This document shows, piece by piece, positions 1 through 64,000 of a stretch of 64,000 nt of DNA. The notes beneath the pieces were generated by a model. The model saw only the letters and a list, made by a program, of their open reading frames with translations, made no database searches and was not told the origin of the DNA. The position numbers and the translations under genes were made by a program. This DNA is from a virus. Numbering within the stretch: position 1 is the stretch's first letter; the number at the start of each line of letters is the position of its first letter. The DNA lies in the IMG/VR virus record IMGVR_UViG_3300028423_001099, positions 1 through 64,000 of that record; one strand, given 5' to 3'.

Positions 1-44
1 CCTTGTTCTGGGGGTAGACTCATCATCGTATTATTCTCCTAGTT

Positions 45-212
45 TTACTGATTTAACCATTCGTCGAAACTCAGCAACGGTTCACCAGTAAAACGATCTG
101 TGCCATCACCTTCGTCTGATATCTGAACATAGCTTTTGTAGCGTTCTTCCAGTGTGCCGTTGTAGTACCAGTCAGCATAATCGCCGGCAGTGGTAAACTT
201 TAGATCATCCAT
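45..212 (-). CDS. small hypothetical protein (55 aa, MDDLKFTTAGDY...EWLNQ), not in ORF track
   Basis: Manually translated ATG 212 to TAA 45; GGAG upstream and sigma70-like promoter at 247-274. Confidence 0.65.
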   Translation of the reverse strand: MDDLKFTTAGDYADWYYNGTLEERYKSYVQISDEGDGTDRFTGEPLLSFDEWLNQ

Positions 213-246
213 GTGAGTGCGCTCCGTTTTCTGTTATAAAAAACTT

Positions 247-274
247 ATAATAGCATATCAATGCACAAAGTCAA
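247..274 (-). promoter_or_regulatory. sigma70-like early promoter
   Basis: TTGACT-N16-TATTAT with TG upstream of -10. Confidence 0.55.
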
Positions 275-296
275 TGGTTTTATTGTAGTTGAGTTT

Positions 297-512
297 TTAG
301 GTAATTGTGTAACCCTGTGAGTCAACATCTGCTCGTTCAGCGGCTTCTGCAAGTCGATCTAGGTCCCAGTAATGACCCAGTGTGCTAACTGCGGTCAACA
401 GCATTTCACGCATCTGTGCTGGTGTATAATGACCCTGCTCTAGATTGTTCATGAGATGCTGTCTGAGAGTAATAGCTTGATTTGCGCCGTACAAGGGTCT
501 GTCTTCGCACAT
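297..512 (-). CDS. hypothetical protein
   Basis: ORF; start reassigned to ATG 512 after AAGGAG. Confidence 0.6.
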   Translation of the reverse strand: MCEDRPLYGANQAITLRQHLMNNLEQGHYTPAQMREMLLTAVSTLGHYWDLDRLAEAAERADVDSQGYTIT

Positions 513-522
513 TTTGTTCTCC

Positions 523-1242
523 TTAGTCTGCAAACGCTCTTTCTAATAGGAATGATCCCATCTCACCCTGGTTGCCTTCTGTCCAGCCGCCGTCTGTGAA
601 CTGTTCACGAGTGATACGATTGAGCTCAGGCGAACCGCATACCATAATAGCATCCTGCTCAGGATCTAAACTATGACCCAGTGTAGGCTCAATGTACTGC
701 CAGAATCTGCCTGGTCGCTGATAGGATTCTCTGGTAACAGTTTCCACGTAGTGAAACCCTGGTATAAGCCCTTCCAGTTGTCTGAGATCTTCTAGGTAGC
801 TGAGTTCAGCAACTTCTCGCACTGTGTGATACAGGAACACCTGTGAGTACTTGTCATAGGTTTCTGGATCTCTCACGATACTCATGAAGGGTGCAATGCC
901 TGTGCCTGTGCTCAACAACACCAAGTTGGGTCTCTGCTCTAAGTAGTCAATGCATAGACTGCCTGTGGTCTTGGGTTTTACAAGAATCTCGTCGCCGACC
1001 TGAATATGCTGAAGTCTGCTGGTGAGAGGCCCGTCCGGAACCTTGATGCTGAGAAACTCCAGTTCTTCTTCATAGCAGGTGCTCACCATGCTGTAGGCAC
1101 GGAAGATGGGTCTAGGCTCTGCATCCAGTCCAATCAACGCAAACTCGCCGTTCTTGAAACGAAAGCCCTGGTCTCTGGTGGTGCGGAAACTGAACAACCG
1201 ATCGCTGTAGTGCTTGATAGATGTTACTGTTTCACGATTCAT
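523..1242 (-). CDS. fpr: ferredoxin/flavodoxin-NADP+ reductase
   Basis: RAYS FAD motif, DGPLTSRL, STGTGIAPF NADP motif, MVCGSP, C-terminal ERAF. Confidence 0.93.
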   Translation of the reverse strand: MNRETVTSIKHYSDRLFSFRTTRDQGFRFKNGEFALIGLDAEPRPIFRAYSMVSTCYEEELEFLSIKVPDGPLTSRLQHIQVGDEILVKPKTTGSLCIDYLEQRPNLVLLSTGTGIAPFMSIVRDPETYDKYSQVFLYHTVREVAELSYLEDLRQLEGLIPGFHYVETVTRESYQRPGRFWQYIEPTLGHSLDPEQDAIMVCGSPELNRITREQFTDGGWTEGNQGEMGSFLLERAFAD

Positions 1243-1688
1243 TATAGATCGCCCTCCTGTCTGTTCTCACTGTAGTGTACGTCAAACTTGCCTCCTGGGT
1301 ATCTATTTTCCAGCTTGCGTACATTTTCTTGGATAACATCATTTGGATCCAGATCTAGTGCACGACAGGCATTGATCCAGTACCAAATAATATCACCAAG
1401 TTCTCGCTTCATGTGAAAAACTGTGTCTTCATCCAGTGGCTTGCCCTGGAACAACAGTTTTTTGACAATCTCCTGCAGTTCACCTGTTTCGCTGCCTAGG
1501 CCAATGGCGCCACATAGCAACAGTGGCACATTGATGTCTGGTCCATGATGTAACTCACCGTCTACGCCATGTGCTTCACAGTTGGCATCGAGCCTATCTA
1601 GTCTGGCCATAAAGTCAGTGAGACTTTCGCTGTCACTGCTGGTTACTTCTCCGACAAATTCCTGATATTTTTTGAGATCTATTGACAT
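1242..1688 (-). CDS. MazG-like nucleoside triphosphate pyrophosphohydrolase
   Basis: ETGELQEIVKK...RELGDIIWY...NVRKLENRYP all-alpha NTP-PPase motif. Confidence 0.88.
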   Translation of the reverse strand: MSIDLKKYQEFVGEVTSSDSESLTDFMARLDRLDANCEAHGVDGELHHGPDINVPLLLCGAIGLGSETGELQEIVKKLLFQGKPLDEDTVFHMKRELGDIIWYWINACRALDLDPNDVIQENVRKLENRYPGGKFDVHYSENRQEGDL

Positions 1689-1749
1689 TTATTTTCCTCT
1701 GTGTGTTGTAGAGACCACAAGTGCGTGTTTGTTTTTACAGTTTGTTATG

Positions 1750-2124
1750 CTAGGTGTCCCAGCTCACAGTCTGTTCTTTGCCGCCGGCGATTTGTGTTGC
1801 ACCTTGATATTCGTGAACATCTGGAATATAGTATATCCATGCGGTGCCTGCTGTAGTTGCAATTTTTATTCTGTGATAAAAATCCGGATAACCTTCGATC
1901 TGATCAAGCACAGCAAAAGTTTCGTCGTCAACATTCCACACTTCACCTTGAATTTTGTTGTGCCCGGCCAAGCTGACAGCGGGAAATGCTCCTAGGTCGT
2001 AGAGGCTATATGTGGACTCAGCAGTGACAGCACGGTCAACAAGTTCAGCGTTTCCAAAGCGATCAAGCCCCCTGATGCTATTGCCTTTTTTCAGTGTGCC
2101 ATACACAAAAACTCTGTGGCTCAT
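1750..2124 (-). CDS. gamma-glutamylcyclotransferase family protein
   Basis: VFVYGTLKKG, GEVW, LDQIEGYPDFY motifs. Confidence 0.88.
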   Translation of the reverse strand: MSHRVFVYGTLKKGNSIRGLDRFGNAELVDRAVTAESTYSLYDLGAFPAVSLAGHNKIQGEVWNVDDETFAVLDQIEGYPDFYHRIKIATTAGTAWIYYIPDVHEYQGATQIAGGKEQTVSWDT

Positions 2125-2339
2125 TTGTTTAGCCTCTCTTCCAGTGCTCGAATTCGTTGATTCATCACAGTGAGCAATCGACTGCTGTCTGCGTCCAATG
2201 GCACTGCAGCACTGCTAACAGCCATATTTTCCAGTTCGTCGATTTTTTCATGCAGTTCTGCAATTTGCTGATCTTTTTCTTTGACAAGATTCAGCAACTC
2301 TGCTTTGGTCATCTGTGTGGTGCTTTTTTTCATGGTCAA
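2121..2339 (-). CDS. small coiled-coil hypothetical protein
   Basis: ORF coupled to downstream gene; heptad-like sequence. Confidence 0.6.
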   Translation of the reverse strand: MTMKKSTTQMTKAELLNLVKEKDQQIAELHEKIDELENMAVSSAAVPLDADSSRLLTVMNQRIRALEERLNK

Positions 2340-2363
2340 CAGAGAATCAGCGGTAGAAGTTTA

Positions 2364-2392
2364 ATTTTAGCATGTCACAATATAACTGTCAA
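2364..2392 (-). promoter_or_regulatory. sigma70-like early promoter
   Basis: TTGACA-N17-TAAAAT with TG extension. Confidence 0.7.
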
Positions 2393-2405
2393 ACAACAAG
2401 GTTGA

Positions 2406-3854
2406 TCAACCCACAGACCCTTCCAGTGAAACCTCCAGCAAGGCTTTGGCCTCCACAGCAAACTCCATGGGCAGTTCTTTGAAGACCTCTTTGCAGAAGC
2501 CGTCCACGATCATGCTTACTGCATCCTCTTCGCTCATGCCCCTAGACCGGCAGTAAAACAACTGGTCTTCGCCGATTCTGGATGTGGTGGCCTCATGCTC
2601 GATTTTGGATGTGGGGTTGGCGCTTTCAATATAAGGAAATGTGTTTGAACCGCAGGTCTTGCCAATCAACAAACTGTCGCACTGTGAAAAGTTCTTGATG
2701 CGATCTGCTTTTTTTGCTACCCGCACCAAGCCACGATAGCTGCTGTTGCTGTGGCCTGCACAAATACCTTTGGCAATGATTTTGCTCCGTGTATCCTTGC
2801 CCAAGTGAACCATTTTTGTACCGGTGTCCGCTTGCTGCATGTTATTGGTCAGTGCCACCGAATAAAACTCGCCTGTGCTGCGGTCACCGCGCAACATACA
2901 GCTGGGGTATTTCCAGGTGATAGCTGAACCTGTTTCCACCTGTGTCCAAGTGATCTTGCTGTCTGCCCCGCGGCAGTCGCCGCGCTTGGTCACAAAGTTA
3001 TAGATCCCACCTTTGCCGTTTTCATCACCCGGGTACCAGTTTTGGACGGTGGAGTATTTGATCTGTGCTTTTTCCAGCGCCACCAGCTCAACCACTGCTG
3101 CGTGCAGCTGGTTCTCATCGCGCATGGGCGCGGTGCACCCTTCCAAGTAGCTCACATAGGCATCATCTTCTGCAATGATCAGGGTGCGCTCAAACTGGCC
3201 TGTGTCACGAGCGTTGATGCGGAAGTAGGTGCTGAGCTCCATGGGACACACTGTGCCTTTGGGCACGTATACAAATGAGCCGTCTGAGAACACTGCTGAG
3301 TTGAGTGCTGCAAAATAGTTGTCTCTGTTGCTGATCACTGTGCCCAAATACTGCTTGACCAGTTCTGGGTGTTCCTGCACTGCTTCTGAGAAACTGCAGA
3401 ATATCACGCCCGCTTCTTCCAGCTCTTTTTGGAAGGTGGTGCCGACCGAGACCGAGTCAAAGACCGCATCCACAGCCACCCCAGCCAAACGCGCCCGCTC
3501 GTGCAGCGGCACACCCAGCTTATCGAAGGTCTCCAACAACTTTGGATCGACCTCGTCCAAGCTCTTGGGACGATTTTTTTGCTTCGGTGAGGCGTAGTAG
3601 TGAATGGCATCTAGGTCAATTTCAGGGATATCCAACAGTGCCCAGTCTGGCTGAGTCATTTTTAACCAGTGCCTGTATGATTCAAGTCGCCACTCTAACA
3701 GCCACTCAGGCTCATTTTTCTTGGCTGAGATCATAGCAATAACTTCTTCGTCGAGACCAGGACGAATCATGTCCGACTCGATGTCAGTCTCAAATCCTGC
3801 TGCATACTTGCTGTTGAGCTTGTTTTCTACTGCAATGTCGACGTCTTTGCTCAT
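2406..3854 (-). CDS. sufB: Fe-S cluster assembly scaffold SufB
   Basis: [49 protein letters not shown]-terminus. Confidence 0.97.
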
Positions 3855-4441
3855 GCTTCTCCTTGTTTGAAATAGGCATTATCTGTGATGCTGTGGTCTG
3901 TGACATCTTCTAATCCAGCAAGTTCTGGAACACCTGCAAGAAGCTCTTTTTCCACAGCAAATTTCATTGTGAGAGGCACTGCTGCGCAACCCTGGCACCC
4001 TCCGCCAAATGTGAGAACAGCAATATTTTCGTCTGTTACACGTATGAGATTTGCTTCTCCGCCGTGCATGGCCAACTTGGGGTTTACTGTGGTCCACAGA
4101 ACATAGTTTACACGATCTTCGATGGTAGCATCTTCAGGCAAGTTGGGTGTTTTGCTGTTGGGTGCTTTGATGGTGAGTTGTCCTCCCATGCGACTCTGGT
4201 CATAGTTGATTTCAGCATCTTCTAAAAAAGGTTCACTTTTGTTTTCGATGTATGCTGTCAGCTCACCAAACTTTTTCATGGTGTTCTCTGTGAGATCCGG
4301 CTCTTCTCGACAATAACTTAGAGTTGTTTCTGCTTTGGGTGTGCCTGGATTATTCACAAAAATATAAACACCCAGCACGGATTCCTGCTTGCTCAGCAGC
4401 TCCAATAGGTATTCTTGCGCTGATTCTGTTATGTTAATCAT
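3851..4441 (-). CDS. nfuA: Fe-S carrier NfuA (degenerate A-type domain + Nfu domain)
   Basis: [34 protein letters not shown]. Confidence 0.93.
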
Positions 4442-4901
4442 GTGTATCCTCGGTTATTTGTGATACAATTATACCGCATTTTTCCAAAAAATGCAAGCCT
4501 GCCTGCGACTTATACTTATCACGATAGTACACAGCAGTGATGCCACTCTGGTGTATGAGCTTGGCACAGTCCAAGCAGGGTGCATGTGTGCAGAACAAGA
4601 TGGCACCTGTACTGCTCTCTGAACCCTGTGCCACTTTGGCAATCGCGTTGGTTTCTGCATGCAAAACTTCTGGCTTGGTTATCAGCTGTGCCGGCGTAAC
4701 AGTTCTAGTGTCTGCATCAATTTCTTCGGGCAGATCGTGCTCACATGCATTGTCCCAGCCGTGCGGTGTGCCATTCCAGCCAAATGCTAGAATGTTATCG
4801 TTTTTAACAATCAAGCAGCCAACTTGAAGCCTTTTTGCTGATGATATTTGAGCTATGCGATCACATAAGCCTATGTATAATGTTAACATTTTGCTCTTCA
4901 T
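4434..4901 (-). CDS. dCMP deaminase
   Basis: GWNGTP, HAETNAI, PCLDC zinc motifs. Confidence 0.92.
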   Translation of the reverse strand: MKSKMLTLYIGLCDRIAQISSAKRLQVGCLIVKNDNILAFGWNGTPHGWDNACEHDLPEEIDADTRTVTPAQLITKPEVLHAETNAIAKVAQGSESSTGAILFCTHAPCLDCAKLIHQSGITAVYYRDKYKSQAGLHFLEKCGIIVSQITEDTHD

Positions 4902-5611
4902 TGTTCTATTACCAGCATGCCCTGTAGGCTAGGCTGAAGGGGAGCAGCATATCTAGCCATTATGTTATCCTGCTGGAGTCTCTGCTTGAGCCATTCAATG
5001 TTGTAGTATGCAATCAAAAAATCACTGTCTCGGGGTATATCACTGCTGTTATACACCACAGTGTCGTTGTCCACAAAATACAGCACATCCTTGGGATTCT
5101 GCAGCACAGAAAAATCCACAGCAGACCCGTAGTCTTCTGTTCTTTTACGATGTATTAACCTTAGAAAATCTTCTGTGATCACAGATGTGCACACAACACC
5201 ACCGGGCTTGACAACTCGTGACATCTCTTTTAGGTCAAACAGATAGTCTTCAAAACTGGAATGTGTATTCACACTATGTGAAAACACAATGTCCACTGAG
5301 TCATCTTTCAGGGGAAAGGGAATAAATTTTTCTCCTGTGATGTTATACACAGGATTGAACCTGTTATAGTGTACAGCCTCAGCATCAGGAAACATATCTT
5401 GAAAATAATCCAAGGACTCTTTGTCAACATCCATGTTGATATAGCTAGAGAGCTCTAGGTTTCTGTTGGTAATGTCTGCTAGCAGATTACCACGATTACC
5501 ACCATAGTCTAGAATGACTTTGTCCGAAACATCGATGCCGGGCACGCTAAAGCACAGTTGTCTCAATCCTAGGCCGTTGGCCCTCGGTACAACTCGTGAC
5601 ATTGTTTTCAA
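4898..5611 (-). CDS. class I SAM-dependent methyltransferase
   Basis: ILDYGGNRG motif I, DSVDIVFSHSV, RVVKPGG. Confidence 0.8.
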   Translation of the reverse strand: MKTMSRVVPRANGLGLRQLCFSVPGIDVSDKVILDYGGNRGNLLADITNRNLELSSYINMDVDKESLDYFQDMFPDAEAVHYNRFNPVYNITGEKFIPFPLKDDSVDIVFSHSVNTHSSFEDYLFDLKEMSRVVKPGGVVCTSVITEDFLRLIHRKRTEDYGSAVDFSVLQNPKDVLYFVDNDTVVYNSSDIPRDSDFLIAYYNIEWLKQRLQQDNIMARYAAPLQPSLQGMLVIEQ

Positions 5612-6771
5612 TACCAGCCGTAGGAGAAGTTGGTGCTGTGTTCAATGCCCAGCGTCTCGTTGGGGTTGGTGTTTTCACCAAAGAACCCCATAATGCGTTC
5701 AATGTGGGCAATATCTTCAGCAGATCTAACACTGCATAATTCGTTAGCAAAGTGCAGTTCTACATTGTGGTCAACAGCCAATTCCAGCATGTAGCGTCTG
5801 CGTCGTGGATCTTCTGGAAGGCACAGCAAGCTGCACAGCACAATACCGCCCACGTTATAACCGCTGATATATTTTTCTAGGCCGGGTTGCCAATCCAAGA
5901 ACTCATTTTCAAACTGATAGTCATTGATGCGAATGCCGTGCTTGTCACAGTACTGATCAATGATAGCGCGTTGCATGGGCAGCGGAATCGGGTTGCTGAA
6001 CTTGCTGTTCCAGCCAGCATATGTGATCCATGTCTTGCTGGTATCAATGGCTCTTTGATCTTCTCTTTCCTCTGGAAAGCGGAAATAACCTCCGGGCAGT
6101 TTTCTACCATAGCTGCCCCCTTTGACCAGCACCCGGCCATCCATGCTCCAGCGTGTGATGTCTGTTTCATTGTTGAAGTTGCCGTGAATGTGATGTTGCT
6201 GGAACAGGTGTGCTTGGCCAGGCTCCAGTTCCACAGGCCAACAGTGTTTGGCACATTCTGCTTGCAGTTCGTCATAGCTGAGATGCTCGTTGTAGGTCTT
6301 CTGTGTGAGCTTTGTGCTCTTGTCCCAGTCCATGATCCACATGGTATTGGAATCGTAGCATCGAGTAAACGGTGTCCACAGTGTGCGCAAACCCAGGCCG
6401 TTGCCAACCCAGATGCCTTGATGGAATGCCAAGAGTCGACCTGCTTTCTCTTGATTAGGAATCACAATGCGAATTGTGAAAAAACGCTGAATCATCCAAT
6501 CCTCACCACCAACTAGATCTGGAATATGCTCACCATAGTAAGCATCTGCTCTCTTTTGAAATTCTTCTGTGTCACAGGCCTTTTGGCAGTGACGCCCCAA
6601 TTGTGAAATTTCCTGTGGAGTCAAGATCTTGTGAATGGTTTCCAGACTGTCGATCTGCGGAAACAATTCCTGTGCTACACCCAGCCAATACGCTGGCCAG
6701 TTGTGTTTTTCTAGATCATAGTTGAGAGTTTGGTTGTCCCAGCGTGAATCAAGAGCATTGGGGTTTTGCAT
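5608..6771 (-). CDS. putative 2OG-Fe(II) oxygenase-like domain fused to a C-terminal domain of the sporadic carbohydrate cluster type
   Basis: FHQG...WTPFT...HIHGN...TRWSMDGR double-stranded beta-helix pattern; start reassigned to MQNPN after AGGA. Confidence 0.55.
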   Translation of the reverse strand: MQNPNALDSRWDNQTLNYDLEKHNWPAYWLGVAQELFPQIDSLETIHKILTPQEISQLGRHCQKACDTEEFQKRADAYYGEHIPDLVGGEDWMIQRFFTIRIVIPNQEKAGRLLAFHQGIWVGNGLGLRTLWTPFTRCYDSNTMWIMDWDKSTKLTQKTYNEHLSYDELQAECAKHCWPVELEPGQAHLFQQHHIHGNFNNETDITRWSMDGRVLVKGGSYGRKLPGGYFRFPEEREDQRAIDTSKTWITYAGWNSKFSNPIPLPMQRAIIDQYCDKHGIRINDYQFENEFLDWQPGLEKYISGYNVGGIVLCSLLCLPEDPRRRRYMLELAVDHNVELHFANELCSVRSAEDIAHIERIMGFFGENTNPNETLGIEHSTNFSYGWY

Positions 6772-6838
6772 GGCGTGTCCTATTTCTGTGTTTTGCCTGT
6801 AAATGCACATGATATTTATAGAGCTATTAAATATCTGT

Positions 6839-7300
6839 GTGAAGATTCAGAAAATCACATTCGACGAGATACTTGTGCCTTGGCGCACACACCTATGGCC
6901 CGATCGACACAGTGCCATTGAGACTCACAGTGCCATGACTTGGCCGTTTGAGGCCGATCCTGAGCCTATCGACATGAGCATATTTGACTATGAACCCACA
7001 TTCTGGGGCGTGATCATCAACAACAATCTCGTTGGCGTCAATAGCGGACATCGCACCTGTGACATGCACTATCGCAGTCGCGGCCTGTGGGTAGATCCAG
7101 AGTACCGGGGCAAAGGTCTTGCACAACTGCTGTTCACAGTCACACACTGGCAAGCTCGGCAAGAAAAGTGCGAAATGGTCTGGAGTATGCCTAGGCAGAG
7201 TGCACTGAAAAGTTATATCGGTTTTGGTTTTGAGACTGTGGCAGGTTTCTTTGGCACTGAGACCTCAGACAGCAACATCTATGTGAAATTACTGCTGTGA
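6839..7300 (+). CDS. GNAT family N-acetyltransferase
   Basis: RGLWVDPEYRGKGLAQLL motif A; GTG start 5 nt after TAAATA. Confidence 0.8.
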   Translation: MKIQKITFDEILVPWRTHLWPDRHSAIETHSAMTWPFEADPEPIDMSIFDYEPTFWGVIINNNLVGVNSGHRTCDMHYRSRGLWVDPEYRGKGLAQLLFTVTHWQARQEKCEMVWSMPRQSALKSYIGFGFETVAGFFGTETSDSNIYVKLLL

Positions 7301-7846
7301 CTGAGATTGCTGCTCTTGCTGTGCCTGGTGTGCAGTTTCTAGATACTTGATCATGGTTTCCGCATCACTGGTAACAAAAGGATCCTCTTCGGCATTGTCT
7401 GACATGCCCGGCTCAGCAAACAGTGCTTCCACCATGCCGTCCCTCACACACATACTGTAACGCCAGCTGCGCATGCCCATGCCATAATTGCTTTTGTCTA
7501 CCAGGAAACCCATTTTGCGTGTGAACTCGCCTGACCCGTCTGGCAAAGATTTCACGTGTGTGACACCCTGTGACCCAAGCCAAGCATTCATGGTATAGCT
7601 GTCATTGACACTGAGGCAGTAGATATCATCAATGCCATAGTCAGAGATTCGAGCATGTGCTGCTTCATAGCCAGGCAGATGATTGCTGGTACATGTGGGA
7701 GTATAACAGCCAGGCACAGCAAATATCACCACTCTACGATTAGCAAATACGTCTCTGCTGGTGAGCTTGCGCCATTCGTAGCCCGGTGCTTGTGAAATCT
7801 GTGCCCTAACGTGAAACGTAACTTCTGGTACTCTGATATAAAACAT
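7289..7846 (-). CDS. peroxiredoxin (Prx5-like)
   Basis: PGCYTPTCTSNHLPGY, SVND, PDGSGEFT, RSWRYSM. Confidence 0.92.
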   Translation of the reverse strand: MFYIRVPEVTFHVRAQISQAPGYEWRKLTSRDVFANRRVVIFAVPGCYTPTCTSNHLPGYEAAHARISDYGIDDIYCLSVNDSYTMNAWLGSQGVTHVKSLPDGSGEFTRKMGFLVDKSNYGMGMRSWRYSMCVRDGMVEALFAEPGMSDNAEEDPFVTSDAETMIKYLETAHQAQQEQQSQSQQ

Positions 7847-7866
7847 CGGTTTCTCCTGTGTGGTAT

Positions 7867-9081
7867 TTACTCAAGCATTCTCAGCACACGATGTAAATCT
7901 GATACCAATGTTTCACAGTCTTCCTGACTGTTATAGGGTGCTATGCTGATTCTCACAACACCACGGTTGCTGAGCTTGTCTACATAAGGGTGTGCACACA
8001 GTTTGCCCGATCTCACAGCACTGTTGGTGTTTGACAACAATGCTGCCACATCACTGCTATGTCCTGATCTAGGCACAAAACTGTAAATAGTGCGCCTGTG
8101 TGGCCAGTGGTCGCTTCTATCGCTTGAACCCAAGATCCAATCCACAGGCAACTCATTGATGCCAGCCTCAAACAACCAATCATTCACACAGTCCTCTATA
8201 TATCTGATGCGATCATAACCTTCGTAGTCGATGAGATCAGCAGCGGCGCCAAAACCAATAATGCCTGCTGTGTTGGGCGTGCCCGGTTCATGTTTGTATA
8301 CACCCGGCAAGAACTTGACATCATCAAAACTTACGTGCTCTACTGCACCTCCTCCGTACTGCATGGCTTTGAGCTCAGTGAAATCAAACGCACTGTAGAG
8401 TGCACCTATGCCTGTGGGGCCATACATCTTGTGCGCACTGAATACGGCCCACTCAACTTCGTTTTCTGTGAGATCGATTTGATCATGTGCCACAGTCTGA
8501 CAGAAATCCATGCACACACTGTGGTTGTGATAGTGTGCCATCTTGGCCAACAGTTCCCAGGGCTGTGTGATGCCTGTGACATTGCTGGTGCCTATGATGC
8601 TGACCAGACTGCGTGGCTCACACTCTGAAAATATGTCATCGGCTGCTGTGACGTCAATTTCGCCGGTGTATGGCTCCATGGGCAATACTCTGAGACGACC
8701 GTTTTCCACGGTGCGACCTTGCTGTAGCCAGGGCACAATGTTGGCATGATGTTCTGCTTCGCTGATAATAACTGTGGGTGCATTGCGATGCCACTCTGCA
8801 ATCCAGTTTAGGCCCTGCGTGGTGCCTGAGGTAAACAATATCTGTGAAGGATTAACTTTGATGAGTTCAGCAACGGCACTTCTCGCCTGATAGGTGCAAT
8901 GATCTGTTTGTGCAGCAATTTCGTACTCACCGCGTGCCGGCGAACTGCGATAGGTTGTATAGTATTGTTGCATAGCATCAAGCACATATTGATGGGTTTG
9001 GCTGGTGGCTGCGCTATCAAAATACGCTAGCTCTGGATTGTTCCACAGTGTGGGAAAATGCTCCTTGCCAAAAATCATCAC
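7867..9081 (-). CDS. sufS: cysteine desulfurase, SufS/CsdA group II (class V PLP)
   Basis: YFDSAATSQ, EHHANIVPW, FSAHKMYGPTGIG, EPGTPN, RSGKLCA. Confidence 0.88.
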   Translation of the reverse strand: MMIFGKEHFPTLWNNPELAYFDSAATSQTHQYVLDAMQQYYTTYRSSPARGEYEIAAQTDHCTYQARSAVAELIKVNPSQILFTSGTTQGLNWIAEWHRNAPTVIISEAEHHANIVPWLQQGRTVENGRLRVLPMEPYTGEIDVTAADDIFSECEPRSLVSIIGTSNVTGITQPWELLAKMAHYHNHSVCMDFCQTVAHDQIDLTENEVEWAVFSAHKMYGPTGIGALYSAFDFTELKAMQYGGGAVEHVSFDDVKFLPGVYKHEPGTPNTAGIIGFGAAADLIDYEGYDRIRYIEDCVNDWLFEAGINELPVDWILGSSDRSDHWPHRRTIYSFVPRSGHSSDVAALLSNTNSAVRSGKLCAHPYVDKLSNRGVVRISIAPYNSQEDCETLVSDLHRVLRMLE

Positions 9082-9545
9082 ATTGGCTCACAGAGTATTT
9101 CGAGTGGGTGTCCGCTGTGCTGGCATGCAAGCACAGCTTCGTGAGTTTTTTGCTCAGCAATCTCTCTGCTGTAGGTGCCTACCACTGCACTGCCTTCGTT
9201 GTGAATTGCCATGGTGATTTCTTGTGCTTGATCTATGTTTTTGTTGAAAATTTCCACCAACAACTGAATCACAAAATCCATGGGAGTGTAGTCGTCATTG
9301 AGAAATATCACATTGTAGCGTTTGGGATATGTGATCTCAGTGTCTGTGCGACTCTGTGTTTGTGTCTGTGAACCATTCACTGTGTGCACGTGAGATTGCT
9401 CATCGGCCATGCTGGCCAATATCTGCACCACAAGGTTGCTGAGTTCATCGTCACTGAGTCCGGCAATTTCTTCAGGAGTAAAAATACTGTTCAAGTTGAT
9501 GTGAACAGCACCCGATCTTGAATTTTTGGGATTTTGGTCGCTCAT
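9078..9545 (-). CDS. clpS: ATP-dependent Clp protease adaptor ClpS with N-terminal extension
   Basis: YNVIFLNDDYTPMDFV, IHNEGSAVVG, EIAEQK. Confidence 0.9.
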   Translation of the reverse strand: MSDQNPKNSRSGAVHINLNSIFTPEEIAGLSDDELSNLVVQILASMADEQSHVHTVNGSQTQTQSRTDTEITYPKRYNVIFLNDDYTPMDFVIQLLVEIFNKNIDQAQEITMAIHNEGSAVVGTYSREIAEQKTHEAVLACQHSGHPLEILCEPM

Positions 9546-9573
9546 GATATTTCCTGTCTGTGTATGTGAAAAT

Positions 9574-9599
9574 GTTGTGGGGAGATGTCTCCCCACAAC
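9574..9599 (-). terminator. intrinsic terminator-like hairpin after hsp20
   Basis: Inverted repeat GTTGTGGGGAGA/TCTCCCCACAAC followed by ATTTT on minus strand. Confidence 0.65.
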
Positions 9600-9607
9600 T
9601 ATGCGGT

Positions 9608-10078
9608 TTACTTGCTGTTGATGGCAATCTGCTTGGGCTTGTGCTCCTCAGGAATAATTTGCACAAGTGTGATCCGCAGTAGCCCATCTTTCAACTCTGC
9701 ACCTGTGACTTCCACATTTTCAGCCAACTGAAATGTACGACTGAAATTGCGTTCTGCAATGCCTTTGTGAATGTATTCCACAGTGGTATCCACGTCTTCG
9801 GCCAATGCAGCACTTTTGCCTTCTACTAGCAACTGATTTTTCTCCACAGTTACAGTGATATCTTCATCACGAAAACCGGCCACTGCTAGTGTGACTTCAT
9901 ACTTGACATTGTCATCGGTGTCTGTGATGCGAGCCACGTTGTAGGGCGGATAACCCGAAGTAGTAGAAAAAGTGGGGTTTTCCAACATATCGTTGAATAG
10001 TTGATCAAATCCCACACTCATTTTGTACAGTGGGGAGTTGAACAGGTCAGATGTAACACGTAGTTGTTTGCTTGTCAT
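9608..10078 (-). CDS. small heat shock protein Hsp20 (IbpA-like)
   Basis: GFDQLF, GYPPYN, LAVAGF, YIHKGIAERNFSRTFQL, DGLLRI. Confidence 0.95.
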   Translation of the reverse strand: MTSKQLRVTSDLFNSPLYKMSVGFDQLFNDMLENPTFSTTSGYPPYNVARITDTDDNVKYEVTLAVAGFRDEDITVTVEKNQLLVEGKSAALAEDVDTTVEYIHKGIAERNFSRTFQLAENVEVTGAELKDGLLRITLVQIIPEEHKPKQIAINSK

Positions 10079-10145
10079 TGTTTATCTCCTTTGTTAAGCA
10101 AGATTGTTGTGCAACCCTAACACCCTATCGGCGTGCCTGTGTTGC
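10079..10145 (-). promoter_or_regulatory. ROSE-like RNA thermometer in hsp20 5' UTR
   Basis: AUCUUGCUU-AACA-AAGGAGAU hairpin sequesters the SD with a bulged G; second upstream hairpin. Confidence 0.7.
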
Positions 10146-10150
10146 ATGAG

Positions 10151-10158
10151 TATTTATC
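10151..10158 (-). promoter_or_regulatory. T4-like late promoter GATAAATA
   Basis: Motif upstream of hsp20 leader. Confidence 0.65.
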
Positions 10159-10190
10159 ACAGATTTCATGCTGTGACAAAATCTTCTGAG

Positions 10191-10571
10191 TCATTGTGCA
10201 ACCCAGTGATTTATTAGGCCTGTGGTCAGCATGATAGTGACCACACTGTGTAGTAGTATAAGTGCTCTGTCGTTCCATTTCAAACTCACAAACAGCCATC
10301 CACATGCGCCAATCAAACTAAACGTGATATCCAGCCACTGTAGATCTACTGCACCACTGGATCGAATAGCAATAGCAATGAGCACCATAACACTGCTGAA
10401 CCACTTCACATACCAAGTTATATCGCCTTTGGGCGTGACACTCTTGGTGATGCGATTGCTGTTGCGTATTTCGCCAACTGCGTATCGTGTGCCATCGTGA
10501 CCCACAATAACATCATGGTCCTCCAACTGTGAGATCTTTTCTGGGGGTGCATCAAATGGTTCATTGTCCAT
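10191..10571 (-). CDS. small membrane protein
   Basis: Three hydrophobic C-terminal segments; start reassigned to MDNEP. Confidence 0.6.
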   Translation of the reverse strand: MDNEPFDAPPEKISQLEDHDVIVGHDGTRYAVGEIRNSNRITKSVTPKGDITWYVKWFSSVMVLIAIAIRSSGAVDLQWLDITFSLIGACGWLFVSLKWNDRALILLHSVVTIMLTTGLINHWVAQ

Positions 10572-10585
10572 GCTTGAATTCACTG

Positions 10586-11017
10586 TTATCTCCGCATCTT
10601 GGAAATGTCTTTGGCATGCTCGTCGTCGATCACAGGAACTGCATTGCTTTTGTGCATAGTGGCAATGCCCTTGACCAGGTCTCCTGTGTATTTGGGAGAC
10701 TCGCGTCGTGCACAATCTCCGCCAGACTTCTTGATGCCATGACTGGGAATACGTTTGTAAGCCTCCATGCGATCACTGTGCACAGAGGGAGACTGCTTGA
10801 GAGTGTCAGTACGCTTGGGTTGGGGTTCAGGTGAAATGCCGCGCACATAGTTTTCAAACTCATCATAGGAGATCTTCTCCATGTGATTTCTCTTGAGCCA
10901 GCGATTGTGTTCGTGCCACTCGGCTTTTAGATTCTGTAGACGTTTCTTGCTGAGCTTGGCTTTTTGTTTGCGGGTGCGAGTTGTGGTATATTCGGGGCCT
11001 AACAGATGCATGGTCAT
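10586..11017 (-). CDS. conserved phage hypothetical protein
   Basis: YTG..VKGIATMHKSNAVPV motif recalled from T4-like aquatic phages; GGAG upstream. Confidence 0.7.
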   Translation of the reverse strand: MTMHLLGPEYTTTRTRKQKAKLSKKRLQNLKAEWHEHNRWLKRNHMEKISYDEFENYVRGISPEPQPKRTDTLKQSPSVHSDRMEAYKRIPSHGIKKSGGDCARRESPKYTGDLVKGIATMHKSNAVPVIDDEHAKDISKMRR

Positions 11018-11049
11018 AGTGTTCTCCAACAGTTTGCTATTACCCAAAT

Positions 11050-11077
11050 ATTATAGCACATATGTGTTGGATGTCAA
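11050..11077 (-). promoter_or_regulatory. sigma70-like early promoter
   Basis: TTGACA-N16-TATAAT with TG. Confidence 0.7.
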
Positions 11078-11078
11078 G

Positions 11079-11879
11079 TTACACAAGCTGATGGTTGCAC
11101 AAATATTCAGCTAGATGTTTGGCCACACACTGATGTCCTGCTTTACTGAGGTGAGCATTATCCCAGTGATCTGTATTCAGCTGATCAATGATTTTTCTAG
11201 CATCGTTTTTAGACTTTGTATGCCTTAGACGCCCAAGATACTGTCGAGCTTTGGCATAGCCAAGCTCATAGTCTTTCCTATTGTCGCCATGTAATTCTGT
11301 GAATTGTTTTTCACTGATTGTATATATATTGTCCGATGACTCCAAAAATTGCACAAAGCTATCATGCTGATAACAGATATATCTAACAACCAAAACTACC
11401 AATGTAATACCATGAAGTTTACACAGTGCTTCAAATTGGCTATGTCTAAATCTAGCATAGTCTTCATCAAACCCAGTGTAGGTGCTGCAATTCTGATATG
11501 CTTGATGCAATTCAGCGTCATATGCGTCATCCATCCAGGTGTAACTGTCAATTTTATAATCACTCACAGCATAGGATTTGTGCATGTCAGACATGCTTTC
11601 AACCACTTCCGTGCCTACGTGTGCCGATTTGAGATTGTTGCTGGGAAACTCACGTCGATTTAGATCAGTGTATTGAACCAACAGAATGTCATCGGAATCA
11701 ATTTGACCTCTGAGAATCATCTCGGTGGCTTTTCTCCAGGCGCGATCGTTGCTGGCTCCTTTCTTGGCCAAATGCACATACTGTTTGTCTAGCATCTCGC
11801 TGAGATAGTCCCCATAGCACCTGTCAACAAAGGTGCGATCTGAATAACTGCAACCACAGACAATCAGTTTGTTTGCCAT
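11079..11879 (-). CDS. SGNH/GDSL-like hydrolase fold protein (paralog 1)
   Basis: GCSYS block I, GASND block II, C-terminal D..HLS..GH. Confidence 0.65.
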   Translation of the reverse strand: MANKLIVCGCSYSDRTFVDRCYGDYLSEMLDKQYVHLAKKGASNDRAWRKATEMILRGQIDSDDILLVQYTDLNRREFPSNNLKSAHVGTEVVESMSDMHKSYAVSDYKIDSYTWMDDAYDAELHQAYQNCSTYTGFDEDYARFRHSQFEALCKLHGITLVVLVVRYICYQHDSFVQFLESSDNIYTISEKQFTELHGDNRKDYELGYAKARQYLGRLRHTKSKNDARKIIDQLNTDHWDNAHLSKAGHQCVAKHLAEYLCNHQLV

Positions 11880-11895
11880 ACTAGACCTCCCTTTG

Positions 11896-12693
11896 TTAAA
11901 CTAAACTGTGTCGCTGAAGATATGCAGCTATGTATTTGCCTATGGTACTGTGACCTAGATCGCTGAGATGGCTCAAGTCCCAGACATTGCAGTCTGCTAG
12001 TTCATCTAAATTTTCTGCTGTTCTTTGATTGAGGCCAAGCTCGTATTTGTAGCACATGGGAGGAGTTGTGGGAATAATATTTTCTTCGTTGATGAGATAT
12101 TTTCGAGCATATGGCCCAAGAATATTGTACTCATCCAGGAGGTCTGACAGTCTGCACCACAGCATCACCAACTTGATGTTGTTTGCTTCACAGAAACTCT
12201 CAAACTGCTTGTGCCTGGTGATAAAATACTCGTTGTCAAACTCATCGATCACACATGTGTTCTGATAGGTTCTGTGTAGAGTCTTGTCAGGTTCAAAATT
12301 GTACCATATATAGCTGTCCATTTTGTAGTTGCTGGTGTAGAAAGTTCCACATTCGGTGTGTGACCTGTCTAAATGATGTATGTGATTTTTATCCGGCTCG
12401 TCGATGCGAGCATGTTCTATGCGTTCCTGTATGTGATCATAGCCTATGCCGTGGCTGCCAAACTCGCGTCTGTGCCGATCTGTGTACTGAACTATTACGA
12501 CATCGTTGGGGGTAATTTCGCCATCAATGATCATGCGAGTGGCCATGCGCCATGTGCGATCATTGGATGTGGCGCCTTTGGCACAGTGATGATATTCCAG
12601 CCCTGTGATTTCACTGACATAGTCGCCATAGGCCTTTTCCACTTCTGTTCGGTCAGAATAACTGCATCCAAACACAAACAGTTTCTTGCTCAT
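11896..12693 (-). CDS. SGNH/GDSL-like hydrolase fold protein (paralog 2)
   Basis: FGCSYS, GATSND, DLSHLSDLGH; tandem paralog of the adjacent gene. Confidence 0.65.
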   Translation of the reverse strand: MSKKLFVFGCSYSDRTEVEKAYGDYVSEITGLEYHHCAKGATSNDRTWRMATRMIIDGEITPNDVVIVQYTDRHRREFGSHGIGYDHIQERIEHARIDEPDKNHIHHLDRSHTECGTFYTSNYKMDSYIWYNFEPDKTLHRTYQNTCVIDEFDNEYFITRHKQFESFCEANNIKLVMLWCRLSDLLDEYNILGPYARKYLINEENIIPTTPPMCYKYELGLNQRTAENLDELADCNVWDLSHLSDLGHSTIGKYIAAYLQRHSLV

Positions 12694-12695
12694 GA

Positions 12696-13007
12696 CTATC
12701 TCTTTTTGCGATGAGACCGTGAACTCTGTGCCTTGAGCACAGGGTCTCGCTTGATCTGCTCTTTGTGAGCTCGTTTTACTGCTTGTGCTCGTTCACGTTT
12801 TCTCACAGCACTGGGCTTTTCATAGTACTCATGCTTGGCCAGCTCTTTTTGACGATTGCTGGTTTCTAGAATTTTTTTCAGGCGTCTCAGTGCTCCATTG
12901 ACATCGTCATTTCTCACTTCAACGTTTGCCCCTGGGATGCGCACTGGCACACCACTGTGTTCTCTGTTGCTGAATTTTCTATTTTTTCCTCTGTGATTAT
13001 TCTTCAT
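12696..13007 (-). CDS. rpsU: 30S ribosomal protein bS21 homolog
   Basis: VEVRNDDVNGALRRLKK...HEYYEKPSAVRKR. Confidence 0.85.
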   Translation of the reverse strand: MKNNHRGKNRKFSNREHSGVPVRIPGANVEVRNDDVNGALRRLKKILETSNRQKELAKHEYYEKPSAVRKRERAQAVKRAHKEQIKRDPVLKAQSSRSHRKKR

Positions 13008-14271
13008 CCGTTCCTCTGTACAAACGATAGTCTGTGTCCTCTGATTGTGTGCCATCAGTGTAGATCAACTGTGGTTTTGTGTTTGAGTTTACAGGGTACT
13101 TATCAAAAATCACAGAAACCACGCCCGATTCCTGAAGTTCTGGAGCACGGTACATGATGTTGATGAGGCTCTGTTCCACAAGAGTTTTCAGTGATCTGGC
13201 GCCCAGGTTAGTGCCAATAGCCAGGTGTGCAATTGAATCTATGTATTCCTCAGAGAATTCCAGATCAATGCCGTCGATCATCAACAGCTCCTGTGATTGC
13301 TTCAACACATTGTTTTTCACAGACATCATGATCATTTTCAACTGTGATTCTGTGAGTGTGTCCAGCACGCCTAAAATTGGCAGACGTCCTATCAACTCGG
13401 GAATAATGCCATAGTCTACAATATCCTGTGCTATGACTTTTTGCAGAATGGATTGACGCTGATCTTCTGTGACGATCTGTGCGCCAAACCCAATAGCAGA
13501 AGATCTGCGAAGTCTGTGCTCAATCTGCTTTTCAAGGCCAACAAAAGAACCACCTAGAATAAACAGCACGCTACTGGTATCAAACTCTACAAAATCTTCG
13601 GTGTATTTCCTGTTGTTGGCTACTTTGACCTTGGTGGTGGTGCCTTCGATCAATCTCAGCAGTGCCTGCTGAACGCCTTCACCGGAAACATCGCGACTGT
13701 TGGTGTTGCTCTCTGACTTGCGACTTTTTTTGTCGATTTCGTCGATGTACACAATGCCTTTTTGTGCCGATTCTAGATCAAAGTCAGCAGTGACCAAGAG
13801 TCGTTCGAGCACGCTTTCAACATCTTCGCCAACGTAGCCTGCTTCAGTGAGTGTGGTAGCATCAGCGATAGCAAACGGCACACTCATTTTTCTTGCCAGT
13901 GTTTTGGCAAACAGGGTTTTGCCCGAGCCTGTGGGACCAATCAGCAACACATTGCTTTTTTCTGGCTCGCAATCCAGCTGGTTGCCTATGCGTTTATAGT
14001 GATTGTAGGCACTGACACTGAGCATTTCCTTGACATCGTTGTGGCCAACGATGTAATCGTCTAAGTGTGCCTTGATTTCACTGGGCACAGGCACACTGTC
14101 AAGTTGTGGTTTGTCAGTGTCATCCTCAAGTTCCTGTGACACAATTTTGTAAGACACAGAAACACACTCGTTGCAGATGTATACACTGGGACCGGCAATG
14201 AGCTTTTCAACTTGGTCGCGACTTTTACCGCAGAAACTGCAGTTGAGTTTTTTGTTATCGTCTGACATCAA
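12997..14271 (-). CDS. clpX: ATP-dependent Clp protease ATP-binding subunit ClpX
   Basis: C4 zinc finger [42 protein letters not shown] loop. Confidence 0.97.
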
Positions 14272-14301
14272 TAGACCTATGCATGTTGTTGTATTTATAT
14301 G

Positions 14302-14670
14302 TTATTTTTTCTTGCTTGTGTATTTTATGTTCGATGTGTCAGTGTCAGCATCACTGTGAGGCAACGGCATTGCCCAAAAACCCATGCGACTTTTTACTTC
14401 ATCTTCTGAGACTTTTTGTAATAGATCAAAGATTTCCTGTGCACTGAGATCTTCTTTGTTGAACTCGCTGTTGGCCAACAGACGAGCAGCTTCATGGAGG
14501 TCTCCTGTGGCAGCACGCTCAACCTCCACTGGTTTTTCTACTTCAACAACTTTTTCCACAGGAACTTCAATGATCTTTTCAACTTCCACAGGTTTTTCTA
14601 CAATGCGTTCAACAATTTCAGGAGGTTGACCAAGTGCCTGCTCTAGTTGTTGTTCGAGTTCAGCGATCTT
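14302..14670 (-). CDS. C-terminal extension frame (KIAELEQQ...VEKPVEVEK repeats) reached by -1 shift from upstream gene
   Basis: Open frame from the A9 run to TAA 14302, with EKPVEV repeats and no good own start/SD. Confidence 0.6.
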   Translation of the reverse strand, partial: KIAELEQQLEQALGQPPEIVERIVEKPVEVEKIIEVPVEKVVEVEKPVEVERAATGDLHEAARLLANSEFNKEDLSAQEIFDLLQKVSEDEVKSRMGFWAMPLPHSDADTDTSNIKYTSKKK

Positions 14671-15491
14671 TTTTTTTCAGCCGTGTTGCTGTCAGTGGAT
14701 TCACTGATGTCAGATGTTGGCGTTTTTGGATTTGGCTGGTACACTGTTTCTAGATGAACTCCTCTCTGCATCAAGCTGAAGTTTGCAGCCATCAGCAATA
14801 GAATAGCCATGGGATCAAACACAAAAATAAACGCAATGATTACCCATCTCACTGCCTCTTCTAGGCGATCTTCGCCTGCACCATATACCAGTTCAGCAAT
14901 ATATTTCACTGGACCTACTTCCAGTGCCACAGCCTGCAGCTCTTGGTTGAGATCAAGGCGCTGGTCTTCTAGCTCAGCAATTTTCTGCTGACTTTCTGTG
15001 ATAATTTGCTGTAGACTGTCTCTTTCGGTTTGCTGTGCTTCGCGTGCTTCTAAGCCGCGTGTGACAAATCCTCGTTCCACATACTCGTTGATTGCCGAAT
15101 CCAGTTGTTCTAGTGCAGTTTCCGCTCGTGTAATATCCAGCTCTGCTCTGCTGATCTGTTGGTCCAATCGCTCAACCACAGCAGTATTTGAATCCACGCT
15201 GGCAGTTTGTTCAAGGTGTGCTTTGGAGAGGAGACCAAAAATGCCCATGGAAGTCAACAGCATGGCAACAATTACCAAAGGCACCATGGCATACTTGATT
15301 TTGGTGGGTGCTTGCCAGTTGCGGTACAGCCAGCTTACACCTACTACTTTGCCAAGTTCGATCACACAGCCCATAATCAAAGCATGATAAGGCAAACCAG
15401 CAAAGATGGCCATGATGCCCATGATAGCAAACGTGGCTGCAGTGCCTGCCATGGCCAGTGCTGTAAACAATGTCATTATCGAAAAGATCAT
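14643..15491 (-). CDS. membrane-anchored coiled-coil protein (DUF4407-like architecture)
   Basis: N-terminal TM helices, long coiled coil, EVGPVKYIAEL..IFVFDPMA TM; start 5 nt after TAAATA. Confidence 0.75.
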   Translation of the reverse strand: MIFSIMTLFTALAMAGTAATFAIMGIMAIFAGLPYHALIMGCVIELGKVVGVSWLYRNWQAPTKIKYAMVPLVIVAMLLTSMGIFGLLSKAHLEQTASVDSNTAVVERLDQQISRAELDITRAETALEQLDSAINEYVERGFVTRGLEAREAQQTERDSLQQIITESQQKIAELEDQRLDLNQELQAVALEVGPVKYIAELVYGAGEDRLEEAVRWVIIAFIFVFDPMAILLLMAANFSLMQRGVHLETVYQPNPKTPTSDISESTDSNTAEKKRSLNSNNN

Positions 15492-15541
15492 ACTTGTATT
15501 TATTACAAACATAGAATGTTTTTGGTTGGGCACAAGGACCA

Positions 15542-15549
15542 TATAAATA
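15542..15549 (+). promoter_or_regulatory. T4-type late promoter TATAAATA
   Basis: Exact T4 late consensus, 5 nt upstream of GTG 15555. Confidence 0.65.
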
Positions 15550-15554
15550 TCCCT

Positions 15555-16670
15555 GTGCACATAGAAAAAATAAAAAACAACATCAAACAGGGTGCTTTTC
15601 CTGGATTAGTTGACCTTTTTGTTGGCGATGCTTCAAAATCATATCTTCCTGGACCAGCAAAGCATGTGAAAGCCATATACGGCAGTGAAATAACCAACCA
15701 GCTGGCAAATCACAGCATATTTCTAGCACGAAAATTCGGACCCACAGGCATTGACATCTATGACCTGCTTTTACAGTCACCTACAAATTTTGCTGACACC
15801 GTGTTTGAACTGGACTGTCAAACCTATGGATCATACCCTGCCGCAATAAAAAAACGCCTGGAACACTACAATGTTGTGGTACACGATTTCATGGAAGGCG
15901 GTTTTTGTTTGCAAGACATCGATGTACTTCCAGGCACAGCATCAGTTACGGGCTCAGTTAATGACCTGCCTATTTTTATGTTGAGCACTCTTGCTGAATC
16001 AATTAGAACCAATAACCTTTGCAGTGAATTTCCTGTGTGCACAGAGAAAAAGTTGGCTATCGTGCCGGTTCACAAACCGAGATCTATTAGGCTGGATCTT
16101 CTACATGCGCTGGACCAAAATAATTTGCTTGAGCACTGTGATTGGTCTTTGTGGTTTAACACAGGAGACATAGGCAAGCTGGGCGACTTTGCACACAGCC
16201 CAAATGTCAGCAAAGATAGATGGATAGATCAACTACAACATCCATTTGTGCAGAAGCACTGGCACGCTCTGCCGAAGCAACTGGATCACATCGAAACCTT
16301 TGAGGAGTGTGTGCCTTTGCACAAACAGTATCACGGCAAATACCGATGGCATATTGTCTGTGAGACCTACACGAATCTGTGTTTTGCCACAGAAAAAACC
16401 TTCAAGGCATTTGTTGCAGGACATGTTCCGCTTACCGTGGCACCGCCTGGATTCAATTGTCTTGTAGAAGAGTTAGGATTTGTTATGCCAGGCGACTATG
16501 ACAATCTCAAAGGCGAAAGCAGAATCACTAGAATCATAGAAATATTAAAAGGTGATCACAGCGACCGCACAGAGATAGCAAAACACAACTATCAGCTGGC
16601 TACATCAGTTGAATCAACCTCAGCTATCATAGTAAACAGGATAAGAAGACTCATCAACCTTCATAGATAG
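15555..16670 (+). CDS. putative glycosyltransferase-like protein (ET..TEKT..K motif family)
   Basis: R..LL..L, IVCET...FATEKTFKAF..GH.P motif like GT-B/fucosyltransferase C-termini; paralog at 24730. Confidence 0.5.
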   Translation: MHIEKIKNNIKQGAFPGLVDLFVGDASKSYLPGPAKHVKAIYGSEITNQLANHSIFLARKFGPTGIDIYDLLLQSPTNFADTVFELDCQTYGSYPAAIKKRLEHYNVVVHDFMEGGFCLQDIDVLPGTASVTGSVNDLPIFMLSTLAESIRTNNLCSEFPVCTEKKLAIVPVHKPRSIRLDLLHALDQNNLLEHCDWSLWFNTGDIGKLGDFAHSPNVSKDRWIDQLQHPFVQKHWHALPKQLDHIETFEECVPLHKQYHGKYRWHIVCETYTNLCFATEKTFKAFVAGHVPLTVAPPGFNCLVEELGFVMPGDYDNLKGESRITRIIEILKGDHSDRTEIAKHNYQLATSVESTSAIIVNRIRRLINLHR

Positions 16671-17148
16671 CACTGTTGCCAGCATGTTCAAACACTTCTG
16701 CACTTTTTACACGAACTGTGGGATTGAGAGCAGAACCGTCTTTGATGCTGTTGCGAATAATCTCACTCATTTTGTTGTAGGCCATTTCAGCAAATCGCTC
16801 ACACCCTACAGCGGGCACAATCCTCAGATCACACAGTGCAGAGTTCTCATCACCGTTGATCTCGCCAATGTCTGCCATCTGCTTGAAGAACTCCAGATGT
16901 GGATCATCCTCTGCTACAACTAGTGTGTGGTCAAACATGTATGATGCCCAGCTCTTGAAGTCTCTGAGACCACCAAAGTCCATGACCCAGTTGCGTTCAT
17001 CCAAACCGTCACATTCAAAGGTTAGTTTGATGCCAATACTGTAGCCATGCAAGAAACTGCAGTGTGAATGCTTGCTACGCCACTGGCGGAAACAGCAACT
17101 GAGTCCGCGATCGTTGCCAAGTGTTTTGGTTGAGTAGAATTTTGCCAT
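16654..17148 (-). CDS. QueD/6-pyruvoyl-tetrahydropterin synthase family protein (phage variant)
   Basis: HCSFLHGYS, WVMDFGGL, FDHT, GCERFA, EVFEH. Confidence 0.85.
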   Translation of the reverse strand: MAKFYSTKTLGNDRGLSCCFRQWRSKHSHCSFLHGYSIGIKLTFECDGLDERNWVMDFGGLRDFKSWASYMFDHTLVVAEDDPHLEFFKQMADIGEINGDENSALCDLRIVPAVGCERFAEMAYNKMSEIIRNSIKDGSALNPTVRVKSAEVFEHAGNSAIYEG

Positions 17149-17157
17149 GATATTCTC

Positions 17158-17421
17158 CTATTTGCTCAGTCTGTATGTGACTTGCTCTGGACCGTGACTG
17201 GTGAATTCCATGCCGCTCACTGAGCCAATGTAGAGGCCATCATAGTCAAAGTTTTTGTTGGGAGCAGGTTGCCACCGCATCGATATTTTCACACTGCGGT
17301 CAACGCTGACATCAAGCAGTTTTTGAGGTACAAAGTTTAAGATCTCTCCTGTGACTGTGCGGCCGCGATCAGTGTTGGTAACTTCGCAGGTGTCTGCATA
17401 TTCTGTGCGTGTTTGTGTCAT
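17158..17421 (-). CDS. hypothetical protein
   Basis: ORF in co-directional cluster; AAGGA upstream. Confidence 0.6.
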   Translation of the reverse strand: MTQTRTEYADTCEVTNTDRGRTVTGEILNFVPQKLLDVSVDRSVKISMRWQPAPNKNFDYDGLYIGSVSGMEFTSHGPEQVTYRLSK

Positions 17422-17425
17422 TGAT

Positions 17426-17851
17426 TCATTCCTTTGGTTTGAATCCTTGTTCTGCAAGTATTCGTTGGTTAGCTAGGTGTTGTTCCTGCATGCCTGTGCG
17501 GTTATCTGGATTCCAGTGCACAGCATGATGTGATTGTAACAGAACCGATACAAGACTGCGACCATCTTCCAGTTGAAAATCACCTAATACTCTGCCAAAA
17601 GCATCAGTGGCATTGAATTCTTTGCTGAACAACACATACTGCTTGCCTAGCGTTAAATTCTGCTCCACAAACTGAGTGGCTAGGTTTCCATAGTACTTTT
17701 CAGTGAGGTCTCTGGTGCGAGACTCTGGAGCATCAATGCCGGGCAATCTCACTCGCACATTGTGCAACCATGTGTCAAACCCAAGGTCAATGTCCACATC
17801 AACTGTGTCGCCGTCGACAATCCTCTTGATAATGCAGTTGTAGGTATACAT
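17426..17851 (-). CDS. thermonuclease (SNase-like) family nuclease
   Basis: IVDGDTVDVDIDLGF, RLPGIDAPESRTRD, FGRVLG. Confidence 0.88.
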   Translation of the reverse strand: MYTYNCIIKRIVDGDTVDVDIDLGFDTWLHNVRVRLPGIDAPESRTRDLTEKYYGNLATQFVEQNLTLGKQYVLFSKEFNATDAFGRVLGDFQLEDGRSLVSVLLQSHHAVHWNPDNRTGMQEQHLANQRILAEQGFKPKE

Positions 17852-17861
17852 GTTAGTTAAC

Positions 17862-18254
17862 CTATTGATAATTGAGATAGATTTCTTGGTGCCAATGTAT
17901 GTGTTGGGGCCATGCTTTGTCTGAAGCCAACACTGTGGCAAGAGCACCTGGTATAAAAGGCAAGTATTTTTCCAAAAACTCTGTTTTGCTGAAAACACGG
18001 CAACCCTTGGCTTGCCAGTCACCAAATACATTTGCAAACTGTTCTTTTGCCACGCTAAGGGGTGTTACACCAACATGCAGCATGCCCTCATTGTAGATAG
18101 GATCGCCGTCGGGAGTAAAACTCCAATGCGGAGGCTCACTCCAGTGATGGTCTTGAAGTTTGGGCGTGCACACCATCATATACAAAGGACTTGCGGCGCC
18201 ATGATTGTGACGATCGCTTACCATGAAAACGGGATCATTGCTCCACATGCACAT
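17862..18254 (-). CDS. hypothetical protein
   Basis: ORF filling gap in operon. Confidence 0.5.
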   Translation of the reverse strand: MCMWSNDPVFMVSDRHNHGAASPLYMMVCTPKLQDHHWSEPPHWSFTPDGDPIYNEGMLHVGVTPLSVAKEQFANVFGDWQAKGCRVFSKTEFLEKYLPFIPGALATVLASDKAWPQHIHWHQEIYLNYQ

Positions 18255-18666
18255 CTACACTACACTTGCGGGTTTCTTGAATATTCACGCTGATCAACTT
18301 TGCTCCTGTGCCTTTAAGCTGTTCGGGCGCCACAGTGTTGAGCAGATAGTTGCCCATGTTTTCAGCAGTGGGATTGAACTCCACAATCACTGTGCCCTCA
18401 GAATCAAGCTGCTTGAGGCCCTGTGCCCAAGGGTCCTGTGACCAGATCAGGAATCGGTGATCCCAGTGTTCTTCCAACCACTCGCAAAGAAGATCTTTGA
18501 TCACTGAGAAGTCTAGCACGCGACCTACATGGTCCAATTCATCTGCTTGCACTGTGAAATACACACGATAATTGTGTCCGTGCAGGTGCGCACATTTGCT
18601 CTCGTGACCGTACACACGATGTCCTGTGCTGAAGTCGTGATATCTGGTTGCTGTGATTTTATTCAT
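18235..18666 (-). CDS. queD: 6-carboxy-5,6,7,8-tetrahydropterin synthase QueD
   Basis: GHR..GH..KCAHLHGHNY, LDFS, WDHRFL, NPTAEN, QET. Confidence 0.88.
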   Translation of the reverse strand: MNKITATRYHDFSTGHRVYGHESKCAHLHGHNYRVYFTVQADELDHVGRVLDFSVIKDLLCEWLEEHWDHRFLIWSQDPWAQGLKQLDSEGTVIVEFNPTAENMGNYLLNTVAPEQLKGTGAKLISVNIQETRKCSVDVHVEQ

Positions 18667-19304
18667 CGATAAGTGCTCACATAAAAGTTATGATTGCCTA
18701 CCACTGCCACACGATCGTATACCTGCTGCCAGTGTGGATCAGCAAGATCAGGATTGAAGTAGTGTGTGGCACCACCTGTGTTGTCTGGGTAGATGCCCTC
18801 TAGTGCTCCTCTTGCAATGCTCAAACTCTCCTGCCAGGCTTTGACGTTGGGCTCAATGGGTGTGCCTTGGTTGTCCACAAGCACAACATTATCAGACTTG
18901 CCATCGCAGTACCAGCTAAACTGGCATTGGTGTCTTCGGGGCATTCTGTTGCCTCTCCAGTTTACAAAATACCTAGCATCATAGACCACGTCGCACACTT
19001 TGTCAGGATATCGATGATGCCAAACGCGATTGATGGTCACGTGGGCTACAGCAATCCTGCCTGCTCGGTTTTCTCCGCGCGCTTCATGATAGATGTTTGT
19101 TGCCAAACATTTGACTTCTTCTGGGGTCATCTCAATGGGATTTTTTGGTGCTAGGCTAGGTGCATCAACCAGAGGAAGCTGTTTGACTTCAATGTCTGCT
19201 GTGCGTTTGCCCGAGTCAATGACTGCTGTCACTGACACTGTGGTAGCACAAACAGCAATGCCATATAACACCAGTGATGCCAGTTTGTTGAAATCCAAAT
19301 TCAT
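18663..19304 (-). CDS. SleB-like cell wall hydrolase (Hydrolase_2), N-terminal membrane anchor
   Basis: CLATNIYHEARGE, VTINRV, CQFSWYCDGK, GGATHYF, GNHNFY. Confidence 0.92.
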   Translation of the reverse strand: MNLDFNKLASLVLYGIAVCATTVSVTAVIDSGKRTADIEVKQLPLVDAPSLAPKNPIEMTPEEVKCLATNIYHEARGENRAGRIAVAHVTINRVWHHRYPDKVCDVVYDARYFVNWRGNRMPRRHQCQFSWYCDGKSDNVVLVDNQGTPIEPNVKAWQESLSIARGALEGIYPDNTGGATHYFNPDLADPHWQQVYDRVAVVGNHNFYVSTYR

Positions 19305-19326
19305 GTTGACCTCCTCTGAGTCGACA

Positions 19327-19617
19327 CTACTGTGCTAGCTGAATGTCTGTGGTTGCTTCTGTGTAGGATTTAGCAATGCCTTCGTCTGTGAGAGCACAGG
19401 CAACAACTGTGTTTCTATTTAGTCGCAGTTTGTCGGGTTTGGCAGTCATCATATAGGGAATAATGCCCATGCCCTGCTGATTGGCTGCAATGGTGGCTGG
19501 CTTTGAAACCACCACCTGCTCATCTGTGGTTTCTATGTAGTTTGCAATAACTTCTTCGCCCGTGATGAGCTTGAGGCTGACAATGTCGTTTTCTTTGAGA
19601 GGCTTTTCAATAAGCAT
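19327..19617 (-). CDS. small beta-barrel (Sm-like) phage protein
   Basis: LKLITGEEVIA motif; paralog at 41902. Confidence 0.6.
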   Translation of the reverse strand: MLIEKPLKENDIVSLKLITGEEVIANYIETTDEQVVVSKPATIAANQQGMGIIPYMMTAKPDKLRLNRNTVVACALTDEGIAKSYTEATTDIQLAQ

Positions 19618-19641
19618 GTTGATCTCCTGTTTGTATAGTGT

Positions 19642-19670
19642 ATTTTATCTGAAAAACACAGTGCAGTCAA
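19642..19670 (-). promoter_or_regulatory. sigma70-like promoter
   Basis: TTGACT-N17-TAAAAT. Confidence 0.6.
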
Positions 19671-19740
19671 GTTTTTTGTGAAATTCGCCAAAAATAACCG
19701 TTTCTGCCTGGTATATTAACTTGGTTTGTAAATACAACAG

Positions 19741-19841
19741 TGGACAGCGCACTGTTCAGTCTAACAAGTAATTGAACACTGCGTCCCTCTTAGAATACGC
19801 TATATAGAAGCAGAGAACTGCAACTTTGGCTGTCCATTTTT
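19741..19841 (+). ncRNA. candidate structured non-coding RNA
   Basis: TAAATA at 19729-19734; closing stem TGGACAGC/GCTGTCCA, two internal hairpins, T-tract; no ORF. Confidence 0.5.
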
Positions 19842-19879
19842 AATTATACAATGCCGGCCGGCACACACACATGATTGGA

Positions 19880-20932
19880 TTATACTAGCTCGTGCTCTGA
19901 AAACTTCACAGTTTCCAGCAGTTGATCTACGGCCAAGTTCTTCATCTTGCTCTCACACTCTACGTCTGCATAAGGCCAATAGCTCATGGCCCACTGATTG
20001 GCCACGGGGTTGGGATAGTAGTCTGAGTGTGCACGCAGTTTGGTTTTCTTAGCGCCTTGATCAATGAGATGGTCTCGGTCATGCAGTGCTTGATGTTTGT
20101 TATCAATGTCGGGGATGTGCTCGTCACGACTGTAGCTGTAGTGTATTAAAGGACGCACGCCGCGCCAACTGTCCACGACCTGTTGAAACCTAAGGTCTGT
20201 GGGCTGTATGTATTCGCCCTCTCTGACCCAGTGATGGTGAATGTCAAGCACCAGTGCCACGTGATCTCGAAGTTTGAGGCTCTCATCTAAGCCCCAGCCA
20301 AACTCGTCATTTTCAATGGTGATGGTGTTGCGGGCCTCTGGACTCAAATGCGGTAGCACATCAATGATGCCTTGAGCACCCAGTCGACCCGATATGTGCA
20401 CATTGCAACAGAAATCTTGGAACTGTTGACCATAGCCCATCCAGCGAATCATGTCACAGTGATATTCGAATTCGTCGATGCTGCGTTCTACCACATCGGG
20501 CTTGTCAGAAGCTAACACACAGAACTGACCGGGATGCATGTCCAATCTCACATCCAGTCTCCGTGCGGCTTCGCCTACTTGTGCAAAGCCCTGTTCCAGC
20601 CATCGTCTAGTATCTGAGTCTTCCCATAGGTAACGCCAAGTGGGTTCAGTGGCCATGGGTATTTGATGACTGCCCAGTCTTACCATGCGTTTGTGCTTTG
20701 GGAGGCTACCTACCCACTCAACCAATCGCAGTGCGGATGCCATGTTGTGCTCAACCAGTTCATGGAGGCGCTGTTCGGCATCCTGTTGTGCTTGACGGTT
20801 CAGCCAGGCCACGGTAGTACTACGTTCTGTGTACTGCTGTTGTTTTTCATGGAGTATCTTTTTGGGCTGATCTTGGTTAGGATCCATGTATTTGCAACAG
20901 AAACCTATGCGCTGTGTGCTTTGGTCAAACAT
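19880..20932 (-). CDS. uvsE: UV damage endonuclease UvsE/UVDE
   Basis: RIGFCCK, MHPGQFCVLAS, NVHISG, IENDE, LDIHHHW, HYS, LRAHSD, ESKMKNLA. Confidence 0.93.
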   Translation of the reverse strand: MFDQSTQRIGFCCKYMDPNQDQPKKILHEKQQQYTERSTTVAWLNRQAQQDAEQRLHELVEHNMASALRLVEWVGSLPKHKRMVRLGSHQIPMATEPTWRYLWEDSDTRRWLEQGFAQVGEAARRLDVRLDMHPGQFCVLASDKPDVVERSIDEFEYHCDMIRWMGYGQQFQDFCCNVHISGRLGAQGIIDVLPHLSPEARNTITIENDEFGWGLDESLKLRDHVALVLDIHHHWVREGEYIQPTDLRFQQVVDSWRGVRPLIHYSYSRDEHIPDIDNKHQALHDRDHLIDQGAKKTKLRAHSDYYPNPVANQWAMSYWPYADVECESKMKNLAVDQLLETVKFSEHELV

Positions 20933-21263
20933 CTGAATCCTTTTTTATCATGTTGAGAGCACGGTTTATGCTCTCTGAGGAATTGTTGGTGTTTGCAAAC
21001 ATTGTAATGTCCAGCACCGGCTGTGTCAATGCACTCTGCATGTGTATCATGGCATTGCTGAGCTCTTCTGTGGATTCACCGTATGGAGCAACACCAGATT
21101 CTGTGCATGCCACAGGCGTGCCCTCATGATCATAGTATACCTCATGAATCTCAAAATATTCACCAGAGTCGCTGTGGTGTTTGATCACACGATAATTCCA
21201 GTGTTTGGCGGTTTTTTCTGCTGTCATGCGTGTAATTGTACAGGTTTTTGTGTGATAGGTCAA
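20925..21263 (-). CDS. hypothetical protein
   Basis: WNYRV...IHEVYYD motif typical of small phage proteins. Confidence 0.65.
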   Translation of the reverse strand: MTYHTKTCTITRMTAEKTAKHWNYRVIKHHSDSGEYFEIHEVYYDHEGTPVACTESGVAPYGESTEELSNAMIHMQSALTQPVLDITMFANTNNSSESINRALNMIKKDSDV

Positions 21264-21273
21264 CTCTGGTTCT

Positions 21274-21281
21274 GATAAATA
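21274..21281 (+). promoter_or_regulatory. late promoter GATAAATA
   Basis: Heads the plus-strand virion-protein cluster. Confidence 0.65.
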
Positions 21282-21317
21282 TAATTTATAAAAACTGCCA
21301 AACTATGGGGAGAAACC

Positions 21318-21929
21318 ATGGCTTCTGTTAAAAAATACAATCTCGCCGGTGTTGCAGCAAATGTGGAACTGGGCAAAAAAGGCTCATACATTGCAGGCAC
21401 TGCAAACTCTATCGGATTTTACACTTCAGGCAATGCACTGCAAAAACTGTCAATTGCCAATGCAACTGCCAGCACACAAGCTGTTACCAAAGCACAACTG
21501 GATGAACTCAGTGAAGACCTCCTGCAGCATATCACTGTGGATGTTGCACATGACTCGGCCACAGGATCACTTGCAACCATTGCAGAAGGATCACGTGTGA
21601 TCAGTGTCACTGTTGATATCCCAGCTGTGTGGCAGGGAACTGCTGACAACACAACCACTTACATTGAAGTAGGCGATGAAGACAACAGCAGTAGATTTAT
21701 ACGATCGCAGGATGTCGATGTGCTCAAAGTAGGTCAGTACCACAGTCAATTTCAATATGAATACCTATCTGAAACAGACCTCTCCTATTCGGTGACACAG
21801 GGCACAGCCACCAGCGGGTCGGCAACAATCAGTATTGTGGTAGCCAGCGACAGTGTTGATGTCACAGACTATGGTTCAATCAACGAAGCACAAACTGAAA
21901 ACGAAGATCTCGGCAACATCACACTGTGA
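21318..21929 (+). CDS. putative virion structural protein (paralog A)
   Basis: Beta-rich, S/T/A-rich; VKKYNLAGVAANVELGK shared with next gene. Confidence 0.65.
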   Translation: MASVKKYNLAGVAANVELGKKGSYIAGTANSIGFYTSGNALQKLSIANATASTQAVTKAQLDELSEDLLQHITVDVAHDSATGSLATIAEGSRVISVTVDIPAVWQGTADNTTTYIEVGDEDNSSRFIRSQDVDVLKVGQYHSQFQYEYLSETDLSYSVTQGTATSGSATISIVVASDSVDVTDYGSINEAQTENEDLGNITL

Positions 21930-21944
21930 TGACAGGATATTGAT

Positions 21945-22484
21945 ATGGTAGATTCAGTAAAAAATTATGGCATTGCTGGCGTGGCAGCCAATGTGCAGCT
22001 AGGCAAAGGCGGAGCAAAGATTGTCGGCAGTAACAGCGATCAAGTCAGTTTCGAAGACCCCGATGGCAACCCAGTGGGCATTGACATTGCAGAAGGCACA
22101 GCCCCCGAACATGCTGTGGCACAAACTCAACTCACCGAAGCTGCAGAAGGCAAGGTGTCTTTTGCAAAAGCCACTGCAAACTTTGATGATGCTAGTGCAT
22201 CGTTTGGCACTGCCAGTGCAAATACCAAAATACTCAGCATTAGCATAACTCCAGGAAACAGCTGGAGTGGTGCCGACGGAGAAACACTGCTCACTGTGGG
22301 CGACGACGCCGATCAAGATCGTCTGTACACCATCACTGACTTCAGCCAGCTGGACACACAATTTCAAGAAGAAATTGGTTTCACATACAGCAGTGCCACT
22401 GAAGTCAAGGTGTATGTCACACAAGGCAATGCATCAGCAGGCAGTGCAAAAATTACTCTGCAGTATGTGGGCACAATACAATGA
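21945..22484 (+). CDS. putative virion structural protein (paralog B)
   Basis: VKNYGIAGVAANVQLGK, VGD..D..R, VTQG.A..GSA.I shared with previous gene. Confidence 0.65.
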   Translation: MVDSVKNYGIAGVAANVQLGKGGAKIVGSNSDQVSFEDPDGNPVGIDIAEGTAPEHAVAQTQLTEAAEGKVSFAKATANFDDASASFGTASANTKILSISITPGNSWSGADGETLLTVGDDADQDRLYTITDFSQLDTQFQEEIGFTYSSATEVKVYVTQGNASAGSAKITLQYVGTIQ

Positions 22485-22642
22485 TAATCAGTGAGATTGT
22501 TAACGTCACAGAAGCACGCAAAAAGAAGAGCAAGCGTAAACCTGATCAAGTGCGCGCTGGCGAGAAAAAACCAAAAAAATCAAAACCCACCAGCGGCGGC
22601 GAATCACCGCATCCGTATCAGGGTCGTTTGGTAGGCAACTAA
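22481..22642 (+). CDS. small basic protein (53 aa, MIISEIVNVTEARKKK...HPYQGRLVGN), not in ORF track
   Basis: Manually translated; ATGA overlap with upstream stop; MxIxEI leader. Confidence 0.7.
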   Translation: MIISEIVNVTEARKKKSKRKPDQVRAGEKKPKKSKPTSGGESPHPYQGRLVGN

Positions 22643-22656
22643 GAGAATACACAGAT

Positions 22657-23286
22657 ATGAAACTATGGCATTTAATAGAAGCTAGATTGGAAAATCACCC
22701 CGATGTGTCCTATGACCTAGAAGGCGAAACCAAAGCAAAAACCCTTTCCGAAGAGTTTAGCAAGATCACTGCAACAGTTACAGGCCCATCTAGTGCCCAG
22801 TTTACTCGTCTTGCAAACAAGTTTAAAAAGATCGACGAGTTTAACAAAGAAATAAAAGAGCTCAGAGACGATGCTAATGCAGAAGCCAAACAGCACATTG
22901 AAGAACTGTTTGATGCTGAAGATGCTGTGCTCACCAGGTATATTGACACAGTGAGTCTTAGCATCACCATGGCCAAAGATACACCGGAGCGTGAAGAAGA
23001 AGATGAAGTTTTTGAAGTGGAAGATTTCTTAGAAGAGCTCTATGAAATGGTTGATGGTGATCTAGTGCCTATGATACAGCAACTAAAAGAAAAGCACACC
23101 AAAATAGAGAAAACAGTGATGTCAGGCAGAAAAGGCACGCTCAAAGTCAAGACCAAAGAAGCTGCGGGCGCAGTAGACTATTCCAAGCTGGAACAGCTTG
23201 CTGACACCCTGGGAGAAATTGTTGACATAAAAATGTCACAGTATGACCAGAAACTACAACAGTTGAAGTCGGCTTTTTTGCCATAA
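22657..23286 (+). CDS. putative internal head protein
   Basis: MKLWHLIEA leader; acidic, helical. Confidence 0.55.
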   Translation: MKLWHLIEARLENHPDVSYDLEGETKAKTLSEEFSKITATVTGPSSAQFTRLANKFKKIDEFNKEIKELRDDANAEAKQHIEELFDAEDAVLTRYIDTVSLSITMAKDTPEREEEDEVFEVEDFLEELYEMVDGDLVPMIQQLKEKHTKIEKTVMSGRKGTLKVKTKEAAGAVDYSKLEQLADTLGEIVDIKMSQYDQKLQQLKSAFLP

Positions 23287-23295
23287 GGAGTTAAC

Positions 23296-23493
23296 ATGAA
23301 CGTTTTTGCACAACTAGAAGCAGCAAAACAATGGATCAAACAACGCTTTGCAGAACGCACCACCTGGGACGGCAGTGTGATCATTGGCATCAGTGTACTT
23401 GCACTAGCAGCAGCACCGTTGATCAAATGGATTGCATGGGCAGGCATTGCATATGGTATCTGGACCATCTGGAAATCAGAACAAGGCCAATAA
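23296..23493 (+). CDS. small two-TM membrane protein (holin-like candidate)
   Basis: ERTTWDG then two hydrophobic helices; TAAGGAG SD. Confidence 0.6.
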   Translation: MNVFAQLEAAKQWIKQRFAERTTWDGSVIIGISVLALAAAPLIKWIAWAGIAYGIWTIWKSEQGQ

Positions 23494-23505
23494 AGGATTA
23501 GAACC

Positions 23506-23790
23506 ATGAACGATATGAGAAAACTATTAGAAGCAGTCGAATCTGCACAGAGTGACAATGCTAGCAGCGCACTGGTTCGTAAAATTGGAACCCATATGTC
23601 CGAGATACTCGAAGATTTTTATTCATACTATGATTTAGAATCCGAAGACCCAGATATCGGCAACAATTTTGAAAACCATGGTGGTACAAATGATTACACC
23701 AGAGAGCAATTTGCGTGGTTGCAAGCCTACAGTGCGTTTATCGGAGCATCAGGAAGGCTGTTTGATAAACTAATTGACATAAAATTCTAG
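23506..23790 (+). CDS. putative internal head protein (MNDMRKL leader)
   Basis: Shared N-terminus with next two genes. Confidence 0.6.
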   Translation: MNDMRKLLEAVESAQSDNASSALVRKIGTHMSEILEDFYSYYDLESEDPDIGNNFENHGGTNDYTREQFAWLQAYSAFIGASGRLFDKLIDIKF

Positions 23791-23808
23791 AAGAAAAGGA
23801 CTGGAATT

Positions 23809-24213
23809 ATGAACGAAATGAGAAAATTGATGGAAACTACAGCTCAGCTGTTTGATGACAGAGTGGAATCAGACACCGATCGCTACTATGCTGATCAGGA
23901 TCGCAGTGAACAAGAAGCAGCAGAGAATCTGCCCTATGACATTGAAGATGCAGAGAACTATTTTCTCAATGACCCTGCAGGCAAGACAGAGTTTGCAGAC
24001 TTCTTCTTGGACAATCTAGTAGAAAATCCTAGGGAGGTCGACATTGATCTCATGATAGACATTGTGAAAAACTATTTTGACAGTGTGGTTGCAGATCAAT
24101 CTCTGCCAGCTCAGTTTGCAGAATCAGAAACCATGAATGAGGTTCTAGCAAACTATTTGGAAGGTCGTGGATACAACTTAGATGCCAGCCAAATCGAACA
24201 ATATAGAAGATAG
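23809..24213 (+). CDS. putative internal head protein (MNEMRKL leader)
   Basis: Shared N-terminus; acidic. Confidence 0.6.
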   Translation: MNEMRKLMETTAQLFDDRVESDTDRYYADQDRSEQEAAENLPYDIEDAENYFLNDPAGKTEFADFFLDNLVENPREVDIDLMIDIVKNYFDSVVADQSLPAQFAESETMNEVLANYLEGRGYNLDASQIEQYRR

Positions 24214-24222
24214 GATATTATT

Positions 24223-24708
24223 ATGAATGACATGAGAAAACTGATTGATGCAGCAACACCGCTGTTTGAATCACATAAAAAAACACCCGTGGCAGAAGCC
24301 ATTGACGGCCCAGATTACGGACACGAAGGCTCAGCTGACATGGCCCTGACACAGTTGCATTTTATCGAGTATGCTGCACAGGAAGTACGCGAATGCCTGG
24401 AAGCAGGTACCATGATGGAAGAATGGTATCAGAACAAGCTGGCCAAAATCCACGGCGACATGGAAGGCCTGCACTCTCACATGGAAGGTCAAAAGCGACG
24501 CAGAGAGATGTGTGGCCCTGATGAGATAATGCCAGATGACATGGCAGATGATGCTGGCCTGGCAATGACCGAGAAGAAAAAAGACAAAAGCCCAGGCAAG
24601 ATCGACAAAGACGAAGATCCCTGCTGGAAAGGCTACAAAATGGTAGGCACCAAGAAGAAAAATGGCAAAGAAGTGCCCAACTGTGTGCCTGGCAAAAAAG
24701 GCAAGTAA
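24223..24708 (+). CDS. putative internal head protein with CWKGY...PNCV module
   Basis: MNDMRKL leader; EEWYQNKL helical module; basic Cys-pair C-terminal module. Confidence 0.65.
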   Translation: MNDMRKLIDAATPLFESHKKTPVAEAIDGPDYGHEGSADMALTQLHFIEYAAQEVRECLEAGTMMEEWYQNKLAKIHGDMEGLHSHMEGQKRRREMCGPDEIMPDDMADDAGLAMTEKKKDKSPGKIDKDEDPCWKGYKMVGTKKKNGKEVPNCVPGKKGK

Positions 24709-24729
24709 ACAAATCAACGAGAAAAAAGG

Positions 24730-25842
24730 ATGGAAATTGTTGAAGACCCCAATCTTATTACAATATTTCATCCTTATGGAATAGACAGCAGCAGTCCTAA
24801 CGGTCCCTGGAAATTCATAGAATTCCTGCAGACAATAAAAAATAAAAAAGTCGTTGTTTTTAATCCAGAAGAATTCAATCCTTTTTTTCGCTCTGATCAA
24901 GGCGGCATAAACAGCCGTGAAGCCTACTGGAATTATGTAAACCAGTTTAACTCTGTGATCACAGAAAATAACATCACATTGGAGTACTGGATCAGCATCC
25001 ACGATGATCAAAATCTAGAATGGCGCAACGAGTTCAAGGTAAAAGCAATTAACTGGCCTGCATATCAGCTTCACTGTACAGCACACGATCTACAAAAAGA
25101 CTCTATTCAACAAGTGAAGCATATCAACAAGCTGGCAATCAGCATGAATTCCAAACCCACGCATCACCGTTGTATGCTGATAGAATCCATTTATAAAGAG
25201 CAACTGAAGAATGATTTTTGTTTAAGCTGGCTAATGCCCGATGCTGTTGAAGATTTTCATTTTGAACATTTTAACAACCAACAGCATGTGTTAGACTATG
25301 ACCCGGGTCCGGAACCTGATCCTAGAACAATATATCCTCCGAACGTACAAAATCCAACAGAGTTTTACACTTGCTTGTTCAACATAGTAGCAGAAACCAC
25401 AGTGGACCTGCCGGATATCAGCGAAAAGACATTTGTGCCTTTGCTCTGCGGAAAACCATTCTTGGTTTTGGGAATTCCTGGGTTACATCGGATGCTTGTT
25501 GATCATTATGGGATAAAACTGTTCGAAGAACACATCGACTATGGTTTTGATGATGTAGAGGATACCCAGACTAGAATCAATCTAATATTGAAACAAATTG
25601 CTAAATATCGTGGAGAAAACTACAACGACCTCTACAGAGAAATGTTGCCGGTCATAGAGCACAACAAAAAACTATGTTGGGATATTGTGCATTCTAAATC
25701 TATGTTTCCAGAAGATTTATCTCAGAGGGTAAAACATTTGTCGCAGTCCACACACTGGCTTGCTGACACAATCACAACACAGACACACAAAGGTAATACT
25801 TATGCCAAAGAAAACCACACTCAACGGCAAGCTCAACAATAA
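24730..25842 (+). CDS. putative glycosyltransferase-like protein (ET..SEKT motif family)
   Basis: HR..L, NIVAET...ISEKTFVPL..GKPFLV.G, DYGFD; paralog of 15555. Confidence 0.5.
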   Translation: MEIVEDPNLITIFHPYGIDSSSPNGPWKFIEFLQTIKNKKVVVFNPEEFNPFFRSDQGGINSREAYWNYVNQFNSVITENNITLEYWISIHDDQNLEWRNEFKVKAINWPAYQLHCTAHDLQKDSIQQVKHINKLAISMNSKPTHHRCMLIESIYKEQLKNDFCLSWLMPDAVEDFHFEHFNNQQHVLDYDPGPEPDPRTIYPPNVQNPTEFYTCLFNIVAETTVDLPDISEKTFVPLLCGKPFLVLGIPGLHRMLVDHYGIKLFEEHIDYGFDDVEDTQTRINLILKQIAKYRGENYNDLYREMLPVIEHNKKLCWDIVHSKSMFPEDLSQRVKHLSQSTHWLADTITTQTHKGNTYAKENHTQRQAQQ

Positions 25843-25945
25843 TCCGCCCAAAGGCACCAGCATTGGCTCTGGCAATGTTAAAACCAGCAGCATGAACAAA
25901 AGCAAGAAGCGCAGTCACAAACGCTATCGCGGGCAAGGCAAATAA
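25802..25945 (+). CDS. small basic protein (47 aa) ending KRYRGQGK
   Basis: TSIG...KTSSMNKSKKRS.KRYRGQG motif recalled from T4-like aquatic phages. Confidence 0.7.
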   Translation: MPKKTTLNGKLNNNPPKGTSIGSGNVKTSSMNKSKKRSHKRYRGQGK

Positions 25946-25956
25946 GCACAATAAAA

Positions 25957-26793
25957 ATGATGGTGTGCTTCTACGATCACAAAAAAAATCTGTTGCTGTT
26001 GCCTATTAACAGATGCGGCGCAGGAATGTTTTCTGAGATTGCATCAGCAAGCACAGACCTAACAGTAACCACTGTTGAAGAATTTTTTGGAGGTGCCAGT
26101 CCGGACCAGATACCAGAGATTGTTGCTATTGTGCGGCACCCTACTCGTGCATTTGTCAGTGGTGTCTCAGAGATTTTTGACGTCAATGGAGTTAGGCCAA
26201 AAATAAATCACATAGATCATCGAGCATATCATCTCGGCAGCAGGCATCTATCGCATCGCCTTGCTATTCCTATGATTTTTGCATCAGCAGGCTGTACACT
26301 AACCATGTGGTTACTTGATGAACTCAGTGAAAAAATGATTGAGCTTTATCCCGAGCACAGTGAAATTATCAATCAGCATCACAGTGAAGATGCGTGTTCT
26401 ATGAGAACCAGCAATGTTCGACAGGTGCTATGTTGGCTCAGATATGAAGAATATATCAACAGTGTAAATGTCCAACATGCGTCCGAGTTGACCTGGGAAC
26501 AGTGGATGGAGCCCGAATTGGACCTATACAAGCATTGTGTGGGTTTCAGGAGATGCCAGCAACACTCAAACGACCATGACCCAAAAAGTGTTGGTGAGGG
26601 TTGCGTTAGACGGCTGTTTGACACAGAAGCATATTGGTGTGATAGAGCCCCGTCTTATCTAGCGCACGAACTGCCTCTCAACCTCATTGCTAAACTTTCG
26701 TCACTCGACCCCCACTGTTTTGATCCCAAAATAGTAGAGCTTAACAATAGCACAATGTCACGACTTAGCACAGACAAAAAAATTAACATTTGA
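25957..26793 (+). CDS. sulfotransferase-fold-like protein
   Basis: PINRCGAG (degenerate 5'-PSB loop) and IVRHP..AFVSG (3'-PB-like). Confidence 0.4.
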   Translation: MMVCFYDHKKNLLLLPINRCGAGMFSEIASASTDLTVTTVEEFFGGASPDQIPEIVAIVRHPTRAFVSGVSEIFDVNGVRPKINHIDHRAYHLGSRHLSHRLAIPMIFASAGCTLTMWLLDELSEKMIELYPEHSEIINQHHSEDACSMRTSNVRQVLCWLRYEEYINSVNVQHASELTWEQWMEPELDLYKHCVGFRRCQQHSNDHDPKSVGEGCVRRLFDTEAYWCDRAPSYLAHELPLNLIAKLSSLDPHCFDPKIVELNNSTMSRLSTDKKINI

Positions 26794-26799
26794 TAAATA
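26792..26799 (+). promoter_or_regulatory. late promoter GATAAATA
   Basis: 8 nt upstream of ATG 26808. Confidence 0.6.
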
Positions 26800-26807
26800 C
26801 AACTGTT

Positions 26808-28361
26808 ATGCGCAAAGCTGTGATCTATCCGGGACGTTTTCAGCCTATGCTGAGACACCACGCAGAAGTGTTTCAAACACTGCGGGCACAATTTCCTGAT
26901 GCTGAAGTTTACCTGTCTAGCACAAACAAAACTGACAGCGATTCTAGCCCTTTTAGCTTTCGGGAAAAACAACAAATAGCTTCTCAGATGTATGGCATTG
27001 ATTCGAGTAAGATGCTGGAAATTCCAGTGCCCTACAATGTAGACATGTATGACTTTGACCCAGATAACACACTGTTGATCATGGCAGTGGGAGGCAAAGA
27101 CTATGATCGCTTTCCTGTAAAAAACGTCAACGACGAAACAGGATTGGTCATGAAGAAAACAGCAGATGAACCCGCACGATTACAGCCAATAGATACTATG
27201 AAGGGCGATCCGTTGCCAATGAAACAGAGAGCATATATTGCTTATGCTCCTACAGTAGAAGACCAGCAGGGCGATGTACGCAGTGCCAGTGCATTTCGTC
27301 AACAGTTCAAGTCGGCACCAGATAAACAAACAGCACAAAAAGTATTCACCAGACATTTCGGAGAATACAACGAAGAAATTTTCAATTTGGTCTATGACCG
27401 ACTAGTGGAGCAGGATATGAATGAATCAATAAACACTGTGAGAAAGCTGGCAGGACTGCCAGAAGTCCACAGAGAGCAAGAGGTCACACAGGAAGCAGCT
27501 CCTGTGGACTATGCAATGACTGATGCAGAGAAACAGCTGGCAGAGCTAGGCAGAACACTCATGGACAATGCCATGCAGGAAAACAGTGACAAGCTATCCA
27601 ACTACATGAGTTTGGTTGGTCGCATGTTCACAGAATATGGCACAAACGAGGGTGCAAAATCTCTGCCTGAACTTGCTGACAAGTTGAAAATGTCCGAGGA
27701 AGAGGTGTTGAAATTTGCAGCTTATGCTCAAAAATTACAACAAGAAAAAGAAGGCACACCAGACAACGAAACCGAAATTGACCTCAGTGACTTCTACGAG
27801 GGCGAAGTGCCCAAAGACGAATTCGACGAAGCATCGCCGTTGGTGGGTGCAGCAGCGAGTGTTGCAGGGCGCATGGCTTCTAAATCTGCAGCACGCCGTG
27901 GTGCAGGCAAAACTCTCAGCAGGGCTGCAGGCAGTGTTGCAGGCGCTGCGGCCAAATCGGCATTGTCCAAGGCATCGGGCACAGCAAGGAAGAAATCAGG
28001 CAACAAGGACAGCGACATGGAAGAGGGTTCTGTTGCAGACTTTCATGCTGGCCAAGACACAGAGTCGGGCCCGGGCTGTGACTACTATGATCGGGAAACA
28101 CCTGTGGCAGATACATTTAGCCACAAAACAGTTGGAGATCTGTCGCCCATCGAAGCCACTGCTCGTCTGAGCACAACTGCAGTAAACGATGCAATGGGCC
28201 GGCTGGACATGATCAAAGAAAAGCTCTGTGATGACTCTGAGTTGCACACAGAAGTGCACAATGACATACAAGATATCATGGACATGCTACGTGATTATCG
28301 CAGAGAAATTGTAAATATAGCAGATGACGCAATGAGTCATCAAGGAGATAAAAATGTCTAA
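26808..28361 (+). CDS. HIGH-superfamily nucleotidyltransferase domain fused to head-protein-like modules
   Basis: IYPGRFQPMLRHH, SPFSF.EK, VGGKD, SASAFR; then RKLAGL and E-delimited segments. Confidence 0.7.
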   Translation: MRKAVIYPGRFQPMLRHHAEVFQTLRAQFPDAEVYLSSTNKTDSDSSPFSFREKQQIASQMYGIDSSKMLEIPVPYNVDMYDFDPDNTLLIMAVGGKDYDRFPVKNVNDETGLVMKKTADEPARLQPIDTMKGDPLPMKQRAYIAYAPTVEDQQGDVRSASAFRQQFKSAPDKQTAQKVFTRHFGEYNEEIFNLVYDRLVEQDMNESINTVRKLAGLPEVHREQEVTQEAAPVDYAMTDAEKQLAELGRTLMDNAMQENSDKLSNYMSLVGRMFTEYGTNEGAKSLPELADKLKMSEEEVLKFAAYAQKLQQEKEGTPDNETEIDLSDFYEGEVPKDEFDEASPLVGAAASVAGRMASKSAARRGAGKTLSRAAGSVAGAAAKSALSKASGTARKKSGNKDSDMEEGSVADFHAGQDTESGPGCDYYDRETPVADTFSHKTVGDLSPIEATARLSTTAVNDAMGRLDMIKEKLCDDSELHTEVHNDIQDIMDMLRDYRREIVNIADDAMSHQGDKNV

Positions 28362-28746
28362 ACACAATCAAATTGAAGAACTACAACGACTGGCCGGTCT
28401 AAGCGTCAGCGAAAATCACGAAGAAAGCGGCAAAGACATCACCAAAACTGTGGTGGGGCACGTTGATGATGAAGTGCACAATCTAAAAAAACTATCCTAT
28501 CAAATGGGTTCATACTGTGTGGAACTTTTTAAAATTCTTGACAGTTTGCCTGAAAACTCAGATATCCCCCATTGGGTGCAGGCAAAGTTGGTAAAAGCAC
28601 AGGATTATGTGAGCACATGCAAGCATTGGATGGAAAACGAGATTGCGGTTCCCGATCATGGTGCTGAACCTATTCTAGGTGCCAACCCAGACTCCATGGT
28701 ATCACCAGATGCACAAGATTTCTCGGATCCCAGTGGACTGAGCTAA
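28354..28746 (+). CDS. putative internal head protein
   Basis: LQRLAGL leader; PHWVQAKL module similar to EEWYQNKL module in 24223. Confidence 0.6.
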   Translation: MSKHNQIEELQRLAGLSVSENHEESGKDITKTVVGHVDDEVHNLKKLSYQMGSYCVELFKILDSLPENSDIPHWVQAKLVKAQDYVSTCKHWMENEIAVPDHGAEPILGANPDSMVSPDAQDFSDPSGLS

Positions 28747-28806
28747 CTCTGGCTTTTCTGCTCTGGTTGTCGCCTGCTAATAAGATTTTTTTCATGATGA
28801 CTTCGT

Positions 28807-29661
28807 TTATTTGATCCAACTGGTGTTAATTACCAGATCTCTGGCATATTCCAGCCAGAACTTTCCTGCAGGCGGTCCACCGTTGCAGGTGCCGTCGCTT
28901 TCTCCGGGCACCTTGATCCACAAGTAAGCATCACAGTGTTCAAGTTGAGTGTGTGTGGTAGGCGGTATGCCCAATGCGCGCTCGGGCGGATTGCACCACT
29001 CGTTGCCATAAGGACCTGCACCGTTGCGGCTGGTATCTACCACATAATAATCAACATCTGCATATTCCCTGACTCGTTCGGCCCACTTTACACTCTCTTT
29101 GGTGGTGCGATAGTTGCTCACATTCACACTAAAGCCTCTGGTCTCAGAATTGCACACACTGTTGAGCAGTTTGCCTGCTGTTTCGGGATCAAGCCAATTG
29201 CTGTGCCCGATGTCAGCATACACATGAGCATTGCAGTTTTCTCTCAAAATTGACAGAGATTGTTTCATGAGTTCAAGACGTTTTTGCGCAGGTTTTTTCT
29301 CCATCAATGTGGTGTGTGGCAATCCGTCGGGCTCATATATCACAATGGGCTGTCGATCTCCCAGTGTTTTTGCAAATGTTTCTATGAACTGTAGATATGT
29401 GTCATCACTAGAAGCGCCGCCTTTGCTGTAATTACCCATGTCGCGGTTGGGCAAATTGTAGATCACCATGATAGGTAGCAGCGGGTCAGCTCTGTTGAGA
29501 AGACGTGTGATCCGACTGTGTACCTTGAAAAGATCTTTTTTGCCTTTTTTTACTCCAAACCAAAAGGCCACAGGATATTCAAAGATTTTGCCTGCCACAG
29601 GATATTTCTCTCTGTGATTGCGAATACGATCAAAGTCGTTGACGTAGAAAGGATAATCCAT
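28807..29661 (-). CDS. glycoside hydrolase family 6 (cellulase-like)
   Basis: YNLPNRD, IYEPDGL, DIGHSNWL, NVSNY, DTSRNG, WCNP, LWIKVPGESDG. Confidence 0.92.
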   Translation of the reverse strand: MDYPFYVNDFDRIRNHREKYPVAGKIFEYPVAFWFGVKKGKKDLFKVHSRITRLLNRADPLLPIMVIYNLPNRDMGNYSKGGASSDDTYLQFIETFAKTLGDRQPIVIYEPDGLPHTTLMEKKPAQKRLELMKQSLSILRENCNAHVYADIGHSNWLDPETAGKLLNSVCNSETRGFSVNVSNYRTTKESVKWAERVREYADVDYYVVDTSRNGAGPYGNEWCNPPERALGIPPTTHTQLEHCDAYLWIKVPGESDGTCNGGPPAGKFWLEYARDLVINTSWIK

Positions 29662-29669
29662 ATGAGGAT

Positions 29670-30254
29670 CTAGCGAACGCTGCGATACAGCTTTTTAAAC
29701 AGTTTGTCTCGCTTTTGCTTGGCATGCTTGAGTTTGAATTCACTCACATGGTCCAAGAACACTTGTCCTTGTAGGTGATCATACTCATGCAGGAAACAGC
29801 GAGCATCCATGCCATCCATCCAGGTTTCAACTTGAGTTTTGCCGTCAGTCTTGTAATACCTTACTTTGATTTCTGCCGGACGTTCGACCAATAGATACAA
29901 CAGTGGCCATGTGAGGCAGCCTTCTTTGATTTTTGCTGATCCCTGTGTTTCTAGGATTTCCGGTTTGTAGACACCAATGTCGCCAAGCATGCTATGTGTC
30001 ATCACAAACATATTATAACTACTGCCCAGTTGGTTGGCTGCTAGGCCAATGCCCATGTTGTCGTGCATCAAAGCAAGCATTTCCTGTTCTCGCTGATGCC
30101 AGTCGACGTCGCTGCTAAACGGATCAGTGGTAGCTTTGCGATACAGTGCAGGATGACTGGGCTCTACTAGCTCGCAGTGCCACTCGTCTACACTGAGACT
30201 GCTTGTGCGCACCGAACTACTGCTGGCATATCGATCGTAGGGATTATATTGCAT
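29670..30254 (-). CDS. def: peptide deformylase
   Basis: GIGLAANQ, EGCLT, HEYDH motifs. Confidence 0.93.
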   Translation of the reverse strand: MQYNPYDRYASSSSVRTSSLSVDEWHCELVEPSHPALYRKATTDPFSSDVDWHQREQEMLALMHDNMGIGLAANQLGSSYNMFVMTHSMLGDIGVYKPEILETQGSAKIKEGCLTWPLLYLLVERPAEIKVRYYKTDGKTQVETWMDGMDARCFLHEYDHLQGQVFLDHVSEFKLKHAKQKRDKLFKKLYRSVR

Positions 30255-30326
30255 AACTGTATTTATTTGAAATTTCTGAGACTGCGATATTTATTTGAAG
30301 AGATATCAATCAAGATAAATACCATT

Positions 30327-31175
30327 ATGAGCAAAGTGCCCGACAACAACACAGTTTATCTCACTGATGTACTGCCTTTGAATCGCTGGGAGTTGGTTGA
30401 TCTATACACAAGAGCCTGGGCGCAAAGAAATGAAAATGCGTGGTACGGATATATTCCTAAAACAGCACTATACTTTGATGACCCACTGAGTGTCACAAAA
30501 CAGACCCTTGACAATTATTTTTCGGGTCATAGATATCAAAAACATCCTGACGAAATACTTGAATATGATCGAGGAGAAGATTCTAGCACGGAATATTTTG
30601 CCAAGCTGGTATGGCTCACACACGATTATTTTAGATACAATGGTTTTCAGACCCCGATATGTGCACATTACAATCCTAGACTTGATTGCAATGTGATTCA
30701 CCCCGGAGGTTCTAGGAATCAAATTCTCAATCTATTTGGAGACGATAAACTAGAAGCCATGTATTTCAACACAGGCGGCGTTGAACCGCCCTGGCTAGCA
30801 GATATGAAAAAAATAGACATTGCGGATTTTATGTTGAATCGAGGCTGGGCCGCTGGTGCAGTTCCAGACCACGGTAGTCTGATTCCGCACTTTGTTAAAA
30901 AGACACATTGGATACCCTTGGGTATTCGTAGATTTCAGAGATATTTGTACAAGCTGATGCATGCATCTTCGGTTCCGTTGCAAATCAAAAGCAACACAGA
31001 CCTAGAGTATCTTGGGCCGTGGCAAGTATCGGATGCATCTGAGCACGACGTCAGAGTCGATGCTCACCATCAACTAGATCAAATAGACCAAATAAAAATC
31101 ACACTTTTGGCTTGTGCAAAAGTGAATTATCAGTATAAAAATTACAAAATAACATGCAAGAAACCTATCAACTAG
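30327..31175 (+). CDS. hypothetical protein
   Basis: ORF; start 5 nt after GATAAATA (30314-30321). Confidence 0.6.
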   Translation: MSKVPDNNTVYLTDVLPLNRWELVDLYTRAWAQRNENAWYGYIPKTALYFDDPLSVTKQTLDNYFSGHRYQKHPDEILEYDRGEDSSTEYFAKLVWLTHDYFRYNGFQTPICAHYNPRLDCNVIHPGGSRNQILNLFGDDKLEAMYFNTGGVEPPWLADMKKIDIADFMLNRGWAAGAVPDHGSLIPHFVKKTHWIPLGIRRFQRYLYKLMHASSVPLQIKSNTDLEYLGPWQVSDASEHDVRVDAHHQLDQIDQIKITLLACAKVNYQYKNYKITCKKPIN

Positions 31176-32131
31176 AGAGGGCAGTGATAGAAATAGCAGG
31201 GGGCTGTAACTACAGTTGCAGTATGTGTCCTCAGAGCACAGGCCGCGGCAAAGACTTTACCAAACTGATGCCACTGGATCTATTTGAGGAGATACTGGAT
31301 CAAATCACACCCCGTTACGGCTATCCTGTGATTAACATGGAAGGCTCAGGAGAGCCCACACTAGTAAAGAATCTTGCCCAGTATGTGGAAGCATGCACAC
31401 GCAGAGGTTGTGCAAGTTTTATCTACACCAATGGCTCTTATATGACAGGTGACTACATGCAGGATGCTGTGGATGCTGGACTCAGCTTTGTGAGATTTAG
31501 CTGCATTGGCTATACACCAGAGCTCTATCATCAGTGGATGAGCCAAGACAACTTTTATCGGATTCGGGACAATGCATGTGAAACACAGGCATATATCAAG
31601 CAAAACGGCAGTGACTGTGTGGTCAGCAGCTATCACCTCATACTAGACAACAATCAGATTGATCATGAAGTCAAACAGTATCAGAAAAACTTCATTGAGC
31701 CTGTGGGCAGTGTAGGGTATATCTGGAAAATGCACAACTGGAGTGGCAACTATCAGCCGCTGTATATCAGAGATCCTGCAGAGAAACGCACCTGTGGCAG
31801 ACCGTTTGCACCTGAGATCACTGTGAGAGCAGGTGGCCTAGATGGCAAGCAAGGTGCAGTAACACCCTGCTGTCAGACTATGGGGCCTCCAAACGAAGCA
31901 CTCAGTGTGCTAGGACACATGGACACACAAACATTTGAGGATGTGTTCTGGGGAGAAGCATATGAGGACCTGCGACAAGCTCACAATGATGGCGAGTTTG
32001 ACAGAATAGATTACTGCAAGAACTGTGATTTCTTGTACGAAGATCCAGAGGTATTGGTGTGGAGCAACGACCCCGATGCCCGTGTGGATCACATGTTAGG
32101 AACCGGTTTTGATTTATCAGATTACAAATAA
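31154..32131 (+). CDS. radical SAM protein with SPASM/twitch domain
   Basis: CNYSCSMC, GSGEP, YTNG; C-terminal C...PCC...CKNC. Confidence 0.9.
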   Translation: MQETYQLERAVIEIAGGCNYSCSMCPQSTGRGKDFTKLMPLDLFEEILDQITPRYGYPVINMEGSGEPTLVKNLAQYVEACTRRGCASFIYTNGSYMTGDYMQDAVDAGLSFVRFSCIGYTPELYHQWMSQDNFYRIRDNACETQAYIKQNGSDCVVSSYHLILDNNQIDHEVKQYQKNFIEPVGSVGYIWKMHNWSGNYQPLYIRDPAEKRTCGRPFAPEITVRAGGLDGKQGAVTPCCQTMGPPNEALSVLGHMDTQTFEDVFWGEAYEDLRQAHNDGEFDRIDYCKNCDFLYEDPEVLVWSNDPDARVDHMLGTGFDLSDYK

Positions 32132-32132
32132 T

Positions 32133-32357
32133 CTATTTCTTAGAAAGCATATATTGTGCTATAGATGCTGAAAACTCATTGGCACGCAACACTTTAAAAT
32201 CTGTCACGGGCTCAATGTTTGAAATTTCAAGACGGTTGGTGTTCCGGTCGAAGCGCTCTTCAATCATATAGCATTCATGACAAATTTTTTCTAGCATTTC
32301 CATGGGCACTGCTAGTCTACCATAACCGCCTATTATCACATAGTCTTTATCAGCCAT
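32133..32357 (-). CDS. hypothetical protein
   Basis: ORF coupled to upstream gene. Confidence 0.55.
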   Translation of the reverse strand: MADKDYVIIGGYGRLAVPMEMLEKICHECYMIEERFDRNTNRLEISNIEPVTDFKVLRANEFSASIAQYMLSKK

Positions 32358-33132
32358 TGTGATAACCAGTAGAATTGAAGTAGCGCATGGATCTCATGAT
32401 ATAGGGCAACACAAACTCATCTACAAATTGACGATGTGCATCACTGCTGGGATGATCATCGTTGGGGCGCGAAAAAGGTATTTGTTTGTATTCTACCCAT
32501 TGACTCATGTTTGTGTCGCAGGGCCATTTTGAAAAGTCAATCTCTGCATACATAGGTGCTAGGTCAGGCATTGCAATCAAGTCATCTGTGCCTTCTCTGA
32601 TGCAATCATGACTGTATTCCAGCATAAAATAGTCAATGCCTTTGGCACGTAAAAACCATTGTGTTTTCAGCACACTCTCAAGGGTCAGCAACATACCACC
32701 CACACTATCATAAAAGTGTTCAAAGTACATCACACTGGTTGGATCTTCCCAGTTTACGTTTATGAGATATTGATAGCGATTTTGATCTCTAAGCCATGTG
32801 GGATTCTGATAGTTTTTGTGTTCGTGGTCTGTCACTGGTATACTGGTGTGCGGAAAATTAGGGTTGGTGCTGTAAGCATCCATGCGGTTTCGACCACTCC
32901 ACATAATTCCCACAAGCACGTCACTGGGATCATAGCCTTGATCCAGTGCGTCAAGAACTGCATATATAATCAGCCGACTAATCACAGTGTTACCTGCAGC
33001 ACCAATGCCTGTGTGCACAGTTTTTTCAAACTCCAGTGATTCAGCAACATGGGCAGGCCAAGTCTTATCAGCATTGGGCACTTGGCTAAAACTACAGCCT
33101 CCGCTGATGAATATTTTTTTATCAGTCTTCAT
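32350..33132 (-). CDS. SGNH/GDSL-like protein (paralog 3)
   Basis: GGCSFS, GAAGN, MWSG..R, DDHPSSDAH. Confidence 0.65.
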   Translation of the reverse strand: MKTDKKIFISGGCSFSQVPNADKTWPAHVAESLEFEKTVHTGIGAAGNTVISRLIIYAVLDALDQGYDPSDVLVGIMWSGRNRMDAYSTNPNFPHTSIPVTDHEHKNYQNPTWLRDQNRYQYLINVNWEDPTSVMYFEHFYDSVGGMLLTLESVLKTQWFLRAKGIDYFMLEYSHDCIREGTDDLIAMPDLAPMYAEIDFSKWPCDTNMSQWVEYKQIPFSRPNDDHPSSDAHRQFVDEFVLPYIMRSMRYFNSTGYHNG

Positions 33133-33133
33133 A

Positions 33134-33673
33134 TCAGAGATTATGCACATTAAAGGCCTTATAAGTGCGCTGAACGCACACTGCCTGCCAGTATGCATCG
33201 TCGTCAGCACTGTGTAGATTTTGCTGAACTTCTTTGCGCGGGTCTTTGGGCATCATGTTAAAAATAGTGCGACAGTCCATGATCTGCCAGAATGCCCAGT
33301 TTCTGTGATGCTGAAACTGGTCATAGAGATTTTCCAAGATAACCATATCAAACTGTGGTCCTTGACACCAAATTTTGTTGACACCCACTAGGTACTTGTT
33401 GAGTTCGCCAAAAAACTGCTCCAGTGGTATTCTGCCCTCTTCAGTGAACGTGCTTTCTCGTATCTTTTCGTCCTGCTTGCCCCACCATGCCAGTGTGTCC
33501 TCACCAACTGCTCTTCCTGCTTGCAACTGCTGTTCCACAGCTGGTCTCCACAACTGTTTGCTGTTGGGCTCTGTGAGCACATATGGATCAAATTTACATG
33601 CACCCACAGTGAGCACTGCTGCACCAGGTGATGTGTCAAGTGTCTCGATGTCAATCATTGCATGTGTTGTCAT
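33134..33673 (-). CDS. DEDDh 3'-5' exonuclease
   Basis: MIDIETL, QFDMVILE, DCRT, HSADDDA. Confidence 0.88.
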   Translation of the reverse strand: MTTHAMIDIETLDTSPGAAVLTVGACKFDPYVLTEPNSKQLWRPAVEQQLQAGRAVGEDTLAWWGKQDEKIRESTFTEEGRIPLEQFFGELNKYLVGVNKIWCQGPQFDMVILENLYDQFQHHRNWAFWQIMDCRTIFNMMPKDPRKEVQQNLHSADDDAYWQAVCVQRTYKAFNVHNL

Positions 33674-33708
33674 CTACAAACCTTTCTAAACTTTAACTGT
33701 GTGCATGC

Positions 33709-33737
33709 ATTTTATATGATATTGTTGCCTGTGTCAA
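33709..33737 (-). promoter_or_regulatory. sigma70-like early promoter
   Basis: TTGACA-N17-TAAAAT. Confidence 0.65.
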
Positions 33738-33764
33738 CACAGATTTCAGAAACGGTCACAGTAG

Positions 33765-34322
33765 CTAGCACCTGATATCAGGAGGTTTTGCTATGTCATA
33801 CTTCATGGACAACGCATGAAACACACTGTTTGTGCCTCGTGCTATTTTCCAATTTATCACAGGGTCACTGAGAATTCTCTGCTTTGTTGTGGGCTGACAG
33901 CCTTCGAGCCACACAATATCTTCGTGTGTGTATACTCTAATGTCTTGTTGTAACCAATGCACAAATCCCAAGCTACGCCAATGCACACATGATAGCCAGG
34001 AAAGTCCTCCTATTAGGATGCTCGGCGATTTTTTTAGTGATTCACTGAAATCAAACATGGTAAAAACCTGTGGCAATGTGTATGCATTTACACAGTTGAG
34101 ATTTTTTCCCATGTTTGCACTTTGAATATTTTCCACAATATATGGATCGGTAGGTCCGTTATCTCTGCCGTATGTGGCAAACACCACTGTGTCAAAGTTT
34201 AATCTGCTGAGCATTTTCACAAGACGTTTATAAAAATCCAAACCATGATCAACTTTATAAACTGTGTGATCCCAGCAATCAATGAGAACCACAAGATCAT
34301 AGTTGTTGGGCTCGTCAATCAT
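33765..34322 (-). CDS. hypothetical protein, weak isochorismatase/cysteine-hydrolase-like pattern
   Basis: VVLIDCW...ILIGG.SW..CV; start reassigned to MIDEP. Confidence 0.45.
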   Translation of the reverse strand: MIDEPNNYDLVVLIDCWDHTVYKVDHGLDFYKRLVKMLSRLNFDTVVFATYGRDNGPTDPYIVENIQSANMGKNLNCVNAYTLPQVFTMFDFSESLKKSPSILIGGLSWLSCVHWRSLGFVHWLQQDIRVYTHEDIVWLEGCQPTTKQRILSDPVINWKIARGTNSVFHALSMKYDIAKPPDIRC

Positions 34323-35058
34323 GGGCTTTCCTTTGAATGAGATCAACAAGTCTGTTGGCAAAAAATCTATGAGCCTCTGCACTAGGGTGACCATTTGGCA
34401 TTTGACCCAATCTCTGACTGCCTTTAAATACCAGCGAAGGTGAAATATTATTCCAGTGGTTACAGAGTCTAAAACAGGTTTTGCTGAATTCTGCGTCAAC
34501 ATCTTCATTGAATATACCATACCATCTGCGACGACTTGATATATCACTCAATGTGTTGCATCGAGATTGTTCATGTCCGGGCACACTGGTATGTATGTAT
34601 CGAACTCCCAGATTCTTCAAATAGATATCAGCATGCTGAATATAGATCACATTGTTGAAAATACCATCTACAATGGTTTGAAGTCCAGGGTCTGCATAGT
34701 ATGCATAATTGGCACGATCGATCCATGAACCCTGACTGCTAAAATGAGGGTTATCGCTGTCAATGCTCCAGTGTGTTAGGTCTACAGCCTTGTTATCATC
34801 TGTGATCACACAGTGCCTGTTGAAAAAACTCCACATGACTATTACTATATCAGACTCTTGAAAATCGAATGTCATTATTTCGTGGAGTATGTGCTTGTTG
34901 CCGATGCTGCTTATGCCCTGATTAACACATTCAAGTCCTAGGATGTCCGCAGCAATCTGAGGCCATGCATGCTTGCTTGGATTATTTGTGCCTGACACAC
35001 AGCCAGGTAACTCGTCGCCGTATGTGAAACTACAGCCAAATGCAACCAGGCGACTCAT
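34315..35058 (-). CDS. SGNH/GDSL-like protein (paralog 4)
   Basis: FGCSFTYG, GISSIGN, MWSFFNR, NGHPSAEAH. Confidence 0.65.
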   Translation of the reverse strand: MSRLVAFGCSFTYGDELPGCVSGTNNPSKHAWPQIAADILGLECVNQGISSIGNKHILHEIMTFDFQESDIVIVMWSFFNRHCVITDDNKAVDLTHWSIDSDNPHFSSQGSWIDRANYAYYADPGLQTIVDGIFNNVIYIQHADIYLKNLGVRYIHTSVPGHEQSRCNTLSDISSRRRWYGIFNEDVDAEFSKTCFRLCNHWNNISPSLVFKGSQRLGQMPNGHPSAEAHRFFANRLVDLIQRKAHD

Positions 35059-35906
35059 AGCACCAGTTTTTCATCGTCCTCGGCTTTATTCTTGGATTCC
35101 AACTGCCCTGCACCTTTCACAGATTTGTCCCAGACCATTTTTTCAAATGGATCCTGCTCGCCTGCTTGAACTCGATTCCACCATTCTGAGGGCTGACCAA
35201 TCTTTTCCAAAAACCAAGCAATCTTGTATGCACTTCTCACACGCGCTTGTTGCATCTCTGAGTGACCAAAGTCTCTGGGGTCATCGGGGTTTCCTTCCAT
35301 ATATTTGCGATTGTGAAAGGTTTCATCGTCGTTGTTGCCTGTGATGTCTGCACGGTCGTGTGTGATATGCACTTCAGTTCTCTCAAAGATGTCCAACATG
35401 TAGGCAATGTGGCTTACCCAGGCATCATTTTGTGCATTGAGGCTGATGTGATCCATCAAGCGGAACCAATCTGCAGGTACGATGGGCAAGATAGCATAGG
35501 GGTGGCCATCATGGTTGTCAGTGGGTGCCAGCAGCTTGAACTCACCGTTGTGGCCCTCAATGATGTTGTCCCAGCCCGGTGTGTCCATGAGTGCATCGTC
35601 GTTCCAGATGAATAGCCACTGACCCGATGCTGCACTAGCCAGTGTGTTCACATAGGTGTGCAGGTTCTCATAGCCCAGTGGCTGAAAGATCTGTGCACGG
35701 CATTCTACCCCGTGTTCCGTGAGATAGGGAGCAACTTCTGATTGCAGATACTCTTTGACCTCTGTGTCATCATCGTCGATGCCCAGCATGATCTCTACCC
35801 TAGTGGGGTCAGTGGCATTGTCGATCAAGCTAACCAGACTGTTTTTCAGTGTTTGAGTTCTGCCTCTGGTGGGCAGCAGGATGCTTATGGTAGTTTTGTC
35901 AGTCAT
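35055..35906 (-). CDS. glycosyltransferase family 2
   Basis: ISILLPTRGR, IDDDD, WNDD (DxD-like). Confidence 0.82.
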   Translation of the reverse strand: MTDKTTISILLPTRGRTQTLKNSLVSLIDNATDPTRVEIMLGIDDDDTEVKEYLQSEVAPYLTEHGVECRAQIFQPLGYENLHTYVNTLASAASGQWLFIWNDDALMDTPGWDNIIEGHNGEFKLLAPTDNHDGHPYAILPIVPADWFRLMDHISLNAQNDAWVSHIAYMLDIFERTEVHITHDRADITGNNDDETFHNRKYMEGNPDDPRDFGHSEMQQARVRSAYKIAWFLEKIGQPSEWWNRVQAGEQDPFEKMVWDKSVKGAGQLESKNKAEDDEKLVL

Positions 35907-36074
35907 TGTGTATTCCTGTTATTTGTTATTGAGCTTGAGCAAACTGTATTGATGTTAAGATCATAGAACACAATGTTGCCTGTTAGTCTCTCATATGGTG
36001 TGTAGACATCATTGTTAAAGTCATACACTATGCGCTGGCCTTCCAGAAAGGCTATAGCAATTTCTGTTTGTTCC

Positions 36075-37007
36075 TCACTTGTCGGTTTTCTTGGAGGTGT
36101 CATTTTTGCCTGTGAACAGTTTTCTGATGTTGCCACGAAATGTGTAGTGACCTACGTGGTTCAGTGCAGTCCTCGGATCAAGATACACATCGCCGCCCAG
36201 GTTTTGCCACAGTCTGCAGAAAGTGTAGTCTTCACTGAGATAGCGACGGCTCTCTGGATCAATCATAGTATCAAACAGTGCATACATGTAAGGCTCAAAC
36301 TTTTGATCCACGTTGATATCATTGACATATTTGAGCTCTGGGTGTGCATCAAACAGTTGCTGGATGGCCTCTTTTTTGATGCACATAAATCCTGTGCCAG
36401 CATCTTTAAGCTTTACTAAATTGTCTACGATCTGGACCTGTCCAGTTTTAGCGCCCGATTCGTCTTCCACAAAATCAAAGTTCACCACATAGTTGGAACT
36501 ATGTCCTTCAATGGTATCAGCAGTTTCACTGGGGTCATTTCTAGCAGCAGTGATTATGCTGTTCCAGTTCACTGCCTTCTTGGGATAAGCACCCACAATC
36601 ACAGGCTTGTCATAGGCCACCATTCTGAGCAGGTCTTCTGCATTGAATTCAATGTCTGCATCAATGAAGAACAGATGTGTGGCTTCGGAGTTTTCCATGA
36701 AGAAACTGGTCAGTGTGTTACGGCCTCTGGTAACCAAGCTCTCGTTGGCCAGTGTGCTCACAGTAAAAGGAATATCATACTTGTTGCATAGGATGCTGAG
36801 GCGCATCATGCTGCGAAAGTAAGGCTCTCCAATCTGTCCACCATAGCATGGTGTAGCAATAAAAATATGCTTGCTGCGCAGGAGACCCACTGGAATCTCA
36901 ATCTTGGAATCGAGCAGTTGATGTAAAACATCACTGTTTGATGTTGTGGTCTGTGAGTTATGGTTTTTCTTGTTTTTTTTGGTTTTTTTCTGTGTGTTTT
37001 TGGGCAT
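36075..37007 (-). CDS. GT-A fold glycosyltransferase-like protein
   Basis: IATPCYGG, NESLVTRGRN, FIDADI, GTGFM, YLSEDYTFC, HVG. Confidence 0.8.
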   Translation of the reverse strand: MPKNTQKKTKKNKKNHNSQTTTSNSDVLHQLLDSKIEIPVGLLRSKHIFIATPCYGGQIGEPYFRSMMRLSILCNKYDIPFTVSTLANESLVTRGRNTLTSFFMENSEATHLFFIDADIEFNAEDLLRMVAYDKPVIVGAYPKKAVNWNSIITAARNDPSETADTIEGHSSNYVVNFDFVEDESGAKTGQVQIVDNLVKLKDAGTGFMCIKKEAIQQLFDAHPELKYVNDINVDQKFEPYMYALFDTMIDPESRRYLSEDYTFCRLWQNLGGDVYLDPRTALNHVGHYTFRGNIRKLFTGKNDTSKKTDK

Positions 37008-37131
37008 CTGTGTACTCTCAAGTATGTGGTTATGCAAAACAACCTGGTTTAGAGATGTAAATCAACTTTAGCTGTCTTAGTCACAGAGTATTTACAGTGC
37101 CGAACATGTCCATGTGTTTGTTTTCGGCACA

Positions 37132-37158
37132 CAAAAACACGGACATAATTGTCCGTGT
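37132..37158 (-). terminator. intrinsic terminator
   Basis: ACACGGACA-ATTA-TGTCCGTGT hairpin followed by TTTT on minus strand. Confidence 0.6.
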
Positions 37159-37183
37159 CTGTTTTACAATAATTTTCTGGGGA

Positions 37184-37351
37184 TTATCTTTCGTTAGGAC
37201 GTTTGCTCACAAACTGATTAAGGCTTTCTGCTTCGTCGAGCACTTCTTCAGTGGTAGGCATGTCTTCGGGGTTTTTGGCTCGTGCTTGAAGTATTTCTCT
37301 GGCTTCACGCACAAGATCCAAACGAATTTCGTAAGGAGTTTTGTTTGACAT
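37184..37351 (-). CDS. small hypothetical protein (55 aa, MSNKTPYEIRLDL...), not in ORF track
   Basis: Manually translated; AAGGA SD, AATAAATA late promoter upstream, terminator downstream. Confidence 0.75.
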   Translation of the reverse strand: MSNKTPYEIRLDLVREAREILQARAKNPEDMPTTEEVLDEAESLNQFVSKRPNER

Positions 37352-37448
37352 TTTTCTAATCCTTTATTACACGCCGGCTTCAGCGCATTAACTTAGTAAT
37401 ATTTATTAAAAAAATGTCAAAAAGTTATAACTGTACATTGAGAAGATT

Positions 37449-37907
37449 CTAGTGACATTTTTGGTCGATCCAGTGTTTCACATACAGCCTGGTTTCCAAG
37501 GTGTGTGCTTCTGCTTCCCAAGGCAAATGTCTGTACACCGTGCCTTCCTTGACACCTTTGCCGGTCTGGGTCCAAACTGTACCGTCGCTGGATAACTGTC
37601 CTTTTATAAGCTGCTTGGCATGAACCAACTCATGTGCTAGACTGATCAACACAGTGGAATAATCGTATGCTATGTATGTGCCAGTTTGTAGATCAGTGTA
37701 GCCTTTGGCAACATCGATCCATACTTCATTTTTGTCGCCATGACAAAATCCATAAACACCAGACCCTAAACAGCGACGAAAATGTATCCACACATCCACA
37801 GGTCGCTGAAATCGCCGTGTAAAGAAACTTGATAGTACATCACGAGCATACTCAGTGACCTGATGTTTGTTTTTGATAGTACCACTTATTGTTACTTCAA
37901 AGCACAC
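37449..37907 (-). CDS. HEXXH zinc metallopeptidase-like protein
   Basis: LAHELVHAKQ...PWEAEA; AGGAG SD. Confidence 0.75.
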   Translation of the reverse strand: MCFEVTISGTIKNKHQVTEYARDVLSSFFTRRFQRPVDVWIHFRRCLGSGVYGFCHGDKNEVWIDVAKGYTDLQTGTYIAYDYSTVLISLAHELVHAKQLIKGQLSSDGTVWTQTGKGVKEGTVYRHLPWEAEAHTLETRLYVKHWIDQKCH

Positions 37908-37976
37908 AGTCTATCTCCTGAAAATTCCTACTAAATTATGATAACACATTGTGTATTTTATAGCAAGTTCAACAAA

Positions 37977-39014
37977 TTACCAGTCAAAGCTGTAGGAATT
38001 TATGTCAATAAGGCAGTTATTGTCAATGATATCTTGTGCCTGTTTGAGCACATCTTCAGCTTCTGTGCTAAAAACTGGCATGGAAAGGCTTTTGTCGTCG
38101 GGTATATTTAGATGGAACAAAGGATATCTGTATCGACAGTCAAAATCATTGTATCGCCCGGTTTGCATAGCTAAATGAACTTTGAGCCTCTCAAATCCAG
38201 TGAATTTTTTCAATGGCATCATAAAATCAAAGCCAAAGCTGTTGTAAAATGCCTGCTTGTATTCGTCTACACTTGACTTCAACGTGTCGCCAAAGTTGGC
38301 AATTATTTTTTTGTTTTCAAGCACCCAAAAGTTTTGTTTTAACGCTTTGTAATAGATTTCACTGCTCATGAGAAAGGGATCTCTGATAAGTGTCATGTGG
38401 TTGTCTGATGCCATTTTCACATATGGCATGACCAGTCTTCGAAAATGTGTTACTTGACTATTCACAACTCCATCGGTCAGCGATGAAGGCCACCTGAATG
38501 GCAGAACCGCAACGTTATTTTGGTGTCCTATCACAGGAAATTCGCCTCCCATGAGAACTGGCAGATTTTGATCTGCTAGATGCTGCTCTATGGCATATAG
38601 ATGGCAAGCAATCTGTGGGCTCAATGCATAATACTTTTTTGCTACGCTGGTCAGCTCATTGTCTAAAAAATGCTTTAAATCAATGTCGACAACATGATGT
38701 GTGATTTGATGTTTTTGACAAAACCGCGTGGCCATCAGCACATCACTGGAGTTTACAACGTCATCATTCCAGAAATACTGGAATGTATATGCTTGCATGC
38801 TTTTGCAGTGCTTTTTTGCAAGATGCGCAGAAAATTGACTGTCAAGACCCCCACTGAGACACAGCAAAATTTCTGGATACTCTGCAAACTGCTCAGCCCA
38901 CATACTCTCCAACGACCTATTGGTTTTTTCTAGGCACACATGCACTGTTTTTGCCTGTAGATCAAAGGTCACTGCTTCGGGCTTTCCCAGTGAGAATGTG
39001 TTCTTTGCAGTCAA
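37977..39014 (-). CDS. PP-loop (adenine nucleotide alpha hydrolase) family protein
   Basis: LCLSGGLDS motif; start uncertain (TTG 39014 assumed). Confidence 0.6.
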   Translation of the reverse strand: MTAKNTFSLGKPEAVTFDLQAKTVHVCLEKTNRSLESMWAEQFAEYPEILLCLSGGLDSQFSAHLAKKHCKSMQAYTFQYFWNDDVVNSSDVLMATRFCQKHQITHHVVDIDLKHFLDNELTSVAKKYYALSPQIACHLYAIEQHLADQNLPVLMGGEFPVIGHQNNVAVLPFRWPSSLTDGVVNSQVTHFRRLVMPYVKMASDNHMTLIRDPFLMSSEIYYKALKQNFWVLENKKIIANFGDTLKSSVDEYKQAFYNSFGFDFMMPLKKFTGFERLKVHLAMQTGRYNDFDCRYRYPLFHLNIPDDKSLSMPVFSTEAEDVLKQAQDIIDNNCLIDINSYSFDW

Positions 39015-39042
39015 TATTTTGCCTTTGTTATAACATAGATTT

Positions 39043-39050
39043 GATAAATA
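39043..39050 (+). promoter_or_regulatory. late promoter GATAAATA
   Basis: Upstream of subtilase. Confidence 0.6.
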
Positions 39051-39096
39051 CTTATTGATAAAACATCGCAAACCCACGATTTCACGGAGATCTCGA

Positions 39097-40617
39097 ATGT
39101 CATTGTATATTGTTAAACTAGATAAAGCCAATTACCCAGGCGGAGACACAGAAGCTCGTTCTGCCATGTCTTCAGCAGGAATTGCGGTTGAAAAAGCATT
39201 TCAACTATCACCATTGATGTACTTAGTAAACGGAGATGCCAATGACATCGACTCCCTGCCGGGATTGATGCACAAAGAGCAACATTCAACTGGATACAAT
39301 GTTAGCCTGGAAAATCTCAACACTGATCATTTGAAACTCACTGTTGACAGTGCCGGAACCACAGAGTTTAATCCAAAATACACAGGCAACAATGTTGACA
39401 TTTATCTAGTTGACACAGGTGTTAATCAGTCGCATACAGAATTTCAAGGCTCTACCATCAATGACTTGTACACCAACTTTGAAAACAATTACAGCGATGA
39501 TGTTGGACACGGCACTGCAATGGCAAGTCTGCTGGTAGGGCAAAACATCGGAGCTGCCAAAGATGCTCAATTGCACAATGTGAAGCTGTTTGGCAATAGC
39601 AACAGTACTGTTGTTATTGGAGAAATAATTGATGCACTAGAGTCTGTGCTAGTGCAGCATAATACCAGCTCAGGAAATAACATCGCAATTGTGTGCGCTC
39701 CGTGGGTAATTAATTTTAGTGCATTGTTGAATGACGTTGTCGAGAGCATGCTGTCACATGGTATAATTTTTGTATGTGCGGCAGGAAATTCAAGTGCCGA
39801 TGTTGAGAACTTTTCGCCAGCATCAGTGAAAGATGCTATCACTGTGGGAGCATACAACAGAAACTTTGAGGTTACATCATTTACAAATACACCGTGGACA
39901 AACAATGAGCCCACTGAGCCCACGTTGGTCAACTATGGTCGTTCTTTGGATATTTTTGCACTTGGTGTGGACGTAACAGCTGCTAGCATTGGAGCAAATG
40001 ATGATTATTTGCAGGCCACCGGTACCAGCACATCGGCCGCGATTGCTGCAGGAGTTCTAGCTCATTACATAGAAGCGCATCAGAACAGATCGTCAGCAGA
40101 AATCAAACAAATATTCTTGATGGAAGGTCATTATCTTGGCCGGACCAACCTGGTTTTTGACAACCAGAATTCAAATGTTGATTACAGTGAAGTTAATAGT
40201 TCTGTGGTGACTACAGAAAGAATCGATGAAAATAGTTTGACCACCAAACCTTCAGGCAGGCTTACAAATATCAAAGCTGGTGAGACAGCGCAAGTTGACC
40301 TAGGACTTAACAGCAACGCCACAGAAGTAGAGCTGTTGGATTTTGCACCAGCCCCAAGCTGGATAACAGTAGATTTAAGCACAGGAATAGTAACAGTTGA
40401 TGCAGGAAATTTGACCAACGAAACCGTGCCAGGAAATTATATTTTTGCATTAAAAGGCAATGTCAACGATCAAGTTCTGGTTGAAGAGTTTGCTGTAGGG
40501 GTTTATCAAGATAGCGAAGCAGAGTTAGCGAGCGAAGACGTGTCAGCGTTCTACTATGATGCTGACAGCGATGCATACGATGAAGTAGCAGACCTATCTC
40601 TTGCCTCAAAGTTCTAA
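39097..40617 (+). CDS. subtilisin-like serine protease (S8) with C-terminal Ig-like domain
   Basis: Catalytic triad motifs VDTG, HGT, GTS; AAGN oxyanion motif. Confidence 0.9.
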   Translation: MSLYIVKLDKANYPGGDTEARSAMSSAGIAVEKAFQLSPLMYLVNGDANDIDSLPGLMHKEQHSTGYNVSLENLNTDHLKLTVDSAGTTEFNPKYTGNNVDIYLVDTGVNQSHTEFQGSTINDLYTNFENNYSDDVGHGTAMASLLVGQNIGAAKDAQLHNVKLFGNSNSTVVIGEIIDALESVLVQHNTSSGNNIAIVCAPWVINFSALLNDVVESMLSHGIIFVCAAGNSSADVENFSPASVKDAITVGAYNRNFEVTSFTNTPWTNNEPTEPTLVNYGRSLDIFALGVDVTAASIGANDDYLQATGTSTSAAIAAGVLAHYIEAHQNRSSAEIKQIFLMEGHYLGRTNLVFDNQNSNVDYSEVNSSVVTTERIDENSLTTKPSGRLTNIKAGETAQVDLGLNSNATEVELLDFAPAPSWITVDLSTGIVTVDAGNLTNETVPGNYIFALKGNVNDQVLVEEFAVGVYQDSEAELASEDVSAFYYDADSDAYDEVADLSLASKF

Positions 40618-40632
40618 CAGGGCAATTGTGCG

Positions 40633-41640
40633 TTGACCTGCAATATCCTAGATGTAACTACATCAAATACTGTTTACAATCCAACTTCAGCACAGGGACA
40701 ATGGTTTCAGCACCGCTGGGGTCCTAGACAATATCCACAGTTATCAGTAGATCTCAAGTGGGTTAAAAGGTCAGTGCCCAGGGATCTAAAGTATGAGTTG
40801 CGCTGTATTTACGGCGATCCAATCTGCTGGAACGAATTGGTTTATTTTGCAGAATGGACCAAAGTCAAACCAGAGGTTTTCACATATGCTAACACGGACC
40901 AGCAAGATATATTGCATGCCCTCAACAGGATGGGCTGTTACACAGTAATAAGTCTTGACGGTGTTGGCGATCTCTGCGGCAAGGTAAACTTGGGTGCATC
41001 ATGGGACAATGTCCAACGTTCAATTGACGCTATATCTGGATGCGGCGCAGTTGAAATGCACACCTTTGAACACAACCTACATCAACTGCCTGAGTTATAT
41101 AAGATCTGCAAAAATCACGATATACAATTGTTTCTCAACTGTGACACCCGCAACGACAAGTTTGGAACATCTGTGATTGACAGCAAGTGTAACTGGCTCT
41201 ATGATGTCAAGCCCTGCGACACAGGAATACACGCAGTCAACGACAATAACATCGAACTCTTACAGGCGGATGCATACACAGACACAGAATCTGTGTTTTT
41301 AGACAAAAATCTCTGGGCGTTTACTTCACTCCGAACTTACATGCCAGTGTCAAGACATCGCAACATACTAGAGAATCCGTTGTTAGGCAACACAGAAATT
41401 CCCACAGAAATCAAAAAGAAATTTGACACAGAGTACGAGAGCCAAGAAGGCATGTTTGTAACGCCAGATGAAAAAATACTGTGGAATCACAAAGTGTACA
41501 CAATGTACATGTATCTGTTGGCCAATGACTGGAAGTTGGATAAAAATTACCTAGAGAAAAACAAAGACAATGTGTTTGTGCTCGAAGTGCTGCTGTATGC
41601 ACAGCACTTACACAGAGATGTCATTCTACAAACACAGTAG
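40633..41640 (+). CDS. degenerate radical-SAM-like protein lacking CxxxCxxC
   Basis: YGDP, ISLDG, W..V..., FEHN.HQ patterns. Confidence 0.45.
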   Translation: MTCNILDVTTSNTVYNPTSAQGQWFQHRWGPRQYPQLSVDLKWVKRSVPRDLKYELRCIYGDPICWNELVYFAEWTKVKPEVFTYANTDQQDILHALNRMGCYTVISLDGVGDLCGKVNLGASWDNVQRSIDAISGCGAVEMHTFEHNLHQLPELYKICKNHDIQLFLNCDTRNDKFGTSVIDSKCNWLYDVKPCDTGIHAVNDNNIELLQADAYTDTESVFLDKNLWAFTSLRTYMPVSRHRNILENPLLGNTEIPTEIKKKFDTEYESQEGMFVTPDEKILWNHKVYTMYMYLLANDWKLDKNYLEKNKDNVFVLEVLLYAQHLHRDVILQTQ

Positions 41641-41893
41641 GTGAACCGGTGCTCACAGGATGGCCACAGCTGGCCACGCTTCTTCCTGTGATGGACACCG
41701 GCCTACTTTGTGCAAATACTGTAACTGCTCCCGACACAACAACAGGATTACTGTGTGGTGGTGCACCATGGGGTGCTACAGTGTCACCAACTAAGCTGGC
41801 TGGTGCACCGTTGATCAGCACAGTAGGAGCGCCTGGGCCTGTGATCACGCCCGACGATACCAAATCAACTCCTACTCTTGCTTGTAGTCCCAT
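41621..41893 (-). CDS. PAAR-domain baseplate spike tip protein (gp5.4-like)
   Basis: ARVG.D, ING.PA..VGD.V.PH..PPH, CGH.V.TGS.TVF. Confidence 0.9.
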   Translation of the reverse strand: MGLQARVGVDLVSSGVITGPGAPTVLINGAPASLVGDTVAPHGAPPHSNPVVVSGAVTVFAQSRPVSITGRSVASCGHPVSTGSPTVFVE

Positions 41894-41901
41894 ACTGTTA
41901 T

Positions 41902-42195
41902 TTATGCTTGTGTTTCTTCGCTGATCATGTTTTGATACTCAACAGCAGTATTTTCTGCTGTTTCCAAAATGCTGAGAACATTGCGAGCATCAACGGTCAC
42001 AGACAGCGTCTCTGCTGTGAGCACATAGGGCATGAGTACCACTTGGTCGTTGTTCAAGCCTACAATTCTAGGGTTTTGCACGGTGAGCAGATGATTATCG
42101 GGATCAATACCAAGCAGTTCTGCAATAATTTCTTCTCCGGTTGCTGTGCGCAGTGTAACTGTCTTGCCCACAAATGATTGTGCATAATACATCAC
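41902..42195 (-). CDS. small beta-barrel (Sm-like) phage protein
   Basis: LRTATGEEIIA; paralog of 19327. Confidence 0.6.
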   Translation of the reverse strand: MMYYAQSFVGKTVTLRTATGEEIIAELLGIDPDNHLLTVQNPRIVGLNNDQVVLMPYVLTAETLSVTVDARNVLSILETAENTAVEYQNMISEETQA

Positions 42196-42461
42196 TGTTG
42201 CTCCTCTGTTTGAGATATCAATTTTTCAAGTCCGTCTTTGCCCAGTACGGTAAGTCCACTACAACCATCGGGCACATACACACTGTTGTTGATGTATATC
42301 TGGGGCACAGTGCGATGACCAGCATCTTTGAGAAACTGCATGCCCTGTTGGTCATTGTTTACATCTATCACTGTGTATGTGAAACCCCACTTGTCTAGTT
42401 TTTCCATTGCTGATACACAGAACGGACATGTGTGCTTGGTATATAGTTTGAGTACAGTCAT
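42192..42461 (-). CDS. glutaredoxin
   Basis: CPFC, RTVPQI; adjacent to nrdB. Confidence 0.9.
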   Translation of the reverse strand: MTVLKLYTKHTCPFCVSAMEKLDKWGFTYTVIDVNNDQQGMQFLKDAGHRTVPQIYINNSVYVPDGCSGLTVLGKDGLEKLISQTEEQQ

Positions 42462-42471
42462 AATTGGGCCT

Positions 42472-43608
42472 TTAGAGACTGAGTCCTTTGAAAGTGTCAT
42501 CATCAACATCCTGTTTGGTACCGCCGATCACATAGCTGCTCAGTTCTACTTCTTGTGGAGCAACTTGCACGTCAGAACCGGAAATCCATTTCTGTGTCCA
42601 CGGCAGAGGGTTGCTTCCTGGTGCGCTAAACGGCGGGGTGAGACCCACAGCACGCATGCGCTTAACTGCAATCCACTCCACATACTGCTTGAGCAGTTCT
42701 GCGTTGAGTCCAATCATTGAACCGTCTTTGAACAGGTATTCCGCCCACTGTTTTTCCTGCTCCATTGCACTCACAAACATGTCAATGGCCTCTTGCTCAC
42801 ATTCTGCAGCAATCTTAACAAAGTCCGGATCATCCTGTGGCAACAGTTTGAGCAACTGCTGTGTGCCACCCAAGTGCAGATTCTCATCTCGGCAGATAAA
42901 CTTGATAATCTTGGCGTTGCCTTCCATCTTTTTCACTTCTGCAAACGCCCAGCTACAAGCAAAGCTCACATAGAATCGAACACCTTCTAGGATATTCACA
43001 CTCATCATGCACAGATACAACAGTTTCTTGAGTTCATACAAATCGACCACAATCTTTTTGCCATTTACCTTGTGTTCGCCTTCGCCAAGAAGATTATACC
43101 AACTGGCCATTTCGATGAATGCATCATACTTTTCTGAGATGTCCGCGGCACAGTCCACGATCTCCTGAATATTCATCATTTCATCAAACACTTTGCTAGG
43201 GTCAGAGTACACGTTGCGGATGATGTGTGTGTAGCTGCGACTGTGGATGGTTTCGTTGAAACTCCAGGTCTCAATCCAAGTTTCCAGCTCTGGCAAGCTG
43301 ACAACAGGCAGGAAAGCCATGTTGGGAGAACGCCCTTGCACACTATCCAAGAGGATTTGTCGCTTGAGATTAGAGGTGAAGATGTGCTGTTCATGCTCTG
43401 TGAGATCGCGGAAGTCTTTGCTGTCTCGGCTCACATCTACTTCTTCGGGACGCCAAAAGAATCCCAATTGTTTGTCAGTGATCTTGTCAAACTGACGGTA
43501 CTTGAGTGTGTCATATCTCTGTATGGTTACACCGCCCTCCTCGTCAAAGAACATTTTGCTTTCTGCGTGGTTGGATTTGTTTTGTGAATCGAATACTGAT
43601 TGTGTCAT
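42472..43608 (-). CDS. nrdB: ribonucleotide reductase class Ia beta subunit
   Basis: [41 protein letters not shown]. Confidence 0.97.
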
Positions 43609-44159
43609 TTTGGTCCTCTGTTTATAAATGTTACGTTGTTGATTAACTCATAGTCTACATCATACAATGGTTTTACTCTATCTTTATCTATCATTTGCAC
43701 AAAATTTCCTGATGTATTTGTGAGCGGCATCCGTTGAAAACCTATGCCGTTGTAATATACATCTATTTCGTGAAAAACGTTTTTATTATAATAAAAATAC
43801 TTAATTTTTTCCGAGTGTGCTCTAATTATTCCGTGTATAAATGCCACTTGCTCCATTAGATGCACATCGGGCTTGTCAAAGAGTCTGTTAATATAGAAAG
43901 AATCAATATATGTGCTTTTTCCGGATAATATGTGAGTATTGAAAGCACTCAAAAACCTTTCTACTGGATCTCTGAGAATGATTATAATTTCTTCTGGCTC
44001 AGAAATTTGATGTAAATTCGAAACAACCCAGTCGTCTCGCTGCCTGCAAATTGTCCTCAATGAACTTGTTCCAACTTTAGGAATACCTACCAGAAATATA
44101 TTTTTTTTCTGATTATAAAACCCGTACCCCCTAGGATGTATTCCTTGAATTAAATGCAT
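43605..44159 (-). CDS. sulfotransferase family 2-like protein
   Basis: IPKVGTSS (5'-PSB) and [11 protein letters not shown] (3'-PB). Confidence 0.65.
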
Positions 44160-44266
44160 TACTACCTTCCAATATTTTTAATATGTACATTATTATTTAA
44201 TTTGACCCTTTGTCTTGCATGTTCATATAAAACTAAAACCTAGATCGTCGATCGTATAGATAGGGT

Positions 44267-46564
44267 TCAAAGTTTACAGCTCTCACAATCATCGTCGTCG
44301 GGTGTCTCGCCTTGTGCCACCGGCTGGTCTTCCACCTGATACTCGCCTTGGCCGTCGTGTGTGTTAAAGTAGTACAACTGCTTGCCGCCGTATTTGTAAA
44401 ATGTCAATATGTCTTTGAGCAGCATGCTCATAGGAATCTTTTCATCTTCGTAGTATGCAGGATTGTATGACGTATTTACTGAGATACCTTGATCAATGTA
44501 CTTCTGCAACACTGCACAGATTTTCAAATAACCTTCTGGTGACCTGTGATCCCAGAGCAAATCATACTTGTTTTTGAGACGGCGATATTCAGGCACTACC
44601 TGTTTGAGAACGCCGTGCTTGCTTTGCTTGATGCTCACAAAACTTCTAGGCGGCTCAATGCCGTTGGTGCTATTTGAGATCTGCGCACTGGTTTCTGCAG
44701 GCATCAGTGCCATCAGAGTTGAGTTACGAATACCATGTTCTACCATGCGTTGTCTCAGCTCTTTCCAGGGCATGCGCTCTTGGTGCTTGACCAGCTCGTC
44801 TACGTCTTTCTTGTAGGTTTGATTTGGTGTGATGCCATACTCATATTTGGTTTCGCCGCAGCCCGCACAGCTCTCTTTTTCTTCAGCTAGGTCCACGCTG
44901 GCTTTGATCAAGTAGTAACTCCATGCCTCGGCCCATGTGTCTACCAGTTCTAAGTCGGGGTCTTGATAATTGGTGTCATGCTTGGCCAACCAGTACGCAA
45001 AGTTGATGATACCCACGCCCAGTGGACGACGTTTCTGTGTGCTCTGCTCTGCCGCTTTCACAGGATAGCTCTGATAGTCCAACAGCGCATCCAGTGCTCT
45101 CACTGCCAAGTCACAGGGCTTTTCAAAGTCTTCGGGGTTTTTGATATTGCCCCAGTTGATAGCACTCAGTGTACACAGGCTAATCTCACCATCGGGATCG
45201 TTGATGTTGTTGAGTGGCTTGGTGGGCAAGTTGATTTCACAGCAGAGATTGCTCATTTTCACAGGCGCCTCGCTTTCCACAAATGCTCCGTGATTGTTGG
45301 CATTGTCAACATTCATCAAGTACACACGACCAGTGTCTTTGCGTTCTTGCACAAAGGCACTGAACAGATCAATGGCCTTTACTGTTTTCTTGCGCAGTCG
45401 TGTGTTGCGCTCTGCTCTTTCATAGAGTTCTTTGAAGCGTTCTTGGTCGGAGAAAAATGCCTCATAGATCTCAGGAACATCATGAGGAGAAAACAGTGTG
45501 ATATCGCCGCCTGAAATCAATCTCTCATACATCAACTTGTTGAACTGCACACCATAGTCTAGATGTCGCACACGGTTGTCTTCTGTGCCTTTGTTGTTCT
45601 TTAGCACCAGCATGTCTTCGATTTCCATGTGCCAGATGGGATAGTACAGTGTGGCTGCACCACCTCTGACACCGCCCTGGCTACAGCTCTTCACAGCACT
45701 CTGGAACATTTTGTAGAATGGAATAACACCAGTGTGTGTGGCATCGCCACTGCGGATAGGAGATCCAATGGCGCGAATAGATCCTGCACCGATGCCAATG
45801 CCTGCTTTCTGGCTCACATAGTTCACAATAGCACTAGTCGTGGCATTGATGCTGTCCAAACTGTCGTCGGTTTCTATGAGCACACAACTTGAGAACTGAC
45901 GCTGCGGTGTTCGCACACCGGCCATAATAGGAGTAGGCAAACTGATGTCAAAGTTAGAAATGGCGTCATAGTAGTCTTTGACATACTTCATGCGTGTGTC
46001 TGCAGGATAGCGAGCAAACAGAGTAGCAGCAATCAAAATATATGCTACCTGTGGCGTTTCAAAGATTTCTCCGGTGGTGCGATTTTGTGCTAGGTATTTG
46101 CCACGAAACTGCTCCATGGCAGCATATGTGAGATTGAGATCTCGATCATGATCCACAAACTCTTCTAGCTTGTTGATTTCGTCGTGTGTGTAAAGCTCTA
46201 GAATCTCAGCATCGTAAAAACCCAGTTCGATGTTCTTTTTGATGATGTCAATCAGCCAACTGGGCTCATACTGTCCATACACTGTTTTGCGTAGATGATA
46301 GTTGATTAGCCTGCCTGCCACATACTGATAGTTTGGTGTTTCTTCTGAGATAAGATCTGCAGCACTCTTGATTAGGGTTTCTTGAATGTCCGTGCTGGAA
46401 ATGCCATTGTAAAACTGTAGCTGGCTGCGAATTTCCACTTCACTGGCACTCACACCTGTGATGCCTTCGCATGCAAAGAACACAACTTTGTGCAGTTTTT
46501 CTAGATCTAGTTCTTCTCGAGATCCGTCTCTTTTGGTGACAAAGATAGGCTTGGATTTGGTCAT
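44267..46564 (-). CDS. nrdA: ribonucleotide reductase class Ia alpha subunit with ATP cone
   Basis: VTKRDG, FSSCVL, SNLCCEI, LYY, C-terminal CESC. Confidence 0.98.
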   Translation of the reverse strand: MTKSKPIFVTKRDGSREELDLEKLHKVVFFACEGITGVSASEVEIRSQLQFYNGISSTDIQETLIKSAADLISEETPNYQYVAGRLINYHLRKTVYGQYEPSWLIDIIKKNIELGFYDAEILELYTHDEINKLEEFVDHDRDLNLTYAAMEQFRGKYLAQNRTTGEIFETPQVAYILIAATLFARYPADTRMKYVKDYYDAISNFDISLPTPIMAGVRTPQRQFSSCVLIETDDSLDSINATTSAIVNYVSQKAGIGIGAGSIRAIGSPIRSGDATHTGVIPFYKMFQSAVKSCSQGGVRGGAATLYYPIWHMEIEDMLVLKNNKGTEDNRVRHLDYGVQFNKLMYERLISGGDITLFSPHDVPEIYEAFFSDQERFKELYERAERNTRLRKKTVKAIDLFSAFVQERKDTGRVYLMNVDNANNHGAFVESEAPVKMSNLCCEINLPTKPLNNINDPDGEISLCTLSAINWGNIKNPEDFEKPCDLAVRALDALLDYQSYPVKAAEQSTQKRRPLGVGIINFAYWLAKHDTNYQDPDLELVDTWAEAWSYYLIKASVDLAEEKESCAGCGETKYEYGITPNQTYKKDVDELVKHQERMPWKELRQRMVEHGIRNSTLMALMPAETSAQISNSTNGIEPPRSFVSIKQSKHGVLKQVVPEYRRLKNKYDLLWDHRSPEGYLKICAVLQKYIDQGISVNTSYNPAYYEDEKIPMSMLLKDILTFYKYGGKQLYYFNTHDGQGEYQVEDQPVAQGETPDDDDCESCKL

Positions 46565-46608
46565 AGATGGTTCCTGTGGTGTTTGATTTGTTATAGACGC
46601 ACTGTAAT

Positions 46609-46637
46609 ATAATACGTGCTTTTACTTATCAGGTCAA
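46609..46637 (-). promoter_or_regulatory. sigma70-like promoter for nrdA
   Basis: TTGACC-N17-TATTAT. Confidence 0.55.
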
Positions 46638-47071
46638 GAAAAAACTTTATCAGGCGCTATAATATGAGAGTCATAGAGTGTGCTGTTTTCTTCTAGGTGC
46701 TGTGCAGTAACAATTTCGCCGGGCAAAAAATTGTAGCACCTAGCGTTGTCAACCAACACAAGGCCTGTGTCTCCTGATGTGTGATTACTTATCACGTCAA
46801 AGCGAAGCGTTTCTTGATTTATGAGCTTGAAGTACCACAGAGTAGAAGCAAGCACCAGGCAGACACCACTGTAGCAGAACATGCCTTCCTGCACAATCTC
46901 AAAAACGTTGGGCCAGGATTCAGGTGTATAGAAATCAATATATCTGGGTTTGAGAGGAGCAGTGGAAAAATAATCGACAACATCCTGCGGCGCTGCAATG
47001 TGTGCACTGTGCCTGAGATCTCGCCAACTTTGTAATCGTTGCTCCCCGGTTTGCCTGGGTGCAAACATCAA
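46634..47071 (-). CDS. hypothetical protein
   Basis: RLQSWRDLR...WP.V.E motif; follows tail gene. Confidence 0.6.
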   Translation of the reverse strand: MMFAPRQTGEQRLQSWRDLRHSAHIAAPQDVVDYFSTAPLKPRYIDFYTPESWPNVFEIVQEGMFCYSGVCLVLASTLWYFKLINQETLRFDVISNHTSGDTGLVLVDNARCYNFLPGEIVTAQHLEENSTLYDSHIIAPDKVFS

Positions 47072-47076
47072 CTATC

Positions 47077-50000
47077 TCAGCTTGTGCCTGCCCAGCGCCT
47101 CAGCACATAACGCAAGGTCAACGTGCTATTTAAATTGTGTGCAATATCTGATATACCACCATTGGGTTCAGGTTGGCCTTCCAGCTTGACGTTGACGGTT
47201 GTGCCGGACATAGATGCACTGAACTTGGGTTCAACTGCTATGTTGGCTTCACTGTCTACATAACTGCTGTATGTGTCAGTGATAACCACTGCATTGGAGG
47301 TTCCAACGTCTGGTCTGGCAGATATCAGCATGGTGCCGGTGCGACTGTATTTGTCTGAGCCTGTGCCAGAGACTTCGTTGATGCTGTACTCAACAACAAA
47401 GTTATTGTAGAGTTCTGTTTCTAGGCCGAACACTGTGCTGTCCACTGTGGCAATGTCGCCGCGTAGTATGGTAGCAGTCTCCATGCTCAGATAGCTAAGA
47501 GTCTTCTGGCCCGAAGACGCAGCATCTGCTGTGAGAATTTCAATGTTGTTTTTGTAATTGACTAAGCCGCGAGCACCGCCCAATGCATCTTGTCTGCGAT
47601 CAAATGCACTGTCGCTGTAGATGTTGTTTACCAGATAATTGAAATTGTTGCACTCTTCTCTGGTGCAAAAAAGTATTTCCCCAAAGGTGTCGTCGATCTC
47701 CAGCTGATAGTTGCCTAGGTTGCTTACTAGATTGGAGTTGTTGGTGTAGGCATTGCCGCCCAACAACACCTGTTCAAAGAGATTTACACGTCTGTCAATC
47801 AGCATGCTGTTGAGCCACTTCTCTAGCTTGGCTCGCACAGTGTCATCTCTGTCATAGGCCCGCGGTTCCAGTTTGAGATTGCTGAGTGTGCCCTGTGAAT
47901 CTTCGAATAGCTCAAACTCAACCCCGCCGATGTCCACGCTGGAGTAACCACTGCGCTGTGTGACCACAACACGGTTGTCGTTGTTGGGCATCACAAACAT
48001 TTCAGGAAATATGCTCACTGTGCCCACACTGTTGGCATCCAGCGTGCTGATGCCGGCTGCAGGAATTGATATGTTGCGATCTTCACTGACAATGTCACTG
48101 GCTTCTTGCAGTGTGGTTGCTGATGATAGATCAATGCTGAGAATAGGATCAACTGTGACACCTTCTGCGTTATCTTGCAGCACAGGACGAACCTTTCCTG
48201 TTTCTTGTGTGTTGGACACATTAGCTAGATTGGTAACACTGTCTTCTACAACAATAGTGTCTGTGTCACGCACTATGAAGTTGGTGTTTGAATTTTCACC
48301 AAAATTTTCACTGAATACCACAACAGCATCAACGCCATTTTTATCTAGACTGTGATTTGGAATCAACACCTGAAACGTGTTCGATGAATCGCCTGTTGCA
48401 TGATTAACAAAGGTTACTGTGGTGTTTGACAAAGCAGAAACATTGGAAAGAGTAAACACATTGCTGGATACATTAACAACATCGCCAGAAATATTGCTGT
48501 CATGAGTAAACACCGTAACAGTGTCGTTGGGCTGAACTCCGCGCACATCCCCAGTAACTGTGAGCACATTGCTGTTGGTGTCTAGGTTGGCTTCTGCATT
48601 TCTCACAAACACAGCATTTTCAATATCAGGCACTTCTACTTCTACTGTGCCGGTTGCCGGCACACTGCTCACTGGATAGTATGCCACTGCCTGTTCAATG
48701 TAATGATCATTGCTTGTGGAAATTCTCAGATGATCATATCTGTACCGATCCTGTGGCCCACTGATATTAGCGCCGGGCACAGAAAACACAGCAAGGTTGT
48801 TGTTGAACTCCACAGACGAACCGCTGCTGAAATCTATCTCCACTGTGCTTGGCGTGCTTTCGGGTAAACTGTTTTCAATTTCGGTGTTTGTAGTGTCTAG
48901 CACACTGTCTGAGCGATGCACCAATAAATTGCCTAAGGCTACATTGCTAACATCAGCAGTGCTTTTTGCCAGCACAGAAATCTGATGTTGGTTGAATGCA
49001 ATATAACCCAGACCACTGGTATCACTGATTCTCAGTGATTCGGGATCAACTCTGAGAAAATCTTCGATATCATACTCGCTGTAAAACGACTCTTTGGGGA
49101 CTGTGCGAGATACGTATTTTTTGTTTGGGTCTTTGCCTGTGATTGGTACACCTTCTAGCGCGCCCAGCACAGCAGTATTACTATAGTAATTCAGTGTAAC
49201 AGTGTCCTGTGCGCTAGGCGCAGTGCGTAGTGTGAGTACATGGCTGCCTGATGTTGACACATTGCTAGCATCAAACACAAAGTCTGCAGTTGGACCAGGT
49301 AGATCTTTGACACTGTTGTCGTCAGGAACCAACTGTGTGCCATTTTTCTTGACCACAACATCACCATTGACAAATTCTCGCTGTGTTTCGTCTGGCCCTG
49401 TGTAACTGCTAAACAGGTTGGTTGTGGGATAACGAAAAAATTCCAACTCGGTGCCAGAGTCAATAACAGTGCCTTTGCCTCCAGCCAAAGTAACACGATA
49501 AGTGTTATTGTCAATGCGCTGAGAATTATCTATCCTCACAGGGCCCTCAAGGCCAGGCAAAGCTGAACCGTCGGCTTGACGAACAAAGTCGCCGTGTACT
49601 AAAGTATTGCCTCCGGCAGTGTCCTTGCCCAGTATGCGTGATAAATCAGAAGGCGCGCCTGTGATATTGAACGAACTACGCGCGCTGGCACTGTCGTCTT
49701 CCACTGTGGCTTTGATGCTAGCAGTGGCATTGACGCCAAACACTGGCTGAGTTGAACTGGTATATCTACAACGCGGTGATTGTGCGGAATTGATAATACT
49801 TCGGCTGGCATCTGGCTGCCAACTTTTGTTCTTCTTGAGGTTGTTGAATTCGCCAGGCGAAAACTTTATAAAAGGCACAGTGAAAGCAATTAGCTGATTG
49901 TCCACAATGCTCTCTGTGTGGGCGCGAGCATTTAAGGTATTTTCAAAATAGCTGATTGCGCTGTACTGTGAGCTGTTGGGATGTTGACTGTCAGCGCCTA

Positions 50001-50127
50001 TGTACACCTGGCGACTGTCTGTGGTAAAGCCAACTTCGCCTACCCTCAGAGGTTGTGGTAAATCTTGCTTGAGACCTCTGCGATTTTGAATTCTTGCTAC
50101 AATTGTTCTGTTATTGTCATCTGCCAC
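47077..50127 (-). CDS. large virion tail/baseplate-associated protein
   Basis: N-terminal IQNRRG..LP.PL..GEVGFTTD (Mtd_N/hyaluronidase-like anchor), beta/S-T-N-rich body, late promoter. Confidence 0.7.
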   Translation of the reverse strand: MADDNNRTIVARIQNRRGLKQDLPQPLRVGEVGFTTDSRQVYIGADSQHPNSSQYSAISYFENTLNARAHTESIVDNQLIAFTVPFIKFSPGEFNNLKKNKSWQPDASRSIINSAQSPRCRYTSSTQPVFGVNATASIKATVEDDSASARSSFNITGAPSDLSRILGKDTAGGNTLVHGDFVRQADGSALPGLEGPVRIDNSQRIDNNTYRVTLAGGKGTVIDSGTELEFFRYPTTNLFSSYTGPDETQREFVNGDVVVKKNGTQLVPDDNSVKDLPGPTADFVFDASNVSTSGSHVLTLRTAPSAQDTVTLNYYSNTAVLGALEGVPITGKDPNKKYVSRTVPKESFYSEYDIEDFLRVDPESLRISDTSGLGYIAFNQHQISVLAKSTADVSNVALGNLLVHRSDSVLDTTNTEIENSLPESTPSTVEIDFSSGSSVEFNNNLAVFSVPGANISGPQDRYRYDHLRISTSNDHYIEQAVAYYPVSSVPATGTVEVEVPDIENAVFVRNAEANLDTNSNVLTVTGDVRGVQPNDTVTVFTHDSNISGDVVNVSSNVFTLSNVSALSNTTVTFVNHATGDSSNTFQVLIPNHSLDKNGVDAVVVFSENFGENSNTNFIVRDTDTIVVEDSVTNLANVSNTQETGKVRPVLQDNAEGVTVDPILSIDLSSATTLQEASDIVSEDRNISIPAAGISTLDANSVGTVSIFPEMFVMPNNDNRVVVTQRSGYSSVDIGGVEFELFEDSQGTLSNLKLEPRAYDRDDTVRAKLEKWLNSMLIDRRVNLFEQVLLGGNAYTNNSNLVSNLGNYQLEIDDTFGEILFCTREECNNFNYLVNNIYSDSAFDRRQDALGGARGLVNYKNNIEILTADAASSGQKTLSYLSMETATILRGDIATVDSTVFGLETELYNNFVVEYSINEVSGTGSDKYSRTGTMLISARPDVGTSNAVVITDTYSSYVDSEANIAVEPKFSASMSGTTVNVKLEGQPEPNGGISDIAHNLNSTLTLRYVLRRWAGTS

Positions 50128-50157
50128 TGTTATATCTCCGCTAGGCGCATATAACAG

Positions 50158-50165
50158 TATTTATC
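50158..50165 (-). promoter_or_regulatory. late promoter GATAAATA
   Basis: Upstream of tail gene. Confidence 0.65.
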
Positions 50166-50168
50166 ACT

Positions 50169-50564
50169 TTAGTGTTTCTTCTTGTGATAGCTGCCGTAGA
50201 TACAGTGTAGCATTTCGTGCCCTAGTGTGAGAGTATAAGAATCATCTACTCTCGTTGGACGTACAATGTGTATTTCACAGGTATATGACTCGTTGTTGGG
50301 CTTGCCGCTGGGGAATTCATACCATACAGCAAAACCCTGAAGGCCTGTTAGATCATGTGAAATAGATAGATCGTGGACATCTCTATAGGCGTTGTGCATG
50401 TCTCTGAGACGATCATGAACATTGACACGGGTTTCTACCACTGTGCCACTGCGATCAAAAGTGGGTTCTACCCTCTCGCCGTTTTCACAGCTATTGAGCA
50501 AAAGTGCTGTGGCTACTATTACTAGAGCAAAAAGCACTCCGCCGAAGCGTTCAATTATTTTCAT
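50169..50564 (-). CDS. putative lipoprotein with HEXXH motif
   Basis: Signal peptide with LLNSC lipobox-like end; LGHEMLHC. Confidence 0.65.
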   Translation of the reverse strand: MKIIERFGGVLFALVIVATALLLNSCENGERVEPTFDRSGTVVETRVNVHDRLRDMHNAYRDVHDLSISHDLTGLQGFAVWYEFPSGKPNNESYTCEIHIVRPTRVDDSYTLTLGHEMLHCIYGSYHKKKH

Positions 50565-50592
50565 GTGAGTTCTCCGCTAAACAGTTTCACAG

Positions 50593-51270
50593 CTATTTAG
50601 CATGTTTGCGGTAATACTCAGCAACTCGCTCAGACCATAGCTCACAGTATCGAGGAAACTCTTCGTGATCCACCACAAAGTCCTGGTAGTTGCCGTCGCG
50701 GTCAACCATGAGAATAGCAATCTGTGCTATCTCTGTGCCAAACATCTCGTTGTGTGCCAGAGCATAGGCAGCACCTTGCATAAAATAATCCTCAATCCAC
50801 TCACGCTTCTTGATCTTTCGTGCTGTCTTGAAGTCAATGATGCTGTCAACACCACGGTAAACGCCTACACCGTCTGCGGTTCCTGCATAGAGACCATCTG
50901 CAATAAGCCCAACTTCTGTGCCCCAAAGCTCGTCTACTTTGGTCAAGCCCTGGTCGACCATCTCAGAGACCATTTTCTTTGCCATAGTGCTTATCAAATT
51001 GGTGCCTGTGATTTCCCAGTCCTCACCCAAGATATATTTTTCCAAACTGTTGTGAACTTTGGTGCCCAGATTAGCACTCTCTGTGCTGATACGCTGTGCT
51101 TCGGCTTCTCCTACACGCTTCCGCCAGGCATCTAAACCGCTTTTATCACCGGTCTTGCTGAGTATGGTGGTAACACTGGGCACAGGATCGTGCTGATCGT
51201 CACAGTACTGTCTGCCAGCATTTGTTTGTATTCTGCGAAGTTCGGGGTATTGATATTTTTCGATTAACAT
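50593..51270 (-). CDS. PD-(D/E)XK exonuclease
   Basis: PSVTTIL, GTKVH, AGTADG, IIDFKT, Q..AY. Confidence 0.9.
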   Translation of the reverse strand: MLIEKYQYPELRRIQTNAGRQYCDDQHDPVPSVTTILSKTGDKSGLDAWRKRVGEAEAQRISTESANLGTKVHNSLEKYILGEDWEITGTNLISTMAKKMVSEMVDQGLTKVDELWGTEVGLIADGLYAGTADGVGVYRGVDSIIDFKTARKIKKREWIEDYFMQGAAYALAHNEMFGTEIAQIAILMVDRDGNYQDFVVDHEEFPRYCELWSERVAEYYRKHAK

Positions 51271-51278
51271 AGCTTACT

Positions 51279-51307
51279 ATGCTAGCACGCATCAAGTGTG
51301 CTGTCAA
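51279..51307 (-). promoter_or_regulatory. sigma70-like promoter
   Basis: TTGACA-N17-TAGCAT with TG. Confidence 0.55.
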
Positions 51308-51310
51308 TGA

Positions 51311-51631
51311 TTACCAGCTGATGTTCCAGGCCAAAGTCATTGGATTTGAAGGGTTTTCTGTGATGCTAACGCCATAACCTAGGTCAGTGAAGTACTTGCT
51401 CACGTAGTCTAGTTGGTCTACCAGTGTGCGATTATCAGTGATACCCATATAGGCCTTGTAGTACACATTGCTGTCGGTAACAGGCGTACCTGAGGTTATA
51501 TTGGCATATAACACACCAGCATCAATGTTGGCCAGCACAGCAGTCTCAATGCTACGCACTTCACTGTGTATCACGCTATTGTTGCGTGTGTCTTGCCTTG
51601 CGGTGTGTGCGTTTGTAAAAATTGTTGCCAT
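51311..51631 (-). CDS. putative virion protein
   Basis: ORF in late cluster; F..LGY...WNISW end. Confidence 0.6.
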   Translation of the reverse strand: MATIFTNAHTARQDTRNNSVIHSEVRSIETAVLANIDAGVLYANITSGTPVTDSNVYYKAYMGITDNRTLVDQLDYVSKYFTDLGYGVSITENPSNPMTLAWNISW

Positions 51632-51973
51632 TTATAACTCGTCAGATATATCACTGCTTGCTTGATCTTGTGCCATGCTGGAGACGTCTACTTCGTCGCC
51701 GGTGTTGGTTGTTGACAGCGACATGTCATCTGGCAACTCGTCGCCAGGAACAATTGTTTCACGATCAACACTGCTGGCATATCCGCTTTGGTCCACTGCT
51801 TGTATCAGTTCTTGGATGGTTGTTACATATCCTTCTTGTGCAAGCAACTGTTGAAATTTTTCTGTCTGGATATTGTCGATGTCTTTGGCAATTAGCACAG
51901 AAAGCAGGTTACGAACCACTTCCACGAGTTCGTTCACATAGCTTTCTGTGATGACAATATCACGTATCAGCAT
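51632..51973 (-). CDS. putative head-associated protein
   Basis: MLIRDIVITE leader. Confidence 0.55.
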   Translation of the reverse strand: MLIRDIVITESYVNELVEVVRNLLSVLIAKDIDNIQTEKFQQLLAQEGYVTTIQELIQAVDQSGYASSVDRETIVPGDELPDDMSLSTTNTGDEVDVSSMAQDQASSDISDEL

Positions 51974-53565
51974 TATACTGCAGATCTGCCCAGTGGTTCT
52001 TCTTCGCCTGCAGGCTCATCGAGATCATCTAGATCTAAATCCAAGTCGTCTGCGGGCTCTTCTGTGTCCATGCTGTCAAAATCCATGTCGGGCATGTCGT
52101 CGTTGCCTGCTAGACCCAATGACTCCTCCTCTCCTGTGAGTGTGCCGATGGCCTCATCCATGCCATCCTTGGCTTCACGTGCATGTTCGAGTTGTGTATT
52201 CACCAGTTCACTCACACGATCATAGAATTGACGAGCAGTATCTGCGCCCATTTCTGCCTTGATTTGATCTGCAATTGGTGGCAAATCTTCGTTGACCATG
52301 CGTCCTAGACGCTCAATTTGATCCTGAAGGTCGCTGGACAGAGCTCTCACTGCCATCACAACTTCTGCTTGCTCTACATCAACGTCTTCTGCAATCATCA
52401 TGTCGTCTAGACTCAGATAGTTTTCTTGCATGCTTGATTCCTTTAATCCTAGATCTCCTAGTACCTCGTCTACCAAGATGCTGACATCACTGCTACCCAG
52501 CTCGTCTATGCCGCCTTCTGCATGTCTTTCTGCCGCATCAAACACTGCTCGTTGAACTTCTGACGTAGGCACTGATTTAATCTCGTCTTGGTGGCTAACT
52601 CGCAGTCTGTAAAAAATTGCACTGGCAACAGCTTCTACGTCATCTTGGTAATCATTGTGATCCTTATCGTAGAAAAACCATTCGTTAACGCTACCCTTGA
52701 TGGCCCTCTTATTCTCTTTGACAGCGGATTCTTTGATGCTTTTGACTTCTTGCTTGTCAGCGCCTGTGACTGGATATGTTTCTCCGTTAATTTCGAATTC
52801 TTTTTTGCCCTTCTTAATAGCATCACGGCGAGCAGCAATAAATGCATTGGTCTCTGAGATCTTGCGACCAAACATTTTCACACCTTCGATCATGCTATCT
52901 TCATCAAGTTCATTGAGGAAGTTCACCACTGCATCACGCGGCTTGCCACTGACCTTGGAAAACATGTTGAGCTGGCGCTCAATGTTGTCGATGGCACTGA
53001 CACCGCTTTGCATTTTGATGCCACATTCTTTGGCAATACAACGTGTGACCTGTGCACTGGGCTTGGCAACACTTTGACCAGAAATTTCATCTAATTGCTG
53101 TTCTGCACTGCCACCATACTCTTTGACATAGTCTTTTGCGGCAGTGAGCACAATAGGCAACACAAATTCATCATCATAGGCATAACGGTTATCTCTGCGA
53201 TAGCGGTTCATGCACTCTGATGCTGCTTCATCAGCAGTGTAACCCGAATCCATTAGCTCTCTGACTGTTTCCTGCACATGGTTGCACATGCCTTCGTAGG
53301 CCGGGGATTGTGCATACATCTCACCTTCTAGGACGGTGTCGGCAATGTCTCTGATGCCCAGGAACTTGGCATAGTCGGGATCTAGATGAAATTTCTTGCT
53401 GCTGTTGCGCATGGTGATCAATGCCTGCTCTGCTGATTCACGCAGTTTTATCAACTGTGATTTGCTACTGCCTGGTTTCACAGTGATGCCAAACTGCTCA
53501 GATAGCATTTTGTTGATCTTGTTTATGCGTTTGAGTGGCGTTTGGTTGAATTCGTTCAGTTGCAT
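51973..53565 (-). CDS. putative prohead core/scaffold-like protein
   Basis: MQLNEF leader, helical, acidic C-terminus ending EPLGR; late promoter 53599-53606. Confidence 0.55.
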   Translation of the reverse strand: MQLNEFNQTPLKRINKINKMLSEQFGITVKPGSSKSQLIKLRESAEQALITMRNSSKKFHLDPDYAKFLGIRDIADTVLEGEMYAQSPAYEGMCNHVQETVRELMDSGYTADEAASECMNRYRRDNRYAYDDEFVLPIVLTAAKDYVKEYGGSAEQQLDEISGQSVAKPSAQVTRCIAKECGIKMQSGVSAIDNIERQLNMFSKVSGKPRDAVVNFLNELDEDSMIEGVKMFGRKISETNAFIAARRDAIKKGKKEFEINGETYPVTGADKQEVKSIKESAVKENKRAIKGSVNEWFFYDKDHNDYQDDVEAVASAIFYRLRVSHQDEIKSVPTSEVQRAVFDAAERHAEGGIDELGSSDVSILVDEVLGDLGLKESSMQENYLSLDDMMIAEDVDVEQAEVVMAVRALSSDLQDQIERLGRMVNEDLPPIADQIKAEMGADTARQFYDRVSELVNTQLEHAREAKDGMDEAIGTLTGEEESLGLAGNDDMPDMDFDSMDTEEPADDLDLDLDDLDEPAGEEEPLGRSAV

Positions 53566-53631
53566 GGTTATATTCCCAGTGAATTTGCTTATTACACTTA
53601 TTTATCTATCTCAGTGAAAACACACACAGGA

Positions 53632-54054
53632 TCACACAGGCAATTTGAGGCTCAATAGAAGCTGTTCCATCTGCTGACGTGCATGCATTAGACGCATACG
53701 AGCTACACTGGCTCTGCTGTTGTCTTTGCTGTTGTAGGCAATATGACTGTACACAGTGGTGTCATTGTAGAGCTTGGTATACTGCTCAAGCACCTGCTGT
53801 GCCTTGGAAAAATAATATACTGTGCGATTTTTGGTGTTGCAATGCTCACAAACCATATCTGCTAGATGCTTGGTGGGTATTTGTGATAGCACAGGCTGCC
53901 TGCTATTATAGTCAACGAGATCATATCCGCAGTGTGCATTCTGTGCAATCACATACACAGGTCTGTTTTTCACAGTGTCCACAATGCCTTTGAGACTCTG
54001 TGTTACCTGTTTGCTATCAAAGTTTTTGTTTGTTGGGGTAGATTTTGTATCCAA
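53632..54054 (-). CDS. hypothetical protein
   Basis: ORF. Confidence 0.55.
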   Translation of the reverse strand: MDTKSTPTNKNFDSKQVTQSLKGIVDTVKNRPVYVIAQNAHCGYDLVDYNSRQPVLSQIPTKHLADMVCEHCNTKNRTVYYFSKAQQVLEQYTKLYNDTTVYSHIAYNSKDNSRASVARMRLMHARQQMEQLLLSLKLPV

Positions 54055-54238
54055 TGCCTTTGCCTTTGTGTGTTTTGAAAAATATGTTTTTCTTGTAGAG
54101 TTCGTCAGCTATGTAATTTTCCCGTTCTGAGAGTTTGTCACACAGTAACTTGCCTTCCATCTCGGCACGACCATACAGAGCCGACTCGTCGCGACTTAGC
54201 AGACACAATACACCATTTTTGGCTGTTACTGCTCTCAC
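54017..54238 (-). CDS. hypothetical protein
   Basis: ORF; LSERE..IA..L..K motif. Confidence 0.55.
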   Translation of the reverse strand: MRAVTAKNGVLCLLSRDESALYGRAEMEGKLLCDKLSERENYIADELYKKNIFFKTHKGKGIGYKIYPNKQKL

Positions 54239-54243
54239 AATAA

Positions 54244-54489
54244 TTATTTCTCAGGGATATCAGACAGTGGACTTTTTTCGCCGTCGGTTTTGCTGGCTTT
54301 TACACTGGTGTATTCATCAAAGCCCGGTACCAGTTCGAGGTCGAGACTCTGTGCCATTCGTAGAAGATTATTTTTGATACGCTCCGGTGAGTCCGGACCG
54401 TGCTCTTCAGAATTCAGATATTGATCGCTGTCTGCACTGGATACGTTGACTTGTGCCTTGCTCTCTGTGAAAAGTTCATGTAATCTCAT
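54244..54489 (-). CDS. small putative head protein (MRLHELFTE leader)
   Basis: Start reassigned to ATG 54489. Confidence 0.55.
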   Translation of the reverse strand: MRLHELFTESKAQVNVSSADSDQYLNSEEHGPDSPERIKNNLLRMAQSLDLELVPGFDEYTSVKASKTDGEKSPLSDIPEK

Positions 54490-54496
54490 AATGACA

Positions 54497-55309
54497 TTAC
54501 CACTTCTTGCAACTCCAGTATCCTGCAGTTGTCTTGTCTTTTTTCTGATCACAGTTGTGTCTGGCACGAAAACTCTTGCGTGCTTCAGGATCGTCGCGTT
54601 TGATTTCCATGTCTGGGTCACCAAAGTTCACTTTTTTCACTTTGATTTTGCCATCTTTGGTTTTTTTGCCTGAGTTCACATAAACATGAAACTTTTTGGG
54701 ACCGTTGCTGCTGCGAATAGGCTTGTTGAGATCAACATCACGGCCTTGATATTCAGCTTCTGTGAGTTGATTGGATATCTCAATCCAGCCATACTTCTCA
54801 AAAAACTCATTGCCGTGTAAGGTTTCTTCAATGTTAGATCTGCGAGCATCTGTGGTGCTATCACGTTTGGGCACAATGGGCTCGCCATCAGCACCCATCA
54901 CAGGACCATAGCCTGCAAGAAGGCGTCCTTTGTGATTATGTATACGCTTTTTCAACTGCTTCATGGCTTCACGGTCTCCCGCTTCTTTGGCATCTTCATA
55001 GTAAGAGACCAGTGTCTGCATTTGCGTATCGTTATTTAATAGCTGCTTGGTGTTGTGGTCTAGACCAGCAATGCCTCCAAGCATGCCCATGGCTGCCAGT
55101 GCACCTATTACCCACTCTCTGCTGCCTTCATCAAGTTCAACCTCAGAGGGCACATCAGTGTTTTCACGAGCTTTTTTGCGTTTGTTTTTGCGTGTTTTTC
55201 TACTGATTGTGCTGCCCATGGGCTGTGCTACGCTTGCAACACCACCTGCGCTGGTGGTTTCCGCTATGGGCATCTGCATGTCTTGACCGATAATATCACT
55301 TAGTTTCAT
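54497..55309 (-). CDS. modular putative head protein with C-terminal EAEYQG...RARHNC...YWSC module
   Basis: MKLSDII leader after GATAAATA 55339-55346; basic Cys-pair module. Confidence 0.65.
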   Translation of the reverse strand: MKLSDIIGQDMQMPIAETTSAGGVASVAQPMGSTISRKTRKNKRKKARENTDVPSEVELDEGSREWVIGALAAMGMLGGIAGLDHNTKQLLNNDTQMQTLVSYYEDAKEAGDREAMKQLKKRIHNHKGRLLAGYGPVMGADGEPIVPKRDSTTDARRSNIEETLHGNEFFEKYGWIEISNQLTEAEYQGRDVDLNKPIRSSNGPKKFHVYVNSGKKTKDGKIKVKKVNFGDPDMEIKRDDPEARKSFRARHNCDQKKDKTTAGYWSCKKW

Positions 55310-55337
55310 AACAGTTTCCAACTTTTTGCTGTTACTG

Positions 55338-56243
55338 TTATTTATCTGATTCTGTGTCCCCACTTAGTGCCCGATAAATGTCGGCATCAACCATGTCCAT
55401 CACCGTTTGCCAGTGTTCTCTGGCGTTTTCCAGCAGTGTTTTTGCCCATCTAGCACGAGTCAGAGGATCTTGCTGCTGGAGTTCCTCCAAAGAGTGAATG
55501 GTTCTTTCCCATTCTCCTGCATACAGGTAACCTGCATAACGTGGGCTAACCGTTTCGACTCCTTGCTGTCTCAAGAAGTCTTGCTGTGATTCTGTGGTAA
55601 AACCCTTTTCTATGATGTCTTCGATTCGGCCTGCTGCAGCTAGTGCTTCTGCTCGCTGATCTCTTGAGTACGAATGCAGTCTATGGCCACGACTGTCTAG
55701 ATCTTTGGAGAGTTTTCTCAGATTGCTGAAGATTTCATCAACCATCTGTTCCAGCTGTGGCTTCAAATGTGGCAAATATGTTTTGTTCATGTAGTTCAAA
55801 ATGTCGCACATTCCGCCACTAAGCTGATCAGTTGCAGTTCTGTGTCTTTCCAGTTTAGCAGGAGTGGGCTTTTCTTCTCTGTGTCTGGAGTGAAAAACTC
55901 CCCCGTGATTTAGCATGTACATGGGTCCACGCTTGGTCATACCCGAGGTAGCTTCAGCAATGCTGTCGGTGTAGGTATACCTGAACTCACCGTCATGTGT
56001 ATAGCGGATTCCAGTAAACCTATATTCTCGGCGAGATTTATGACCAGCCAAGAAAGCAATCACTTCGCCCGATGGAAGTACGTTGATCAGCATGTCTCCG
56101 GCATATACATCTGTACTGAGTGGCTTGCCGTCAACCGGTTTGAGTTTGGCGTTGTGTTTTACACGAAACTCGCGAACCAGCTTTTCAGCAAAGTCTGTGG
56201 GAATGCCGTTTTTAGCAAAGTTTTTCACACTCATATATATCAC
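55338..56243 (-). CDS. hypothetical protein (early-promoter driven)
   Basis: ORF preceded by sigma70-like promoter. Confidence 0.6.
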   Translation of the reverse strand: MIYMSVKNFAKNGIPTDFAEKLVREFRVKHNAKLKPVDGKPLSTDVYAGDMLINVLPSGEVIAFLAGHKSRREYRFTGIRYTHDGEFRYTYTDSIAEATSGMTKRGPMYMLNHGGVFHSRHREEKPTPAKLERHRTATDQLSGGMCDILNYMNKTYLPHLKPQLEQMVDEIFSNLRKLSKDLDSRGHRLHSYSRDQRAEALAAAGRIEDIIEKGFTTESQQDFLRQQGVETVSPRYAGYLYAGEWERTIHSLEELQQQDPLTRARWAKTLLENAREHWQTVMDMVDADIYRALSGDTESDK

Positions 56244-56291
56244 CTAAGTCAGCCATAACGTGTGTTCTAGAACTTTTTGTTCTACACTGTT

Positions 56292-56319
56292 ATTATACGG
56301 TAAACTAGTGATATGTCAA
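56292..56319 (-). promoter_or_regulatory. sigma70-like early promoter
   Basis: TTGACA-N16-TATAAT. Confidence 0.7.
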
Positions 56320-56352
56320 CACAAAAGCTGATGTGCTATAACCTATTGAATC

Positions 56353-57165
56353 TTATGATTTTTTCTTGCGACCTGATTTCATGTTGGCACACCAGTGAGC
56401 CATCTTCTGCTTCTCACCGGAACTGTTTTTGGCCATCTTTCTGAGATCAGTGATACTTTTGCTGCAGTCTACGCCTGCTCGTTTGGCTCTTCCTGGACGG
56501 CTTTTGCCTTTCTTTTTGCCATCTGCAAAGTTTTCTGCAACATCATCTTCGTTGGTGATCAGGTCTTTGCGAAATCCAAGCTCTTCTGGCATTTTGCCGT
56601 CTTTGATATGCCGATGCAGTTCTTGTTCCAGTCGGCGATAATCTATATCAGCCAACAAACTCAGCTGCCACAGCGTGCGCTGTAGTACATGGCTCCGTGA
56701 TTTGTTCTGAAACTGAGGATTTTTGCTGTTCCTGCGATAGAGTTTTACAAAATACTCCAACACGCGGTCAACTTTGCTTTCGTTGACCTGCTGTTCAGCA
56801 AACTCATCACTGGTTTTATGGTCATATTCTGCACACAGATCTAACACACTTGCATCAAGCACTTTGATCACGTCTACTGAGTTATAGCCCAGTTGCTGAT
56901 ATGCATCATATCTGTGATGACCATTGATGATGCGGTTATCCCGATCGATCACTATGGGCTTGACACCATCACTCTGTATGCGCTCTACAGTTTCTGCTGT
57001 GAGACCCGATACTCGCTCGCTCTGTGAAGGTACTAGTCTGCTCAGTGGCATGATGAGCTCTTTGGTGCGATGAGATTTTTCTAGATCCTGCGCATTTACC
57101 TGAGGCATTTTATCTCTGGGTATCTCTAGGGGCGTTACCGTCTTTGCAATCTCACTGAATCTCAT
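56353..57165 (-). CDS. ParB/sulfiredoxin-like N-terminal domain protein with basic C-terminal module
   Basis: PIVIDRDNRIINGHHRYDA; ENFADGK...C...HWCANMKSGR. Confidence 0.7.
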   Translation of the reverse strand: MRFSEIAKTVTPLEIPRDKMPQVNAQDLEKSHRTKELIMPLSRLVPSQSERVSGLTAETVERIQSDGVKPIVIDRDNRIINGHHRYDAYQQLGYNSVDVIKVLDASVLDLCAEYDHKTSDEFAEQQVNESKVDRVLEYFVKLYRRNSKNPQFQNKSRSHVLQRTLWQLSLLADIDYRRLEQELHRHIKDGKMPEELGFRKDLITNEDDVAENFADGKKKGKSRPGRAKRAGVDCSKSITDLRKMAKNSSGEKQKMAHWCANMKSGRKKKS

Positions 57166-59093
57166 TTTGAATACTTTTTCAGATAGTAGTTGACTGATTC
57201 TAGAACACGACCTACACGACCAGGTAACTGGTCTTGATCCTGCCATACATCACGACTGTCTTGTTGCGGCCACATATAGATATACTTGCCCATGTACTCA
57301 CCATCAACGCTGTCTTGTATCAGCATCCACCGCACACCACCAACATCATAAAGCTGATACTCTGCGGTATAACCCGGCATGACTCCCTCAAAATCAATGG
57401 TGCTGAGATCAGTAACAGGTACCCCGTTTTTCTTTACCCACCCAGCCACGCTGTTGACTTCAAGATGACTATTAGGACCCATGCCGCCTAAATCACCAAT
57501 CATGTAGATATCTTCAGTGGGGGTACGGGTGAATGAGCCAAACAGTTTTTTGCCCACGTGTCGTATCACACGAGACATATTGCCAGGCAAACTAGCTATT
57601 TGGTGAAATTTAGGACTCTGTACCCCATCGGTGGTTAGCTCTTTAGAGATCACCGCAGGAAGCGTGTCTGAGGTTATTTCAACTGGCTCATAACCCACGT
57701 CATCTGTGTCATCCAGTTCAATATCCTGCAATCTGCTCATAGCGCCTACCATAGTATCTGTGGGTCTGATATTGGTGGTGGCACGAGCGGTGTCTGCTGC
57801 AGTGGCCTTTTTCACAGAGACCTTTTGTGTGGAAGCCCGATTATTAGAGGTGGCAGCAGGCATGGTATCTGTTTTAGGATTTAACAAATCGTCAAGATTG
57901 TTTGTATTATTTTTTGTTTGAGTTTTTGTTTTTGTTTGTGTTTTTGTGTTTTCAGTGAATTTTTGTTTTATAGATGGATGCAGTTTTTCCATGTACTGCT
58001 TGACCACAGAGCGTAAATCTACACAGTCGCCGCCCTCGGCACGCATAAGACGAAACTGTAACAACATTTCTGGATCTGGCACTGCTATATATGCTTCCAT
58101 TTGAGAGCGTATGTCACTGGTGAGCAGCGGCTGACTCATTATCTGACGCAATTTGTACTCTGTGTCGTTGTCAGGCACAGCCTCATCAACTTGTGCACTC
58201 TCTGTGATCAGTGAACGCCAGTGGCGTTCGCCTACCTTTGAAAGTTTCTGCCAGTTTGCCTGGCTGGTATACCAGCTGCCATTGCGGGCTAATTTAAAGC
58301 CCAGCTTCCTTAGATCAGCGTCCTTCCAGCTACCACGCAGTTCGCCGGGCTTGAGAAAATAAGGTTTGGTGTTCTCTGAAGTTTTCTTCTTGCGTTTCTT
58401 TTTCTTTTTGTCCGGAGAACCATATGCTGTCAACAGTGCAGCCATGTCTTGCTCTGCTTCTATGGTCTCTGAGGTTTTTTTCTTCTTCTTTTTGCCTGCA
58501 CAATGCGCTCGTTGGCTAAAGCCTTTGGGATTTGAACAGTTGATAGAGTCTTTGTATTTTTTACTCCATGCTTCGTTGATCACATCGCTGTTCAATTCAG
58601 CCATAACTTGTAACTGTTCACCTAAACTGAGACGATCAAAACGATCAAACACACTCTCTTCTACTTGAGGTATAGCAACCTTGCTTTGTGGATCAAGTGC
58701 ATAGATTTTTTCAGTGCGCTCGTCCTGTACTATCACTGAATCTTCTGCGTCATTAGGTAGATCAGGATCAAGCTCATTGGCAGGGCTAATCACACGCACA
58801 CTATTTCCTTGCTCGCTGGGAAACACAGCATCTTTTTCCAGTTGATTGGCCTGCATTATCTGTGCTTCTGGCTCGTCTGATTCTTGATCGGTGCCTTGTG
58901 TGTTAGGGCTCGGCGATGGAGCACTACTAGGAGCGTTGCTGGGAGCAGTGCTTGGACTAGCACTGGGTTTTTGTGTGGTAGACCGGCTTTGAGCACTTGC
59001 ACCAGTTTGTTGCTGTGACACAGGCGTAGACTCACCGGAGGTCATGCCATACTCAAAAATGTCTTTTTGTCTGTTAAACTCTGACAGTTTCAT
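57162..59093 (-). CDS. large modular putative internal head protein
   Basis: MKLSEF leader; S/P/T-rich linkers; WSKKYK.SINC.NPKGFSQRAHC module. Confidence 0.6.
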   Translation of the reverse strand: MKLSEFNRQKDIFEYGMTSGESTPVSQQQTGASAQSRSTTQKPSASPSTAPSNAPSSAPSPSPNTQGTDQESDEPEAQIMQANQLEKDAVFPSEQGNSVRVISPANELDPDLPNDAEDSVIVQDERTEKIYALDPQSKVAIPQVEESVFDRFDRLSLGEQLQVMAELNSDVINEAWSKKYKDSINCSNPKGFSQRAHCAGKKKKKKTSETIEAEQDMAALLTAYGSPDKKKKKRKKKTSENTKPYFLKPGELRGSWKDADLRKLGFKLARNGSWYTSQANWQKLSKVGERHWRSLITESAQVDEAVPDNDTEYKLRQIMSQPLLTSDIRSQMEAYIAVPDPEMLLQFRLMRAEGGDCVDLRSVVKQYMEKLHPSIKQKFTENTKTQTKTKTQTKNNTNNLDDLLNPKTDTMPAATSNNRASTQKVSVKKATAADTARATTNIRPTDTMVGAMSRLQDIELDDTDDVGYEPVEITSDTLPAVISKELTTDGVQSPKFHQIASLPGNMSRVIRHVGKKLFGSFTRTPTEDIYMIGDLGGMGPNSHLEVNSVAGWVKKNGVPVTDLSTIDFEGVMPGYTAEYQLYDVGGVRWMLIQDSVDGEYMGKYIYMWPQQDSRDVWQDQDQLPGRVGRVLESVNYYLKKYSK

Positions 59094-59096
59094 GGA

Positions 59097-59375
59097 TCAC
59101 CTATTCAGTGTTTTTAATCTACGACTAGCAGGATTCATGCGCTTGGTCCTGCGTGCCTTGCGTGCCATTCTTTTGCCAAACTTGGCCTTTGACTTCTTCA
59201 ATGTGAGACGTTTTTTGATGTCGATGGGCGCACTGCATTGCGAAGCTTTGCTAACAACTCTGCCCTTGCGTCTGCCACTGGTACATCGCACTGCACGTTT
59301 GATCTTGTTGCCACTGCGACGCCACACCATTTTGGCTTCAACCAGCAAGCCTTCTGTGAGCTCTGCTACCTTCAT
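59097..59375 (-). CDS. small highly basic protein
   Basis: MKVAEL leader; RCTSG.RKGRVV....QC..P. Confidence 0.65.
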   Translation of the reverse strand: MKVAELTEGLLVEAKMVWRRSGNKIKRAVRCTSGRRKGRVVSKASQCSAPIDIKKRLTLKKSKAKFGKRMARKARRTKRMNPASRRLKTLNR

Positions 59376-59620
59376 ACTGCCAACATCCTAAACACAATAG
59401 ATCCCACTGTGGCCAACAGCGTGGTTACTGTGACACCCACAATGGCAACAATCCAGCTTTCCAGCTTGTCCAGTCTCTGTTTGGTGTACTGTTTAAACTC
59501 ACGCAACTCTGTGGTGATGTTCTCAATGCGCAACATATCAGCAATGATGTGTGCTTCCACGTTGCCTGATTCAATGTACAATTGAGCCTTGCGTTCAAAT
59601 TCGTTTTGTTTGTCAGACAT
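59372..59620 (-). CDS. small coiled-coil + C-terminal TM protein
   Basis: RLDKLESWIVAIVG hydrophobic tail. Confidence 0.6.
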   Translation of the reverse strand: MSDKQNEFERKAQLYIESGNVEAHIIADMLRIENITTELREFKQYTKQRLDKLESWIVAIVGVTVTTLLATVGSIVFRMLAV

Positions 59621-60027
59621 TATAGTAGATCCTGTTTGGTAAATTCTGTGTTCACAGAGCCAGAAGTGCTAATTGTGCCGCTGTTAAGCACAATGCCATC
59701 TAGTTCGTCAATCAGCGTGCCAACTGTGTGCACGTCTTCTCGTTCAAAAGCAAACTTGAAGATCCATCCGGCGCCTGTGAGACTGGGAGCACCAAAGCTC
59801 TCCAAAACATTGGCACCCACTCCGTTCAAGTATACAGGGTTATTCATGATCACAGGCATAGCACGCAGTGCAATAACCTGCACTACGCTTTCAAAGTCTT
59901 TTTGACTATCATCTGCAAAGTCGCCGGTCTGTGTGATGTCTAACTTGGTGTACAATGTGAAATACTCGATGTTGCCTGTGAGCACTTCCGAGCTTGCCAT
60001 TGCACCTGGTCGATCACTTAAAGCCAT
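59620..60027 (-). CDS. putative virion structural protein
   Basis: Late promoter 60051-60058; GGAG SD; weak similarity to next gene. Confidence 0.6.
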   Translation of the reverse strand: MALSDRPGAMASSEVLTGNIEYFTLYTKLDITQTGDFADDSQKDFESVVQVIALRAMPVIMNNPVYLNGVGANVLESFGAPSLTGAGWIFKFAFEREDVHTVGTLIDELDGIVLNSGTISTSGSVNTEFTKQDLL

Positions 60028-60094
60028 AGTTGAAACTCCGTTATTGCTAGTATTTATCTATATCGGAGATTTCTATGTTGATGCCACAGCCAAG

Positions 60095-60120
60095 AAAAAG
60101 CCCTCCTAGGAGGGCTTTTT
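60095..60120. terminator. bidirectional intrinsic terminator
   Basis: Perfect 26-bp palindrome AAAAAGCCCTCCTAGGAGGGCTTTTT. Confidence 0.85.
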
Positions 60121-60141
60121 GCATTCTAGCAAGGTCTACGT

Positions 60142-60465
60142 TTACAGTGCAACAGCGAACACACCTTGTTGAACGTTTGCGCTGGCAAATTGACCTTGCA
60201 GTGCAGTTTCCAACACGCCTGCGCTTACACCGCCAACTTCTGTGGCAACGTACAAGATATTTGCGTCGTCTGCGTCTGCATCCAAGATCACCAAGTTAGC
60301 AACACTCTGTAGCAGCTGTGATGCAACTTCGCCGTCTTTGGGTTCGCCGTTTGCATGAAAGCCGAAATCACTGATGTCAGTCCCTGCGTCTACCCAAAAA
60401 AATGAAAGATCACCTGACAGAAACTGGTCTGATGCAGCTGATCCATTTACTCTAATCTGTGCCAT
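60142..60465 (-). CDS. putative abundant virion (decoration-like) protein
   Basis: Own late promoter 60513-60520, AGGAG SD and strong terminator; small A/V/G-rich. Confidence 0.6.
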   Translation of the reverse strand: MAQIRVNGSAASDQFLSGDLSFFWVDAGTDISDFGFHANGEPKDGEVASQLLQSVANLVILDADADDANILYVATEVGGVSAGVLETALQGQFASANVQQGVFAVAL

Positions 60466-60542
60466 TGTACTTCTCCTAAATGTTTACTAGGCAAACCTGT
60501 TGCCTTTGCTTTTATTTATCTTTTTTGTTAATTTAGCTGGTG

Positions 60543-60980
60543 CTACTTTTTGGTAGCTTTGGTGAATTTGTCGCCAATTTTTTCGCCACGTTGCCAGGCT
60601 TTTTGCATAGTGCCTAGTGCGCCCTTGAATTGCTTGCCTCCGGCGTCAACAGCGCCCTTGAATTTGCTATCTTTGGGTACAGTCTTTTTTTGCTGGGGTT
60701 CAGCAGCTTGCATGGCATCTTGATACTCTTTGTCTCTGATTGCTTGCATTTTTTTACGCTGTTTTTCAATTTTCTTGCGTTCTTTTTCAGACTTTTTTTC
60801 GAGGTCTTTGCGTGCAAGGCGCTCAGCTGCTCTTTGTGCACTGTCAACTGTGGTGTGAGCTCGATTGTATCTTGTCTGCTGAAAATATTTTGCTGCAGGA
60901 TCGTTGGTTGCCACAAGGCTTCTGTACACTGCCTCTGCTTCTCCTTGATCTACCTCTTCAAATAATTCTTGAATCTTCAT
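60543..60980 (-). CDS. putative head protein, basic C-terminus
   Basis: MKIQELFEE leader; late promoter 61006-61013. Confidence 0.6.
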   Translation of the reverse strand: MKIQELFEEVDQGEAEAVYRSLVATNDPAAKYFQQTRYNRAHTTVDSAQRAAERLARKDLEKKSEKERKKIEKQRKKMQAIRDKEYQDAMQAAEPQQKKTVPKDSKFKGAVDAGGKQFKGALGTMQKAWQRGEKIGDKFTKATKK

Positions 60981-61004
60981 GGATATACCACCTGTGATTT
61001 ACAA

Positions 61005-61697
61005 CTATTTATCAGTGTTGTTTGCTGTTGAAAGCAGTGGCTTGATGCCATATTTGACCAACTCGGCTCGTCTTGAACCTCCGGTGGTAATCCTCATCAT
61101 CTCAGTGTTTACCCGTTTGAAGAAAGACATTTTTTCCTTGTGGGCCATGGTGTGCCAGGTTATGGCCATGCGCCTGAGAGTCTTGTATCGTGGATTGCGT
61201 ATCTTGAGCTGTGTTTCCAATCTATATAGATAGCTTACTGCAAGCCCCGTGGTATCATCACCTGTGGCAATGCGTCTGAGAAAATCCACATGCTGACGAC
61301 GATTAAAGCTCAAAGAGTCCAAGAAATCTCTGCTGTCGGTGTGTTTTCTAAGACTTATCTGACTGCTGTGATCTACCAGTGCAGTATAAGCCAACAGATA
61401 GATGTCGGTGGCAAAAGTCCTAAACAAGGAGTAGGTGCCATACTGTATAGTGCGATAAGCATAGTCTCTGGCATACTGTTCGGTGTTTTGTTCTTGTGCT
61501 AACACATACAACAACATGGTGTGTATGAACAAGAGATCAGCAATATCTCTGCCTGAGAGTATGCCAAAACTGCGAGTGCTACGATACAACAATGCTTCGC
61601 ACAACTCGGTGTCAATAAGTTGAAAACGGTTGCTACTGCCTAGCACCTGTTTGCGAATGTCAGAGAAGCTATTGTTCATATCATTGCTCTGGGTCAT
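61005..61697 (-). CDS. conserved phage hypothetical (virion) protein
   Basis: ELCEA.LYR...YA..T..YG.Y..FR...TD.Y motif. Confidence 0.6.
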   Translation of the reverse strand: MTQSNDMNNSFSDIRKQVLGSSNRFQLIDTELCEALLYRSTRSFGILSGRDIADLLFIHTMLLYVLAQEQNTEQYARDYAYRTIQYGTYSLFRTFATDIYLLAYTALVDHSSQISLRKHTDSRDFLDSLSFNRRQHVDFLRRIATGDDTTGLAVSYLYRLETQLKIRNPRYKTLRRMAITWHTMAHKEKMSFFKRVNTEMMRITTGGSRRAELVKYGIKPLLSTANNTDK

Positions 61698-62434
61698 AGC
61701 TTGATTCCAAATAGTTGTTCATAGTCTTCTTGGTATTCACTACCACGAATGGCTGGTTCTCCTTCTGGGAACCTCTCTTCTAAGACACGTAGGGCATACA
61801 GATAGCTATACCATGCACTTGTTGCAATGGCTGGTTCGCCTTGGGGGAATCTCTCACTGAGGACATGTTTGGCATACCCGAAGCTATACTCTGCATCCCC
61901 AGCAATAGCTGGTTCTCCTTCTGGGAATCTCGCACCGAGGACATCTTCGGCATACCCGAGGCTATACCGTGCATCGTCAGCAATAGCTGGTTCTCCTTCT
62001 GGGAATCTCTCACCGAGGACATTTCTGGCATACAGATAGCTATACCGTGCATCGCCAGCTATGGCTGGTTCGCCTTCTGGGAATCTCGCTTCTAGGACAT
62101 CCAGGACATACCGATAGCTATGCCCTGCGCTCTCAGCTATGGCTGGTTCTCCTTCTGGGAATCTCCCACCGAGGACATTTCTGGCATACAGAAAGCTATA
62201 CGCTGCATCCCCAGCTATGGCTGGTTCGCCAGCTGGGAATCTTCCTTCCACAACACCTTCGGCATACCGATAGCTATACTTTGCATCTTCAGCTATGGCT
62301 GGTTCGCCAGCTGGGAATCTTCCTTCCACAACACCTTCGGCATACCGATAGCTATACTTTGCATCTTCAGCTATGGCTGGTTCTCCTGCTTGGAATCTCC
62401 CATGGAGGACTTGTCTGGCATACCGATAGCTATT
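61694..62434 (-). repeat. cassette A: nine tandem 78-bp units encoding 26-aa repeats (SYxYAxxVLxxRFPxGEPAIAxxAxY) ending RGSEYQEDYEQLFGIKL*
   Basis: Open frame with 78-nt periodicity; no credible own start; +1 frame relative to gene 62430-63224. Confidence 0.9.
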
Positions 62435-63224
62435 GCTTGTGTTCTGGAAATCCACTGAGGAAATCAATATCTCTACTTTCAATAGGGTCATCTTGTTCAT
62501 CCATAAATTGACCCGATTCATAATGCAGCAAGAACTTTCTGGGATTTTCCTTGAACAAGTCCACACTGATCTGATATACTGTGCCATCTTTAGAATAACT
62601 ATCAAACCGTTCGCCACGTCCGGTGGTTGTGCACCATTCAATCGAGTCCTTGTCGGTGTTAAGCCAGGCAAGATAGTTCATGGCGGCTTGGCTTTTGGGC
62701 ACATGAACCCTGTACCTGCTGCCGTCAATGATGGCTTCTATCTCGCCTTCTCGATAATCAGCTTCTTTGTTGCGTTTACGTTCCTGCCGTGCACTAGTAG
62801 GAGCGTCTGCCTGTTGCAGTGGTTGCACTGCTCGACGAATATCACTGAGCCGCTTGTACTGATTGATGTCTTTGATTTCCAGACGATTTTGATATTGCTG
62901 AAATCCGCTCAGTGTCTGAAAAACAGCTTCACGATCTTCCACACTAAAATCGCCATCGATATATCTGTCAACTATCCAGTTTAAATATTTGCTATATTCA
63001 GTAGGATCAAAATCAGCAATGGCTCGCAACACTGGCTCTGCGGGATGAGATTCGGGATCTTCCTGATTATTGCTGGCCACAGTGCTGTCTACATCTGCAG
63101 CACGATCTGCCTGTGCAGCTTGTAACAGTTTGTCCATCTTCTGTTTGTTTTTGAGAATACCTTGAACTTTGGTCTCTGCATACTCAAGAAGAAGGTGTCC
63201 TCCTATGATCTCAAATATTTTCAT
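62430..63224 (-). CDS. phage protein with KDINQY and WCT...F..Y domain (putative internal/virion protein)
   Basis: MKIFEII leader; late promoter 63255-63262; DP...KY..W, KDINQYK, WCT, QFMDEQD. Confidence 0.7.
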   Translation of the reverse strand: MKIFEIIGGHLLLEYAETKVQGILKNKQKMDKLLQAAQADRAADVDSTVASNNQEDPESHPAEPVLRAIADFDPTEYSKYLNWIVDRYIDGDFSVEDREAVFQTLSGFQQYQNRLEIKDINQYKRLSDIRRAVQPLQQADAPTSARQERKRNKEADYREGEIEAIIDGSRYRVHVPKSQAAMNYLAWLNTDKDSIEWCTTTGRGERFDSYSKDGTVYQISVDLFKENPRKFLLHYESGQFMDEQDDPIESRDIDFLSGFPEHKQ

Positions 63225-63303
63225 AAAATGTTTCCTATATAGTGCTTTACGGTGTATTTATCAAACACTTTAGTAAAACTATTATTCATATCATTGCTCA
63301 GGC

Positions 63304-63576
63304 TCATAACTTGATTCCAACTAGTTCTTCGTAGTCTTCTTGGTATTCACTACCACGGATGGCTGGTTCTCCTTGGGGGAATCTCTCTTCTAGGACATCT
63401 TCGGCATACAGATAGCTATACTCTGCGCTCTCAGCTATGGCTGGTTCTCCTTGGGGGAATCTCTCTTCTAGGACATCTTCGGCATACCGATAGCTATACT
63501 TTGCATCTTCAGCTATGGCTGGTTCTCCTGCTTGGAATCTCCCATGGAGGACTTGTCTGGCATACCGATAGCTATT
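63304..63576 (-). repeat. cassette B: three 78-bp units of the same 26-aa repeat plus the same C-terminal cap (90 codons), start-less
   Basis: Manually translated NSYRYARQVLHG...YEELVGIKL*; 100 bp identical to cassette A. Confidence 0.88.
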
Positions 63577-63585
63577 TCAGGCTCA

Positions 63586-63999
63586 CTATTCATCATCCTT
63601 TGAGAATATTTCCCCATATAACTCATCACGGAGTCTATCAAATGCAGACTCTTCGTGAAAACCGATCCAGCCATCGTGTGGTTCACGGAAACTGAAATTC
63701 CAAATGATTGCTTCCGATATGTCATCGTGTATGGCATCCAAAAAGTCATCAATGTCCTCATGTACATCAAACTCTAAATCAAATTCTCTGAGTGAATAGG
63801 TGATATAGTATTGATCAGCATGTAATATATTATCACCGTCATATCTCAGATATGGTATGTCTTCTAGTGCTGATTTGAAGTGTTTGTGCATGTCATTTTC
63901 GGCACCAACTGCAATCCCTTCAAAGTATGCACTATCCAAAGCACTGACAATTTCATCAATGTTATTGTCATATACAAAATCAAAGATATCTTGTTCACC
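63586..63999 (-). CDS. C-terminal part of an acidic hypothetical protein (continues beyond window)
   Basis: Frame stays open to the window edge (GEQDIFDFVYD...). Confidence 0.65.
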   Translation of the reverse strand, partial: GEQDIFDFVYDNNIDEIVSALDSAYFEGIAVGAENDMHKHFKSALEDIPYLRYDGDNILHADQYYITYSLREFDLEFDVHEDIDDFLDAIHDDISEAIIWNFSFREPHDGWIGFHEESAFDRLRDELYGEIFSKDDE

Positions 64000-64000
64000 A

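What the first reader, a model, noticed from the sequence alone, without database searches (positions are those of the whole stretch)
61694..63590. Two start-less hypervariable 26-aa repeat cassettes parked directly behind the stop codons of two different genes
Seen: cassette A (9 units, 61694-62434) and cassette B (3 units, 63304-63576) begin at the same nucleotide motif. Their first 100 bp are identical (62335-62434 = 63477-63576) and they share the C-terminal cap. A is in the +1 frame of gene 62430-63224, whose TAG overlaps the cassette start. B is in frame with the upstream gene but blocked by TAG TGA GCC TGA. Both frames are otherwise stop-free. Framework residues (Y.YA..V...RFP.GEPAI) are fixed while a set of intervening positions vary from unit to unit. 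Inference: a modular alpha-solenoid binding module that is switched onto different virion/effector proteins by recoding or recombination, or kept as silent donor cassettes for diversification.
Basis: partly seen in the sequence, partly recalled or inferred. Interest (0 to 1): 0.85.

Follow-up and report, generated by a model that had tools for sequence, protein, structure and literature searches.

The report
Leaderless repeat-gene remnants in a jumbo phage
Two start-less stretches of a 26-residue helical repeat in a large lake phage are most likely fresh deletion scars of ordinary repeat-protein genes, not a switching or recoding device.

Summary
On the minus strand, cassette A (9 units, 61694-62434) and cassette B (3 units, 63304-63576) are stop-free, lack a start of their own, and share exactly 100 identical first bases.

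They belong to a widespread, unnamed phage family of small all-helical solenoid proteins. An intact member, gene C, has a start, a 51-residue leader, 3 units and the same cap. It lies just outside the window.

Both cassettes lack the leader. Gene E (264 aa) upstream of A is cut short. It equals the first 264 of 282 residues of a protein found on two other contigs, which probably also carry identical C, D and F. All six other relatives keep the 18-residue tail. Contigs from other lakes show full-length E, then probably a leader, then repeats.

B keeps a remnant of the family's start (GTG AGC CTG AA.) but is one base out of frame. In relatives, 15 of 15 arrays scanned have an in-frame start.

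No reverse transcriptase, recombinase, inverted repeat or mosaic tract was found. The variable codons give pN/pS 0.96.

Best reading: recent deletion and recombination scars leaving untranslated gene remnants (about 0.62). Recoding or silent donor cassettes remain possible but unsupported.

The parts
61694..62434 (-). Cassette A: 9 units of 26 aa plus the C-terminal cap and a TGA stop. It has no leader and no family-type start, and lies in the +1 frame relative to gene E.
62335..62434 (-). The 100-nt tract identical to 63477-63576. It covers the first unit plus 22 nt of the second.
62430..63224 (-). Gene E' (264 aa, WCT-type domain). It is a truncated allele lacking the last 18 codons found in P0128 and in six other relatives. 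Its TAG stop is supplied by the cassette.
63221..63307 (-). A 28-codon stub (MSLSNDMNNSF...), a degenerate copy of the start of gene F. It overlaps B's stop and E's start by ATGA.
   Evidence: also present upstream of E in a relative's contig (record 27)
63304..63576 (-). Cassette B: 3 units plus cap and a TGA stop. It holds no start codon in frame before the last six codons.
63572..63586 (-). Remnant of the family's gene start: GTG AGC CTG AAA TAG. Compare ATG AGC CTG AAT at the start of D. B lies in its +1 frame. The 10-mer TGAGCCTGAA occurs only here and at D's start in the 86.6-kb record.
63586..64000 (-). The 3' part of gene D (254 aa; its start lies at 64350, outside the window). D has the family's first 17 leader residues followed by an unrelated body. 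Its C-terminus is native.
61005..61697 (-). Gene F (230 aa, no known family). Its start overlaps A's stop by ATGA.

Best explanation
A and B are 5'-truncated, probably untranslated remnants of ordinary genes of a multi-copy phage family of small helical-repeat proteins. They sit in a fast-recombining gene block of a large lake phage.

The normal gene has a start overlapping the previous stop (ATGA), a leader of about 50 residues (M-S-L-N-L-Y-x-Y-H-x-x-P-E-S-L...), then repeats and a cap. Gene C is such a gene.

In B the leader was deleted between the fourth codon and the first repeat. That left a GTG start one base out of frame.

In A a deletion of about 240 nt removed E's last 18 codons, the spacer and the leader. 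It joined E to the same first-repeat position, again one base out of frame. I infer that size from record lengths; the letters themselves were not shown.

The 100 identical bases show that the two 5' ends were copied from one another by recent recombination.

Shown: family membership, the missing leaders, the truncation of E, and its rarity among contigs. Inferred: the order of events, that the cassettes are not translated, and that the frames are intact only because the events are recent.
For: 1. Family and normal form.
- Cassette A finds 356 metagenome proteins (E <= 0.001 among 8000 candidates scored).
- The small members share leader, repeats and cap.
- Gene C is intact and lies next door.

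2. Gene E.
- E' equals residues 1-264 of P0128 with 0 mismatches. P0128 has 282 aa and sits on 2 JGI contigs.
- The 264-aa form is on 1 contig, ours.
- C, D and F are each on 3 contigs.
- P0121 and P0129-P0131 (8-10 mismatches) and P0122/P0123 (59/54% identity) all keep the tail.

3. Contigs of relatives from four runs of four studies.
- Three match E down to 62434 and then go on unlike.
- One loose end reads on, in my own reading, as E's tail.
- A 1273-nt record carries at most 242 letters between E's last shared base and a repeat unit. That fits tail, spacer and leader.
- Two other records show the same first unit preceded by what I read as a leader-type frame.

4. B's upstream remnant. The 10-mer TGAGCCTGAA occurs only at D's start and just before B in the record.

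5. Arrays in relatives. 15 of 15 rows in 9 loci (13 distinct arrays) have an in-frame ATG at least 18 codons upstream of the first unit. In this record C does too, B has none, and A has one only inside E.

6. No diversification machinery.
- No reverse transcriptase, serine recombinase or tyrosine recombinase in the 86.6 kb.
- 0 inverted repeats.
- No Rfam match.
- No identity tract of 28 nt or more between C and B, and only the cap (45 nt) between C and A.
Against: - Both cassettes break at the same nucleotide of the first repeat. Both would come into frame with an upstream start-bearing frame if one A were removed (xAA TAG C in both). Two independent deletions should not share an end, so a copying step with a sharp 5' edge is needed, and I cannot specify it.
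- One search found no near-identical, leader-bearing version of A or B among called proteins. What lies between full-length E and F on the two other contigs is therefore unknown. The array may be start-less there as well.
- One run holds the same 80 nt of the first unit behind what I read as a leader (record 19). An intact copy with this 5' end therefore exists in some genome or strain.
- Whether the cassettes are translated was not tested. No RNA holder was listed.
Confidence: 0.62

Rival explanations
1. Programmed +1 frameshifting at xAA TAG C. Ribosomes stalled at the TAG shift one base. The products would be a WCT-repeat fusion (E' plus A, about 510 aa) and a leaderless repeat protein from the GTG (B).
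For: Both cassettes lie in the +1 frame of an upstream frame that has a start. Both junctions read xAA TAG C. The fusion product would copy an architecture common in relatives. A purine-rich AAGGA lies 9 nt before the GTG (my reading).
Against: The site is not conserved. All seven relatives of E are full length without it, including one identical over 264 residues. The two sites share their sequence by descent (100-nt identity), so they count as one observation. The frame coincidence has a chance of roughly 1 in 3 to 1 in 9. CAA cannot re-pair in the +1 frame. I saw no SD-like stimulator at prfB-like spacing (established knowledge of prfB; sequence read).
Confidence: 0.06
2. Silent donor cassettes. 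A and B are kept promoter-less and start-less as stores of variant units. These would be copied by homologous recombination into an expressed copy (C, or a leader-bearing copy elsewhere), as in pilE/pilS or vlsE.
For: One intact copy and two 5'-truncated, stop-free copies lie in the same orientation within 3.1 kb. The 100-nt identical tract proves recent exchange between copies. A leader-bearing copy with the same first 80 nt exists in one run.
Against: No mosaic tracts link C to A or B. The variable codons show pN/pS 0.96, not above 1. Relatives carry leader-bearing genes at the same places, and 15 of 15 arrays elsewhere have starts. The A junction damages a neighbouring gene and is a minority allele. 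Direct orientation favours deletions.
Confidence: 0.08
3. Assembly artefact. One or both junctions, or the link of the shared 100 nt to the rest of A, were made by the metagenome assembler from mixed strains.
For: The E'/A junction is on 1 of 3 contigs. Relatives' assemblies break inside these arrays: a 27,347-nt contig starts inside the array, and a 1273-nt contig ends in it. No laid contig bridges either junction.
Against: The two sides of each junction share at most 1-2 bases, so an overlap-based join is unlikely (inference from how de Bruijn assemblers work). The record holds no N. A 108-nt piece with 0 differences from another run spans the end of the shared tract into A (62276-62383).
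Confidence: 0.1
4. A is translated from the in-frame ATG or TTG inside E, as a gene overlapping E. That would give about 51-79 unrelated residues followed by the repeats.
For: The frame is open for 81 codons upstream, with a TTG at 62671 and an ATG 51 codons before the first unit.
Against: No such protein is in the collection that holds this record's other proteins. The upstream residues resemble no leader. The open stretch belongs to E's +1 frame. In my reading of the 30 loose letters, it ends at a stop just past E's shared part in the full-length allele.
Confidence: 0.04

Closest known systems
Unnamed phage family of 26-residue helical-repeat proteins (gene C = P0030, P0013, P0072, P0087 and others)
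   Same: Same unit motif, same cap, same gene order with ATGA overlaps, and tandem paralogues.
   Different: A and B lack the leader and a start. The family carries no name or function in Pfam, PHROGs or the Atlas.
WCT-domain proteins fused in frame to the same repeats (P0004, P0011, the 521-residue protein of L057)
   Same: E is homologous to their N-terminal domain (E = 4e-06 and 3e-17). E is followed by the repeats.
   Different: Here the two parts are in different frames with a TAG between them, and E has lost its C-terminal helix.
Silent-cassette variation systems (Neisseria pilE/pilS, Borrelia vlsE; recalled)
   Same: An intact copy plus 5'-truncated, stop-free copies nearby.
   Different: No mosaic tracts, no conservation, and no sign of selection for change.
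Programmed +1 frameshift sites (prfB CUU UGA C; Euplotes AAA UAG/UAA; recalled)
   Same: A stop codon followed by C, with AAA or CAA in the P site, and the downstream frame at +1.
   Different: No conservation, no stimulator seen, and CAA cannot re-pair.
Generic alpha-solenoids (HEAT, TPR, Sel1, designed helical repeats)
   Same: Two-helix repeats stacked in a row. Best VIA matches: designed repeat proteins at Z 5.4 (rmsd 3.3, 95 aligned) and 5.2, and the PP2A HEAT subunit at Z 5.0.
   Different: No Foldseek match at E <= 0.001. The unit is 26 residues long with its own motif.

Membership tests
Phage 26-residue helical-repeat family (canonical small form) | 26-residue unit Y-S-Y-x-Y-A-x-x-V-L-x-x-R-F-P-x-G-E-P-A-I-A | tested here: met
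   9 units in A and 3 in B; unit HMM hits
Phage 26-residue helical-repeat family (canonical small form) | C-terminal cap I-R-G-S-E-Y-Q-E-D-Y-E-x-x-F-G-I-K-L | tested here: met
Phage 26-residue helical-repeat family (canonical small form) | N-terminal leader M-(S)-L-N-L-Y-x-Y-H-x-x-P-E-S-L ... W-A-x-S-A | tested here: not met
   Absent from A and B, present in C
Phage 26-residue helical-repeat family (canonical small form) | Own start codon in frame | tested here: not met
   B has none. A has one only inside gene E. 15 of 15 arrays in relatives have one
Phage 26-residue helical-repeat family (canonical small form) | All-helical solenoid fold | tested here: met
   Model of C: pLDDT 95.4, pTM 0.86. 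A and B themselves were not folded
WCT-domain-repeat fusion proteins | N-terminal domain with the invariant W-C-T, homologous to E | tested here: met
WCT-domain-repeat fusion proteins | One open frame through both parts | tested here: not met
   TAG and a +1 offset at 62430-62434
Programmed +1 frameshift | Shift site conserved among relatives | tested here: not met
   7 of 7 relatives of E are full length without the junction
Programmed +1 frameshift | Measured shifting or a junction peptide | not testable with these tools
   No RNA or peptide data
Silent-cassette gene conversion system | Tracts of cassette sequence in the expressed copy | tested here: not met
   No exact tract of 28 nt or more between C and B; only the 45-nt cap between C and A
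Diversity-generating retroelement | Reverse transcriptase near the variable repeat | tested here: inconclusive
   No RVT_1 match in the 86.6 kb, but the record is about 21% of the genome
Invertible cassette systems (Mu Gin, P1 Cin) | Inverted repeats flanking the cassettes, and an invertase | tested here: not met
   0 inverted repeats in 60900-64000. No Resolvase or Phage_integrase match in the record. All copies are in direct orientation

The most novel reading that the evidence does not exclude
The two leaderless cassettes are kept on purpose. Either a +1 shift at xAA TAG C hangs the variable solenoid on the WCT protein and makes a leaderless form, or they serve as silent stores of variant units for an expressed copy. 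The second would be a phage analogue of pilS or vls cassettes working without a dedicated recombinase.
Probability: 0.1. Interest if true: 0.8.

Novelty: new member of a known kind. Interest (0 to 1): 0.3.

Why it matters
As it stands, this is a clean snapshot of gene birth and death in a phage multigene family. A deletion of about 240 nt has placed a WCT-domain gene one base away from the WCT-repeat fusion seen in relatives, so the locus may show how such fusions arise.

The larger open question is the family itself. Hundreds of viral proteins share a fixed framework and free surface positions. They often occur several per genome and have no known partner or function.

If the cassettes were expressed or used as donors, that would be a new kind of phage variation system. 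The evidence here does not favour that.

Tried and rejected
- Pfam, PHROGs: no family above cut-off for A, B, D, E or F. HTH_35 scores 19.3 bits against a cut-off of 25. phrog_28193 has no known function.
- Phage GenBank blastn with 61000-64000: no match.
- tRNA scan: none.
- Rfam on 60500-64000: none.
- Close relatives in IMG/VR or JGI metagenomes: only relatives at 31% identity or less for E, none for F or P0137. Two exact DNA patterns found nothing. Near-identical records may be left out of these collections.
- Expression: no RNA holder listed.
- Parts of the stretch without cover in some runs, and small word shares (0.27 or less), are not used as evidence.
- Fold searches: C has no Foldseek match at E <= 0.001 and VIA Z of at most 5.4. 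E (model pLDDT 73.8) has VIA Z of at most 4.9. No function can be drawn from these.
- Promoter and terminator scan: 5 promoter-like sites against 6.1 expected, all on the + strand. The 8 terminator-like sites are all on the + strand and mostly inside the repeats, so I read them as repeat artefacts.
- Group I intron or insertion reading of D: removing the DNA between the two TGAGCCTGAA copies would still leave B out of frame (my reading).
- Literature: motif strings, PF13693/HTH_35 and phage repeat multigene terms gave nothing on this family. Only search listings and abstract starts were seen.
- Earlier findings of this scan: none for this genome.
- Alignment-based locus search failed because no block was conserved enough, so a single protein was used instead.
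Full report
**What is there**

The window is the first 64,000 bases of an 86,576-base IMG/VR virus record. CheckV puts the record at about 21% of a genome, which would make this a phage of several hundred kilobases.

Among 81 ORFs scanned, the window encodes ribonucleotide reductase, MazG, dCMP deaminase, two QueD-like enzymes, Hsp20, a peroxiredoxin, peptide deformylase and an S21-like protein.

Everything in the finding lies on the minus strand. Read 5' to 3', the order is as follows:
- a 647-codon open frame;
- gene C (64775-64350, outside the window);
- gene D (64350-63586);
- cassette B (63576-63304);
- a 28-codon stub;
- gene E (63224-62430);
- cassette A (62434-61694);
- gene F (61697-61005).

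**The observation**

- Tandem Repeats Finder reports period 78 for both arrays.
- Cutting them into 78-nt units gives 9 units plus cap for A and 3 units plus cap for B.
- The first 100 nt of A and B are identical, and the identity ends sharply on both sides.
- A starts inside the last sense codon and the TAG of E, in the +1 frame.
- B follows D in frame, behind TAG TGA GCC TGA.
- Both are stop-free.

So the description is right. Three additions are needed:
- A's frame is open for 81 codons back into E and contains a TTG and an ATG there.
- A third copy, gene C, is intact.
- The variable codons are free rather than driven. pN/pS is 0.96 at the 12 variable codons and 0.06 in the framework, over 91 unit pairs, with the duplicate unit B1 left out.

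**What the repeat is**

Cassette A finds 356 proteins at E <= 0.001 among the 8000 candidates scored. All come from metagenomes, and the few source names are almost all 'hypothetical protein'. The Atlas places C among clusters that are 96-100% viral and unnamed.

The small members share one plan:
- a leader M-(S)-L-N-L-Y-x-Y-H-x-x-P-E-S-L ... W-A-x-S-A of about 50 residues;
- 3 to 6 units;
- the cap ...I-R-G-S-E-Y-Q-E-D-Y-E-x-x-F-G-I-K-L.

Gene C (P0030, 142 aa) is such a protein. With 23 aligned sequences, AlphaFold2 gives an all-helical solenoid for it (pLDDT 95.4, pTM 0.86).

Solved structures give only generic likeness. There is no Foldseek match at E <= 0.001. The best VIA matches are designed repeat proteins at Z 5.4 and 5.2 and a HEAT subunit at Z 5.0.

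In relatives the genes often stand in tandem with overlapping stop and start; locus L054 has four in a row.

The repeats also occur behind other N-terminal domains. The most frequent is a domain with an invariant W-C-T, which is homologous to E.

I found no paper on the family (listings only).

**The E/A junction is a deletion scar**

E is 264 aa here. The exact look-up places it in a cluster of six:
- Our form is on one contig.
- P0128 (282 aa) is identical over all 264 residues and continues with 18 more. It is on two JGI contigs, the longest of 90,784 nt.
- C, D and F are each on three JGI contigs with the same longest length. The other two contigs are therefore probably the same phage (inference).
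- Four further members (8-10 mismatches), and P0122 and P0123 (59 and 54% identity), also carry the tail.

In the model of full-length E, residues 260-278 form a helix. The truncated form loses most of it.

Contigs of relatives from runs of four studies were laid on 61500-64000. They show:
- In X1, X4 and X9 a contig follows E down to 62434 and then becomes unlike the window.
- The X9 loose end reads on, in my reading of its 30 letters, as the tail.
- The X4 record of 1273 nt has 337 letters beyond 62434. Of these, 95 lie on a repeat unit (joint 62121 to 62434), leaving at most 242.
- The tail with its stop takes 57 of those. The rest fits a short spacer and a 51-codon leader. This is inferred; the letters were not shown.
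- A 27,347-nt X4 contig begins inside the array and runs through the cap into F.

The ancestral order is therefore full-length E, then probably a leader, then the array, the cap and F. In this record about 240 nt are missing.

**The D/B junction**

D is not truncated. HMMER over 1.84 billion representatives finds 10 proteins at E <= 0.001, D itself included. P0134 (681 aa, 56% identity over D residues 28-254) ends with the same last residues as D.

D begins with the family's first 17 leader residues and then has an unrelated body. P0137 (262 aa, 37% identity) has the same beginning.

Directly after D's TAG comes TGAGCCTGAA. This is the family's start motif without its first A, so a GTG overlaps the stop. 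The 10-mer occurs only twice in the record, at D's start and here.

Then the first repeat follows at once: GTG AGC CTG AAA TAG. B lies in the +1 frame of this five-codon frame. B is thus a family gene whose leader was deleted, out of frame.

In X4 and X8, contigs show the same or a similar first unit preceded by what I read as a leader-type frame (loose ends at 63566 and 63575; my reading).

**What remains odd**

- Both cassettes break at the same base of the first repeat, share the next 100 nt, and are each one A away from being in frame.
- The shared tract shows that one 5' end was copied from the other, so the two are not independent. But I cannot name a simple event that copies a tract with such a sharp 5' edge next to two different upstream sequences.
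- One possible route is an illegitimate tandem duplication joining E to the start of B, followed by homologous deletion within the repeats. This is speculative.
- No near-identical leader-bearing version of A or B is among the called proteins. The state of the array on the two other contigs is therefore unknown. Assemblies do break in these arrays.

**Tests of the more exciting readings**

Recoding:
- The junction is absent from 7 of 7 relatives of E.
- CAA cannot re-pair in the +1 frame.
- I saw no stimulator (sequence; recalled knowledge of prfB).

Donor cassettes:
- No exact tract of 28 nt or more links C with B. Only the 45-nt cap links C with A.
- There is no excess of amino-acid change.
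- 15 of 15 array rows in 9 related loci (13 distinct arrays) have an in-frame ATG upstream.

Enzymes and structures of known variation systems:
- No RVT_1, Resolvase or Phage_integrase match in the 86.6 kb. This is weak evidence, because the record is a fragment.
- No inverted repeats.
- No Rfam family.

The intact frames carry little weight. The allele with the deletion is identical to the full allele over 264 residues, so too little time has passed for stops to appear (inference).

**Verdict**

Here, however, the two cassettes are best read as young remnants left by deletion and recombination in a tandem gene family (about 0.62).

Assembly error (0.10), silent cassettes (0.08), +1 recoding (0.06) and translation from inside E (0.04) remain possible.

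Interest is modest. It rests mostly on the uncharacterised family and on the near-miss gene fusion.

Noticed in passing
record 64350-64775 (outside the window; L002:1501-1926, minus strand): Gene C is an intact 141/142-aa member of the repeat family with a leader, 3 units and the cap.
   Followed up: yes
window 63586-64000 and on to 64350 (gene D): D carries the repeat family's first 17 leader residues on an unrelated body. P0137 (37% identical) has the same N-terminus. The body is homologous to the C-terminal domain of 547-681-aa proteins that have an H-C-G-N motif domain. The leader may therefore have a role of its own, or be spread by recombination at gene starts.
   Followed up: partly
window 62430-63224 and loci L004-L018, L053, L057: The WCT-type domain of E (W197-C198-T199 are the only invariant columns in 17 aligned sequences) is fused in relatives to many unrelated C-terminal extensions of 434-606 aa. 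It has no Pfam family and no clear fold match (Z of at most 4.9).
   Followed up: partly
window 62434-62677, minus strand: The +1 frame of E is open for 81 codons before the cassette. I take this to be chance, but it makes a 325-codon ORF in mechanical lists.
   Followed up: partly
window 57162-59093, minus strand: A 643-aa ORF with low-complexity Ser/Pro/Ala/Thr stretches and two poly-lysine runs (KKKKKK, KKKKKRKKK). It has no PHROG family.
   Followed up: no
window 1245-46564: A set of host-like genes typical of very large phages: MazG, gamma-glutamyl cyclotransferase, dCMP deaminase, peroxiredoxin, Hsp20, an S21-like protein, two QueD-like genes, peptide deformylase, and both RNR subunits.
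   Followed up: no
window 61755-61773, 63365-63383, 63443-63461 (+ strand): Terminator-like hairpins were found 8 times against 2.2 expected. They lie on the strand opposite to the genes, and most come from the repeat sequence itself.
   Followed up: no
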